Part shown: one piece after another, positions 1 through 10,147 of the stretch
How the letters are laid out: the number at the start of each line of letters is the position of its first letter
Numbering within the stretch: the first letter of the stretch is position 1
Virus genome (UHGV): UHGV-1555203
DNA: 10,147 nucleotides
Reading direction: 5' to 3' (one strand)
DNA from: a virus
Program-made: the position numbers and the translations under genes
The notes under the pieces: generated by a model
Seen by the model: the letters and a program-made list of their open reading frames with translations, nothing else
The model's database searches: none
What the model was told of the DNA's origin: nothing

Positions 1-338
1 TTTCCTGTTCCGTTGGTGTCTGCACCAACTTCGTACTGAACGCGCATTGCTGCTGTTGGATTGCGTACACCAGGAAGCATAATTTCAGTAATGCGCAGAC
101 AATCTGACGGGTACTGGTACGCATATTCCCAGTCAGGCGGTGGATTGCTCGTATCTGCAAGCGCCACGCGTTTGGTAGCAAAGTTCCAGTCAAAATCAGA
201 AAGCACAGCATCACGGCAGGCCTCAAAGTGCAGCGAACATTCCCCCGCTTCCTTGCTGGCTTCCGTCAGGCTGTTAATGCTGCGGCTGTTGCCAATATTG
301 GACAGCGCACGATTGCAGATCTCTACTACAGAGGCCAT
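1..338 (-). CDS. Phage structural protein, N-terminal ~112 codons; ORF runs off the window start (3' end not in window)
   Basis: ATG at 338..336 (minus) with AGGAG about 11 nt upstream; my manual translation is open to position 1 (MASVVEICNRALSNIGNSRSINSLTEASKEAGECSLHFEACRDAVLSDFDWNF...). Absent from the ORF track because it has no in-window stop. Follows the head genes after a terminator hairpin. Any resemblance to podovirus adaptor/tail-tubular proteins is a weak impression only. Confidence 0.5.
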   Translation of the reverse strand, partial: MASVVEICNRALSNIGNSRSINSLTEASKEAGECSLHFEACRDAVLSDFDWNFATKRVALADTSNPPPDWEYAYQYPSDCLRITEIMLPGVRNPTAAMRVQYEVGADTNGTG

Positions 339-354
339 AAGTTTCTATACTCCT

Positions 355-378
355 GCAATAAAGGGGCCGAAGCCCCTT
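355..378 (-). terminator. Intrinsic terminator-like hairpin after the head-gene cluster (possibly partial, read-through expected)
   Basis: On the minus strand AAGGGGC-UUCG-GCCCCUU followed by UAUU: GC-rich 7-bp stem, UUCG tetraloop, short U-tract; lies between the 111-aa gene stop (395) and the next start (338). Confidence 0.45.
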
Positions 379-394
379 GTCTGATTCGCGAGGC

Positions 395-730
395 TTACAC
401 GCCCAGTTCTTTACGCTTATCTGCGATCTTCTCGCGTAGCGTTTCGGCTTTGGCGTTATGGTGTGGCTTCTCGTTAAAGAGCAATTCGTACTCTTCACGG
501 AGCTTATCCAGTTCACCATCATCTGACACATCGTTGATGATTTTGGTGCTGGTTGCTGCCATTGACACCTTTCCTGCAACTTTTGCTTTTGCCTGTCTGG
601 CTGCATCGTTAACAGGTTCCAGTGCGCTACCAGGCTCACCTTCGTATTCGATTTCTGCCCCCTCCGGCCACAGAGTGTTATGGATATGAGAGAGGCGCAG
701 AACGCGGTATCTTGGTTTCTCACCTGACAT
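395..730 (-). CDS. Hypothetical small head-module protein (111 aa from ATG 730; track ORF begins at GTG 739)
   Basis: ORF-track 395..739; AAGGTG sits 7 nt upstream of the internal ATG at 730 and directly follows the stop of the upstream gene. Charged, partly coiled-coil-like C-terminus. Position downstream of the capsid gene suggests a head accessory or decoration role; family not recognised. Confidence 0.6.
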   Translation of the reverse strand: MSGEKPRYRVLRLSHIHNTLWPEGAEIEYEGEPGSALEPVNDAARQAKAKVAGKVSMAATSTKIINDVSDDGELDKLREEYELLFNEKPHHNAKAETLREKIADKRKELGV

Positions 731-740
731 CGATATCACC

Positions 741-1178
741 TTAACCAGTTACTTTTGAGCGGATCGGGTACGGCGTATTGGCATCAACATCCAGACTGAT
801 ACCCGCAGTGAATTTGCCAGCCGTTAGTGGGCCAGTTGCGACGGAGTAGTTAACACGCAGATATCGCTGAACACCGGCAGGCACCTTTGCAGAAACAACT
901 CGTTTACCTGCTGTCAGGGCGGTCTTTGCCAGTGCGCCACTATCATAAATAGTGGTCCATGAGCTGTTATTCTCACTCGTCTGCAACTGGATGTTTACAG
1001 TTGCATCACCGCTTGCCGCGGCGGCTGCGTTAACCAGCGCCCAAAACTCAAGCGGGTAACCCACGCCGATATCACGACGTTTTCCGTCAATTGGACCGAG
1101 ATCGATTACGTCAGTAGAAGCCGCGGTATTCGTAACCGCCTGAGCTTCGGAGAACATCAACAGTTTGTCGGTGATCAT
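741..1178 (-). CDS. Putative phage head structural / decoration-like protein (145 aa)
   Basis: ORF-track 741..1178; GGAG 7 nt upstream of the ATG; Ala/Thr/Gly/Val-rich beta-type composition typical of small virion proteins; immediately downstream of the major capsid gene. Function inferred from context only. Confidence 0.6.
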   Translation of the reverse strand: MITDKLLMFSEAQAVTNTAASTDVIDLGPIDGKRRDIGVGYPLEFWALVNAAAAASGDATVNIQLQTSENNSSWTTIYDSGALAKTALTAGKRVVSAKVPAGVQRYLRVNYSVATGPLTAGKFTAGISLDVDANTPYPIRSKVTG

Positions 1179-1229
1179 CTTCTTTCTCCATTAGTGGGTC
1201 TGTTACGACCCACAGGTTAATAACAGGCG

Positions 1230-2222
1230 TTACACCACGCGGGCTTCTGTTTCCAGAAGCGCATCAGTTTCACGGATTGGTACACCACGGAATGAAGTCC
1301 ACCACTCGCCTTCAGTCTCTTTTACGCTGATAGCCAGAGATGTTTTCTCCAGAGATTGCAGATCAAGAGCCTGGCCTACAGTGCGGTTCATGTAGAACAC
1401 CGGGCGGCCAATGCCACGGTTTGGAATGCGATGCAGTGCCTTAACCATCAACTTGGCAATATTTGCGGCAGAGGATGGTTCTGAAAGATTGCTGACATCG
1501 ATGTTTGCAATGCGAACAACATAACGCCAGTCACGCAGAGCAAGTCCGTTGTCCCATTTATAATGGGTGCGATAACCTTCGTACTTGCCGCCATTAGCAT
1601 CTTCCAGTGTCACCTGGCCTTTATCTTCCATCTGGATGCCAGCCTTCTTCCCTTTCGGGAAGATGCCATGCACGGTGTTTTCGCCCCACACCACTAACCA
1701 GATTGAGGTGTTATCTGTACCCGTGCCACCAGCATCAATGATGTTCTGAGCATTACCCGCAGACAGGCTGGAATAGCGGGAGGACAGTCCCATAAACTGC
1801 TGAGGGTTAACGCTGGAATCACCATAAAACAGCGTCTGCGCCATCTGCTGATTCATCGCTTCAATAAATGCGCGGTCTTCAGACAGGCGGAATTCAGCGG
1901 TATTGCCGTTCAGATCAGCCAGTGACTTATCGACTTCAGCATAGGTTTCCAGCATGCCAACGGAATCGGTTACCTGCACTGTGGTTGATTTGCTTGGCTG
2001 TACGCCATAGTTCAGCAAACGCCAGGTAGCTGAAGGTAAACCAGAACGAATGGTGGTTCGGTGTCCGGTAGGAAGGTTCCCTTCGACAAAAGGCATATCC
2101 TGAAGGATCGGGTTAGTTTGACCGAGAAGCTCGATAATCTTATCGACTTTCCCGTTTGGATCGACGCGCTTACCCCAGTCAGCCAGCGTCAGCGCAGTTA
2201 AGCCTTTAACAGCCATTGTCAT
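1230..2222 (-). CDS. Major capsid protein (about 328-330 aa); alternative start ATG at 2216 has better SD spacing
   Basis: ORF-track 1230..2222; size and composition typical of an HK97-fold major capsid protein; located directly after the scaffold-like gene in the canonical terminase-portal-scaffold-capsid order; AGAGG upstream of the start. Confidence 0.7.
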   Translation of the reverse strand: MTMAVKGLTALTLADWGKRVDPNGKVDKIIELLGQTNPILQDMPFVEGNLPTGHRTTIRSGLPSATWRLLNYGVQPSKSTTVQVTDSVGMLETYAEVDKSLADLNGNTAEFRLSEDRAFIEAMNQQMAQTLFYGDSSVNPQQFMGLSSRYSSLSAGNAQNIIDAGGTGTDNTSIWLVVWGENTVHGIFPKGKKAGIQMEDKGQVTLEDANGGKYEGYRTHYKWDNGLALRDWRYVVRIANIDVSNLSEPSSAANIAKLMVKALHRIPNRGIGRPVFYMNRTVGQALDLQSLEKTSLAISVKETEGEWWTSFRGVPIRETDALLETEARVV

Positions 2223-2230
2223 TTCCTCTC

Positions 2231-2926
2231 TTATTTGCCATAGAGCACTTCGGCCGCACTACGCTGGCCTTCATTACCACCGGTGACCATGCCATCTTCA
2301 GACATCGCCTTTCCGATTTTCACGAACGTTTTGACCAGATCAGGGTGATTACCCAGCCCGGTGGTGTTCAGATATTCTTTGAGTTCAGGTGTCCCGAACT
2401 GGTCAAGCGCACGCTGTGCGGCGCTAAGGTTAGAAATCAACTTGTCGCCACCGATTTCTTTGTCAGCTTTTACATCAGCAGCCCACTGCTCGGTTGTTTT
2501 CTGCCAGGCTTCTGCCTGGCGCTGCTGCACACCTGCCAGAATCTTCGGATAAGCATCAACCAGCTTTTGCGCTTGCTCGTTGGTCAGGTTTAGTTCTCGC
2601 GCCACCGGCTCGAATTCCTTCAACGCTTCTGTATCCAGCTCTACGCCTTCGGCAGCCTGAAACTCGTACTTCTCAGGCGCACCCTCTGGTTTATCGCCGC
2701 CCTTTTTTTCATCCTGCTTATCGTTTTCAGGCTTTTTGTCATCAGCAGGTTTATCGCCATCAGCAACAGGTTGTGGCTTATCACCTTCCTGTTGTGATTG
2801 ATCACCAACTGGAGCAGGGTTATCACCTGCAGGCGCTGACGGTTCTGACGCAGCAGGAGCTGCTCCACCATCGACTGGTTGCTCATTGCAAAGACGGCGA
2901 TACAGCAAACGCTCAAATAAATTCAT
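2231..2926 (-). CDS. Putative scaffolding protein (231 aa from ATG 2926; track ORF begins at GTG 2932)
   Basis: AGGAG 5 nt upstream of ATG 2926; acidic, Pro/Asp/Lys-rich low-complexity N-terminal half with repeated GDKP motifs and a helical C-terminal half; sits between portal and capsid genes as scaffolds do. Confidence 0.6.
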   Translation of the reverse strand: MNLFERLLYRRLCNEQPVDGGAAPAASEPSAPAGDNPAPVGDQSQQEGDKPQPVADGDKPADDKKPENDKQDEKKGGDKPEGAPEKYEFQAAEGVELDTEALKEFEPVARELNLTNEQAQKLVDAYPKILAGVQQRQAEAWQKTTEQWAADVKADKEIGGDKLISNLSAAQRALDQFGTPELKEYLNTTGLGNHPDLVKTFVKIGKAMSEDGMVTGGNEGQRSAAEVLYGK

Positions 2927-2928
2927 GA

Positions 2929-3225
2929 TCACTCCTGTTCACTGGCCTCTTTGGCCATCTTCAAATACTGTTCAGGGCAATGCGCCATAACGCGCTGAAA
3001 CAGTTCCAGCGCCAGATTGCGTTGCCCCTCATTAAATGCCATTGCCATAGCGTCCATCGGTGAGATAGCGGAAAACACACGGCCTTTCTCCAGCACCGAC
3101 CAGACAACGCGACGCCCCTGTTCACTGCTCATGACAAAGCGAATGTCATCAATTTCACGCTGTGCCATGTCACGTTGCTTACGGGCGTTTTCTTCTTTCA
3201 GTTGATCGTCTTCGTAATCTGTCAT
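2929..3225 (-). CDS. Hypothetical head-morphogenesis protein (98 aa)
   Basis: ORF-track 2929..3225; its ATG overlaps the portal stop (ATGA overlap at 3222..3225), implying translational coupling. No family recognised. Confidence 0.55.
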   Translation of the reverse strand: MTDYEDDQLKEENARKQRDMAQREIDDIRFVMSSEQGRRVVWSVLEKGRVFSAISPMDAMAMAFNEGQRNLALELFQRVMAHCPEQYLKMAKEASEQE

Positions 3226-4901
3226 TGTGATTGCCCACCCTGACCACTAACTGCATTCGCCATAGCTGACAAAACACTCGGATCCGAAGTTTTAGCTTCG
3301 CTTAGCGTCTTGGCACCCTGTGCCGCCGCCATCCCCATCGCCATCATTTGTTGCTGCTGTTGTTGCTGTGCCCGTTGCTGGCGAGCCTGCTCAACCTGTT
3401 CCTGCGGAACAATGACGGTTGGAGACACTCCGGACATATCAGCGAATGCATCGATCGCCTGATCAACGTTGAGTTTGTCGAGAGCTTCTGGTTTCGCTTG
3501 CGCAAGTTGACCAATGAAGTTAACCGTGGACGCCAGACTGGACAGGCCGATAGACTTCTGCGCCTGAGCCATGACGGAAATGTATTCGACCTTCAGGGGC
3601 ATGCCTTCCATCGCGTCAGGCGGTGGCGGCAGCATGTTTTTACGCACCATCATCGAGAAAGAGCGATCAATGAGAGGATTAAGACATTCGTCGTTCAGGC
3701 GCTCCAGAACCGGCCCCAACATCAGAAGTTTTTCTTCTTTCATTTCGATCACCGCTTCCACAGGCATCGAGCGGGTATTGATGTTCTGCAACATCATGAA
3801 CAGATCGACAAAGTAGGCGCTGTTAATGATTTGACGAGTGTCCTGAATGTCTGCCACCAAATCTGCTGTACTGGGGTTAACCAGATAAGCAGGCCTGAAA
3901 CCATCCTGACCAGTAATCTGATCGATATACGTGATGTCGCCAGGAAGAAGGGAGGCACGCTGATTCTTGAGGGAATTCGGAGCAACCATCGGCGGATTGG
4001 TGGCTTTATCAATCAACTGCGACTTGCGCTTCTGGAGAAGCTGCAATGCCTTAACAGGTCCAAGCGCCAGCATACCCGGGCATGATGATCCATAAACATC
4101 TTCGCCGTTAACTTCCCAGCGCGGGGCCATAATTGGAAACTCATCGAATCCGGACTCACGCAACAACTTGTCGTTATCGCCACCAACCTCGTAATAAACC
4201 GATTTGAATGGCTTGTTCTTGCTATCCAGCTTCGATGTATCGCGGTCAATGTTCGGGTAAACCGAATGCATCACTTCAATCCACTTCTCGTAGGTTCCGC
4301 TTTCCCACATGCTTTTTACGGATTCGCTGACGTTATTTAGCCCGAACTCCTGAACAAGCTGACGAACAGTCATAGAGAACTTGCGAAAACAGGTGTCCAC
4401 ACTGCCACGAGGTGAGTTAGCCAGGTAGTAACTGCCTATCGGGAATGGCATTGTGCGAATGATGTCCTCGTCATCCTCCAGCACTGCCATTGCACCAGTG
4501 CTGTATGTGCCGAGGCTTCCGTATAACTGCGGCAGCGACTGATAGAGATTCGACTTATTGAACATATCGTTCATGCGGTTCTGCACCGCCTCAAGCCACA
4601 ACTTAACAGGGCCATAATCCATCATTTCAGGATCTGGCGTAGCCAGGCGAAACCACGGACGCGCGGGGCTTGTGATGCCTGACATCATGCCGCTGGCGAG
4701 AGTGCGCGCCGCCATAGTCCCGGTCGAATCAATAATGCGTGTATTGCGTCGATCGTTACGGTTAACCTCAGAAGCCAGAAAGCGGGAACCACGCGGGTTG
4801 ATGTAATCACTCAACTCGCGCCAGTGCGGCTCGAACGACTGACGCTCGCTTTCAAGTTGTGCGAACTGTTTGTTCAATCGCTCTTTAGTTGTTTCCGCCA
4901 T
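3222..4901 (-). CDS. Portal protein (559 aa)
   Basis: ORF-track 3222..4901; GGAG 8 nt upstream of the ATG; size typical of portal proteins; first large gene after the terminase large subunit; C-terminal Gln-rich tail. Assignment is by synteny and size, not by a search. Confidence 0.7.
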   Translation of the reverse strand: MAETTKERLNKQFAQLESERQSFEPHWRELSDYINPRGSRFLASEVNRNDRRNTRIIDSTGTMAARTLASGMMSGITSPARPWFRLATPDPEMMDYGPVKLWLEAVQNRMNDMFNKSNLYQSLPQLYGSLGTYSTGAMAVLEDDEDIIRTMPFPIGSYYLANSPRGSVDTCFRKFSMTVRQLVQEFGLNNVSESVKSMWESGTYEKWIEVMHSVYPNIDRDTSKLDSKNKPFKSVYYEVGGDNDKLLRESGFDEFPIMAPRWEVNGEDVYGSSCPGMLALGPVKALQLLQKRKSQLIDKATNPPMVAPNSLKNQRASLLPGDITYIDQITGQDGFRPAYLVNPSTADLVADIQDTRQIINSAYFVDLFMMLQNINTRSMPVEAVIEMKEEKLLMLGPVLERLNDECLNPLIDRSFSMMVRKNMLPPPPDAMEGMPLKVEYISVMAQAQKSIGLSSLASTVNFIGQLAQAKPEALDKLNVDQAIDAFADMSGVSPTVIVPQEQVEQARQQRAQQQQQQQMMAMGMAAAQGAKTLSEAKTSDPSVLSAMANAVSGQGGQSQ

Positions 4902-4915
4902 TTCAATGACTCCGG

Positions 4916-5122
4916 TTACTGACCAAGCAGCGTTTTACCGCTGGTATTAGCGGTTGATGTGTCGCCCTGAGAACCGGTAAGCAGCGTAGAACTACGACCA
5001 GCAGCAGCGCGACGGCGACGAGTTTCTTCGTCGCGGGCATCAACAACGGCGGCATCCTGCTCCTGTGGTGCTGCCTGAACTTCTGGTGTTGCAGGCACTG
5101 ATGGTGAGCTACCCATGCACAT
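4916..5122 (-). CDS. Hypothetical small protein (68 aa), low complexity; coding status uncertain
   Basis: ORF-track 4916..5122; ATG preceded by CGGAGTCATTGA, the same 12-nt initiation sequence found before the portal ATG. An overlapping alternative frame (4903..5142) is also open, so the frame is ambiguous. Confidence 0.35.
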   Translation of the reverse strand: MCMGSSPSVPATPEVQAAPQEQDAAVVDARDEETRRRRAAAGRSSTLLTGSQGDTSTANTSGKTLLGQ

Positions 5123-5190
5123 ATCAATGACTCCGTACGCAATTAAATTATTACCAATTTAACCACATATGATTTATTTATCGTAGGTGG

Positions 5191-5219
5191 TTGACATTTA
5201 ACGCACAAATTATTACCTT
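5191..5219 (+). promoter_or_regulatory. Candidate sigma70-type promoter for the plus-strand cassette
   Basis: Perfect -35 TTGACA (5191..5196), 17-bp spacer, -10-like TACCTT (5214..5219; weak, but T1, A2 and T6 present); embedded in an AT-rich block; inverted repeat TTACCT-TTC-AGGTAA (5213..5227) overlaps the -10. Confidence 0.4.
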
Positions 5220-5549
5220 TCAGGTAACAAAAGAGTTCATTCCGGTTACTAACCTGACTGGCTTGTCGTTAAATTGAACAGGTGGAGTGAGCTTTTATTT
5301 TGAGCAGTACGGCGTATGGCACATGCGCCGATAGCGGTCTGGATACGTTTAAGGGGCACCCTCCCTGGCTGTGGCAAACGAACCAGGTAGCCGGAATGTG
5401 CAAGTCGAGCGGTTTTATTCCGCGCACGGGGATTCACCATCCCGGCGATTCGGTGTGACGCCTCGGAAGAGACGAGGGTACAACGATGAGAGCATTTATG
5501 GAGCCGCGACAAAGTGTGGCGCCTTAACAGGCTAAGTGCTCTCAGCGTT

Positions 5550-5626
5550 GTGGCATTAGCTCAGTTGGACAGAGCAACCGCCTTCTAAGCGGTTGGTCGC
5601 AGGTTCGAATCCTGCATGCCACGCCA
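5550..5626 (+). tRNA. tRNA-Arg, anticodon UCU (reads AGA), 77 nt including encoded CCA
   Basis: Hand-folded cloverleaf: acceptor GTGGCAT/ATGCCAC (7 bp, perfect), D-arm GCTC-AGTTGGACA-GAGC, anticodon stem ACCGC/GCGGT with loop CTTCTAA (anticodon TCT), variable TGGTC, T-arm GCAGG-TTCGAAT-CCTGC, discriminator G, CCA. Close to E. coli argU-type tRNA but with different acceptor and anticodon stems. Confidence 0.9.
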
Positions 5627-5669
5627 GAATCACGCCTAAGGACCGTGATGCCAGAAGTTCCAGGTGCTT

Positions 5670-5711
5670 GGCGGTGATAGTTTCCCTTGAAGGACTATCA
5701 CCGCCCTTTTT
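5670..5711 (+). terminator. Intrinsic terminator downstream of the tRNA
   Basis: Perfect 12-bp stem GGCGGTGATAGT / ACTATCACCGCC with a 12-nt loop, followed by CTTTTTA. Confidence 0.6.
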
Positions 5712-5789
5712 ACAGCAGGACGCCATTGCGATGACTTCATGCTGTAAACCCGTACAGCCACGGAAGGCATAACTCATTGCTTCCAGTTC

Positions 5790-5812
5790 GCCCGGTTCGC
5801 CGGGCATTTTTT
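5790..5812 (+). terminator. Second intrinsic terminator / attenuator hairpin abutting the RBS of the 139-aa ORF
   Basis: GCCCGG-TTCG-CCGGGC (6-bp GC stem, UUCG loop) followed by A-TTTTTT, then AAGGTGAG (SD) and ATG at 5824. Confidence 0.55.
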
Positions 5813-5823
5813 AAGGTGAGATC

Positions 5824-6243
5824 ATGAAGACAATTGATATGTTGGCTAAGTATCTAAATGAATGGCCATTAAAATATTCTCGTATCGTTCAGGCTGAAGA
5901 CTGCATTTTTTATGGCGTTTTTGCTGGTAATGAAATGCATTACGAAGTAATTCAGAGTGAGGGACTGGCCGGGTTAACTCTTAGCGAAGACCATGGTACT
6001 AGCGTTACGTTCCATGACTGGATAACAGCACAACGTTCTGAAATGGAAAAAGGCGATGTTTTTGATATTTCTCGCGCTGTTTACGCTAAAGCAAAAAGTG
6101 ATAATGATTACATGAGCGAACACTTATACAACATGAAGTTACAATGCCTGCATGCGGCGCTTATTCAGAATGGGCACTTCGATAAAACAAGTGCCATCAA
6201 TATTGCGGAAGCCATCAACGCTGGATTTAATGCCATTAAGTAA
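5824..6243 (+). CDS. Orphan hypothetical protein (139 aa), moron-type accessory gene; no family recognised
   Basis: ORF-track 5824..6243; strong SD AAGGTGA 6 nt upstream of ATG; visibly AT-richer than flanking phage genes; opposite strand to all neighbouring genes; followed by palindrome and terminator. No TM segment or catalytic motif evident. Confidence 0.7.
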   Translation: MKTIDMLAKYLNEWPLKYSRIVQAEDCIFYGVFAGNEMHYEVIQSEGLAGLTLSEDHGTSVTFHDWITAQRSEMEKGDVFDISRAVYAKAKSDNDYMSEHLYNMKLQCLHAALIQNGHFDKTSAINIAEAINAGFNAIK

Positions 6244-6247
6244 CACC

Positions 6248-6259
6248 GTGACATGTCAC
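6248..6259. repeat. Perfect 12-bp palindrome GTGACATGTCAC, copy 1 (second copy at 8699..8710)
   Basis: Exact self-complementary 12-mer with shared 5' flank TAACACC; lies 5 nt after the stop of the 139-aa ORF and before its terminator. Confidence 0.8.
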
Positions 6260-6263
6260 AAAC

Positions 6264-6290
6264 AGCCAGCCGATGAGCTGGCTTTGTTTT
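6264..6290 (+). terminator. Intrinsic terminator after the 139-aa ORF
   Basis: AGCCAGC-CGATGA-GCTGGCT stem-loop followed by TTGTTTT; a second hairpin ATCCTC-ATCA-GAGGAT follows at 6291..6306. Confidence 0.6.
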
Positions 6291-6333
6291 ATCCTCATCA
6301 GAGGATATCAACGACATTATCCCCACCAGCGGA

Positions 6334-7809
6334 TTAAGCATATGGATCGTAATCTGTGATGGCCTTGCCTTGCTGGTTCTGCTGCCCGGGAATTCGCAGA
6401 CGCTTCGACACAGGGAACGCAAACGTCAGCAGTAGCGCATCGCCTTTACCAGGAGAACGCCCAAGCCGCTCCTTGATATCTTCCTTCGGTTCGATAACGA
6501 TTTTACCGTCCACTCGAACTTTGTACTCTGCCGCAGACAGGTCGTCCGCTGTTTCCTGGTCATCCAGCATGCCGCCCAGCCTCAGCCATGTCTTGCATGA
6601 GTTGAACATCTCCCCACGCTTGTTGAGCATCTGCGGGTCAGTAGACGCGCCACCGAACGGAACAAGTTGCCATGTACGACCCCAGCCATCACCGATTGAC
6701 TTCAGACCAGTTCCGTAACCGAAGTCGATGAACACTGCGTCAGCCTGGTACTGGTCTTCAAAGTCAGCGATACGCTTCGCCATAATCAGATCGTCAGTGG
6801 TCTTGTTGCCAGTCCACAGCACCTTACTGTGCAGCCCCTGCCGCAGGTATATCACAGCGTCATCAACGCCGGAGTATGCCGGGTCAACGCCGATTATCAC
6901 CGGAGCATGTGCAACCTGCGCAGCGGTTACCACCCGTTTCATTGCCTCGTCAGTAAGGCCGGTAGGGATAAACTGCAATTCAGATGCATCCGGGAATATG
7001 CCGCGCACACGGATTTTAACGAAGTCGCTGTCTTCCCCGTAGTCATCAACCCATTTCTGCAACTGCTGTTTGTTAGTGCCTTCCACCGTCCGGCTGTCAA
7101 TCTGCGCAGTTTTCCAGCGGTGTTTATATTTGCGGAAACATTCGCGAAAACGCCCGGTGTTACGTGTAGGGTTTCCGAACGCCACCCAGATAATCTCAGT
7201 GTCTTCGTCCGTAAGCGCACCCTCAGCAACTTCCCACACCAGATCCGCAATGTTCGACGCTTCATCGAATACCACGATGATGCGTTTGCGCTCGTTGTGT
7301 AGTCCGGCGAATGCCTCAGTGTTGTGCTCAGACCAGGGTATTGCGTCAGCCCGCCACCGCTTGTCGTGCCCAGGGTCATTGCTGTACATCGCGGTAGCGG
7401 TACAGGTAAACCAGTCTTTCGTGATAGCAAGGTTCGACCACTTGATAATTTCCGGCCAGGTCTTCGTTCGTAGCTGGTTGTCGGTGTTGGCGGTCACCAC
7501 GACCTTACAATCCTCGCAAGTGGACATGCCCCAGTTGATCAGCATTGAGATGAATGCGGATTTACCAATACCGTGACCAGAAGCGCGTGCCAACATAAGC
7601 GGCTGATAGCGCGTCTCTGGATTCTGCAGGTGATCACGTATCTCTCGGAACGCATCAGCCTGCCACTGACGTGGGCCGGTAGCATGTGCCAGTTCAGTCC
7701 CCTCTTCCCCCCACGGGAACGCATAGAGGGCATAGCCAAGCGGATCGTGAGTGAACCCTGCAATATCCTCGATTAACTGCTCTTCAGGAGATAACGCTGT
7801 ATCTGTCAC
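6334..7809 (-). CDS. terL: Terminase large subunit (491 aa), GTG start overlapping the terS stop
   Basis: ORF-track 6334..7809; deviant P-loop GHGIGKS, Walker B-like IIVVFDEAS, C-terminal nuclease-type acidic motifs (VIIGVDPAYSG...DDAV); GTGA start/stop overlap with the upstream small subunit gene. Confidence 0.9.
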   Translation of the reverse strand: MTDTALSPEEQLIEDIAGFTHDPLGYALYAFPWGEEGTELAHATGPRQWQADAFREIRDHLQNPETRYQPLMLARASGHGIGKSAFISMLINWGMSTCEDCKVVVTANTDNQLRTKTWPEIIKWSNLAITKDWFTCTATAMYSNDPGHDKRWRADAIPWSEHNTEAFAGLHNERKRIIVVFDEASNIADLVWEVAEGALTDEDTEIIWVAFGNPTRNTGRFRECFRKYKHRWKTAQIDSRTVEGTNKQQLQKWVDDYGEDSDFVKIRVRGIFPDASELQFIPTGLTDEAMKRVVTAAQVAHAPVIIGVDPAYSGVDDAVIYLRQGLHSKVLWTGNKTTDDLIMAKRIADFEDQYQADAVFIDFGYGTGLKSIGDGWGRTWQLVPFGGASTDPQMLNKRGEMFNSCKTWLRLGGMLDDQETADDLSAAEYKVRVDGKIVIEPKEDIKERLGRSPGKGDALLLTFAFPVSKRLRIPGQQNQQGKAITDYDPYA

Positions 7810-8402
7810 TGATTACCATCCTGACGTTCTTTGAGTCGCTTCCTGGCTGCTGCTATGCGATCAGCAATTGTCACATTCACATTAACATCCAGGCGTTCTT
7901 TGAATGCGTTGACGTCGACGTGCTTACCAATCAGTTCGAGGTTCTTCACCTTGTCAGGCCATTTAATTTTTTTGAGGATTGTCTCTATCGAATCCTCGTT
8001 CATGTTCATGATGGTCGATGACAGATCAAAGCCGCTAAGCGTAGTGCGCCAGATTTTCGGCCACTCGCGGATTGGCTTAAGGCTCCCATCGTCGTTGAGG
8101 ATGTCGATCACGTCCATCTGGTCGATCTCCACCAGGCGCATGAGAACGTAATCAGCACTGACGCGCATTCGTTTGTTGCGCTCCTCCATCAACTCGGCAA
8201 TCCGTTTCTGAATGCGTTCATCGCGCATCATGACACTGGCTTTAACTGCCGCTGTATTTGGGGAGAATCCTGCGTTAATCGCAGCCTGAGTCTGATTTTC
8301 AGGCGTTTTGATGTATGACTGGCAATAAGCCTCCTGCATTGCTGTTAGTGGCTTAAATTGCGTTGATTTGCGTTTATAGGTTTTAGGTTCAGCAGGCATC
8401 AT
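7806..8402 (-). CDS. terS: Terminase small subunit (about 198 aa from ATG 8402; track ORF extends to TTG 8480)
   Basis: N-terminal region LTAMQEAYCQSYIKTPENQTQAAINAGFSPNTAAVKAS matches the conserved helix-turn-helix core of small terminases; immediately upstream of and coupled to terL. The TTG-initiated extension (TITTTVTITTVV) is probably untranslated. Confidence 0.85.
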   Translation of the reverse strand: MMPAEPKTYKRKSTQFKPLTAMQEAYCQSYIKTPENQTQAAINAGFSPNTAAVKASVMMRDERIQKRIAELMEERNKRMRVSADYVLMRLVEIDQMDVIDILNDDGSLKPIREWPKIWRTTLSGFDLSSTIMNMNEDSIETILKKIKWPDKVKNLELIGKHVDVNAFKERLDVNVNVTIADRIAAARKRLKERQDGNQ

Positions 8403-8409
8403 AACCACC

Positions 8410-8438
8410 GTGGTAATAGTTACCGTTGTGGTAATAGT
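8410..8438. repeat. Tandem direct repeat GTGGTAATAGT (x2, 18-bp period) immediately upstream of the terS start
   Basis: Exact 11-mer at 8410..8420 and 8428..8438; on the coding strand reads ACTATTACCAC-N7-ACTATTACCAC ending 8 nt before the ATG. Confidence 0.7.
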
Positions 8439-8476
8439 ACCATGCAAAATAAAGCCGCCATAGTTGGCGGCAGTAT

Positions 8477-8710
8477 TCAAAGTCCATCAAATTCATCGTA
8501 AAAACTCTCGTCAAGATACCCTTTCCATTTACCGCGAATGAAAATTACATCCTCGCCGCAAGGGTGCTGACTGTCGATAACTATATCCCTCCTGGCGCAA
8601 CCATACTTATGCATGAGAAATTTAACCTCTTTCGGAAAATTAGCTGAGTTATCTCTCATATCTTCAAGGTCGTAGCGTATTTTTGGCATAACACCTTCGT
8701 GACATGTCAC
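8477..8710 (-). CDS. Hypothetical small protein (77 aa from GTG 8710, or 70 aa from ATG 8689)
   Basis: ORF-track 8477..8710; GTG start overlaps the upstream stop (GTGA), internal ATG at 8689 preceded by AAGGTG; stop overlaps the terS-frame TTG. No family recognised. Confidence 0.5.
   Translation of the reverse strand: MTCHEGVMPKIRYDLEDMRDNSANFPKEVKFLMHKYGCARRDIVIDSQHPCGEDVIFIRGKWKGYLDESFYDEFDGL
8699..8710. repeat. Perfect 12-bp palindrome GTGACATGTCAC, copy 2
   Basis: Identical to 6248..6259 including flank TAACACC (with 3-bp insert TTC); straddles the stop of the 113-aa gene and the start of the next gene. Confidence 0.8.
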
Positions 8711-9048
8711 ACTATTAATTTCGTTTCATGCCAGCCTTTGGTCACCCAGCATTGCGAGTCACCATTACACGGGCATGAATTAACTGGAACTCTCTCGCCG
8801 CACTTACCGCAACGTTTTCTGCTGATCGATTTTATACGCCCGCGCACCCGGGCATCATCCTGGCGGATCAGCAGCGCGATGTACTCGGCCATTTCATAGG
8901 GATCTCGACCAGGGCGCCGGGCGGCGCAGTTCCGCTCCAGCATTTCAATTTCCTGAGCATCAAGCACAATCTCCAGCTTACGCACACCAGATGCAGCTTG
9001 TCTGGCTCTCTGAGCGGCTTTGCGCTCTGCTGCTGATTTAGCCATCAA
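8707..9048 (-). CDS. Hypothetical protein with C-terminal Cys-rich zinc-ribbon-like motif (113 aa)
   Basis: ORF-track 8707..9048; basic/helical N-terminal half, C-terminal CGKCGERVPVNSCPCNGDSQC cluster suggesting a Zn-binding nucleic-acid-binding protein. Family not recognised. Confidence 0.6.
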   Translation of the reverse strand: MMAKSAAERKAAQRARQAASGVRKLEIVLDAQEIEMLERNCAARRPGRDPYEMAEYIALLIRQDDARVRGRIKSISRKRCGKCGERVPVNSCPCNGDSQCWVTKGWHETKLIV

Positions 9049-9319
9049 TATTTACCTTTATCGCGTATACCTTTACCGGTTTATCGCCGAAGTGGGGATG
9101 TGTGATTGTCTTGATTTCATATCCGTCATACGGGACGTCAATTCTACGACTGGAGTCGTCGCGCTTCGGATATCCCTTTGTGATAATCAGTCGGTCATAA
9201 TCCCTGAACATAATTCGCTTATTCCAGTAGTCATTACACAGGCGATACTCTTCCGTTTTCTCTTCGCGAATGATGGCATCGAAGTATTCACCTTTAACGG
9301 CTAGTTGCAGGTTAGCCAC
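9038..9319 (-). CDS. Small ASCH/PUA-like domain protein (93 aa), tentative
   Basis: ORF-track 9038..9319; N-terminal pattern LAVKGEYFDAIIREEKTEEYRLCNDYW resembles the ASCH/DUF3850-type beta-barrel signature from memory; overlaps neighbours in phage style. Confidence 0.55.
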   Translation of the reverse strand: MANLQLAVKGEYFDAIIREEKTEEYRLCNDYWNKRIMFRDYDRLIITKGYPKRDDSSRRIDVPYDGYEIKTITHPHFGDKPVKVYAIKVNIDG

Positions 9320-9725
9320 GATTAACCTCCTGCTGCGGTGCTGCTGGCAGTGGCATCCAGTGGGTTACCTCTTTGAGATACAGGTCTTCGCCATCACCGT
9401 CATCCCAAGTGGGATTGCCATCATTAAACCAGTCGCCATATACGCCGACCTGAGTGTTGGGGATGTTTGGTGGGTAGTTGTTTTTAAAGTCAGCTGCTAA
9501 CACATAGCATTGTCGCTCTCCCATTTCTGGCATTCGCTCACTACAGCTTATCCAACCATCCTTAGTTGCGGCTGTATTGGCATAGGCCTTACGGTGCTTC
9601 TGTAGCTCTGCTGCCATTGCTCTCACGACTTCAACTGGTGCCCTTGCGGCAAACTCTATGTTGGTGATCAGCTCATTAAGATATTGCTCGCTGGGATACT
9701 GTTTCTTATTGGTAATAGTGGTCAT
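9312..9725 (-). CDS. DUF551-family phage protein (137 aa)
   Basis: ORF-track 9312..9725; contains WISCSERMPE ... VTHWMPLP, the characteristic DUF551 signature common in enterobacterial prophages. Confidence 0.75.
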   Translation of the reverse strand: MTTITNKKQYPSEQYLNELITNIEFAARAPVEVVRAMAAELQKHRKAYANTAATKDGWISCSERMPEMGERQCYVLAADFKNNYPPNIPNTQVGVYGDWFNDGNPTWDDGDGEDLYLKEVTHWMPLPAAPQQEVNRG

Positions 9726-10114
9726 GCCGCGTTTCCTTCTTTCTTATTAACAATTACACCGTCATATATTTCATTAAGGTGCCCTCTCAACTCCATGCGC
9801 CTTAATGCAGATAACATGTAATCGCATTCAACCTGCTTATTTCCAGTAAATGGCTTATCGTCAGGATTACCCCAACAGCAATTACCCTTGGGCCACCCAT
9901 GTACTTTCCGTACTCTTCCGTTAACAACGTGAAGTAATCCCCAGCCAGGTGGTAAATCCTCAATTGAAATAATTCCCGGCTCACTAATAAAGAATCGCCA
10001 GTCGCCCATTCCAAGAGACGGATTTTTACGAAAACGCTTTTTTCTATCTGCCAACAAGTCAGCACGAGAACACTTCGCCTCTATCAGGCATGATGCTGAA
10101 TTTCTGAATCCCAT
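9722..10114 (-). CDS. Hypothetical protein (130 aa from ATG 10114); frame stays open to the window end, so the true start may lie outside
   Basis: ORF-track 9722..10114; no stop in frame between 10114 and 10147; Cys/His/Trp-rich (GNCCWGNPDD, VECDYML); a D...EAK spacing near the N-terminus could hint at a nuclease fold but is not diagnostic. Confidence 0.5.
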   Translation of the reverse strand: MGFRNSASCLIEAKCSRADLLADRKKRFRKNPSLGMGDWRFFISEPGIISIEDLPPGWGLLHVVNGRVRKVHGWPKGNCCWGNPDDKPFTGNKQVECDYMLSALRRMELRGHLNEIYDGVIVNKKEGNAA

Positions 10115-10147
10115 AGCATCTGGCTGTTCTCCGGTACTGGTTACAGC

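Follow-up and report, generated by a model that had tools for sequence, protein, structure and literature searches.

Phage and bacterial RNAs comparable with that of the locus

The put RNAs of phage HK022 are cis-acting antiterminators that bind the zinc-binding domain of the β' subunit of RNA polymerase. In the Bacillales the eps-associated RNA (EAR), a pseudoknotted cis RNA of medium size, is proposed to mediate processive antitermination of its own operon. The C4 RNA of phages P1 and P7 and the CI RNA of P4, which are matured by RNase P, and the stable RNAs that T4 encodes within its tRNA cluster are non-coding, are co-transcribed with tRNAs or are tRNA-shaped, and have ends generated by tRNA-processing enzymes; each is encoded at the head of its own operon. 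GOLLD and ROOL are large, ornate RNAs carried by phages and prophages, often beside tRNAs, and are of unknown function. Tandem terminators also close stable RNA operons, for example the rrn operons.

The window analysed here, a 10,147-nt stretch of viral DNA, contains an RNA that can be compared with each of these systems. In the window, in mEp460 and in a Stx2a phage this RNA, like put, is located just 3' of a repressor-controlled early promoter and 5' of terminators and early genes; the lambdoid phages that carry it are without N protein and no dedicated protein is encoded nearby. However, put is ∼70 nt in length, consists of two stem-loops and is present in two copies (putL and putR, in the PL and PR operons), while the RNA described here is ∼180–240 nt, comprises seven helices and two pseudoknots, is present as one copy and precedes a tRNA or an acceptor-stem-like element; antitermination, moreover, is putative in this case. 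The covariance model built for the RNA, R1, gave no match in the HK022 genome (best score 5.4 bits), and homology with put was rejected on the basis of this result and of the differences in size and fold.

Similarity to the nut/N system of λ lies in position, as in lambdoid phages the RNA is found where λ has nutL and N, and in boxA-like sequences, UGCUCUUU or CGCUCUUU, in most members. In contrast to λ, an N-like protein was looked for in mEp460 and none was found, there is no boxB-type hairpin, and the boxA-like sequence, which some members lack, is tied up in base pairs. The closure of the unit by tandem terminators resembles rrn operons. EAR shares with the RNA a pseudoknotted, mid-sized architecture and a proposed role in processive antitermination, but differs in fold, taxon and non-phage context, and there is no Rfam match to it. 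As with C4 and CI, a non-coding RNA at the head of an operon would be tied to tRNA processing, although C4 and CI are antisense regulators of ∼70–80 nt, Rfam C4 does not match the present RNA and target sites complementary to it were not found. GOLLD and ROOL are likewise phage-borne and adjacent to tRNAs, but are two to four times larger, occur in other taxa and have no Rfam match here.

Organization of the plus-strand block

The genes terS, terL, gp3, portal, Bbp19, protease, MCP and Bbp16 are all encoded on the minus strand, with stop/start overlaps at most of the joins. Credible plus-strand features of the window are confined to positions 5143–6333, bearing out the description, in an earlier note made from the DNA letters, of an opposite-strand block amid minus-strand late genes; the −35 hexamer, tRNA, hairpins and open reading frame listed in that note were each found where it had placed them. 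The parts of the block are arranged in the order promoter/operator, structured RNA, tRNA-Arg(UCU), a trailer with two terminators, a ribosome binding site and ATG, and a cargo gene. The earlier note had called the block visibly AT-richer, which is correct for the average (46.5% GC, compared with 51.6–52.2% in the flanks) but does not hold part by part, as the block is a mosaic: the regulatory region (5143–5225) has a GC content of 27.7%, the 5' leader 39.3%, the RNA 57.9%, the tRNA 57.1%, the trailer 52.7% and the cargo gene, ORF139, 39.8%. Rather than a simple inserted gene, the block forms a conserved control module of the phage, and is best explained as a repressor-controlled early transcription unit centred on a non-coding RNA.

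Promoter and repressor operator

An AT-rich regulatory region (5143–5190) extends from the start of gp3 to the plus-strand promoter. It is nearly invariant in phages of E. coli, Klebsiella and Salmonella, is better conserved than the flanking genes and probably carries the leftward promoter for gp3 and portal. The perfect −35 hexamer, TTGACA, is present at 5191–5196 on the plus strand, followed after a 17-nt spacer by the −10 hexamer TACCTT (5214–5219), and transcription is predicted to start near 5226. Both TTGAC and the −10/operator sequence are invariant across five diverged phages. A generic σ70 promoter scan did not pick up this promoter because the −10 hexamer agrees with the consensus at only three of six positions; the scan also missed the PL-like promoter of mEp460, and its negative results therefore carry little weight.

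The −10 hexamer and the start site are overlapped by a perfect palindrome, TTACCTTTCAGGTAA (5213–5227). This motif occurs 15 times in phiV10, including in the repressor/cro intergenic region, compared with ∼1 expected copy, and the GenBank record of epsilon15 marks the corresponding palindrome as a binding site for the repressor. As judged from sequence, an operator of the phage repressor overlaps the plus-strand promoter. Because the repressor would sit over the promoter, the proposal that the block is expressed independently in the prophage is unlikely; early expression after derepression is predicted to be the more likely mode. The 5' leader of the transcript is ∼84 nt (5226–5309), varies in length among relatives and contains a weak hairpin (5242–5261); in the epsilon15 record an RNase III site is annotated in the equivalent stretch.

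A new family of structured RNA

The leader is followed by a structured RNA of ∼240 nt (5310–5549), consisting of a core and a long 3' stem, P7, with a total of seven helices and two pseudoknots. The core (5310–5487, plus strand) is a single-copy match to R1 (150 bits, E=7e-50). It contains P1 (5310–5314 with 5326–5330); P2a (5335–5337 with 5391–5393), in which compensatory changes are seen, and P2b (5339–5342 with 5383–5386); the variable hairpins P3 (5343–5382) and P4 (5407–5425); P5 (5429–5433 with 5439–5443); and P6 (5461–5465 with 5473–5477). Pseudoknot PK-A (5319–5324 with 5396–5401) is invariant in all members collected, while PK-B (5435–5438 with 5452–5455) displays compensatory changes. 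P7 (5481–5550; CAACGAUGAGAGCA ... UGCUCUCAGCGUUG) has a hypervariable apex and a 3' end that adjoins the first nucleotide of the tRNA. In relatives P7 is retained with wholly different complementary sequences (duplex energies of −17 to −28 kcal/mol), and the CGUU|GUGG junction between P7 and the tRNA is conserved.

The fold is supported by covariation. Standard pairs make up 95.3% of the pair cells in the RNA alignment and double changes occur at 15 pairs; in a shuffle test none of 500 replicates reached the observed value on any of five measures, and slid controls displayed just 25–39% pairing. Long stretches of loop and junction sequence are invariant, while the helices vary. The frequent G-U pairs in the helices show that the plus strand is the functional RNA strand, disfavouring an RNA transcribed from the minus strand. 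Core lengths among members, and likewise the indels, fall into every class modulo 3, and conservation follows the helices and not codons, leading to rejection of the leader as protein-coding sequence. A closing stem between the 5' and 3' ends (P0), inspected by eye, was inconsistent between subtypes and was discarded. Most members carry UGCUCUUU or CGCUCUUU within the 3' strand of P7, although a boxA reading of this stem is not universal, as UGCUCUUU is missing from several members, which also counts against an antitermination role for the RNA.

A search of Rfam 15 with the whole window (E≤1) returned only the tRNA and nothing for the RNA at 5310–5549; at E≤10 the 421-nt stretch 5140–5560 gave no relevant family, nor did the mEp460 copy of the RNA. 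A literature search by sequence words likewise gave no match for the RNA. The RNA is, by these comparisons, a new family outside Rfam. Two published RNAs were excluded as its identity: the 66-nt prophage sRNA HnrS, and svsR, which is a 77-nt region within the 3' end of cI (PMC12803456). This structured RNA is the main content of the block and was overlooked in the earlier note; the 330-nt leader recorded there does exist, but rather than being passive it holds the conserved, covariation-supported structure.

Occurrence in unrelated phages

The RNA is present in 1,829 of 5,426 complete E. coli genomes (∼1/3), including that of O104:H4 C227-11, and in podovirus, lambdoid and P1-like phages, three types that are unrelated to one another. 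It is thus a large, pseudoknotted RNA, supported by covariation, that has remained unannotated in E. coli, one of the best-studied organisms, and in the model phage P1. R1 matches once in each of phiV10, mEp460 and the window. Uetakevirus-like phages of E. coli, Klebsiella and Salmonella have the promoter/operator, RNA, tRNA and trailer in common; in epsilon15 the RNA has shrunk to a deletion remnant (31 bits) and the terminator and cargo gene are retained. The RNA and its downstream genes have the same orientation in all of the annotated contexts that were examined, and in 104 of 119 distinct downstream contexts there is a terminator within ∼450 nt, often paired with a second ∼100 nt apart.

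In the lambdoid-type contexts inspected, mEp460 and the Stx2a phage, the RNA adjoins cI. The order is cI, a terminator, two perfect copies of the operator 24 bp apart, the RNA, two terminators and the early-left genes; beyond these two copies the arrangement contains no further perfect operator. The mEp460 genome has six perfect copies, which alone are informative, as the pattern with one mismatch is not enriched (26 found compared with 31 expected). In phage P1 the RNA is part of the C1-controlled ban operon, directly upstream of ban, and the P1 record, although richly annotated, shows nothing at this position. The P1 version has neither P7 nor a tRNA downstream, and tandem terminators are likewise missing.

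The tRNA, trailer and terminators

The tRNA-Arg, with anticodon UCU (5550–5626, plus strand), begins exactly at the end of P7. Its intactness, claimed previously, is supported by both ARAGORN and Rfam (RF00005, 73.3 bits; gathering score, 29). The tRNA is directly 3' of the RNA in 49 of 112 loci. Neither ARAGORN nor Rfam detected a tRNA at this position in the lambdoid copies, where an acceptor-type pairing, GUGGUGA/UCACCAC, alone takes its place. AGA codons, which have a frequency of ∼2 per 1,000 in E. coli, are used at 7.07 per 1,000 in phiV10, and the tRNA may also provide AGA decoding to the phage. It could be argued from this codon usage and from the frequent pairing of RNA and tRNA that the tRNA is the selected product, the RNA being simply a structured 5' leader that guards the transcript from Rho or nucleases and presents the tRNA for processing. 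This is improbable: the RNA is equally conserved in lambdoid and P1 contexts without a functional tRNA, the late genes of the window and ORF139 contain no AGA codons, and the fold appears too complex and too invariant for the needs of a leader.

The tRNA is followed by a conserved trailer of 186 nt with two tandem intrinsic terminators. Immediately after the tRNA 3' end is a hairpin, AUCACG-CCUAAGGAC-CGUGAU (5629–5649), whose stem and most of its loop are invariant in 12 diverse loci; the consensus among relatives is AAUCACGCCUNAGGACCGUGAU, in which N is variable. The first terminator, T1 (5670–5711), has a 14-bp stem and a U-tract, and is conserved, with covariation among its stem pairs. Next come a conserved hairpin, UUUACAGC...GCUGUAAA (5708–5748), with the near-invariant loop ACGCCAUUGCGAUGAC, and the second terminator, T2 (GCCCGGUUCGCCGGGC and a U run; 5790–5812), in which the stem covaries (CCCGG/CCGGG versus CCCAC/GUGGG). 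A third, T3 (6264–6293), is located at the end of the cargo gene and is convergent with terL; in the phiV10 record it is the annotated terminator after terL, on the other strand, where its tail is GUUUGUG. The terminator scan returned strong hairpins at 5670–5705, 5790–5805 and 6264–6283, in agreement with the three hairpin-plus-U-tract terminators reported earlier, and a weak fourth at 5242–5261, giving four sites compared with 1.6 expected.

Possible functions of the RNA

We propose, with a probability of about 0.4, that the RNA is a cis-encoded processive antiterminator, with a role like that of HK022 put but no homology to it. In this mechanism the early promoter, with the repressor operator across its −10 hexamer, would give rise to a transcript containing the leader, RNA, tRNA, trailer and cargo. 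The folded nascent RNA would work on the transcribing polymerase, enabling passage through T1 and T2, and cleavage by RNase P at the tRNA 5' end would free the RNA with a defined 3' end; the downstream genes would be switched on only after loss of the repressor. Between the core and T1 are P7, the tRNA and another 43 nt, and so any coupling between them must act at a distance, that is, via the polymerase. The put RNA can act without being tethered to the nascent transcript (PMC9378689), which makes release of the present RNA by RNase P compatible with antitermination. Consistent with this role are the co-orientation of the RNA, the operator-bearing promoter, the C1-controlled setting of the P1 copy, the retention of the trailer and SD-ATG ahead of differing cargo and the downstream terminators in 104 of the 119 contexts, together with the position of the lambdoid early-left genes, which lie behind two terminators in the absence of any N-like protein found. 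There are, however, several observations that argue against an antiterminator. There is one RNA copy per genome, where HK022 has both putL and putR; the RNA is ∼3 times the size of put and has no match in HK022; the module is intact in a cargo-less prophage; epsilon15 keeps its terminator and cargo gene despite having only the 31-bit remnant; and P7, the tRNA and the tandem terminators are lacking in P1.

The position of the RNA upstream of terminators and a conserved Shine–Dalgarno (SD)-ATG, along with its complex, pseudoknotted fold and invariant junction nucleotides, might also suggest an attenuator of the riboswitch or T-box type, in which a metabolite, tRNA or host protein sets termination at T1 and T2. 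Such control is unlikely. The aptamer-like core overlaps neither terminator and is separated from T1 by ∼180 nt including the whole tRNA, a distance that disfavours a classical riboswitch. In addition, no alternative anti-terminator pairing was found, and Rfam riboswitch and T-box families gave no match.

The main rival to antitermination is a stable RNA that acts in trans, which we consider possible but doubtful. The RNA and tRNA would be made early as a single transcript for which T1/T2 is the true end, RNase P would free an RNA of ∼240 nt (if the 5' leader is removed) to ∼320 nt, the target would be a conserved factor of host or phage, such as the ribosome, an RNA-binding regulator, a nuclease or a defence protein, and the cargo would be expressed only through terminator leak. 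As tandem terminators end operons of the rrn type, T1 and T2 could be genuine ends, and the conserved RNase P-type junction, at the 5' end of either the tRNA or the acceptor-stem-like element, points to a discrete released RNA, for which a role in trans fits equally well. Invariant loops and junctions combined with varying helices are typical of an RNA recognized by a conserved partner. The distribution of the family over podovirus, lambdoid and P1-like phages, the retention of the module without cargo and the P1 version without downstream terminators are also in keeping with a stable RNA. This model, however, does not explain the co-orientation of the RNA with downstream genes in every annotated context or the presence of the cargo start codon within the conserved module, and gives no account of how the lambdoid early-left genes pass two terminators without an N-like protein.

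A wider proposal, which is tentative, is that the RNA represents a new RNA-only device that reprograms host RNA polymerase, or another core machine, right after prophage derepression, with a 3' end cut by RNase P at the embedded tRNA, and that the module doubles as a universal 'expression socket' for accessory genes. Were the RNA to govern read-through of terminators, just one other class of phage RNA would be known to do so without a protein, and early-left expression in N-less lambdoid phages would be explained; if it acts in trans it would be a new early phage effector RNA. Under either the cis or trans reading, a recurrent 'hypothetical protein' region is redefined.

An exchangeable cargo gene

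The trailer and SD-ATG are retained regardless of which cargo follows. The ribosome binding site (AAGGUGAG) and ATG (5813–5826) form the conserved left junction for cargo genes, the SD beginning 2 nt past the U-tract of T2, and the same SD-ATG stands before differing cargo ORFs and before an 8-codon mini-ORF in the cargo-less prophage. The right junction is the palindrome GTGACATGTCAC (6248–6259), exactly at which homology with the cargo-less prophage restarts. Between these junctions relatives contain ORF139, a Gp49/Sf6-gp66 protein, other small ORFs or the mini-ORF alone. By sequence comparison, only ORF139 acts as swappable cargo, the remainder of the block being common to all relatives examined. 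The conserved socket, T2, SD and ATG ... GTGACATGTCAC and T3, is an exchange site that helps to find new phage cargo genes.

These data bear on the view that the whole 1.2-kb block is a moron gained by horizontal transfer, with an incidental 330-nt leader and constitutive expression in the prophage from its own promoter. ORF139 resembles a moron in that it is AT-rich (39.8% GC, compared with 51.6–52.2% for the late genes next to it), differs from one relative to another and has a terminator, T3, behind it, and the block does contain a promoter-like −35 and terminators. In contrast to morons, ORF139 has no recognizable promoter and uses a conserved SD-ATG located 3' of two terminators, and the control module around it is not an insertion polymorphism. 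As everything except the ORF is conserved in the lineage and in unrelated phages, which already contradicts the moron interpretation for the non-ORF part, and as a repressor operator covers the promoter and the leader is a covariation-supported structure, we consider an origin of the whole block as a moron to be highly improbable. The slot between terL and gp3/portal that the earlier note described is real, whereas terL-portal adjacency was seen in none of the relatives; with terL abutting gp3/portal in none of them and the module conserved across the lineage, recent insertion of the whole block is not upheld. The idea of an acquired accessory module survives for ORF139, which is compositionally distinct and is swapped or absent elsewhere, but not for the promoter/operator, RNA, tRNA or trailer. 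Similarly, the segment has its own promoter in the sense that the module does, although ORF139 itself has no recognizable one and shares the RBS/ATG of the module; no promoter-like site was found between T1 and its ATG in a low-sensitivity scan that also missed the module promoter.

ORF139 (5824–6243, plus strand; 139 aa) belongs to phrog_4846, of unknown function. Searches against Pfam, NCBIfam, PADLOC and PDB sequences gave no match (none at E≤0.1 for the PADLOC defence models), in line with the earlier statement that the 139-aa protein belongs to no recognized family. The AlphaFold2 model is of low confidence (pLDDT 64.7, pTM 0.35), with a confidently predicted C-terminal helical hairpin, and the best Foldseek hit of this low-confidence model in the PDB had E=0.3. 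Homologues are confined to the Enterobacteriaceae, and the three that were looked up are all in the same slot.

On the minus strand an 83-aa ORF (5556–5807), which matches phrog_4647 and is annotated in phiV10 as p04, is antisense to the tRNA and trailer. The ORF overlaps the tRNA over its whole length as well as T1 and T2; as RNA structure accounts for the conservation of these elements, it is most probably an artefact of annotation. Spurious ORFs of at least two families have been annotated over the region.

Genomic setting of the plus-strand block

The window corresponds to the head-morphogenesis region of an E. coli prophage of the phiV10/epsilon15 type (Uetakevirus-like) and is most closely matched by E. 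coli prophages and by phages HEMP4, PAS61 and phiV10. The genes encoding TerS (8480-7806; PF03592), TerL (7809-6334), a 68-residue gp3 homologue (5122-4916), portal (4901-3222; PF12236), Bbp19, protease/scaffold, Bbp16 and the major capsid protein (PF20911) are located on the minus strand. In the most similar prophage, E. coli N25 (locus L003, 2286-4036), an IS3-family insertion splits the Bbp16 capsid-cement gene, which is uninterrupted in the window (741-1178).

The plus-strand block at 5143-6333 contains the features listed in the earlier note: a TTGACA −35 element (5191-5196), a tRNA-Arg(UCU) (5550-5626), three terminator-like hairpins, T1 to T3 (5670-5705, 5790-5805 and 6264-6283), and a 139-codon ORF, ORF139 (5824-6243). 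The block is AT-richer than its flanks (mean GC 46.5% vs ~52%), as had been claimed, but its composition is a mosaic, with a GC content of 27.7% in the regulatory region, ~57% in the RNA described below and the tRNA, and 39.8% in the ORF.

A conserved structured RNA

The 330 nt previously taken for a leader encode a conserved, structured RNA with a core (5310-5487) and a long stem, P7, that extends to 5549/5550. In aligned copies invariant sequence blocks alternate with varying helices. Covariation was evaluated for a manually derived fold comprising five helices and two pseudoknots, using 45 sequences sharing no more than 95.5% identity. Standard pairs occupied 95.3% of the cells, and double changes occurred at 15 of the 32 pairs, in 103 cells. 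None of 500 shuffled controls reached the observed value on any measure, and slid controls gave just 25-39% pairing; another covariation analysis had a similar outcome. One compensatory change each was found in helix P2a (G-C to A-U) and pseudoknot PK-B (C-G to A-U); the second pseudoknot, PK-A (GCACAU with AUGUGC), displays no variation in the alignment and hence no covariation signal. P7, the seventh helix, is maintained with wholly different sequences among members. The abundance of G-U pairs shows that the plus strand is the functional strand, and lengths that vary in all classes modulo 3 rule out a conserved ORF, leading us to reject a protein-coding reading of the leader. The covariance model of the RNA, R1, matched the window once (5310-5487; 150 bits, E=7e-50) and scored 134-165 bits at every true locus. 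As judged by sequence comparison, the RNA is real, single-copy and plus-strand and heads co-oriented genes; it lies 3′ of operator-bearing promoters and 5′ of tandem terminators, with a conserved translation start for an exchangeable cargo gene beyond.

Several variants were observed. In epsilon15 (L008 2551-2624) the RNA is reduced to a 31-bit deletion remnant and the tRNA is absent; this phage retains the operator-bearing promoter, a terminator and the cargo gene gp50. A subtype (L023, L032, L038, L072, L105, L141 and L144) has, instead of P7, another conserved 3′ domain, AUCAGCCAUUCACGYUAAGCAUC...GGACUGGAAGAGUUACCACUUGGAGACGGUCC, which holds a second GGAAGAG motif like that in the invariant loop of helix P6. 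The P7 apices of L009, L022 and L039 contain T-arm-like GGTTCGATTCC hairpins. On the minus strand, an 83-residue ORF (5556-5807) lies opposite the tRNA and both terminators; it matches phrog_4647, and the phiV10 record lists it as p04. In mEp460 and prophage loci L158-L160 other ‘hypothetical proteins' have been called over the RNA itself. All of these ORFs look like annotation artefacts of conserved non-coding DNA.

Distribution of the RNA

The BLAST comparison that the earlier note proposed for the block matched 5309-5553, at ~82% identity, to hundreds of E. coli chromosomes and ~95-kb plasmids, in which the region is unannotated. A more sensitive search located the RNA in lambdoid phages (mEp460, cdtI, Stx2c and Stx2a phages, and Ayreon), in P1, P7, D6, SJ46 and RCS47, and in Klebsiella, Enterobacter and Salmonella phages; one further match is a phage whose deposited host is Stenotrophomonas. 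Two independent pattern scans, one of IMG/VR and the other of species-representative genomes, yielded ~130 copies. The genome matches are all from Enterobacterales, save for two short contigs (L132 and L143) whose labels assign them to Bacillota and Lachnospiraceae MAGs; these hold near-typical enterobacterial copies and are probably mis-binned rather than indicative of true hosts. Among 5426 complete E. coli genomes 1829 carry the RNA, at 2455 places, 542 of these on plasmids. Rfam 15 contained no match, and the papers searched included neither the sequence nor any RNA reported from this position. The RNAs svsR and HnrS were considered and rejected as different RNAs. As far as can be told, this phage cis-regulatory or stable RNA represents a previously undescribed family embedded in a conserved leader-tRNA-terminator module.

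A repressor-type operator overlies the promoter

The promoter comprises TTGACA, a 17-nt spacer and TACCTT, and a perfect palindrome, TTACCTTTCAGGTAA (5213-5227), spans the −10 element and the predicted start. Palindromes of this type (TTACCYNNNRGGTAA) occur 15 times in phiV10 (~1 expected), clustered in intergenic regulatory regions that include the repressor/cro-like gene gap, and the equivalent palindrome is annotated in the epsilon15 record as a repressor-binding site. Across phages of Klebsiella through Salmonella, TTGAC and the operator do not vary. The earlier note proposed independent expression in the prophage; these features indicate instead that the unit is probably off in the lysogen and switched on once repression is lifted. 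The lambdoid and P1 contexts agree with a repressor-controlled unit. In mEp460 and Stx2a_1447 the order is cI, the RNA, then early-left genes. In mEp460, a terminator lies between cI and the RNA, as do two exact matches, spaced 24 bp apart, to the operator motif of the cI-cro region, and two tandem terminators separate the RNA from the early-left genes; neither an N-like protein nor an additional perfect operator ahead of the early-left genes was found in this phage. In P1 the RNA is located in the C1-controlled ban operon, directly 5′ of ban.

Other phiV10 palindromes lie after the replication genes and close to the genes for antirepressor, tail fibre and integrase. In the window, terS has a two-mismatch copy inside its 5′ end (8420-8434). 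The ~85 bp from the gp3 start to the operator (5143-5227; 27.7% GC) are near-invariant from Klebsiella to Salmonella phages, exceeding the adjacent genes in conservation, and probably hold a regulator-binding site or the promoter for leftward gp3-portal transcription. An IHF site is annotated near the equivalent region of epsilon15.

The cargo slot

The genes that follow the conserved ATG differ between loci: the ORF139 family occupies 28, Gp49/Sf6-gp66 proteins (PF13876) 25 and a 292-residue protein six, in addition to several singletons. In a cargo-less E. coli prophage the module is intact up to the ATG, continues as an 8-codon mini-ORF and regains homology with the window at the palindrome GTGACATGTCAC (6248-6259), immediately before T3. 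The view of the block as an acquired moron is thus supported in part: the ORF alone is a swappable cassette, and the remainder of the module is ancestral to the lineage. The mini-ORFs directly 3′ of the SD-ATG in cargo-less slots encode MKYEFDGF (L165 2170-2230) and MEDEFDGF (L050), and may be remnants or leader peptides.

Homologues of ORF139 are restricted to Enterobacteriaceae, and the three looked up all occupy the same slot 3′ of the RNA. The protein has no Pfam, NCBIfam, PADLOC or PDB match and belongs to phrog_4846, a group without assigned function. Structure prediction, another proposal of the earlier note, gave a poor AlphaFold2 model (pLDDT 64.7), confident only for a C-terminal helical hairpin and without a match in structural searches. 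Judging from ORF139 and proteins P0094-P0100, the family is modular: this C-terminal module, ~50 residues long (KSDxDY..LYNMKLQCLHAALIQ..AINAGFDAIK), recurs in proteins whose N-terminal half is unrelated.

The tRNA junction, the terminators and possible function

P7 ends at the exact start of the tRNA (5549/5550), and the same tRNA-Arg follows the RNA in 49 of 112 loci. P1-type copies lack P7 and have a tRNA-Ile2 upstream of the RNA, while lambdoid copies contain, at the tRNA position, an element with acceptor-type pairing (GUGGUGA/UCACCAC) that is not recognised as a tRNA. The junction and the lambdoid pairing are suggestive, though not proof, of RNase P setting the 3′ end of the RNA. The 186-nt trailer 3′ of the tRNA is 74-82% identical across dozens of loci and comprises an invariant hairpin, T1, a second conserved hairpin and T2, which has a covarying stem, followed by the conserved RBS and ATG.

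By analogy with put and EAR, the RNA may be a processive antiterminator, a tentative interpretation to which we assign a probability of about 40%. As ~180 nt, including the whole tRNA, separate the core from T1, any coupling to termination would have to act at a distance, via the elongation complex. The interpretation is weakened by the presence of one RNA copy per genome, by retention of the module without cargo, by the persistence of a terminator and cargo gene beside the epsilon15 remnant, and by the P1 architecture, which lacks the terminators. Tandem terminators, moreover, are found at the ends of stable-RNA operons too. The chief alternative, to which we assign a somewhat lower probability, is a discrete RNA that RNase P liberates and that functions in trans. 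The putative processing site is consistent with such a molecule, but release would also fit the antiterminator model, since put is active without tethering to the transcript (PMC9378689).

The T1 U-tract forms the 5′ strand of the conserved downstream hairpin (5708-5748; UUUACAGC...GCUGUAAA), in which the loop, ACGCCAUUGCGAUGAC, hardly varies; the T1-T2 interval (~100 nt) may constitute a distinct small RNA or bind a protein. The P5 loop UCACC (5434-5438) is the partner of GGUG in PK-B and shows complementarity to the conserved cargo RBS, AAGGUGA (5813-5820), after T2 as well, a match that may be coincidental because some members have another site, GAGAGGA. Unusual tRNA-like genes lie downstream of the RNA in L046 and L058, one with a ~55-nt insert replacing the anticodon arm and another being a truncated tRNA-His-like piece; ARAGORN calls no tRNA at either, or at the P7-apex hairpins of L009, L022 and L039. 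The tRNA plausibly supplies AGA decoding: AGA occurs at 7.07 per 1000 codons in phiV10, although the nine window genes checked contain none.

Follow-up and report, generated by a model that had tools for sequence, protein, structure and literature searches.

A covarying, pseudoknotted RNA element ahead of a tRNA-Arg gene points to a discrete family of structured RNAs in temperate phages of Enterobacterales

What is encoded in the 330 nt (positions 5220-5549) that separate an apparent promoter from a tRNA gene in the phage DNA analysed here, the whole stretch of which (10,147 nt) we refer to as the window? The first-pass annotation had offered two readings of this segment, namely a small structured RNA, or processed leader, transcribed together with the tRNA, or the eroded remains of further tRNA genes, and had set both in a lambdoid phage. 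The lambdoid context was mistaken: on the strength of its ~98% identity, the window phage is a Uetakevirus (phiV10/TL-2011b/epsilon15-like). The 651 nt around the element are 98-99% identical to the Uetakeviruses phiV10, TL-2011b and O157 typing phages 9 and 10, and equally to prophages of hundreds of E. coli genomes. The element sits between leftward structural genes (gp3 at 4916-5122 and the portal gene at 3222-4901) and a rightward unit comprising the leader, a tRNA-Arg(tct), two terminator-like hairpins and an ORF at 5824-6243 without a Pfam family.

Comparison with other phages resolves the segment into two parts. Positions 5309-5549 share ~80% identity with DNA of the lambdoid phages cdtI, mEp460 and Ayreon and of many Stx2 phages, and also with DNA of the P1 family (P1, P7, D6, SJ46 and RCS47, together with 590 PLSDB plasmids), the left edge of homology falling at the identical position, 5309, in P1 and in the lambdoids. 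More distant matches come from Enterobacter, Salmonella and Klebsiella phages and from one phage reported from Stenotrophomonas. The 5' leader that precedes this part on the plus strand (5225-5308, including a hairpin at 5242-5261) is lineage-specific: it is kept in Uetakeviruses only, where query positions 63-145 match Tyrion, PAT1 and epsilon15, and it is missing from the P1 and lambdoid copies, whose homology begins sharply after it. The earlier delimitation of the element as all of 5220-5549 thus stands for its widely conserved portion from 5309 onwards, but not for 5220-5308. The segment had also been described as GC-rich, which is true only mildly (53% compared to 50% for the window), and the excess is confined to 5309-5480 (60%, with 40% in 5220-5308).

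Alignments of the homologues (A1, A2 and A3) define a conserved RNA core of 172 nt on the plus strand (5309-5480), which consists of four hairpins and an H-type pseudoknot with near-invariant junction nucleotides. Hairpin H1 pairs 5310-5317 with 5323-5330 around the loop GGCAC; a GGCG/CGCC hairpin had been noticed here before, and it is real, although its true place (5310-5330) is ~10 nt to the left of the one given. H2 pairs 5339-5342 with 5383-5386 and, further in, 5346-5349 with 5377-5380, below a variable apex. The CCAGG arm that had been proposed in this region (5383-5387) likewise exists, although the conserved pairing joins it to CTGG at 5339-5342 and not to CCTGG at 5364-5368. The invariant 19-mer GGTAGCCGGAATGTGCAAG occupies 5386-5404 and is followed by a small variable hairpin, H3 (5409-5412 with 5420-5423), which is predicted only. 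H4 pairs 5429-5432 with 5440-5443, and in the pseudoknot (H5) the loop CACC at 5435-5438 pairs with GGTG at 5452-5455. Last comes H6 (5461-5465 with 5473-5477, loop GAAGAGA), which coincides exactly with the CCTCG/CGAGG repeat picked out from the single sequence (5461-5477), and this pair covaries. The covariance model R1 has a single match in the window (5304-5482, plus strand, 144.5 bits), which shows uniqueness only, the window being a seed sequence of R1.

The folding energy of the segment differs modestly from that of shuffled sequences, with z = -2.9 for the plus strand and -3.2 for the minus strand. Because neither strand folds more than moderately better than its shuffles, the decisive evidence for an RNA structure is comparative. 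The alignments show blocks of perfect identity between length-variable hairpins, the arms of which carry compensatory changes. We quantified this in A3 (48 non-redundant sequences, at most ~94% identical) and A2 (35 sequences), with pair counts that exclude the H2 apex, H3 and the 5' strand of the adjoining type-A stem, which MAFFT was unable to align. In A3, standard pairs make up 96.1% of 1198 pair cells, a share that falls to 27-48% in controls where the 3' partners were slid by 1-3 columns (26-50% across both alignments). Changes on both sides occur in 13 of its 25 pairs (11 to 13 such pairs across the two alignments), and five measures all lie above every one of 500 column shuffles; A2 gives the same picture. 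A mutual-information scan of 151 unique copies, to which no structure was given, ranked nine proposed pairs at its top, drawn from H1, H2, H4, H6 and the pseudoknot. The pseudoknot pair 5435-5455, for instance, is C-G in 128 copies and A-U in 23. The pairs also reveal the strand. Positions in H1 form G.U pairs in 27 and 46 of the 48 sequences, which on the opposite strand would be C.A or A.C mismatches, and the functional strand is therefore the plus strand. Covariation among homologous phages, which the first-pass annotation had suggested examining, is thus found in the helices and in the pseudoknot. Together with the G.U strand signal it supports the first reading, that of a small structured RNA or processed leader made in one transcript with the tRNA, which is backed as well by the promoter-to-terminator unit that encloses the tRNA (see below). 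We conclude that 5309-5550 on the plus strand almost certainly encodes a structured RNA of ~240 nt, which forms a discrete family in unrelated temperate phages of Enterobacterales.

Could the conservation instead reflect a protein or a former tRNA? No conserved reading frame was found, the best one being open in 33% of 52 homologues. Indel lengths in the H2 and H3 regions are even over the three residues modulo 3, with no preference for multiples of three, and variability at the three codon phases (0.72, 0.80 and 0.72) gives no sign of codon periodicity. With frames not kept, indels not in threes and no third-position signal, a protein-coding gene was rejected. The 87-aa ORF on the minus strand (5249-5512) does exist, and its earlier dismissal as not protein-like is upheld, as the frame is not kept in homologues. 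It had also been said that no plus-strand ORF has a ribosome-binding site; none is conserved, although a few short ORFs have SD-like upstream sequence. 'Hypothetical protein' annotations placed over the element (for example mEp460_037 and a Tyrion CDS) conflict in strand and extent. As to eroded tRNA genes, ARAGORN found no tRNA in the window besides that at 5550-5626, the Rfam tRNA model likewise gives this one tRNA only, and no tRNA-clan match lies within 5220-5549 in Rfam at E <= 10. The covarying fold of four hairpins and a pseudoknot is not a cloverleaf, and a decayed tRNA was rejected for 5309-5549.

Nor does the element belong to a catalogued family, Y RNA and tmRNA included. Rfam 15 gave no match over it in the window at gathering score and none over it in 5000-5900 at E <= 10; among related loci, 15 yielded none at gathering score and a further 13 none over the core at E <= 5. 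The covariance-model scan that had been recommended for 5220-5549 therefore returned no known family, even at E <= 10, a threshold at which the riboswitch and ribozyme models also miss the core. Literature searches by GGTAGCCGGAATGTGCAAG, by the ends of the tRNA-shaped module described below and by topic, in sources lying mostly outside subscription journals, found no description, and a P1 transcriptome preprint does not mention the region. Two named candidates are different RNAs: svsR is a 77-nt RNA that lies within the 3' end of cI, and the Pas sRNAs are Hfq-type and restricted to Escherichia and Shigella. The element is accordingly new in that it lies outside Rfam 15 and is undescribed in the literature searched, with a small but appreciable chance of an earlier description under a different name.

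Its distribution is broad. GGTAGCCGGAATGTGCAAG matches at least 120 IMG/VR contigs and 24 species representatives, and the matches listed fall in 12 Enterobacterales genera, save for two Bacillota MAG contigs. The core is present in 1836 of 5426 complete E. coli genomes (about a third), where it occupies 2467 places, 554 of them on plasmids, and no annotated feature covers it among the matches listed. It occurs once per prophage, with a median of one copy per genome. A second, putR-like copy was not found in the same phages, except for two tandem copies in one contig (L031), and there is no copy in CPS-53, a syntenic prophage remnant and the only K-12 prophage examined.

How might such an RNA be produced? 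On the plus strand, the leader is preceded by a promoter-like site (5190-5218) made up of TTGACA at 5190-5195, just where this hexamer had been reported, a 17-nt spacer and TACCTT at 5213-5218, from which transcription is predicted to start at ~5225. A strict consensus promoter scan did not call this site because its -10 hexamer matches the consensus at only 3/6 positions. The TTGACA/TACCTT pair is nevertheless kept in epsilon15 and in 34 distinct upstream regions of relatives, and of 158 distinct upstream regions, 77 have a promoter-like site no more than 150 nt upstream, compared to 26 in shuffles. The -10 hexamer and the start site are overlapped by the palindrome TTACCTTTCAGGTAA (5213-5227), which has a single match in the window against 0 expected (200 shuffles). 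The homologous ATTACCTTTTAGGTAAT is annotated in the epsilon15 record as a 'repressor / lysogeny' binding site, and on that annotation TTACCTTTCAGGTAA is a putative phage-repressor operator.

Immediately 3' of the core lies a long hairpin, termed type-A (5481-5550, plus strand), with a stem of 5481-5494 paired with 5537-5550 and a tip of 5495-5536; its closing pair uses G5550, which is also nucleotide 1 of the tRNA. Its stem was examined by folding tip-trimmed hairpins in place of pair counts. All 35 fold to 14-20 bp, in 30 strand combinations, and the stem is maintained through compensatory variants. The tips show no relation from one locus to the next (an imperfect extraction gave 44 sequence clusters with lengths of 9-111 nt), and the allele in the window is common to the lambdoid cdtI and to a Klebsiella prophage. 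Some tips hold T-arm-like or anticodon-arm-like pieces. The idea that the variable inserts are generally rRNA-derived fails, as a single allele resembles 16S helix 11, and the core itself has no meaningful match to an rrn operon.

The tRNA that had been reported next to the segment is tRNA-Arg(UCU) at 5550-5626 on the plus strand (ARAGORN; Rfam 73.3 bits). Among 205 instances of the core, tRNA-Arg(UCU) is directly downstream in 43, mostly 70-80 nt from the core 3' end, and tRNA-Ile2 is directly upstream in 28; the remaining arrangements include 132 instances with no ARAGORN tRNA within 600 nt. In the window, the tRNA is followed on the same strand by the hairpin ATCACG-CCTAAGGAC-CGTGAT (5629-5649), which also trails true tRNA-Arg and tRNA-shaped modules in other phages. 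Next is an intrinsic terminator (5670-5711, plus strand; 14 pairs then CTTTTT in a terminator scan), which is conserved with the unit in lambdoid contexts and the loop of which bears UUUCCCUUGA, a motif that recurs in the H2 apex of relatives. A second terminator (5790-5811) abuts the ribosome-binding site of the ORF at 5824. In many phages the tRNA-Arg slot is filled by a tRNA-shaped module with an acceptor-like GUGGUG/CACCAC, two hairpins with complementary loops (GCUGAU and AUCAGC) and often a 3' ACCA, in which a variable insert of 30-150 nt replaces the anticodon arm. This module is itself a widespread family, and of 121 cases with sufficient flank, 85 have modules of this kind or type-A hairpins but no core. 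With a tRNA-shaped module next door and tRNA-like pieces in the tips, the decayed-tRNA idea, though wrong for 5309-5549, therefore touches a real feature.

Around the 205 instances, a cI-like repressor gene is upstream on the same strand in 88, the Uetakevirus arrangement is seen in 66 and P1 ban is downstream in 22. Read from sequence, the element is in all three phage types part of the sense strand of a repressor-controlled early transcript, the expression of which we infer. In cdtI, a sigma-70 promoter with an 11/12 match comes after the cI terminator and just upstream of the element, and the spacer and start region of this promoter carry (A)TGTAC-N9-GTACA(T) repeats as in the cI-cro intergenic region. 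These shared operator repeats identify the promoter as PL/OL, and hence the element as the leader of the early-left operon. The cdtI core starts ~40 nt past the predicted promoter start, and a terminator separates the element from the first protein gene of the early-left operon. Neither cdtI nor mEp460 has an annotated N-like gene downstream. Some lambdoid relatives (L093, L037 and L050) have a boxB-like hairpin and an rrn-type boxA, GCTCTTTAACAA, directly after the core; in 5220-5549 of the window we found neither boxA (CGCTCTTA or GCTCTTTAACAA) nor the boxB hairpin of a lambda-type nut site. In P1, the core belongs to the C1-controlled ban operon, where it begins 14 nt after trnI (tRNA-Ile), ~100 nt ahead of ban and 2.3 kb from Pban. 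P1 keeps the core alone, with neither the type-A hairpin nor the tRNA-shaped module, and there it has no promoter or terminator of its own. Depending on the phage, the core is thus followed by the ban leader, a nut-like site or a type-A hairpin, and the genes beyond have no relation to one another.

We propose that a unit of ~490 nt would be transcribed from the operator-overlapped promoter at 5190-5218, in the order leader, core, hairpin, tRNA-Arg(UCU), hairpin and terminator. RNase P cleaves tRNA 5' ends, and in maturing that of the tRNA-Arg it would free the non-coding RNA and set its 3' end; in P1, the tRNA-Ile directly upstream would set the 5' end of the RNA instead. As part of a repressor-controlled early transcript in every context, the RNA would be made once lytic growth starts. 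This mode of production, by transcription from an operator-overlapped promoter and release by tRNA processing, is probable from the layout of the unit, although the 132 instances without a tRNA mean that release by tRNA processing would not be universal unless the tRNA-shaped modules are processed too. As for function, we postulate a stable early RNA that acts in trans by binding one conserved host component, with the variable hairpin and the tRNA or tRNA-shaped module as exchangeable cargo. A single host partner would account for unpaired nucleotides that do not vary among phages of Escherichia, Salmonella, Klebsiella, Enterobacter and Citrobacter. Trans action is favoured because of the unit's own terminator, the mobility of the unit as a cassette, the tRNA or tRNA-like punctuation and the invariant unpaired blocks, although as a hypothesis it is tentative and somewhat more apt to be wrong than right. 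The combined explanation, of a structured RNA, its release by tRNA processing and its action in trans, is the best we can offer and falls just short of an even chance; the weak -10 hexamer and the P1 core without promoter or terminator speak against it. Antisense effects may also occur, since the late operon must cross this region on the minus strand.

The position of the core in early operons would equally suit a cis-acting, put-like antiterminator, which would fold on the nascent transcript, bind the elongating RNA polymerase and allow it to read through terminators, namely those at 5670-5711 and 5790-5811 ahead of ORF 5824-6243 in the window and, in lambdoids, the one before the early-left genes. 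The put RNA is ~70 nt with two stem-loops, and putL lies just downstream of PL (PMC9378689). Like put, the element is RNA, not protein, and its structure is conserved along with it. Like HK022 putL and lambda nutL, its lambdoid copies are the first sequences off the repressor-controlled early-left promoter and come before terminators. The core lies just downstream of an early promoter in cdtI, and there are analogous operator-controlled promoters in the window and in the P1 ban operon. It is thus promoter-proximal, on the sense strand of early operons and at the lambdoid nutL/putL place, with an intrinsic terminator between core and first protein gene in cdtI and the window; this PL-leader position ahead of a terminator fits a cis role at least as well as a trans one, as does the missing annotation of a downstream N-like gene in cdtI and mEp460. 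However, a core profile found no sequence similarity in the HK022 early region (nhmmer best E 0.43), and the pseudoknotted fold of ~170 nt with its 19-nt invariant block is ~2.5 times larger than put. The core is single-copy in each early region, with none downstream of PR, and unlike put it is also present in P1 and podoviruses. The relatives that bear nut-like boxB and boxA right after the core seemingly use N/Nus antitermination as well, and the P1 core is far from Pban and just ahead of ban. We regard put-like antitermination as the chief alternative, if a rather unlikely one.

The remaining explanations are weaker. A platform for the processing or stability of cargo RNAs, which would protect the 5' end and guide maturation with no target of its own, draws on the modular architecture, the exchangeable 3' modules, the tip alleles common to unrelated backbones and the tRNAs flanking the element; it is improbable on the whole, as the P1 core stands without hairpin or tRNA-shaped module, the cargo is independent of the core in those 85 of 121 cases, and a 19-nt invariant single-stranded block exceeds the needs of a stabiliser. 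Highly conserved junction nucleotides and a pseudoknot are features of many aptamers and ribozymes, and one relative has a hammerhead-like motif in its hairpin tip, but a riboswitch or self-cleaving ribozyme in the early leader is very unlikely given that the Rfam models miss the core, that no conserved expression platform is present in downstream sequence that depends on the phage, and that the genes further on are unrelated. That there is no RNA at all, and that the conservation marks a protein gene (such as the 87-aa minus-strand ORF) or a DNA site (a MITE, att site or origin), is scarcely credible. Sharp boundaries in unrelated genomes do recall a mobile DNA element, and hypothetical proteins have been drawn over the locus in some records. 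Against this, those annotations disagree, frames are open in at most a third of homologues with indel lengths even modulo 3, and the copy number is unlike that of a MITE; a duplex DNA site would also have no need of compensatory Watson-Crick and G.U pairs, pseudoknot included, on one strand only. Finally, in a reading to which we give only an outside chance, the core would form the 5' part of a phage RNA 'display' system built of modules. Its scaffolds, the type-A hairpin in the window and the tRNA-shaped module that replaces tRNA-Arg elsewhere, would carry exchangeable cassettes, of which several resemble host translation parts (an initiator-tRNA-type anticodon arm GGGCYCAUAACCC, T-arm-like hairpins and a 16S helix-11-like hairpin). 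Produced when lytic growth sets in, these cassettes would counter tRNA- or rRNA-cleaving host nucleases by serving as decoys or spare parts, and true phage tRNAs such as Arg(UCU) would be the simplest cassette.

Whichever mechanism applies, the element is akin in kind to the orphan phage RNAs (GOLLD, ROOL and the T4 stable RNAs) and to the early-leader RNAs (put and nut), with no similarity to known systems detected for Rfam families by model or for put by nhmmer on the HK022 early region. GOLLD and ROOL, names associated with Weinberg et al. and with Rfam entries, are reportedly large orphan structured RNAs of prophages that often lie beside tRNA genes. The present element resembles them in being phage-borne, elaborately structured and tRNA-adjacent, with variable regions beside a conserved core. 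It differs in that the Rfam models match neither the window nor 28 related loci, in its size (~170-240 nt compared to 500-800 nt) and in its hosts (Enterobacterales as opposed to mainly Firmicutes and lake metagenomes). The stable RNAs of the T4 tRNA cluster (species 1 and 2, or RNA C and D) are released by the tRNA-processing machinery. Like them, the element is non-coding and would be co-transcribed with phage tRNAs and freed by tRNA processing, although T4 is virulent and unrelated and a relation in sequence or structure is not expected. C4 antisense RNA and isrK, which come from P1-type immunity regions, are also small phage RNAs, found in the same lambdoid relatives and in P1, but they map to the PR-side operon (1777-1965 in locus L002 and 708-896 in L006) and their Rfam models miss the core.

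Such conservation, combined with a pseudoknot and long invariant single-stranded blocks, almost always implies a specific partner, which for RNAs of this type is typically a protein, a polymerase, the ribosome or a ligand. The element appears to lie in the first RNA of the lytic switch in P1, in Stx-converting and other lambdoid phages and in epsilon15-like phages. If K-12 wholly lacks it, this could explain its absence from small-RNA surveys based on K-12. At the least, the covariance model would stop spurious 'hypothetical proteins' from being annotated over the element, and its partner could reveal either a new control of early transcription or a new RNA for host takeover or anti-defence.

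The slot that holds tRNA-Arg(UCU) in the window (5550-5626) is taken in many other phages by a tRNA-shaped non-coding module, as seen at 3152-3290 of the related locus L006 and likewise in L007, L011, L014 and many others. Its layout runs from GTGGTGAATGCGCAGGCTGATGCGC through a variable insert of 30-180 nt to AGCCGGAGATCAGCACCGGCCACCAC, often followed by ACCA, and no more than short, variable ORFs start from its GTG. The module matches at least 120 IMG/VR contigs, and among the matches listed most are without the conserved structured RNA (the core) that precedes the tRNA in the window. The module has no entry in Rfam, and a literature search by sequence found no description of it.

Some of the inserted sequences resemble RNAs of the translation apparatus. 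In locus L104 (1953-1999, minus strand), and also in L077, the insert of a tRNA-shaped module resembles helix 11 of small-subunit rRNA; in L104 it lies in the sense orientation, matches positions 172-218 of an Rfam SSU model (E = 6e-7) and shares ~77% identity with E. coli 16S rRNA, with compensatory changes. Similar cassettes occur at the tips of the type-A hairpin, the long hairpin 3' of the core whose tip differs between phages. Here the recurrent motif GGGC[U/C]CAUAACCC (for example L002 4437-4449; ~60 more sites lie elsewhere in the fetched loci) reproduces the initiator-tRNA anticodon stem-loop, including its CAU anticodon and three G-C pairs. The motif was matched 61 times in 2.8 Mb, against a chance expectation far below one, and only one of the 61 matches is a genuine tRNA-Met gene. 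A further type-A tip, found in one contig only (L066 384-430), carries a motif close to the type I hammerhead consensus, CUGAAGAG...CGAAAC...GUC between GCGCG and CGCGC. With the Rfam model its score is 28.7 bits (E = 0.0035), below the gathering score of 34.

A divergent full-length copy of the core (L305 7068-7209, 40 bits) and a half core (L272 3180-3265, 43 bits) both keep the half comprising the pseudoknot and hairpin H6 and differ in the 5' half, which hints at a wider superfamily. In L093, L037, L050 and L031 a boxB-like hairpin comes directly after the core, and then a boxA of the rrn type (GCTCTTTAACAA or sequences close to it); this is a nutL-like site that adjoins the 3' end of the core in some lambdoid phages. 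Phage epsilon15 (L005) has lost both the RNA and the tRNA, and its remnant of the RNA-tRNA unit (2530-2640) consists of the 3' half of the terminator joined to H1 and half of H2 via TTCCCTTGATGCT, a sequence found in the terminator loop as well as at the apex of H2. A UCCCUUG/UUCCUU motif recurs in both of these loops.

Known RNAs were also found in the lambdoid relatives, where C4 antisense RNA and isrK (L002 1777-1965 and L006 708-896, Rfam gathering-level matches) lie in the PR-side operon beside an antirepressor gene; this region is a P1-immI-like module that is already known.

The RNA-tRNA unit sits between minus-strand genes, namely the terminase genes (6334-8480) and gp3/portal (3222-5122), and late minus-strand transcripts presumably cross 5123-6333, antisense to the unit. 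In the epsilon15 record, the region equivalent to ~5214-5313 carries an annotated RNase III processing site, likewise on the minus strand.

Downstream of the unit, a second hairpin, GC-rich and with a T-run (5790-5811), ends 12 nt 5' of the ATG of the ORF at 5824-6243, and the ribosome-binding site of this ORF, AAGGTGAG, directly adjoins it. Epsilon15 keeps this arrangement, and its record annotates a terminator there. A Pfam search with the ORF returned no family. In a Klebsiella relative this position is held by L009 3011-3532, a gene for a Tad2-like Thoeris anti-defence protein (Pfam E = 4e-26), and the slot 3' of the RNA-tRNA unit seems to take varying accessory or anti-defence genes.

Follow-up and report, generated by a model that had tools for sequence, protein, structure and literature searches.

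An argU-type phage tRNA as the exchangeable 3′ cargo of a conserved structured leader RNA

The window, i.e. the whole stretch of 10,147 nucleotides analysed (UHGV-1555203), carries large surrounding ORFs for TerS, TerL, a gp3-like protein, portal, Bbp19, protease/scaffold, GP7 capsid, and Bbp16, all on the minus strand. The gp3-like gene and terL are separated by an accessory unit of 1.2 kb (5123–6333), which is on the plus strand and comprises a structured leader, a tRNA, terminators, and a 139-aa ORF (Table 1). An earlier note on this DNA had placed the tRNA antisense inside the late operon and had called this position unusual. The tRNA is indeed encoded on the strand opposite to the packaging and head genes; however, it lies within no gene but in the accessory unit. 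An unusual placement is ruled out by conservation of the site across the genus: the same tRNA is annotated at the same position across the phage group, in E. coli prophages, O157 typing phages 9 and 10, SPN9TCW, and a Klebsiella phage.

Table 1. Predicted features of the plus-strand accessory unit, with positions in the window.
Feature	Position	Strand	Basis or context
Promoter-like region with operator-like palindrome	5191..5227	+	Sequence reading, conserved layout
Leader RNA, 5′ domain	5306..5481	+	Covariance model R1, covariation
H1	5310-5330	+	Leader 5′ domain
H2	5338-5341 with 5384-5387	+	Encloses variable sub-domain
Invariant core GGTAGCCGGAATGTGCAAG	5386-5404	+	Leader 5′ domain
Variable hairpin	about 5405-5428	+	Leader 5′ domain
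H4, loop UUCACCA	5429-5443	+	Leader 5′ domain
Pseudoknot	5435-5438 with 5452-5455	+	Leader 5′ domain
H5, loop GAAGAGA	5461-5477	+	Leader 5′ domain
Leader RNA, 3′ domain, long closing helix AACGAUGAGAGCAUU...AGUGCUCUCAGCGUU around variable insert	5482..5549	+	
tRNA-Arg(UCU), argU type, CCA encoded; cargo module of the leader	5550..5626	+	ARAGORN, Rfam
Trailer hairpin ATCACG...CGTGAT	5629..5649	+	Conserved with any cargo
Terminator-like site T1, intrinsic; 14-bp stem, then T run	5670..5711	+	
Terminator-like site T2, intrinsic; GCCCGG-ttcg-CCGGGC plus T6	5790..5812	+	
ORF139, 139-aa accessory ORF, variable slot	5824..6243	+	phrog_4846 match only
Terminator-like site T3, after ORF139, before end of convergent terL	6264..6283	+	

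ARAGORN called exactly one tRNA in the window, a tRNA-Arg with the anticodon TCT, and the Rfam tRNA model (RF00005) matched it over the full model with 73.3 bits (gathering score 29, E = 6e-15). Direct sequence reading gave a perfect 7-bp acceptor stem (GTGGCAT/ATGCCAC), the discriminator G, and an encoded CCA. The complete UCU cloverleaf with perfect acceptor stem and CCA, which the earlier note had read from the letters and proposed to verify with a tRNA predictor, was thereby confirmed. The phage tRNA is identical to argU (dnaY) of E. coli K-12 at 64 of 77 positions, and the 13 differences, which include three acceptor pairs and two anticodon-stem pairs, are all located in stems or the variable loop. 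Anticodon, D-arm (including A20), anticodon loop CUUCUAA, T-arm, and encoded CCA are the same in both. A20 and C35 are the identity elements of ArgRS, and both are present in the phage tRNA. Among nine distinct variants found across phages, no stem pair was broken; changes were limited to loops, the discriminator, and switches between Watson–Crick and G·U pairs, while the adjacent leader diverged down to ~72% identity. The GTGGCAT 5′ strand was invariant in all tRNA copies, whereas the 3′ strand drifts. The predictor calls together with the stem-preserving variants rule out a pseudogene or chance cloverleaf, and these sequence comparisons show the tRNA to be canonical and under purifying selection.

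A functionless passenger or relic, either a captured copy of host argU or a secondary attachment site, is highly improbable. argU is a known prophage integration site, with DLP12 beginning inside it, and the cargo position has the form of a recombination cassette between conserved flanks. However, the 3′ half of the phage tRNA differs from argU at seven positions, so that no exact att core exists, and the cloverleaf is strictly kept across phages of Escherichia, Klebsiella, and Salmonella with structure-neutral changes only. The tRNA is genuine but ordinary, and by itself already known: for phiV10/epsilon15-like (Uetakevirus) prophages, it is annotated at this position by PGAP and in several phage records. 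Examples of further tRNA-Arg(UCU) genes carried by phages include the T4 tRNA-Arg and, in Stx phages, the argN/argO tRNAs. The interest of this routine tRNA lies in its context: unlike argU, it directly abuts a conserved structured leader, with no linker in between, and in sibling phages a non-tRNA RNA takes its place.

Codon usage was determined for a near-identical complete prophage (51 CDS, 12,233 codons), as had been suggested with the initial tRNA assignment. It contained 96 AGA (7.85 per 1000) and 51 AGG codons (4.17 per 1000), whereas neither codon occurred among 1469 codons of the flanking host genes; the genome average of E. coli is ~2 AGA and ~1 AGG per 1000. AGA was concentrated in the tailspike gene (17 codons), in the genes for two ejection/internal proteins (13 and 10 codons), and in small early/regulatory ORFs (up to 46 per 1000), and was absent from TerS, TerL, gp3, portal, Bbp19, protease, capsid, and ORF139. 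The avoidance of AGA by the neighbouring genes was borne out by these counts, and the accompanying idea that the tRNA may serve other phage genes fits the prophage-wide distribution. The richness of the prophage in AGA/AGG makes codon supplementation plausible. The correlation is no proof of function, since horizontally acquired genes are generally AGA-rich, and the argU already present in the host counts against a need for supplementation.

The differences from argU also bear on the second function considered in the earlier note, a counter-defence tRNA. The phage tRNA would then replace a host tRNA-Arg(UCU) depleted by a nuclease, with the altered stems making it a poorer substrate. Colicin D cuts within the anticodon loop; this loop is the same as in host argU in all nine variants, so evasion of the colicin D type, or any other loop-based evasion, is without support. 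The part of the idea that persists concerns the two anticodon-stem and three acceptor pairs that differ from argU at unchanged stem length. Phage tRNAs can resist P2-OLD through changes in the anticodon stem that shorten it or abolish the motif used by the nuclease (PMC12445682), and the P1 operon carrying the leader element codes for tRNA-Thr(UGU) and tRNA-Asn(GUU), which have the anticodons of known OLD substrates. In one relative, a Tad2-like anti-Thoeris gene occupies the adjacent accessory slot. A counter-defence role is nevertheless rather unlikely: the signature proposed for evasion, substitutions in the anticodon loop at or close to the cleavage site (PMC10264068), is absent, a nuclease specific for tRNA-Arg(UCU) is not named in the literature examined, and the tRNA is missing in 22 of 54 sibling phages.

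The leader is a structured RNA of ~240 nt (5306–5549) that directly precedes the tRNA. Covariance model R1 matched the window copy with 154 bits (E about 1e-45). In an alignment of 29 leader representatives with <95% identity, 98.3% of the cells assigned to pairs were paired, versus 87.8% in shuffles and 29–54% in slid registers; compensatory changes were found at 10 pairs, and the covariation score was reached by none of 500 shuffles. The 3′ strand of the closing helix ends at position −1 of the tRNA, and this helix is kept in 49 distinct versions via compensatory changes (e.g. AACAGGUAAGAGC/GCUCUUUCCGUU and AACACGAGAGCGC/GCGCUCCCGGUU) around inserts of 46 to 309 nt. On this comparative evidence, the leader is a conserved, covarying structure with five predicted helices, including a pseudoknot, plus the long closing helix. 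No match to the leader was obtained in Rfam 15 at E ≤ 1, the only match of the window being the tRNA, and in lambdoid and P1 loci the Rfam matches at E ≤ 0.1 (C4, isrK, and tRNAs) were all located outside the leader. In a literature search, no mention of the leader RNA was found.

Three ORFs overlap the leader, one of 87 aa on the minus strand and two of 52 and 54 aa on the plus strand, and some records annotate a "hypothetical protein" there. The 87-aa ORF, the only one of the three that was scanned, had no PHROG match. A coding region was rejected since the variation takes the form of compensatory base-pair changes and of hairpins rich in indels, with no codon-like pattern. The resemblance of GGTAGC in the invariant core to the RfaH ops element was judged by eye to be coincidental.

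The leader was found in 1831 of 5426 complete E. coli genomes (about 34%). It heads early operons in phages of several groups: lambdoid phages have it behind pL, including the pL leaders of cdtI, mEp460, and Stx2-converting phages, P1 has it in the ban operon, and in the window it is located behind an operator-bearing promoter-like site. The lambdoid pL ahead of it matches 11 of 12 consensus positions and carries the cI operator. The genes following the leader are mutually unrelated (tRNA, the ban helicase, yfdP/Q/R, various ORFs). P1 resembles the window in that tRNAs (trnA, trnT, and trnI) reside in a repressor-controlled early operon together with the leader 5′ domain. However, the order differs in P1. 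Within the C1-controlled ban operon, trnI comes before the element, whose 5′ domain is separated from it by 15 nt; ban comes next, with no terminator ahead of it, and P1 has neither the 3′ domain nor the cargo junction.

Among 138 distinct leader copies, 29 were followed by the tRNA, and in 22 of the 54 uetakevirus copies a non-tRNA cargo was present instead. In these siblings, a tRNA-shaped RNA with a tRNA-like arm layout occupies the same junction. Every cargo type opens with GUGG and closes with CCAC, forming a terminal stem of 5–7 bp that abuts the leader with U(−1)/G(+1), and the flanks are conserved on both sides; in other uetakeviruses the same AATCACGCCTNAGGACCGTGAT trailer follows the non-tRNA cargoes. 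Cryptic tRNAs were rejected for the other cargoes, as ARAGORN found none at the junction of L144, L169, L044, or L163; the single low-stringency call in L163 was of unassigned type with a two-base anticodon and lay inside the leader. The non-tRNA cargo had no match in Rfam 15. What is new is that the tRNA forms the replaceable 3′ end of a large structured RNA that is conserved yet unannotated. The earlier description of a free tRNA gene holds insofar as the tRNA is real, but it overlooked the leader fusion and the alternative cargoes.

The uniform junction could also mean that the cargo is mainly a processing handle, with RNase P cleavage setting the 3′ end of the leader, the leader being the product and decoding secondary. 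The common GUGG/CCAC ends with U(−1)/G(+1), the invariant GTGGCAT 5′ strand opposite a drifting 3′ strand, the tRNA-like shape of the non-tRNA cargo, and the conserved flanks are all consistent with this. We consider it unlikely, though, as a selected canonical tRNA including anticodon loop and ArgRS identity positions exceeds the needs of a handle, and many leader copies, namely those of the P1 type and those directly before an ORF, have no such cargo. Moreover, the last helix of the leader pairs up to −1, and a helix paired to this position would be expected to hinder RNase P.

GOLLD and ROOL, which in phages and prophages often adjoin tRNA genes, resemble the leader as large, ornate, phage-borne RNAs of modular and variable size with tRNA association. 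The leader is smaller (240–600 nt versus about 580–800 nt), and differs from them by its enterobacterial hosts, its fixed position at operon starts, and the lack of an Rfam match to those families.

Upstream of the leader, the promoter-like site consists of TTGACA (5191–5196), a 17-nt spacer, and TACCTT (5214–5219), and the palindrome TTACCTTTCAGGTAA (5213–5227) overlaps the −10 hexamer. The same layout is present in Klebsiella, Salmonella, and Enterobacter uetakeviruses. The −10 hexamer is weak; a simple promoter scan of the window made no call at 5191–5219. The palindrome recurs at regulatory regions of the prophage: the family TTACCT-N3-AGGTAA was found 15 times in the prophage locus versus 0.99 expected, and two copies lie in the intergenic region between the repressor gene and the divergent gene.

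Downstream of the tRNA, two terminator-like sites precede ORF139, T2 ending 11 nt upstream of the start codon, and the space ahead of the ORF is too short for a separate promoter; SPN9TCW has a similar terminator ahead of its downstream ORF. ORF139 had no Pfam or PADLOC match and matched phrog_4846 only; its homologues, found in Enterobacteriaceae only, are all "hypothetical", and its AF2 model is of low confidence (pLDDT 67, pTM 0.40). In relatives, the slot is occupied by PF13876 (gp49/66), as in the ORF downstream of the tRNA in phiV10, by a Tad2-like protein (PF11195; Klebsiella phage only), or by other ORFs, or is empty.

As the preferred explanation, held with moderate confidence and drawn from sequence comparison, we propose that the argU-type tRNA of this phiV10/epsilon15-like temperate podophage is the 3′ cargo of a composite leader transcript and serves codon supplementation. 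The transcript would run from the operator-bearing promoter through the leader, the tRNA, and the trailer hairpin to the terminators, and would be made under phage regulatory control. RNase P would free the tRNA at the U(−1)/G(+1) junction, and the tRNA would add to the scarce AGA/AGG decoding capacity of the host for the tailspike, ejection, and early/regulatory genes. The leader would most likely act in cis on the transcription complex in a put-like manner; in the least certain step, it would let RNA polymerase pass T1 and T2 to the promoterless ORF139. The identity and purifying selection of the tRNA, the AGA/AGG demand, the leader covariation, the regulatory palindrome, and the put-like stem I argue for this scheme; the uetakevirus copies that dispense with the tRNA and the weak −10 hexamer of the promoter argue against it, and the put-like step has against it the P1 copy, which lacks both the 3′ domain and a terminator before ban, and the failure of the covariance models to cross over.

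In HK022 put, A9 is functionally critical and the bulge C26–G29 with U28 contacts RNA polymerase (PMC9378689). H1 of the leader (A-CGGCG...CAUG-CGUCG) corresponds to nucleotides A9, C10–G14, the bulge C26–G29, and C30–G34 of HK022 putL, so that the lower helix CGGCG/CGUCG of stem I with A9 and CAUG is present; positions 5309–5330 of the window read ACGGCGUAUGGCACAUGCGCCG, and most other leader copies have ...GCGUCG. The window has a single occurrence of the composite stem-I motif, which was found in 0 of 200 shuffles, and HK639 likewise has just one, where its annotated putL-like RNA starts. The lambdoid leaders are, like put, the first element transcribed from the operator-controlled pL, and the ORFs first downstream of them had no arginine-rich N-terminus; the lambdoid copies thus combine a put-type position with the absence of an N-like protein. 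In the window, the leader lies behind a promoter-like site that carries the operator-like palindrome.

In other respects, leader and put differ. CAUG is predicted to be paired in the leader, not bulged as in put. put is ~70 nt long with two stems, whereas the leader has 240 nt or more, five helices, a pseudoknot, and a long closing helix; in contrast to put, a genome has a single leader copy, the pR operon lacks it, and the leader also occurs outside lambdoid phages. The put covariance model R2, which found HK639 (92 bits) and the divergent, untrained put of PdC23 (E = 3e-9), detected nothing at the leader in the window, 2H10, P1, or the Klebsiella, Salmonella, and Enterobacter phages, and leader model R1 detected nothing in HK022 or HK639. 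With BLAST, nhmmer, and the covariance models in both directions against it, membership of the leader in the HK022 put/HK639 putL family was rejected, only the short stem-I motif being shared. A lambda-type nut site was also rejected: H5 resembles boxB and UGCUCUUUC resembles boxA, but the boxA-like strand forms part of a helix, its covariation leads away from the boxA consensus, and there is no N-like ORF. Put-like antitermination is a candidate function of the leader only. Counting against it, same-strand terminators were only modestly enriched downstream of the leader (39% versus 19%, a method-limited comparison), and persistent antitermination would run beyond T3 into terL in antisense.

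The leader might alternatively be a stand-alone regulatory or ligand-sensing RNA unrelated to antitermination, either one that binds RNA polymerase, a protein, or a small molecule or a riboswitch-like 5′ UTR, with the tRNA simply cotranscribed. The distance from the 5′ domain to a downstream start codon is about 100 nt or less in P1 and in some metagenomic copies, as for a 5′ UTR element; pairing between two invariant segments, UGGCACAUG and AUGUGCAAG, could replace H1, as might be expected of a conformational switch; and the 3′-domain inserts carry T-loop hairpins as in known tRNA- or protein-docking RNAs. This reading is improbable in our view, given that the downstream genes are mutually unrelated, unlike those of a metabolite riboswitch, and that no Rfam family was matched. 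Returning to the put-like interpretation in its most general form, we tentatively suggest, as a possible though doubtful generalization, that the leader represents a new widespread class of cis-acting phage RNAs that modify the elongation complex, head immediate-early transcripts in lambdoid phages, P1-like phage-plasmids, and uetakeviruses, and carry exchangeable tRNA or tRNA-shaped cargo freed at a fixed junction, as large, distant relatives or functional analogues of put. The tRNA-Arg would then be one of several payloads of a general cassette for early expression and processing.

An RNA with strong covariation but no Rfam family thus lies unannotated in roughly one in three complete E. coli genomes and in textbook phages such as P1 (trnI/ban), cdtI, mEp460, and the Stx2-converting phages. 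Should it prove to be a put-like antiterminator, antitermination by RNA alone would be much more common than the handful of HK022-type phages suggests and could explain expression of the early-left operon in N-less lambdoid phages, including Stx2-converting ones. Otherwise, it would be a large phage RNA of a new kind, whose modular cargo is a tRNA or a tRNA-like RNA and which informs how phages deploy tRNAs, be it for decoding or anti-defence. As a point of annotation, an antisense ORF across the tRNA has become the protein family phrog_4647, which is probably spurious.

A single tRNA was called by ARAGORN in the whole window, a tRNA-Arg with anticodon TCT (5550-5626, + strand), and the Rfam tRNA model matched it end to end with 73.3 bits (gathering score 29, E = 6e-15); no other part of the window gave an Rfam match at E <= 1. 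Its perfect 7-bp acceptor stem (GTGGCAT/ATGCCAC), G discriminator and encoded CCA were read from the sequence, and the tRNA-Arg(UCU) with this stem and CCA described in the earlier note was thus borne out exactly. Alignment with argU of Escherichia coli K-12 revealed identity at 64 of 77 positions; no change was seen in the T-arm, anywhere in the anticodon loop (CUUCUAA) or in the D-arm with its A20, and the 13 differences were all found at position 20a, in the variable loop, in two pairs of the anticodon stem and in the acceptor stem. Nine distinct tRNA sequences were present among all fetched copies; the sole differences between them were in the D-loop and variable loop, in the discriminator, which is G or A, and at acceptor positions, where Watson-Crick pairs changed to G.U. 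As this variation is structure-neutral and the leader adjoining the tRNA on its 5' side is only about 72-74% identical between Escherichia and Klebsiella phages, the tRNA is under purifying selection and appears to be a working one.

The - strand of the window carries an epsilon15/phiV10-type packaging and head module, and the tRNA shares with the accessory ORF139 a + strand unit of 1.2 kb that separates the gp3-like gene from terL. This region was 94-99% identical to Uetakevirus HEMP4, PAS61, phiV10, TL-2011b and ZX5 and to many E. coli prophages, in which PGAP annotated "tRNA-Arg" at the matching position; a tRNA-Arg is also annotated there in O157 typing phages 9 and 10, SPN9TCW and Klebsiella phage ST512-KPC3phi13.3. 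The tRNA is therefore not new, and its site, previously considered unusual, is the norm for the genus; the ZX5 paper merely mentions "one tRNA" (PMC9782041). What had been observed correctly is an ordinary, already-annotated phage tRNA. In the original phiV10 annotation, a hypothetical ORF (p04) runs antisense across the tRNA. Its 83-aa equivalent in the window (5556-5807, - strand) matched phrog_4647 (E = 3e-54), which is probably an annotation artefact because its ORF overlaps the conserved tRNA and terminator. In the E. coli N25 prophage, an insertion of the IS3 family interrupts the gene for the capsid-cement protein Bbp16 (extracted locus L001, 600-1813), so this prophage is probably defective; the window copy (741-1178) is intact.

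Codons were counted in the PGAP gene calls of the near-identical N25 prophage, which is integrated beside guaA. AGA occurred 96 times in 12,233 codons of 51 CDS (7.85 per 1000; 12.7% of the Arg codons), with 0 in 1469 codons of three flanking host genes, and AGG occurred 51 times in the same 12,233 codons (4.17 per 1000). On average, the E. coli genome contains about 2 AGA and 1 AGG per 1000 codons. That the packaging-side genes avoid AGA had been noticed correctly: none was present in the eight neighbouring genes counted (those for TerS, TerL, gp3, portal, Bbp19, protease, capsid and ORF139). AGA-rich genes were those for the endosialidase tailspike (17), an SLT-domain ejection protein (13) and a 1004-aa internal protein (10), and several small early or regulatory ORFs contained 20-46 per 1000. 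With 4 AGA in 113 codons, an ORF just upstream of terS (8707-9048, - strand; phrog_536, 'transcriptional regulator') is among the ORFs densest in AGA and may be one that the tRNA serves. Since AGA/AGG-rich genes are located elsewhere in the prophage, supplementation of phage genes other than the neighbours is plausible, although the relation is correlative. The earlier note had also considered a counter-defence role against tRNA nucleases, which is possible but gained no support. The anticodon-loop mutation proposed as a signature of nuclease evasion (PMC10264068) is absent, the loop being that of argU. However, phage tRNAs can resist P2-OLD via anticodon-stem changes (PMC12445682), and two stem pairs differ from argU here. 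A literature search identified no defence nuclease specific for tRNA-Arg(UCU). Supplementation of AGA/AGG for tail, ejection and early genes is the most likely role of the tRNA.

No coding sequence occupies the 427 nt from the gp3-like gene to the tRNA, and about 240 nt of this stretch (5306-5549), the leader, recur unannotated in 92 phage records. This RNA, absent from the earlier note, is the point worth taking forward and is experimentally tractable; the tRNA is the exchangeable payload of a structured RNA that is widespread, well supported and uncatalogued and that would head early transcripts in uetakeviruses (phiV10/epsilon15-like phages), in lambdoid phages and in P1-like elements. Uetakevirus copies are located directly 5' of the tRNA, lambdoid copies (cdtI, mEp460, 2H10, Ayreon, Stx2c, Stx2a and Stx2k phages) right after the cI repressor gene, and those of P1, P7 and related phage-plasmids in the C1-controlled ban operon, ahead of ban and 15 nt past trnI. 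The 5' domain in P1 (NC_005856, 71023-71191; 2501-2669 in extracted locus L008) lies between trnI and ban and is unannotated although the annotation of this record is very detailed. Among complete E. coli genomes, 1831 of 5426 contained the leader, at 2462 places (548 on plasmids), and no annotated feature lay under it among the 30 matches listed. Further copies were retrieved with an invariant 17-mer from IMG/VR and from genomes of Kosakonia, Citrobacter, Klebsiella, Kluyvera, Enterobacter, Erwinia and other Enterobacterales; non-enterobacterial matches were rejected as chance, the rest of the element being absent. No Rfam family matched the leader in any context (window at E <= 1; carrier loci at E <= 0.1).

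Features of the window and operator-like palindromes of the N25 prophage (locus L192)
Feature	Position	Strand	Remark
TerS	7806-8480	-	packaging/head module
TerL	6334-7809	-	packaging/head module
gp3-like protein, 68 aa	4916-5122	-	packaging/head module
Portal	3222-4901	-	packaging/head module
Bbp19, protease/scaffold, GP7 capsid, Bbp16		-	packaging/head module
ORF139, 139 aa	5824-6243	+	same 1.2-kb unit as tRNA
Leader H1	5310-5330	+	
Leader H2	5338-5341 with 5384-5387	+	
Leader H4	5429-5443	+	loop UUCACCA
Leader pseudoknot	H4 loop with 5452-5455	+	CACC/GGUG vs AACC/GGUU
Leader H5	5461-5477	+	loop GAAGAGA
Leader 3' domain	5482-5549	+	single long closing helix AACGAUGAGAGCAUU...AGUGCUCUCAGCGUU
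Palindromes in L192	4904, 11441, 11503, 12215, 12263, 12424, 12600, 14502, 14564, 18474, 21681, 41292, 42352, 42477, 43802		

In a structure alignment of 29 representatives (<95% identity), five helices paired in 98.3% of cells; column shuffles gave 87.8% and slid registers 29-54%. Compensatory changes were seen in ten pairs, and the covariation score was reached by 0 of 500 shuffles. A covariance model of the 5' domain scored the window copy with 154 bits and found one copy per prophage. Many compensatory variants preserve the closing helix, whose inserts range from 46 to 309 nt; several of these inserts hold T-arm-like hairpins (GGTTCGAATCC). Inserts with one or two such hairpins (GGTTCAATTCC, GTTCGATTC, GGGTTCGAATCCC) were located in L005 (2800-2890), L011 and L013 (about 2690-2790) and L012 (about 2640-2680). 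These are T-loop motifs, a kind that docks tRNA elbows or recruits tRNA enzymes. The invariant UGGCACAUG at the top of H1 (5318-5324) is complementary to the likewise invariant AUGUGCAAG in the core (5396-5404; columns 14-19 with 96-101 of the leader alignment). The local hairpin H1 contains a covarying pair of its own, and RNAalifold preferred the long-range pairing to it; this may represent an alternative conformation or a switch.

The closing helix ends with ...CGUU, immediately followed by G+1 of the tRNA. Twenty-nine of 138 distinct leader copies continue into tRNA-Arg(UCU), and most of the others into a different RNA that likewise starts with GUGG. By genomic context, all 32 copies with tRNA cargo are in uetakeviruses, and in 22 other uetakeviruses a non-tRNA cargo takes its place; lambdoid copies are followed by GTGGTAA/TCA-type or GTGGTGA-type cargo, or none such, and P1-type copies by none. 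The main alternative cargo is a conserved, tRNA-shaped RNA with a terminal stem GUGGUGA/UCACCAC, a covarying first hairpin, a middle part that varies and, directly next to the 3' strand, a final hairpin of 5 bp. Both alternative types are conserved, tRNA-shaped and about 80-200 nt long with covarying hairpins (about 2690-2830 in L012, from phage BUCT554; after the leader in L015, L013 and L011; 3240-3350 in L006). Neither ARAGORN nor Rfam called them as tRNA, and they make up a second uncatalogued RNA family. A trailer hairpin (5629-5649) and the terminator are kept with every type of cargo, so between these constant flanks the cargo is exchanged as a cassette. The downstream accessory ORF (ORF139, PF13876 gp49/66, Tad2-like PF11195, others or none) assorts independently of the cargo. 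This variable slot, which may gather anti-defence genes, holds a Tad2-like anti-Thoeris protein in Klebsiella phage ST512-KPC3phi13.3 (PF11195, E = 4e-26; L004 3197-3718), PF13876 in BUCT554 and phiV10, and in the window the 139-aa protein.

Two intrinsic terminators follow the tRNA in the window (5670-5705 and 5790-5805), and ORF139 starts only 18 nt past the stem of the second, leaving no space for a promoter; the order is similar in SPN9TCW. At lambdoid loci, a terminator-like hairpin separates leader and cargo from the early-left genes downstream, and there is no gene for an N-like protein. HK022 and HK639 employ put in just such a setting; put is a cis-acting RNA that binds the zinc-binding domain of RNAP beta' and suppresses termination (PMC9378689). 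H1 of the leader (A-CGGCG...CAUG-CGUCG) has the same nucleotides as A9, C10-G14, C26-G29 and C30-G34 of HK022 putL, where C26-G29 form the RNAP-contacting bulge with the critical U28. This composite motif occurred once in the window (0 of 200 shuffles) and once in HK639, at the start of the annotated putL-like RNA. Membership of the leader in the put family nevertheless failed in all comparisons: BLAST and nhmmer gave no match between them, the leader covariance model gave none in HK022 or HK639, and the put model gave none in any leader, though it detected the divergent PdC23 put outside its training set (E = 3e-9). Moreover, the leader comprises at least 240 nt and six helices, versus about 70 nt and two in put, terminators were only modestly enriched downstream of it (39% versus 19% on the opposite strand), and in P1 both the 3' domain and a terminator in between are missing. 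Taken together, it is possible but less likely than not that the leader works like put.

Upstream of the leader, TTGACA (5191-5196) is separated by a 17-nt spacer from a weak -10 hexamer (TACCTT), which is overlapped by the palindrome TTACCTTTCAGGTAA (5213-5227); this layout is kept in Klebsiella, Salmonella and Enterobacter relatives. The palindrome family (TTACCT-N3-AGGTAA) has 15 members in the 48-kb prophage locus versus 0.99 expected, mostly intergenic and ahead of genes: two are located between the repressor gene and its divergent neighbour, others upstream of the integrase, DUF1064 and tailspike genes. It is likely an operator of the uetakevirus repressor or another phage regulator; no published description of such an operator was found in the literature. 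The lambdoid promoter before the leader matches 11 of 12 consensus positions and is pL, as it has the same operator as the cI-cro region between its -35 and -10 hexamers. The P1 ban operon is controlled by C1 at Oban. These three arrangements suggest that the leader is part of a repressor-controlled early transcript in all three phage groups. The lambdoid carriers also encode a C4 antisense RNA and an isrK-like RNA beside an antirepressor gene (Rfam, above gathering scores; L006 775-963, L011 and L015 206-396), so that these phages combine a P1-type immI module with a lambda-type cI/cro region.

Follow-up and report, generated by a model that had tools for sequence, protein, structure and literature searches.

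The 139-aa reading frame studied here, ORF139, appears to be an accessory gene in a swappable cargo slot of Uetakevirus phages that is transcribed by read-through from an operator-controlled promoter and probably serves counter-defence, a reading to which we assign a probability of roughly 55%. It rests on the exchange of cargo genes behind a conserved terminator-ribosome binding site junction, on the conservation of a candidate promoter with a repressor operator and on the company that the gene keeps in related phages.

The ORF139 island in a Uetakevirus prophage

The window, that is the whole stretch of 10,147 nucleotides, is a prophage of E. coli belonging to the Uetakevirus group (epsilon15/phiV10-like). 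Over the 1-kb region around the ORF, the window and the chromosome of E. coli strain N25 share 99.9% identity. When the 1-kb query around the ORF (5400-6400) was compared with 5426 complete E. coli genomes, 78 of these held at least 80% of it and 900, about one in six, matched some part of it. The structural genes (small terminase, large terminase, gp3-like, portal, protease and major capsid protein) are on the minus strand and the island that contains ORF139 is antisense to them, between the large terminase and the gp3/portal genes. Its elements follow each other in the order operator-overlapped candidate promoter, structured ncRNA, tRNA-Arg(UCU), terminator T1, inverted repeat, terminator T2 with the Shine-Dalgarno sequence (SD), cargo ORF and terminator T3 (Table 1).

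Table 1. Elements of the ORF139 island and its flanking genes, with positions in the window.
Feature	Position	Strand	Description	Basis
Portal gene	4901..3222	-	After the gp3-like gene	Left flank of the island
gp3-like gene	4916..5122	-	68-aa small protein	Conserved left flank; matching E. coli and phage records
Candidate -35 of P(+)	5191..5196	+	TTGACA; the -10 would be TACCTT at 5214-5219, with a 17-nt spacer	Conservation
Phage-repressor operator	5213..5227		15-bp palindrome TTACCTTTCAGGTAA, overlapping the candidate -10	Copy number, annotation
Structured ncRNA ('leader')	5302..5549	+	Conserved, directly upstream of the tRNA	Homologues and RNAalifold
tRNA-Arg	5550..5626	+	Anticodon UCU	ARAGORN; Rfam 73.3 bits
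T1	5670..5713	+	Intrinsic terminator, 14-bp stem (5670-5705), then CTTTTTAC; tail CUUUUUAC	Scan, folding and compensatory variants
Inverted repeat	5709..5748		TTTACAGCA...TGCTGTAAA; inner palindrome CATTGCGATG at 5724-5733	Near-invariant though flanks are 70-80% identical
T2	5790..5812	+	Hairpin GCCCGG-UUCG-CCGGGC (5790-5805), A5806, U6 at 5807-5812	Sequence reading, folding, conservation
Shine-Dalgarno	5813..5820	+	AAGGTGAG; AGGUGA pairs with UCACCU of the 16S rRNA 3' end	Sequence reading
ORF139	5824..6243	+	139 aa, member of phrog_4846	ORF reading, PHROGs, AlphaFold
Right-junction palindrome	6248..6259		GTGACATGTCAC	Conservation resumes at TAA in phiV10 and PAS61
T3	6264..6291	+	Hairpin 6264-6283, then TTTGTTTT; after the cargo, facing the end of the large terminase gene	Scan and folding
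Large terminase subunit	6334..7809	-	Conserved right flank	Annotated in matching E. coli and phage records

The structured RNA has homologues, 70-82% identical, in diverged loci and in one lambdoid Stx2c phage, where it is provided with its own promoter and terminator and where no tRNA gene was found within 3 kb on either side. RNAalifold predicted 36 pairs, six of them with compensatory changes. Rfam searches found no family for this RNA, neither in the window (E<=10) nor at two homologous loci, and we regard it as previously undescribed. The adjacent tRNA-Arg is about 82-84% identical to the tRNA-Arg genes of Stx phages. The layout of promoter, T1, inverted repeat, T2 and cargo is kept in lineages devoid of the tRNA. 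In epsilon15, most of the structured RNA is absent and T2 and the cargo are kept; the record of this phage predicts an RNase III site in the leader.

Cargo exchange between constant junctions

Comparison with phiV10 and PAS61 defined the borders of the slot. To the left of the ATG the sequences are nearly identical, with both hairpins and the SD inside the shared part, and they become so again from the TAA stop codon on. Between these boundaries phiV10 carries an unrelated 123-aa ORF. Cargo is exchanged with the precision of an ORF between constant junctions, both of them conserved: T2, its U-tract and AAGGTGA on the left and TAA, GTGACATGTCAC and T3 on the right. The slot is located between convergent terminators, as T2 ends the rightward ncRNA-tRNA unit and T3 ends the terminase genes. 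One locus (L119) has an empty slot, in which T2 and a T3-like hairpin stand back to back and the right-flank ATGTCACAA follows the U-tract of T2 after two A's.

Viral contigs were scanned with the 23-mer of T2, which yielded 120 loci, nearly all of the same synteny, and a census of the cargo was taken over 123 related loci. At least 15 unrelated cargo types were found behind the one junction. The Acb4 family (PF13876) occupies 49 loci, a TM/coiled-coil protein with its own promoter 24 and the ORF139 family 16. A different N-terminal domain is joined to the C-terminal module of ORF139 in four loci, and this module occurs alone, as a protein of 61-68 aa, in another four. Tad2-like proteins (PF11195) are present in five loci and the Acb2/Tad1 hairpin domain (PF24729) in one, while the remaining cargo includes Zn-finger-like, SPFH-like and bactofilin-like proteins of unassigned role. 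The assignments to Acb4, Tad2-like and Acb2/Tad1 come from Pfam searches of the slot cargo; PF13876 is the Acb4 family of anti-CBASS sponges (10.1101/2024.12.30.630793; 10.1101/2025.07.12.664507). Wherever the function of a slot cargo is known, it is that of an anti-defence nucleotide sponge; neither a toxin nor an Abi protein is among these. Literature searches returned no description of this hotspot or of phrog_4846.

The AAGGTGA motif is kept before many unrelated cargo ORFs. Since the same junction precedes so many of them, the abutment of terminator and SD belongs to the slot and not to the ORF139 gene. This bears on the sequence-only reading, which had deduced from the abutment that expression depends on read-through or antitermination and had taken the arrangement as typical of toxic or tightly regulated effectors. 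The deduction is sound, because an mRNA that bears the SD must pass T2 and, in this lineage, also T1. The generalization fails, as the arrangement is shared by many unrelated ORFs.

Terminators T1, T2 and T3

T2 and its U-tract directly precede the SD of the 139-aa ORF, as the sequence-only reading had described, and the coordinates given there are correct; the hairpin occupies 5790-5805 and the start codon is at 5824. The adjacency of U-tract and SD was also correctly seen, but the spacing of 1 nt was not: direct reading gives a gap of 0 nt. The AGGUGA of the SD and the ATG are 4 nt apart. A second strong terminator had been reported further upstream, and this is borne out by T1, which is located 78 nt upstream of T2 and is the stronger of the two, with a folding energy of -23.1 kcal/mol (z = -6.7 versus shuffled sequence). 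T2, with six G-C pairs and a UUCG loop, folds with -12.7 kcal/mol (z = -3.3) and T3 with -13.0 kcal/mol (z = -3.4), again relative to shuffled sequence. The tail of T2 is an A followed by U6 here and by U6-8 in relatives, and that of T1 is a C followed by U5, such that in both a non-U base comes directly after the stem.

Scanning the window with a terminator consensus detected 12 terminator-like sites versus 10.3 expected, a number not above chance. Because the consensus scan alone does not exceed chance, the case for the terminators rests on conservation. The junction made up of T2, U6-8, AAGGTGA and ATG is present in more than 100 related loci. Before ORF139-family genes of other genera, T2 reads GCCCAC-TTCG-GTGGGC, which amounts to two compensatory pairs (GG/CC to AC/GT), and the U-tract and the SD are unchanged alongside this version. 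In an alignment of 15 sequences, pairing in the T2 stem was kept in 95.6% of cells, compared with at most 48% when the partner columns were slid. The compensatory changes in T2 probably represent few independent events. The stem of T1 also differs in a compensatory manner among diverged lineages. Existing annotation agrees with these assignments: the GenBank record of epsilon15 lists the T2 homologue, on the strand of the cargo, among rho-independent terminators, and in the phiV10 record the T3 hairpin is assigned to the terminase strand as its terminator. Epsilon15 has lost the 5' arm of T1, which leaves T2 as the sole terminator before its Acb4 homologue. T1 and T2 thus each combine the hairpin and the U-tract of an intrinsic terminator, and release of the transcript is predicted for T1, T2 and T3. 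By the measure of these comparisons, the T1 and T2 hairpins are under selection.

The interval between T1 and T2 contains further conserved sequence. TTTACA at 5709-5714 is one arm of the conserved inverted repeat, and ATTGCTTCCAG upstream of T2 is kept in several lineages. The interval from the inverted repeat to T2 differs in sequence among lineages.

A candidate promoter under a repressor operator

A promoter scan of the plus strand from 5000 to 6700 found no sigma-70-like site. Between the terminators, TTTACA, TTGCGA, CATAAC and TGnTGTAAA were checked by hand on both strands, and none had a workable partner. TTTACA at 5709-5714, which the sequence-only reading had named as the one weak candidate, is not accompanied by a -10 at the right spacing, and the GC-rich hairpin of T2 leaves no room for a -10. 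The earlier statement that no convincing promoter exists between the terminators is hence upheld. Phages of the PAS61 type have a 33-nt deletion (5758-5790) and keep an intact ORF139 homologue directly behind T2.

Conservation points to a candidate promoter, P(+), about 600 nt upstream of the cargo, and the arrangement is the one expected where an operator overlaps the -10 of a promoter. TTGAC(A/C/T), a fixed distance of 16 nt to the operator and the palindrome itself are kept in 16 diverged loci, while the sequence of the spacer is variable. The same geometry of -35 and operator is also found in epsilon15. The candidate -10, TACCTT, matches the consensus at 3/6 positions, which is why the consensus scan missed P(+).

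The operator is a recurrent element of these phages. In phiV10, eight exact copies are present versus 0.04 expected, all of them intergenic and at the starts of transcription units, and they include both sides of the repressor gene. Epsilon15 has three operator sites on each side of its repressor gene, and its record labels the left-hand three sites and the site in the island 'repressor; lysogeny'. As P(+) is overlapped by the repressor operator, the unit should be silent in the lysogen. A second class of cargo has its own promoter with the same operator just after T2. This argues that T2 blocks transcription and also that the slot cargo belongs to the repressor regulon.

Three other interpretations of these sequences were considered and rejected. 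A search for a leftward promoter on the same operator revealed no conserved -35/-10, whereas the rightward TTGACA is invariant. TTACC-N5-GGTAA could be read as a boxB/nut-like RNA hairpin, but the conservation of the loop is that of an extended 7+1+7 DNA palindrome, and the annotation as repressor sites in epsilon15 also counters this reading. The boxA-like TGCTCT(T/C) at the end of the leader proved to form one side of a covarying helix and was discarded.

The ORF139 protein and its family

The sequence-only reading had called the ORF an orphan. Contrary to this, ORF139 matches phrog_4846 end to end (E = 2e-89), the sole PHROGs family found for it, and belongs to a family of 103 protein clusters at 90% identity in Enterobacteriaceae (E. 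coli, Salmonella, Citrobacter, Klebsiella and Leclercia). It is a narrow family: 1.84 billion proteins contained 28 representatives at the 50% identity level, and a scan of genome contigs returned only two Citrobacter loci. Wherever the context was available, the gene always followed the junction of T2 and SD, and in the one long contig examined, from Leclercia (L126), the full synteny from portal to terminase surrounds it.

Comparison with 29 other alleles for which a ratio was computable (dS up to about 3) gave dN/dS values mostly between 0.1 and 0.4. Two near-identical pairs were exceptions with values above 1, and for two others no ratio could be formed because dS was 0. All 34 distinct alleles keep the reading frame intact. 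These values indicate that ORF139 is under purifying selection. With 39-42% G+C, the gene lies below its flanks (about 52%). Intact homologues are found in at least two plaque-forming phages, HEMP4 and PAS61.

An AlphaFold monomer model computed with a deeper alignment reached a pLDDT of 83.8. In this model, residues 1-76 form an alpha/beta domain, which a disordered linker connects to a helical hairpin at the C-terminus (aa 93-137). The C-terminal module is common to proteins with different N-terminal domains, exists in two alternative sequence versions and is also found in the same slot as stand-alone proteins of 61-68 aa. The pI of the whole protein is 5.2. Pfam searches at E<=10 with the whole protein, with either domain and with the stand-alone C-module proteins gave no match, nor did PADLOC, nor did phmmer and profile searches for related sequences in the PDB. 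The model had no informative fold match, including none to solved sponge structures. The earlier remark that the protein has no recognizable motif therefore stands for Pfam, PADLOC and PDB, but gives way to the assignment to phrog_4846, which is all that the remote-homology and fold searches contributed. Because there is no Pfam, PADLOC, PDB or informative fold match, the function of ORF139 is deduced only from its context.

Expression model and alternatives

According to the model that we favour, RNA polymerase would start near 5226 at the conserved promoter and yield the upstream RNA and the tRNA. Most transcription would end at T1 and T2, and the fraction that reads through would carry the cargo ORF. 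The two terminators would in this way act as attenuators and keep the level of cargo mRNA below that of the ncRNA and the tRNA. The repressor operator on P(+) would keep the unit off in the lysogen and allow it to be on after infection or induction. The U-rich leader and the strong AGGUGA SD would provide for efficient translation of the mRNA that gets through, and T3 would prevent the transcript from extending, in antisense, over the terminase genes. Judged by association with its sister cargo, the ORF139 protein would be directed against a host defence at an early stage of lytic growth. Its C-terminal helical hairpin may serve as a common module for oligomerization or function, and specificity may reside in the N-terminal domain. 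In a bolder version, which we put forward only tentatively and consider somewhat doubtful, phrog_4846 would be the first member of a new counter-defence family, possibly a signal sponge or inhibitor with an exchangeable N-terminal domain and a shared C-module, and the whole island would be an early counter-defence unit in which read-through of T1 and T2 sets or times the dose.

Some observations stand against the favoured model. Tandem canonical terminators could cut read-through to about 1%, which is a poor fit with sponges that act stoichiometrically. P(+) is a candidate by conservation, and its -10 departs from the consensus at three of six positions. ORF139 shows no likeness in sequence or fold to any known sponge or anti-defence protein and, with 139 aa, is larger than most sponges. 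The slot also holds other cargo of unassigned role (the TM/coiled-coil protein of 24 loci and the Zn-finger-, SPFH- and bactofilin-like proteins), so that guilt by association is not clean. As the two terminators may leave too little mRNA, active antitermination or processing stays a live alternative.

Under antitermination, RNA polymerase would be made to ignore T1 and T2 in lytic growth, either by a phage factor or in cis by the upstream structured RNA, in the manner of HK022 put. This would explain how sponge cargo in need of substantial expression can be placed behind canonical terminators, and it would fit the conserved structured RNA between promoter and terminators as well as the persistence of the island layout without the tRNA. 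Still, neither a nut, a put nor a Q-like element was recognized, the boxA-like TGCTCT being a strand of the covarying helix; a processive form would override T3 and produce RNA complementary to the terminase transcripts; in the rest of the phage, operons are restarted after terminators by operator-bearing promoters and not reached by read-through; and epsilon15 keeps T2 and the cargo without most of the structured RNA. On balance we consider antitermination unlikely. We judge it quite unlikely that T2 is mainly an end-protecting or processing boundary within an ncRNA-tRNA-mRNA precursor cut by RNase P, E or III. In that case T2 would stabilize the upstream RNA at its 3' end, and processing would give rise to the cargo mRNA. 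Co-transcripts of tRNA and mRNA are established in E. coli, for example in the tufB operon, and the tRNA lying upstream in the same orientation and the RNase III site predicted in the leader of epsilon15 would be in line with such a boundary. A hairpin followed by U6-8 is, however, the signature of termination rather than of mere stability, and the U-tract is conserved. Processing would moreover still need read-through of the same elements and hence refines the favoured model instead of replacing it. A promoter that departs from the sigma-70 consensus and depends on an activator or a phage factor could also drive the cargo from between T1 and the SD, where the 40-nt inverted repeat is more conserved than its surroundings and ATTGCTTCCAG is retained in several lineages. 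Any start upstream of T2 would nevertheless meet T2, phages of the PAS61 type keep the gene in spite of their deletion, no pair of -10 and -35 at workable spacing is present and the interval between the repeat and T2 varies by lineage, all of which makes such a promoter highly improbable.

The nature of the gene product is a separate question. The sequence-only reading had suggested a toxic or tightly controlled prophage effector (an Abi protein, a toxin or an exclusion factor) that is nearly silenced by the two terminators. Points in favour of this idea are the two terminators upstream of a gene without promoter, the low G+C content, which suggests a foreign origin, and the TM/coiled-coil cargo, which could be an exclusion factor. 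It does not agree with the sister cargo of known function, since Acb4, Tad2 and Acb2/Tad1 anti-defence genes stand behind this junction too, nor with the operator on the feeding promoter P(+), which would turn the gene off in the lysogen, a state in which an Abi or exclusion gene has to be expressed. ORF139 has no match in PADLOC, Pfam or the sequences of the PDB, and two plaque-forming phages carry intact homologues. The effector reading is therefore improbable, and a counter-defence protein appears more likely than a toxin. That ORF139 is an unexpressed passenger decaying at a neutral site is hardly credible. Its position between convergent terminators, where insertions are harmless, and the lack of a promoter would suit a passenger, but dN/dS of 0.1-0.4, an intact frame in 34 alleles, the conserved SD and spacing and the spread of the family over several genera all speak for a gene in use.

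Comparison with known systems

A classical moron, as defined by Hendrix and colleagues for HK97 and HK022, comes with a promoter of its own, and prophages often express it. ORF139 resembles a moron in lying between core genes in some relatives only, in its deviant G+C content (39-42%) and in having its own terminator, T3. It differs in that no promoter of its own is found from T1 to the ATG and in that the feeding promoter carries a repressor operator. Partial terminators inside operons are known from T7 (T-phi before genes 11-12), the rplL-rpoB attenuator, T1 of rpsU-dnaG and lambda tR1. In such units an intrinsic terminator reduces expression of the gene behind it below that of the upstream product, and this gene depends on read-through, as is proposed for the island. 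The island differs in having a tandem of terminators, in the direct contact (0 nt) between the second one and the SD and in upstream products that are RNAs. This unusual, fixed junction of terminator and RBS poses the question of how proteins presumed to act stoichiometrically are produced from behind two terminators. In the late region of Stx phages, PR' is followed by tR', tRNA genes (ileZ-argN-argO) and stx, and antitermination by Q is established. A tRNA-Arg and accessory cargo downstream of a promoter-proximal terminator are common to both arrangements, such that cargo expression requires passage of the terminator, but no equivalent of Q, qut or nut was found in the island, and the likeness is confined to the tRNA-Arg itself (about 82-84%).

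Among protein families, the closest parallels are the sponges Acb4 (PF13876), Tad2 (PF11195), Acb2-Tad1 (PF24729) and Sequestin (PF21825). ORF139 shares the slot and the RBS junction with Acb4, Tad2-like and Acb2/Tad1 proteins and, like the sponges, is small, soluble, phage-restricted and modular, and its all-helical C-terminal module exists also as a stand-alone protein of 61-68 aa. It differs from these families in having neither a sequence match nor a match to their solved folds and in being larger than most. On the strength of this context ORF139 probably has anti-defence activity.

The best match for the locus as a whole is found in phage accessory regions and anti-defence hotspots (Silas et al., bioRxiv 10.1101/2023.04.06.535777), a category that also takes in the clusters of anti-CRISPR and anti-defence genes in mobile elements. 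As in these, small and fast-evolving genes that differ between close phages are embedded among core genes, and the proven anti-defence families Acb4, Tad2 and Acb2/Tad1 are present. The ORF139 slot differs in being antisense to the structural operon and usually occupied by one gene, in its fixed RBS junction behind a terminator and in a repressor-controlled candidate promoter that would first transcribe an ncRNA and a tRNA. The slot constitutes a natural experiment, in which near-identical phages differ in one small gene that is often a proven anti-CBASS or anti-Thoeris sponge, and ORF139, its C-module relatives and the other cargo families are thereby directly testable candidates for counter-defence. 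From its genomic context, the ORF139 locus behaves as a phage accessory region and anti-defence hotspot with accessory cargo of a known kind.

A mobile module in the cargo protein and a second class of cargo

The C-terminal helical hairpin of ORF139, the 139-aa cargo protein of the exchangeable slot, is a mobile module. Within phrog_4846, to which ORF139 belongs, the hairpin occurs in two alternative sequence versions. It was also found joined to an unrelated N-terminal domain in proteins of 123-126 aa and alone in proteins of 61-68 aa that occupy this slot in other loci. P0012 and P0110 are longer fusions of the hairpin to which an extra C-terminal domain has been appended. In 24 of the 123 loci, the slot carries a second class of cargo, a protein of 201-292 aa with a transmembrane segment and a coiled coil (phrog_4780), which is preceded by its own promoter-like sequence, ATGACC-N17-TATAAT, with the repressor palindrome inside. 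On the right, the cargo is bounded by a perfect palindrome, the right portion of which, ATGTCACAA, is also found in the empty slot of L119.

Features of the island and of related loci
Feature	Position	Strand	Remarks
15-bp repressor palindrome TTACCTTnAAGGTAA	5213-5227 and 8420-8434		
Conserved structured RNA ('leader')	5302-5549	+	candidate promoter on one side, tRNA on the other
tRNA-Arg(UCU)	5550-5626		encoded by the island
Inverted repeat TTTACAGCA-N22-TGCTGTAAA	5709-5748		directly 3' of T1
C-terminal helical hairpin	6091-6240 (ORF139 aa 90-139)		L062, L089, L019, L038, L046
Perfect 12-bp palindrome GTGACATGTCAC	6248-6259		right boundary of cargo
TM + coiled-coil cargo (phrog_4780)	slot, 3' of T2		L004, L007, L022, L058, L095
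epsilon15 island	L209 2559-2950	-	

Conserved elements upstream of the slot

The structured RNA has no match in Rfam. It consists of variable hairpins between the invariant blocks ACGGCRTATGGCACATG, GGTAGCCGGAATGTGCAAG and CACCATCGTGGCGATACGGTGTGACACCTCGGAAGAGACGAGG, and compensatory changes were seen in 6 of its 36 predicted pairs. A homologue is present in a lambdoid Stx2c phage (L208:2988-3240), where it is accompanied by a promoter of its own, TTGACA-N16-CATAAT, and by a terminator resembling T1, the first of the two terminators 5' of ORF139. About 2 kb upstream, the same phage encodes C4 antisense RNA and isrK (L208:775-963, minus strand), both called with Rfam at scores above the gathering score.

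For the adjoining tRNA-Arg(UCU), codon supply to ORF139, both terminase subunits, portal, protease, capsid and gp3 was ruled out because none of these genes contains a single AGA codon. A role of this tRNA in counter-defence is conceivable.

The inverted repeat behind T1, with the inner palindrome CATTGCGATG, is almost invariant across loci the flanks of which are 70-80% identical. As the half-sites vary independently of each other at one position, a putative protein site fits the sequences better than an RNA stem.

Between this repeat and the second terminator, T2, 33 nt (equivalent to 5758-5790 of the window) are deleted in the plaque-forming phage PAS61 (L003) and in loci of the L161/L162 type, such that T2 follows T1 after 46 nt. 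The deletion is flanked by GCC microhomology, and the ORF139 homologue of PAS61 is intact.

Comparison with phiV10 and epsilon15

The island of epsilon15 has neither the tRNA nor the 5' arm of T1 and lacks most of the structured RNA, but retains the promoter with its operator, the inverted repeat, T2 and a cargo of the Acb4 family of anti-CBASS sponges (p50). IHF and RNase III sites are predicted in its leader by the epsilon15 record. The repressor palindrome is dispersed in these phages, occurring at nearly every transcription unit start, mostly right behind a terminator, with 8 sites in phiV10 and, when up to one mismatch is allowed, 15 in epsilon15. Its sequence is identical between phiV10 and epsilon15, the repressors of which are only 42% identical (PMC9782041).

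Follow-up and report, generated by a model that had tools for sequence, protein, structure and literature searches.

What function is served by a perfect 12-bp palindrome, GTGACATGTCAC, that recurs exactly on either side of the terminase genes of an Escherichia coli prophage is the question raised by the 10,147-nt stretch of viral DNA analyzed here (the window). At 100% identity, the window matches a prophage of E. coli MS 196-1 (NZ_CP146681.1) whose integration site adjoins guaA, and this prophage is an epsilon15/phiV10-like element (Uetakevirus) that has phiV10 and TL-2011b among its close relatives. The principal direction of transcription of the prophage corresponds to the minus strand of the window. 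The palindrome is located at positions 8699-8710 (copy a) and 6248-6259 (copy b). A sequence-only reading of the window had considered this pair to be non-random, had interpreted the palindrome either as the binding site of a dimeric protein (an operator or late-regulator site) or as a recombination sequence at a module junction, and had suggested a search for additional copies. The first of these claims is borne out by 200 dinucleotide-preserving shuffles of the sequence, none of which contained even one exact match (mean 0.00, maximum 0). The search identified a third exact copy (copy c) in the same prophage outside the window, at position 1,406,677 of NZ_CP146681.1, directly adjoining another terminator and situated between a small ORF and a BRO-N gene, as well as equivalent sites in related phages. 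A one-mismatch copy (GTGCCATGTCAC) is also present at 3162-3173, within a 98-aa ORF (2929-3225, minus strand); this place reads GTGACATGGCAC in phiV10 and TL-2011b and was not found in epsilon15, and the near-copy is probably coding sequence or the product of chance.

As had been read from the sequence alone, both window copies lie at gene boundaries and bracket the terminase genes. Following the minus strand, the early-right genes end with an ASCH gene and the gene for a 112/113-aa Cys-rich protein (ORF 8707-9048). The 112-aa product of this gene (8707-9045), which belongs to PHROG 536, is the candidate binder of the palindrome on the basis of its homologs, their alignment and their co-occurrence with the motif. 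Copy a contains the TGA stop codon of this gene (8707-8709), and in its 14-bp form, defined below, it reads TGTGACATGTCACG on the minus strand. The next gene is a 70-aa ORF (PHROG 1541; 8477-8689, minus strand), whose ATG (8689) comes 9 nt after the end of copy a and which lies between this copy and an intrinsic terminator at 8454-8471 (minus strand; -16.2 kcal/mol, z -4.1). The terminator closes the early-right operon, following the 70-aa ORF and preceding the terminase promoter/operator region, and an equivalent stem-loop is annotated in epsilon15. The terminase operon (6334-8480, minus strand) comprises TerS (7806-8480 as annotated) and TerL (6334-7809), which together with the 70-aa ORF occupy the interval between copies a and b. 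Copy b starts 4 nt past the TAA (6241-6243) of a 139-aa accessory ('moron') ORF encoded on the plus strand (PHROG 4846; 5824-6243), and 4 nt beyond the copy is a terminator hairpin with a T-run (6264-6283, plus strand; -15.5 kcal/mol, z -2.9). This hairpin can serve in both directions, closing the accessory ORF unit on the plus strand and the TerS-TerL unit on the minus strand, and is annotated as a terminator in phiV10. The leftward-facing accessory cassette also contains a tRNA-Arg(TCT) gene (5550-5626, plus strand), and the portal and head genes come after the cassette when read along the minus strand.

Several features of this region merit separate mention. The tRNA-Arg gene is followed by a hairpin with a 14-bp stem and a T-run (5670-5705), so that the tRNA-Arg and the 139-aa ORF may form a separate leftward unit. 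The annotated TerS start at 8480 places the strong terminator (8471-8454) and operator dyads within coding sequence, and comparison with TL-2011b and epsilon15, whose TerS proteins comprise 198-199 aa, indicates that the true start is probably near 8399. The prophage harbors two IS3-family insertions, at 40997-42210 and 11853-13081 of two separate pieces of NZ_CP146681.1 (L003 and L292, respectively), and much of its structural region has been deleted; it is therefore defective, and it still retains the 112-aa gene and all three palindrome copies intact. Lastly, the shared 5' flank TAACACC that had been noted earlier is present beside both window copies, but it is no conserved part of the element. 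At copy b (6241-6247, plus strand) it directly abuts the palindrome and consists of the TAA stop codon followed by CACC. At copy a (8689-8695) it is followed by TTC and represents the opposite-strand ribosome-binding site and start of the 70-aa ORF, and it is missing from copy a in relatives that do not have this ORF.

The copies of the palindrome were then compared across related phages. In the terminase genes, epsilon15 and Tyrion share only about 78-81% identity with the window, yet both phages present the exact 12-mer at all three equivalent places, with exactly three copies in each genome. In both, site a overlaps the stop codon of the 112-aa homolog, site b adjoins the terminator at the junction of the terminase and accessory genes, and site c lies between the last structural gene and a terminator facing the BRO-N/antirepressor region. 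The flanks differ between relatives and the 12-mer remains exact, a pattern indicative of selection on the motif itself. In phiV10, copies b and c are exact and copy a, which spans the ends of its record, presents one mismatch; TL-2011b keeps copies a and c, and copy b is missing. Among 80 close relatives in IMG/VR, copy a is kept in 77 and copy b is found within 10 kb in about two thirds; its absence from about a quarter of the close relatives counts against the binding-site reading favored below. The placement of copy a relative to the stop codon of the homolog recurs in epsilon15, Tyrion, TL-2011b, N15 and a Yersinia phage. Copy b, in turn, is kept beside differing accessory ORFs in phiV10, epsilon15 and Tyrion: the copy and its terminator are constant, the ORF across from the terminator is swapped among many unrelated small genes, and the stop codon of the accessory slot is always 4 nt away from the palindrome (TA[AG]-C[AG]CC-GTGAC).

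Such turnover of neighboring genes is what would be observed at a module junction, and homology breakpoints with respect to phiV10 do fall at the edges of the motif (6241 and 8697), with a variable outer flank at copy b. The 139-aa ORF (5825-6240) is replaced from start codon to stop in phiV10, with homology resuming at the TAA at 6241. The corresponding phiV10 slot (L004, 2278-2649) contains an unrelated 123-aa gene, and 98% homology extends up to its start codon and begins again from its stop. At the other end of the terminase genes, the 70-aa ORF constitutes an indel (8498-8696) relative to phiV10, with homology resuming 2 nt before copy a. This ORF is absent from phiV10, TL-2011b and epsilon15, and a remnant of 8 codons (ATGCATGATGAATTTGATGGGTTTTGA) is present in phiV10. 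The earlier proposal of a module junction is hence supported as far as the location of the breakpoints is concerned, but motif-mediated exchange is not shown thereby, because a conserved functional island located between swappable cassettes yields such breakpoints anyway. The breakpoints are best read as a consequence of such an island. The alternative holds that the palindrome is a non-binding linker at which homologous or illegitimate recombination swaps modules, and that it persists by hitch-hiking with the cassettes. Both the swap of the 139-aa ORF and the indel of the 70-aa ORF at the motif edges are in line with this notion, as is the constancy of motif and terminator next to a changing outer flank at copy b. 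Breakpoints are nonetheless expected beside any conserved functional island, and the distribution of the motif in phages that share no other DNA similarity, presented in the following paragraphs, makes a linker quite unlikely.

Homologs of the 112-aa protein were identified through tblastn in very different temperate phages. Those of ZF40, N15, a P2-like Yersinia phage and a Vibrio phage are 32-69% identical to the query, and each of these four genomes contains one to three copies of GTGAC-N2-GTCAC, versus about 0.04 expected per genome. The myovirus ZF40 has three copies, one of which begins 3 nt past the stop codon of the homolog; N15 also has three (GTGAC-TG/CA-GTCAC), one of them overlapping the TGA of gene 46; the Yersinia phage has a single copy, which overlaps the TGA of the homolog; and Vibrio phage K233 has three, none at the stop codon of the homolog. 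The recurrence of ten specified bases and a strict spacer in N15, ZF40, P2-like and Vibrio phages, without other DNA similarity, speaks against a linker that travels with its cassettes. When the ORFs of five unrelated motif-bearing genomes (40 aa or longer) were compared all against all, the 112-aa family was the only one common to all five, with the next-best family present in three. The protein nominated as a candidate binder in the sequence-only reading, where it was described as a 113-aa Zn-ribbon protein, is therefore the sole family found together with the motif in unrelated phages, an exclusive association that a hitch-hiking linker does not predict.

The association also holds when the protein is used as the starting point. 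All 158 IMG/VR loci fetched through the 112-aa protein and with room after the gene contain the motif, and in 149 of them a copy is situated between -15 and +60 nt relative to the last codon; the stop codon of the gene is usually part of a copy. Two locus sets of 1.3 Mb each yielded 129 and 149 matches, respectively, versus 1.2 expected per set. When all 1024 possible dyads of the form W5-N2-rc(W5) were ranked over 8 complete genomes, GTGAC was the top dyad, with 20 matches and presence in 8 of 8 genomes, and the runner-up had 7 matches in 4 genomes. The motif was not found in lambda, which also does not have the 112-aa gene, or in 20.8 kb of host DNA. Some lineages have no copy at the stop codon of the gene, and the Vibrio phage has none next to it, which counts against the pairing. 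Among bacterial genomes, matches to the 14-mer are mostly chance background: 3 of 80 pieces hold the gene, and approximately 4,400 chance matches are expected in 596 Gb.

The aligned sites define a compact and rigid element. A pyrimidine occupies position -1 in 97% of 153 distinct sites, and the site was hence taken as the 14-bp YGTGAC-N2-GTCACR, with a pyrimidine preceding each arm. Within 2.94 Mb of carrier loci, 297 sites have a spacer of 2, and any other spacer from 0 to 10, or the everted arrangement, accounts for at most 4 sites versus 2.8 expected. The central dinucleotide is concordant within genomes, being AT in most lineages and TG/CA in all N15-like phages. Sites occur as isolated dyads, with one to four per genome, and no half-site arrays were detected in six complete carrier genomes. 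With regard to placement, 65% of 152 distinct sites overlap a stop codon or lie at most 10 nt downstream of one, compared to 15% of random positions, and for about half of them a terminator-like hairpin is found no more than 80 nt away. Some sites are intragenic, as in N15 repA and in ZF40. Given that terminators are found near only about half of the sites and that some sites lie within genes, a role at unit boundaries may be specific to Uetakeviruses. The conservation of intragenic copies such as those in N15-like repA, the flanks of which vary in a synonymous-like manner, is also difficult to attribute to a linker between modules. In N15-like phages the dyad occupies a fixed place within repA and in some of them a copy is also seen upstream of the antirepressor operon; N15 itself (L009) has dyads at 33237 and 28550, its sites including ones in repA and upstream of antC, and in the N15-like loci (L092-L130) the 12-mer and a few neighboring bases are invariant while the flanks vary.

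The copies of the palindrome lie by stop codons and terminators where transcription units end, outside promoters, and a promoter scan detected no promoter-like site overlapping the window copies. Reading GTGACA as a -35 hexamer was rejected in view of this negative scan and of the lack, across lineages, of a consistent -10 element at 16-18 bp. A pac or cos site was likewise rejected, since neither the terminases nor the packaging types of the carrier phages are related to one another. The position of copies b and c, and of copy a in epsilon15, which are transcribed just ahead of an intrinsic terminator, raises the alternative that the palindrome functions at the RNA level, forming a small hairpin ahead of terminators with an influence on termination, processing or 3'-end stability. 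The predicted hairpin is, however, weak (-2.9 kcal/mol) and no better than those of shuffled sequences (z 0.14), its arms are invariant and show no covariation, the central bases of N15-like sites are non-palindromic, and sites are found in both orientations and also inside genes. A search against Rfam returned tRNA only, with no family covering the palindrome. An RNA hairpin or known RNA family was rejected given the weak fold and the Rfam result, and a role in RNA appears extremely improbable.

The 112-aa protein belongs to PHROG 536, which is designated 'transcriptional regulator', and it has no sequence match in Pfam, NCBIfam or the PDB. The family is small: in a set of 1.84 billion representatives it forms about 200 clusters (50% identity), and its members are nearly all stand-alone proteins of 105-135 aa encoded in phages or prophages; domain fusions returned by the 1.84-billion-protein search were set aside as uninformative, being probably gene-calling artefacts. 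The family alignment shows an N-terminal basic segment or helix (ERKxAQRxR) with nearly invariant R8 and R13, a core with the pattern RKLEIVLD - AQEIEMLERNCAARR - PYEMAEYIALLIRQD, and a Zn-ribbon-like Cys-rich tail with a C-terminal CxxC...C...C motif. The core pattern is that of a ribbon-helix-helix protein, and the core is predicted to adopt this beta-alpha-alpha DNA-binding fold. No coiled-coil tail was predicted. The residues of the predicted beta-strand vary between lineages, whereas the GTGAC arms are invariant, and this counts against a simple assignment of the recognition element within the protein. The product of the neighboring 70-aa ORF showed no homology to gp47 of N15.

Among the closest known counterparts of the site is matS of E. 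coli, which is bound by MatP, a ribbon-helix-helix protein that organizes the Ter macrodomain. matS is the 13-bp GTGAC[AG]N[TC]GTCAC, the canonical form of which was found in an earlier survey to be avoided by prophages (PMC3603311). The two sites have identical 5-bp arms (GTGAC...GTCAC), and both systems pair a ribbon-helix-helix binder, predicted in the case of the phage, with few dispersed sites, none of which lie in promoters. They differ in the spacer, which is 3 bp (R-N-Y) in matS and strictly 2 bp in the phage site, with 297 N2 sites versus 1 N3 site in the 2.94 Mb of carrier loci. They differ also in the protein, since the phage protein does not have the N-terminal four-helix bundle and C-terminal coiled coil of MatP, and MatP does not have a Cys-rich tail. 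The MatP domains PF06303 and PF17414, both of which are present in MatP homologs themselves, gave no match at E-values up to 10 with either 7 or 60 family members, and hhalign assigned a probability of 0.05% to an alignment of PHROG 536 with MatP, using a shallow MatP profile of near-identical homologs only. Neither hhalign nor Pfam thus supported homology to MatP. By analogy, the phage system may work like MatP/matS, with a ribbon-helix-helix dimer, a GTGAC dyad and dispersed sites, without being a member of that system.

The identity of the arms suggests another possibility, namely that a host protein binds the sites, with MatP as the most obvious candidate, and that the phage makes use of the host chromosome-organizing machinery. 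All known hosts encode MatP, whose site has the same arms, and this weighs against PHROG 536 as the binder. The strict spacer of 2 rather than 3 argues in the opposite direction. Removing one base pair rotates and shifts the arms relative to each other and normally abolishes binding by a rigid dimer. Moreover, lambda does not present the motif, prophages avoid canonical matS, as indicated above, and the motif tracks the PHROG 536 gene, often on its very stop codon, a location for which a host-factor site offers no reason. The altered spacer and the co-occurrence with a phage gene disfavor binding by host MatP, which we regard as very unlikely.

Comparison with other known systems further delimits the site. 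The dyad or heptad operators of ribbon-helix-helix repressors (Arc/Mnt of P22, CopG, omega of pSM19035, and type II antitoxins such as MazE, TacA and ParD) overlap the promoter of the regulated operon, which is often their own, whereas the phage site lies at the 3' end of the gene and at operon ends. Sites outside promoters are unusual for ribbon-helix-helix repressors. The phage protein also differs from them in having an additional Zn-ribbon-like tail and an N-terminal basic helix. The 112-aa gene occupies the position of lambda Q, in that it closes the early-right operon and directly precedes the packaging genes, with a terminator in between, but its product has no sequence, Pfam or NCBIfam relation to Q families, and the site does not lie within a promoter with a pause signal, as the Q-binding element does. 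In the window about 260 bp separate the site from the putative TerS promoter region downstream of it, a distance that varies between relatives, and N15 has both a Q-like gene (gene 40) and a PHROG 536 family gene (gene 46). The SlmA-binding site (SBS) is another 12-bp palindrome, and its outer four bases are the same as those of matS (PMC3116907), so that it shares GTGA...TCAC with the phage site. SlmA, however, is a host TetR-family protein that has no phage counterpart in this system. The SBS reads GTGAGTACTCAC, and its inner bases differ from those of the phage site: positions 5 and 8 are G and C in the SBS, and invariant C and G in the phage site.

The palindrome can also be distinguished from the operator of the prophage repressor, since the operators annotated for the 'repressor' of epsilon15 are a different dyad, ATTACC-N5-GGTAAT. 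The window also has this dyad at 5213-5227 and 8420-8434. As a separate observation, in the shorter form TTACC-N5-GGTAA three matches were counted (5213-5227, 8420-8434 and, with one mismatch, 8402-8416) versus 0.14 expected. Their location ahead of the portal operon and of TerS suggests direct control of the late operons by the prophage repressor.

Taken as a binding site, the palindrome hence has strong comparative support for recognition by a dimeric protein, whereas the operator or late-regulator role initially envisaged for it is unsupported, its copies lying at 3' ends and outside promoters. On comparative grounds, we consider it probable that the palindrome is the cognate cis-acting site of the PHROG 536 protein and that it controls or insulates transcription across unit boundaries. 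In Uetakeviruses each of the three sites lies at the 3' boundary of a transcription unit, a few bases from a stop codon and near an intrinsic terminator. The 112-aa protein would be made late, from the last gene of the early-right operon, and could bind the two inverted GTGAC arms as a dimer or as a dimer of dimers. Its sites would then be occupied where the early operon ends, immediately ahead of the terminase genes (site a), at the convergent junction of the terminase operon with the accessory-gene cassette (site b), and at the convergent junction of the structural operon with the BRO-N/antirepressor region (site c). Once bound, the protein would modulate RNA polymerase at these boundaries, for instance as a roadblock that reinforces or modulates termination; alternatively, it could insulate convergent units or exert feedback on the read-through that passes from its own operon into the terminase genes.

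The same protein could, however, bind the site for a job other than transcription, such as replication control, packaging, or the bridging or condensation of DNA, in which case the proximity to terminators would merely reflect the scarcity of non-coding gaps. The sites within N15-like repA and next to the replication genes of ZF40-like phages are compatible with this alternative, and so are the limited number of isolated dyads (one to four per genome, without operator arrays) and the architectural precedent provided by matS. It could also draw on the arrays of GTGAC/GTCAC found in high-GC phage contigs within replisome-organizer-like genes. Against it, the replication genes of Uetakeviruses have no site nearby, the diversity of terminase types among carrier phages makes a pac or cos role unlikely, and the family is not predicted to possess a MatP-like coiled-coil bridging domain; on balance, a non-transcriptional function seems unlikely. 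The arrays themselves are clusters of half-sites that include the exact 14-mer (L190, about 10760-10900; L238, about 1890-1960; L209, about 755-800; L219, about 3140-3185). The ORFs that contain these clusters show a weak match to Phage_rep_org_N, and the clusters directly follow a basic ERKRRQRER-type motif that resembles the N-terminus of the 112-aa protein; they may represent an origin with iterons.

A broader interpretation, which we hold to be doubtful, is that protein and site form a portable MatP/matS-like module carried by unrelated temperate phages of enterobacteria, vibrios and aeromonads, with an architectural function instead of that of a classical promoter operator. The spacer, shorter by one base, would keep such a module orthogonal to host MatP, and the module might mark or insulate the ends of transcription units, bridge phage DNA, or interfere with the host SMC and divisome systems that read MatP-matS. 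The pairing of motif and protein is not reported in the literature searched, and the 12-mer was not found in it either; the ZX5 paper, for its part, is confined to the repressor, antirepressor and integrase.

The association of motif and protein assigns a probable DNA target to an uncharacterized family of 'transcriptional regulators', PHROG 536. It also delineates a small regulon that temperate phages of podo-, myo- and siphovirus type have in common, among them well-studied phages such as epsilon15, phiV10, N15 and ZF40. The placement of this target is unusual, on the stop codon of the regulator's own gene and at terminator-flanked operon ends. Since late-gene control in epsilon15-like phages is poorly understood, the pairing of protein and site offers a concrete and cheap experiment. 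The identity of the arms with those of matS, finally, raises a testable question of mimicry versus orthogonality with respect to a chromosome-organizing system of the host.

Follow-up and report, generated by a model that had tools for sequence, protein, structure and literature searches.

What does a small, cysteine-rich phage protein do whose gene ends inside a palindrome, directly upstream of the packaging operon? The question is raised by the 10,147-nt stretch of virus genome UHGV-1555203 analysed here (the window), for which a first-pass annotation had placed a 113-aa Zn-ribbon protein at 8692–9048 and suggested that it may regulate packaging and head genes through the palindromes, in the manner of the zinc-finger late activators of other phages. 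The reading frame is confirmed, on the minus strand (listed as 8707..9048, with a TTG start and 113 aa), but the protein probably comprises 112 residues: because its homologues are nearly all of that length, the ATG at 9045..9043 is the likely start, and it overlaps with the stop codon that ends the ASCH-domain gene upstream (ATGGCTAA). The TTG at 9048 is an alternative start for this gene, here called the RHH-Zn gene. Position 8692, for its part, is no gene boundary and merely takes in the palindrome. We found 702 homologues, mostly 112 aa long, and the family amounts to about 160 clusters at 50% identity. PHROG 536, whose name ‘transcriptional regulator’ is an annotation by inference, matches the protein over its full length (E 5.6e-55; residues 2–112 against profile positions 2–114 of 115), and the phiV10 counterpart, PhiV10p55, is annotated as similar to epsilon15p49.

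Table 1. Coordinates of the RHH-Zn gene, its protein segments, the palindromes, the terminators and the adjoining 70-aa gene in the window.
Feature	Position	Strand	Description	Basis
RHH + zinc-ribbon gene	8707..9045	−	112 aa, stop codon included	ORF list, homologue lengths
N-terminal basic helix	8989..9033	−	residues 5–19, AAERKAAQRARQAAS	AF2 and family conservation
RHH core (predicted)	8821..8988	−	residues 20–75: strand ~22–28, helix 30–42, long helix 52–75	
Cys4 zinc ribbon/knuckle (putative)	8749..8811	−	C79-x2-C82-x8-C91-x7-C99	
Site 1, palindrome GTGACATGTCAC	8699..8710		overlaps TGA stop (8709..8707) of the RHH-Zn gene	
Site 2, second exact palindrome	6248..6259		convergent junction of TerL and moron gene	
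One-mismatch copy GTGCCATGTCAC	3162..3173		inside coding region; one arm defective	
Intrinsic terminator hairpin AGCCAGCCGATGAGCTGGCT, then TTGTTTT	6264..6283	+	fold −15.5 kcal/mol, z −2.3	
Intrinsic terminator GCCGCCAACTATGGCGGC, then TTTATTTTG	8454..8471	−	fold −16.2 kcal/mol, z −4.0	
70-aa gene	8477..8689	−	PHROG 1541, without a functional label; lies after site 1 and before the terminator	

The AF2 model of the protein (pLDDT 91.5) contains a helix, an extended segment and two further helices (Table 1). Its N-terminal half, which the first-pass annotation had described as basic and helical, does appear so in the model, and the predicted structure of this half has the beta-alpha-alpha RHH fold of the CopG/Arc/MetJ type. 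Within the DNA-binding half, conservation is highest at R8, K9, Q12, R13 and R15, all in the N-terminal helix, with R8 and R13 kept in at least 90% of family sequences; an xAERKxAQRxR motif is constant over 37 distinct family genes, and the beta-strand is variable. The C-terminal cysteine cluster is likewise present as first described, and family conservation singles out four of its residues: C79 and C82 are invariant, C99 is kept in at least 90% of sequences and C91 forms part of a family ‘GC’ consensus, with C93 being confined to this lineage. The pattern points to C79, C82, C91 and C99 as the putative zinc ligands of a ribbon that is probably a C-terminal appendage and not likely to be the DNA reader. 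No Pfam family matched the window protein at E up to 0.1, and among 56 family members the matches were scattered and marginal (two touched RHH_5 and RepB-RCR_reg, at E 0.013–0.028). A PDB search with the single sequence found no match, a PDB profile search (hmmsearch, A1 profile) gave only marginal ones (TraR, E 0.04; YbiI, E 0.06), and Foldseek against the PDB returned nothing significant.

The stop codon of the gene indeed lies inside the palindrome, and a second exact copy stands past the terminase genes, beyond TerL, both as originally noted; the two sites are identical over 14 nt (CGTGACATGTCACA). At no more than one mismatch, three matches are observed in the window against 0.05 expected, and none of 200 shuffles reached three. 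The one-mismatch copy, whose phiV10 equivalent (at 5306) likewise carries one mismatch, is probably a chance occurrence and not functional. On the minus strand, site 1 is followed directly by a Shine–Dalgarno sequence (GAAGGTG) and then by the ATG (8689) of the next gene. Site 2 lies 4 nt past the stop of a 139-aa moron gene (5824..6243, plus strand) and 4 nt before a terminator hairpin that serves the convergent TerL and moron genes and is an annotated terminator in phiV10. The same junction keeps the site in phiV10 (2262), Tyrion (2702) and SPN1S (2174), and the adjoining reverse-strand genes differ. A second intrinsic terminator, whose fold none of 200 shuffles equalled, stands between TerS and the early-right operon, in which the RHH-Zn gene and the 70-aa ORF come last. 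In the list of reading frames, this terminator falls within an over-extended TerS ORF.

Across phiV10, Tyrion, SPN1S and the window, one order recurs: stop codon, 0–7 nt, site, 0–4 nt, terminator stem. The extra sites of the Uetakeviruses stand at gene 3′ ends beside intrinsic terminators, not in promoter positions, and we found no sigma-70-like promoter hexamers on the minus (late) strand near either window site. The 70-aa gene exists in phiV10 only as a deletion remnant, the match between the two phages breaking at window positions 8498–8706. That the palindrome is an insertion scar of this gene was considered and rejected, as the phiV10 remnant derives from an internal deletion and has the same C-terminal codons.

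The pairing of gene and site recurs in other phages. GTGAC-N2-GTCAC lies on or just past the stop of the RHH-Zn gene in podo-, myo- and siphophages alike, even where protein identity is as low as about 33%. It overlaps the stop in Tyrion, SPN1S, N15 gp46 (GTGACTGGTCAC) and loci L089 and L091, does so with one mismatch in phiV10 and in AH07 (GTGACCTGTCAC), and stands 2–3 nt past the stop in ZF40 and L090. Of 80 close IMG/VR loci, 76 have the site at −1 from the stop, as have 21 of 37 distinct family genes. Because the site is on or just past the stop in most family members, we regard gene and site as one heritable unit. Each gene-carrying genome or locus holds 1–3 copies, against 0.01–0.05 expected, and enrichment is confined to the 2-bp spacing: N1, N3 and N4 are essentially absent from gene-carrying genomes, and lambda, which has no RHH-Zn gene, has zero N2 sites. 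The arms are invariant, without covariation; the central dinucleotide varies even among sites beside the same protein. Some extra sites fall inside genes (N15 repA, the Q-like gene of AH07, and gp08 and gp12 of ZF40), and outside the Uetakeviruses extra sites are not consistently beside terminators. In Vibrio phage K233, two sites lie 31 nt upstream of start codons, one of them that of TerS.

The association also holds in reverse, starting from the site. We compared IMG/VR loci with paired sites at N2 and at N3 spacing. The N2 set comprised at least 120 loci, of which 32 contain a family gene, in every case no more than 1 kb from the sites, versus none of the 21 loci with N3 pairs. In many loci the paired sites are 21–38 bp apart. 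The 88 of 120 N2 loci in which no family gene was detectable mean that other proteins, or undetected relatives, may also use the motif. Clustering of ORFs that end in paired sites gave mostly noise, because the site contains TGA; real clusters were limited to the family itself and Zot-like ATPases. A reading of the motif as a restriction or methylase site was rejected: it is over-represented, not avoided, and is 12 bp long. Identification with a CRP, FNR or SlmA site was likewise dropped, as the spacing or the inner arm bases would not match. Our literature search met the 12-mer in no paper.

Taken together, the cross-phage pairing, the enrichment and the spacing-specific outcome of the paired-site comparison make the link between protein and palindrome well supported. 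On this evidence and that of the predicted fold, the protein is very probably a sequence-specific binder of double-stranded DNA, and the 12-bp palindrome very probably its cognate site. RHH repressors (Arc, Mnt, CopG, AmrZ, omega and the TA antitoxins) share with it the beta-alpha-alpha fold and a short symmetric target; the omega repressor, for instance, reads 7-bp WATCACW heptads, the core of which resembles the GTCAC arm. By contrast with these repressors, the phage protein adds a conserved basic helix before the fold and a Cys4 zinc ribbon at the C terminus, and its site is at the 3′ end of its own gene, not in its own promoter.

We tentatively propose that the RHH-Zn protein on its 12-bp site acts as a boundary or roadblock together with adjacent terminators, and not as a promoter activator. 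One RHH dimer would bind each dyad, its N-terminal helices reading the GTGAC arms and its variable beta-ribbon lying over an unread central dinucleotide, so that DNA would be read in a MatP-like way, with helix and strand in the major groove. In this phage the protein would be the last to be made from the early-right operon, and would occupy sites where transcription units end, namely the 3′ end of its own gene (ahead of the terminator before TerS), the convergent TerL/moron junction and the end of the structural operon (outside the window). Bound protein and intrinsic terminators may in this way set the flow of transcription between modules, including the passage from early-operon to packaging genes. 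Placed at site 2, however, a roadblock would equally impede read-through from TerL to portal unless a separate promoter served the latter, and none was found.

A different role, which we judge unlikely though not negligible, is that of the late-gene switch of epsilon15-like phages. The palindrome-bound protein would here activate a late promoter or, by antitermination that is Q-like or depends on some other factor, allow RNA polymerase past the terminator before TerS, and similar action at the other sites would produce one long late transcript crossing the moron islands. The arrangement of the window invites this idea. Like Q of lambda, a DNA-binding protein that contains zinc, the RHH-Zn protein is encoded at the end of the early-right operon, where a terminator and the late genes follow directly, so that the terminator stands between its gene and TerS; every site, when read along the adjacent gene, precedes an intrinsic terminator; and the annotations of phiV10, Tyrion and SPN1S, as far as product names go, name no antiterminator or late activator. 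Moreover, the C-terminal half weakly resembles the RNA-polymerase-binding zinc finger of TraR/DksA, with a long helix followed by CxxC...C, a ‘...LP/IPE...G..C’ motif and a short C-terminal helix (hhalign probability 69–73%; hmmsearch E 0.04). The ligand spacing differs, however, being CX2C-X8-C-X7-C in the phage protein and CX2C-X17-CX2C in the TraR sequence used, which puts the fourth Cys elsewhere; an acidic helix tip is missing, and the long helix belongs to the RHH core. Searches for this kinship gave no match to Pfam PF01258 and no structural match. A family alignment left the hhalign probability at about 73%, and we treat the resemblance as a lead only.

Against a late switch stands the position of the gene elsewhere. 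N15 and AH07 carry gene and site alongside Q-type regulators of their own and away from the late genes: the late activator of N15 is gp40, and gp46, the family member, is found among early-right accessory genes; in the Pantoea phage AH07, gene and site end a leftward early operon just before xis/int, and the phage has its own Q-like antiterminator (AH07_52 versus AH07_31). ZF40 and a P2-like Yersinia phage also hold the gene away from late genes, in ZF40 9 kb from the terminase gene and in the Yersinia phage following gpA. Within the window, late transcription would meet the TerL terminator before site 2, the reverse of what the loading of an antiterminator requires; nor, as noted above, do promoter-like hexamers accompany the sites, which are not embedded in a promoter as in lambda Q. 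We found no match to an antiterminator in Pfam or PHROG, and none in Pfam to Ogr/Delta, Q or another activator family, be it for the protein itself or among the families that the 56 members matched most often, so that the kinship to zinc-finger late activators suggested at first is not borne out. With the Ogr/Delta/B proteins of P2, P4 and 186 the phage protein has in common its small size, a Cys4 zinc motif and a dyad-symmetric DNA motif. It is not homologous to them, however: its zinc cluster is C-terminal to the RHH fold and does not form the main body, and its site is a compact 12-mer at gene 3′ ends, not a motif upstream of late promoters such as the Ogr-type TGT-N12-ACA at about −55. The P2-like phage itself holds the RHH-Zn gene outside the late-control region.

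The late-regulator idea thus survives in part. A putative DNA binder paired with the palindrome, as judged from the RHH fold and co-occurrence, stands; control of the genes for packaging and heads is not conserved as a role, and comparison of the loci does not support it as the role of the family. In Uetakeviruses specifically, the protein may affect how transcription enters the late operon, more plausibly through termination or read-through than through promoter activation. A literature search on the mechanism of late-gene timing in epsilon15/phiV10-like phages (Uetakevirus), or on the function of the family, found nothing relevant.

The likeness to MatP, the organiser of the Ter macrodomain in E. 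coli, used above only for the manner of DNA reading, opens a somewhat less likely alternative. MatP is an RHH protein whose pre-strand helix and beta-strand enter the major groove (PMC8669397), and its site, matS, is a 13-bp GTGAC-RNY-GTCAC with an N3 spacer (PMC3116907, PMC3603311), of which the consensus reads GTGACATTGTCAC. By analogy, the phage protein might mark, bridge or compact phage DNA, or disturb host readers of GTGA...TCAC, and individual promoters would not be under its control. The 5-bp arms of the phage site are those of matS, GTGAC[AG]N[TC]GTCAC (PMC3116907, PMC3603311), and the two or three dispersed sites per genome, some of them intragenic, fit genome marking better than promoter operators; MatP, too, has a small number of scattered sites that are not operators of promoters. 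Yet the phage site is 12 bp long with an unconstrained centre, its spacing is strictly N2 and not N3, and the paired sites at 21–38 bp resemble ordinary operators. The protein has a zinc ribbon in place of the four-helix bundle and coiled coil of MatP, and homology to MatP was rejected, despite the identical site arms, on a negative hhalign result (probability 0.2%).

A fuller version of the comparison, to which we give the same slender likelihood, would make gene and site a portable phage counterpart of MatP/matS, with an RHH protein that would read matS-type arms at a 12-bp spacing peculiar to phages and so evade host MatP. The site at the gene’s own stop and the few dispersed sites would then mark, bridge or insulate segments of the genome, and the zinc ribbon would serve as an interaction module, possibly towards RNA polymerase through a TraR-like surface. 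If true, gene and site would represent boundary elements of a new, cis-linked class in phage genomes, and not a promoter regulator.

It is highly doubtful, by comparison, that the palindrome is an independent 3′-end or module-boundary element that adjoins the gene through shared ancestry only, whether it belongs to a terminator cassette, serves as a recombination linker in the exchange of morons, signals packaging or is the target of a host protein. Such an element would suit several observations: the Uetakevirus sites coincide with mosaic junctions that are flanked by different genes in different phages; the phiV10 and Tyrion genomes, as deposited, open at or within the palindrome; one K233 site lies 31 nt upstream of TerS; and in the majority of paired-site loci no family gene was found. 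What argues against it is that the linkage survives unrelated genome architectures, to about 33% protein identity, that the arms are invariant even though 8 of the 12 site bases are non-coding, and that the reverse association is strong and spacing-specific. A pac or cos function in particular is at odds with the several copies per genome and with the distance that separates them from the terminase genes in ZF40, AH07 and N15.

Most improbable is an RNA element, in which the protein would bind a GUGAC..GUCAC hairpin in its own mRNA, beside the ribosome-binding site of the following gene, and control translation or mRNA stability like Mu Com: the Shine–Dalgarno sequence of the next gene does follow the site directly in the window and in N15, and the protein is basic with a zinc ribbon, but other copies are not beside a ribosome-binding site and RHH is a DNA-binding fold, and we take the target to be DNA rather than RNA because the arms are invariant without covarying, no more than 4 bp pair in the RNA hairpin and folding around site 1 does not reach significance (z −1.2).

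The tentative boundary or roadblock reading and the well-supported pairing beneath it bear on phages (Uetakevirus) that include prophages of E. coli O157 and Salmonella. In these, a label of ‘hypothetical protein’ or ‘transcriptional regulator’ gives way to a definite hypothesis, with a defined protein and a putative 12-bp site, its arms invariant, at three positions per genome beside terminators. The module is common to N15-like, P2-like, ZF40-like and Vibrio phages; therefore, one binding result would annotate the whole family. Finally, matS arms at a spacing that differs by one base offer a natural system for how RHH proteins measure the spacing of half-sites, and the same difference bears on whether phages deliberately avoid, or mimic, the chromosome-organising sites of their hosts.

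The window covers the late-gene end of a temperate podophage of the epsilon15/phiV10 type (genus Uetakevirus); it is 97–98% identical to PAS61, TL-2011b, phiV10 and their relatives, and its late genes lie on the minus strand. Every element in the first-pass annotation's description of the RHH and zinc-ribbon protein gene (RHH-Zn gene) was found in the window. Its ORF ends at a TGA stop (8709..8707). As homologues are nearly all 112 aa long, ATG (9045) is a more probable start than TTG (9048). The ATG shares bases with the stop codon of the ASCH-domain gene upstream (9038-9045, ATGGCTAA), which suggests translational coupling within the early-right operon. In family alignments, C79 and C82 are invariant, C91 fits a 'GC' consensus and no less than 90% of the sequences keep C99, giving a predicted zinc site of the form CX2C-X8-C-X7-C; C93 is lineage-specific. 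The protein matches PHROG 536 over its full length (E 5.6e-55), the label of which, "transcriptional regulator", is an inferred name; Pfam returned no match, and a PDB search with the single sequence found nothing. The family is small: an exhaustive HMMER search gave no more than 160 cluster representatives (50% identity). AlphaFold2, supplied with 56 diverse members, gave a confident model (mean pLDDT 91.5) in which helix 5-19 leads through an extended segment to helix 30-42 and the long helix 52-75; a zinc knuckle and a short helix at the C terminus follow. On this model, the basic N-terminal half would be an RHH domain preceded by an Arg/Lys-rich helix, with the zinc ribbon as a C-terminal appendage.

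Features of the window around the RHH-Zn gene
Feature	Position	Strand	Remark
ASCH-domain gene	9038..9319	minus	
RHH-Zn gene	8707..9045/9048	minus	
Palindrome, site 1	8699-8710		GTGACATGTCAC
70-aa gene	8477..8689	minus	
Intrinsic terminator	8471..8454	minus	fold z-score -4.0
Direct repeat, 11 nt	8410-8420, 8428-8438		GTGGTAATAGT, two exact copies 18 nt apart
TerS	listed 7806..8480	minus	true start probably ATG at 8402
TerL	6334..7809	minus	
Palindrome, site 2	6248-6259		exact second copy, beyond TerL
Moron island	5140-6243	plus	between TerL and portal gene, opposite to late genes
139-aa ORF	5824..6243	plus	in moron island; PHROG 4846
Strong terminator	5670-5705		in moron island
tRNA-Arg(TCT)	5550-5626	plus	in moron island
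Unassigned, ~300 nt	5250-5550		in moron island; no Rfam match
TTGACA-like hexamer	near 5190		in moron island
Portal, scaffold/protease, capsid genes	beyond moron island	minus	late genes

Moron-island content varies among phiV10, Tyrion and SPN1S. The 11-nt repeats, which read ACTATTACCAC on the minus strand, lie between the terminator and the probable TerS start codon and could be a candidate binding site for a late activator or for terminase (pac). Both copies are inside the stretch by which the listed TerS ORF, starting from TTG at 8480, is extended at its N terminus; this extension is probably spurious, given that Tyrion TerS is 197 aa long and the Pfam match begins at residue 45.

The TGA stop of the RHH-Zn gene falls inside the palindrome at site 1. 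The identity between the two copies reaches 14 nt, and matches with at most one mismatch number three in the window, a count reached in none of 200 shuffles, against 0.05 expected by chance. Tyrion and SPN1S carry the same 12-mer on the stop codon of the orthologue, and phiV10 has it there with one mismatch (GTGACATGTTAC), spanning the junction of the circular genome. All three have two further copies at conserved places: one adjoins the TerL terminator at the start of the reverse-strand morons, and the other separates the final structural gene from its terminator. An additional one-mismatch copy in SPN1S (GTGACATGTCAT, 26722-26733) falls on the TGA stop of an Rz-like spanin gene that closes the lysis cassette, another operon 3′ end. 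Among 80 close IMG/VR loci, the site stands at −1 relative to the stop codon in 76; the flanks are of phiV10 type in 49 and of window type in 23. In phiV10 (1-40, compared with window 8477-8706), the 70-aa gene is reduced to a remnant, ATGCATGATGAATTTGATGGGTTTTGA, that shares the C-terminal DEFDG. As deposited, the linear genomes of Tyrion (41755-41760 and 1-6) and phiV10 (39101-39104 and 1-8) are opened inside the palindrome, that of Tyrion precisely at its centre, probably through an annotation convention of cutting after the last gene.

The pairing of site and gene extends to unrelated phages. The exact site lies 2 nt past the TAA stop in Pectobacterium myophage ZF40 (69% protein identity), whereas the stop itself carries GTGACCTGTCAC in Pantoea myophage AH07 (58%, TGA) and GTGACTGGTCAC in N15 gp46 (35%, TGA), with an identical second N15 copy inside repA. 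Metagenomic relatives at about 33–35% identity have GTGACAGGTCAC on the stop or GTGACGGGTCAC 2 nt past it. Comparing these sites gives a general form, GTGAC-N2-GTCAC, with invariant arms, a free centre and eight of its 12 bases beyond the ORF. Every genome or locus with the gene holds one to three copies at this two-base (N2) spacing, against 0.01–0.05 expected; there are practically no sites with these arms spaced by N1, N3 or N4, and N2 sites are lacking in lambda, a phage without the gene. An RNA-structure reading of the palindrome was rejected: its arms show no covariation and its hairpin has only 4 bp, without a significant local fold, which argues for a double-stranded DNA site.

In the reverse direction, an IMG/VR scan for pairs of N2 sites lying within 30 nt recovered at least 120 loci. 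Among those listed, 32 have a gene for a family member or its RHH domain, never more than 1 kb from the sites and in 17 cases with its 3′ end at most 5 nt from one. When the control pattern with N3 spacing was searched through the entire collection, just 21 loci matched, and the gene was present at none of them. The protein–site link is thus strong in silico. No family member was detected at 88 among the 120 N2-pair loci listed; these are GC-rich, some adjoin Zot-like ATPase genes of inoviruses, and the motif may be used here by a different binding protein or by a relative too divergent for detection. Several (L098, L107, L112, L118, L147 and others), likewise with no detected member, have pairs of GTGACGCGTCAC or GTGACTAGTCAC, 28-38 nt apart, 4-7 nt past the stop of 360-450-aa ORFs. 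Those of L098, L107 and L112 (~360-400 aa) form a Zot-like ATPase cluster on GC-rich, apparently filamentous-phage contigs; the 440-aa ORFs of L118 and L147 fell in no cluster.

The first-pass annotation had proposed the protein as a candidate late regulator that may control packaging and head genes through the palindromes. Co-occurrence of site and gene supports, in silico, a DNA-binding regulator acting through these sites; the specific late role is not supported, and gene context contradicts it as a family-wide function. AH07 encodes a Q-like antiterminator, and there gene and site form the end of the early operon that runs leftward, immediately before xis/int; N15 relies on gp40 as its late activator and has gp46 among accessory early genes; the ZF40 gene is 9 kb from the terminase gene; and in a P2-like Yersinia phage the gene comes after gpA. 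Extra sites outside Uetakeviruses share no single context. In Vibrio phage K233, two of the three sites (8620 and 23220) each precede a start codon by exactly 31 nt, in one case the start codon of TerS; these are 5′ positions, whereas Uetakevirus sites are in 3′ positions.

Uetakeviruses show a recurrent layout at the TerL/moron junction and at the end of the structural operon: a stop codon is followed, after 0-7 nt, by the site and, after another 0-4 nt, by a terminator stem. Between the early operon and TerS stands a strong intrinsic terminator. A search of the late strand for sigma-70-like promoters turned up none near either window site. This arrangement points to control at transcription-unit boundaries rather than promoter activation. 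We propose that the RHH-Zn protein would be made as the last product of the early-right operon and would then bind its sites, where, with the adjacent terminators, it may set how much transcription crosses between modules, the step from the early operon to the packaging genes included. The main rival gives the bound protein the opposite sign, read-through or antitermination at the sites.

The second rival, MatP-like marking or bridging of DNA, takes up a likeness in the site. In E. coli, the RHH protein MatP recognises the 13-bp matS, GTGAC[AG]N[TC]GTCAC, and puts a helix and its β-strand into the major groove (PMC3116907, PMC3603311, PMC8669397). The arms are exactly the same, and the phage site equals matS minus one central base pair. 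Membership in the MatP family was set aside, as hhalign detected no sequence relationship (probability 0.2%) and the four-helix bundle and coiled coil of MatP are missing from the RHH-Zn family; we therefore treat the resemblance as a shared recognition mode. Among 37 distinct family genes, the motif xAERKxAQRxR in the N-terminal helix is kept while the β-strand varies, as does the central dinucleotide of the site, even beside the same protein, which fits a prediction that the helices read the arms and the β-ribbon lies over an unread centre. A 58-aa relative with only the RHH domain (MTAKTQAERKAEQRKRLADAGLTRLELW..., L192 541-819) also ends in a site, GTGACCGGTCAC, suggesting that the basic helix and RHH are the reading part; L192 has sites at 142, 165, 188 and 816, the three upstream ones at 23-nt spacing. 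A literature search found no paper with the 12-mer or describing the family, and a study of the regulatory proteins of Uetakevirus ZX5 covers only the repressor, antirepressor and integrase. The family thus presents a predicted RHH regulator with a C-terminal zinc ribbon and, as its hallmark, a matS-armed site on its own stop codon, a pairing that is directly testable.
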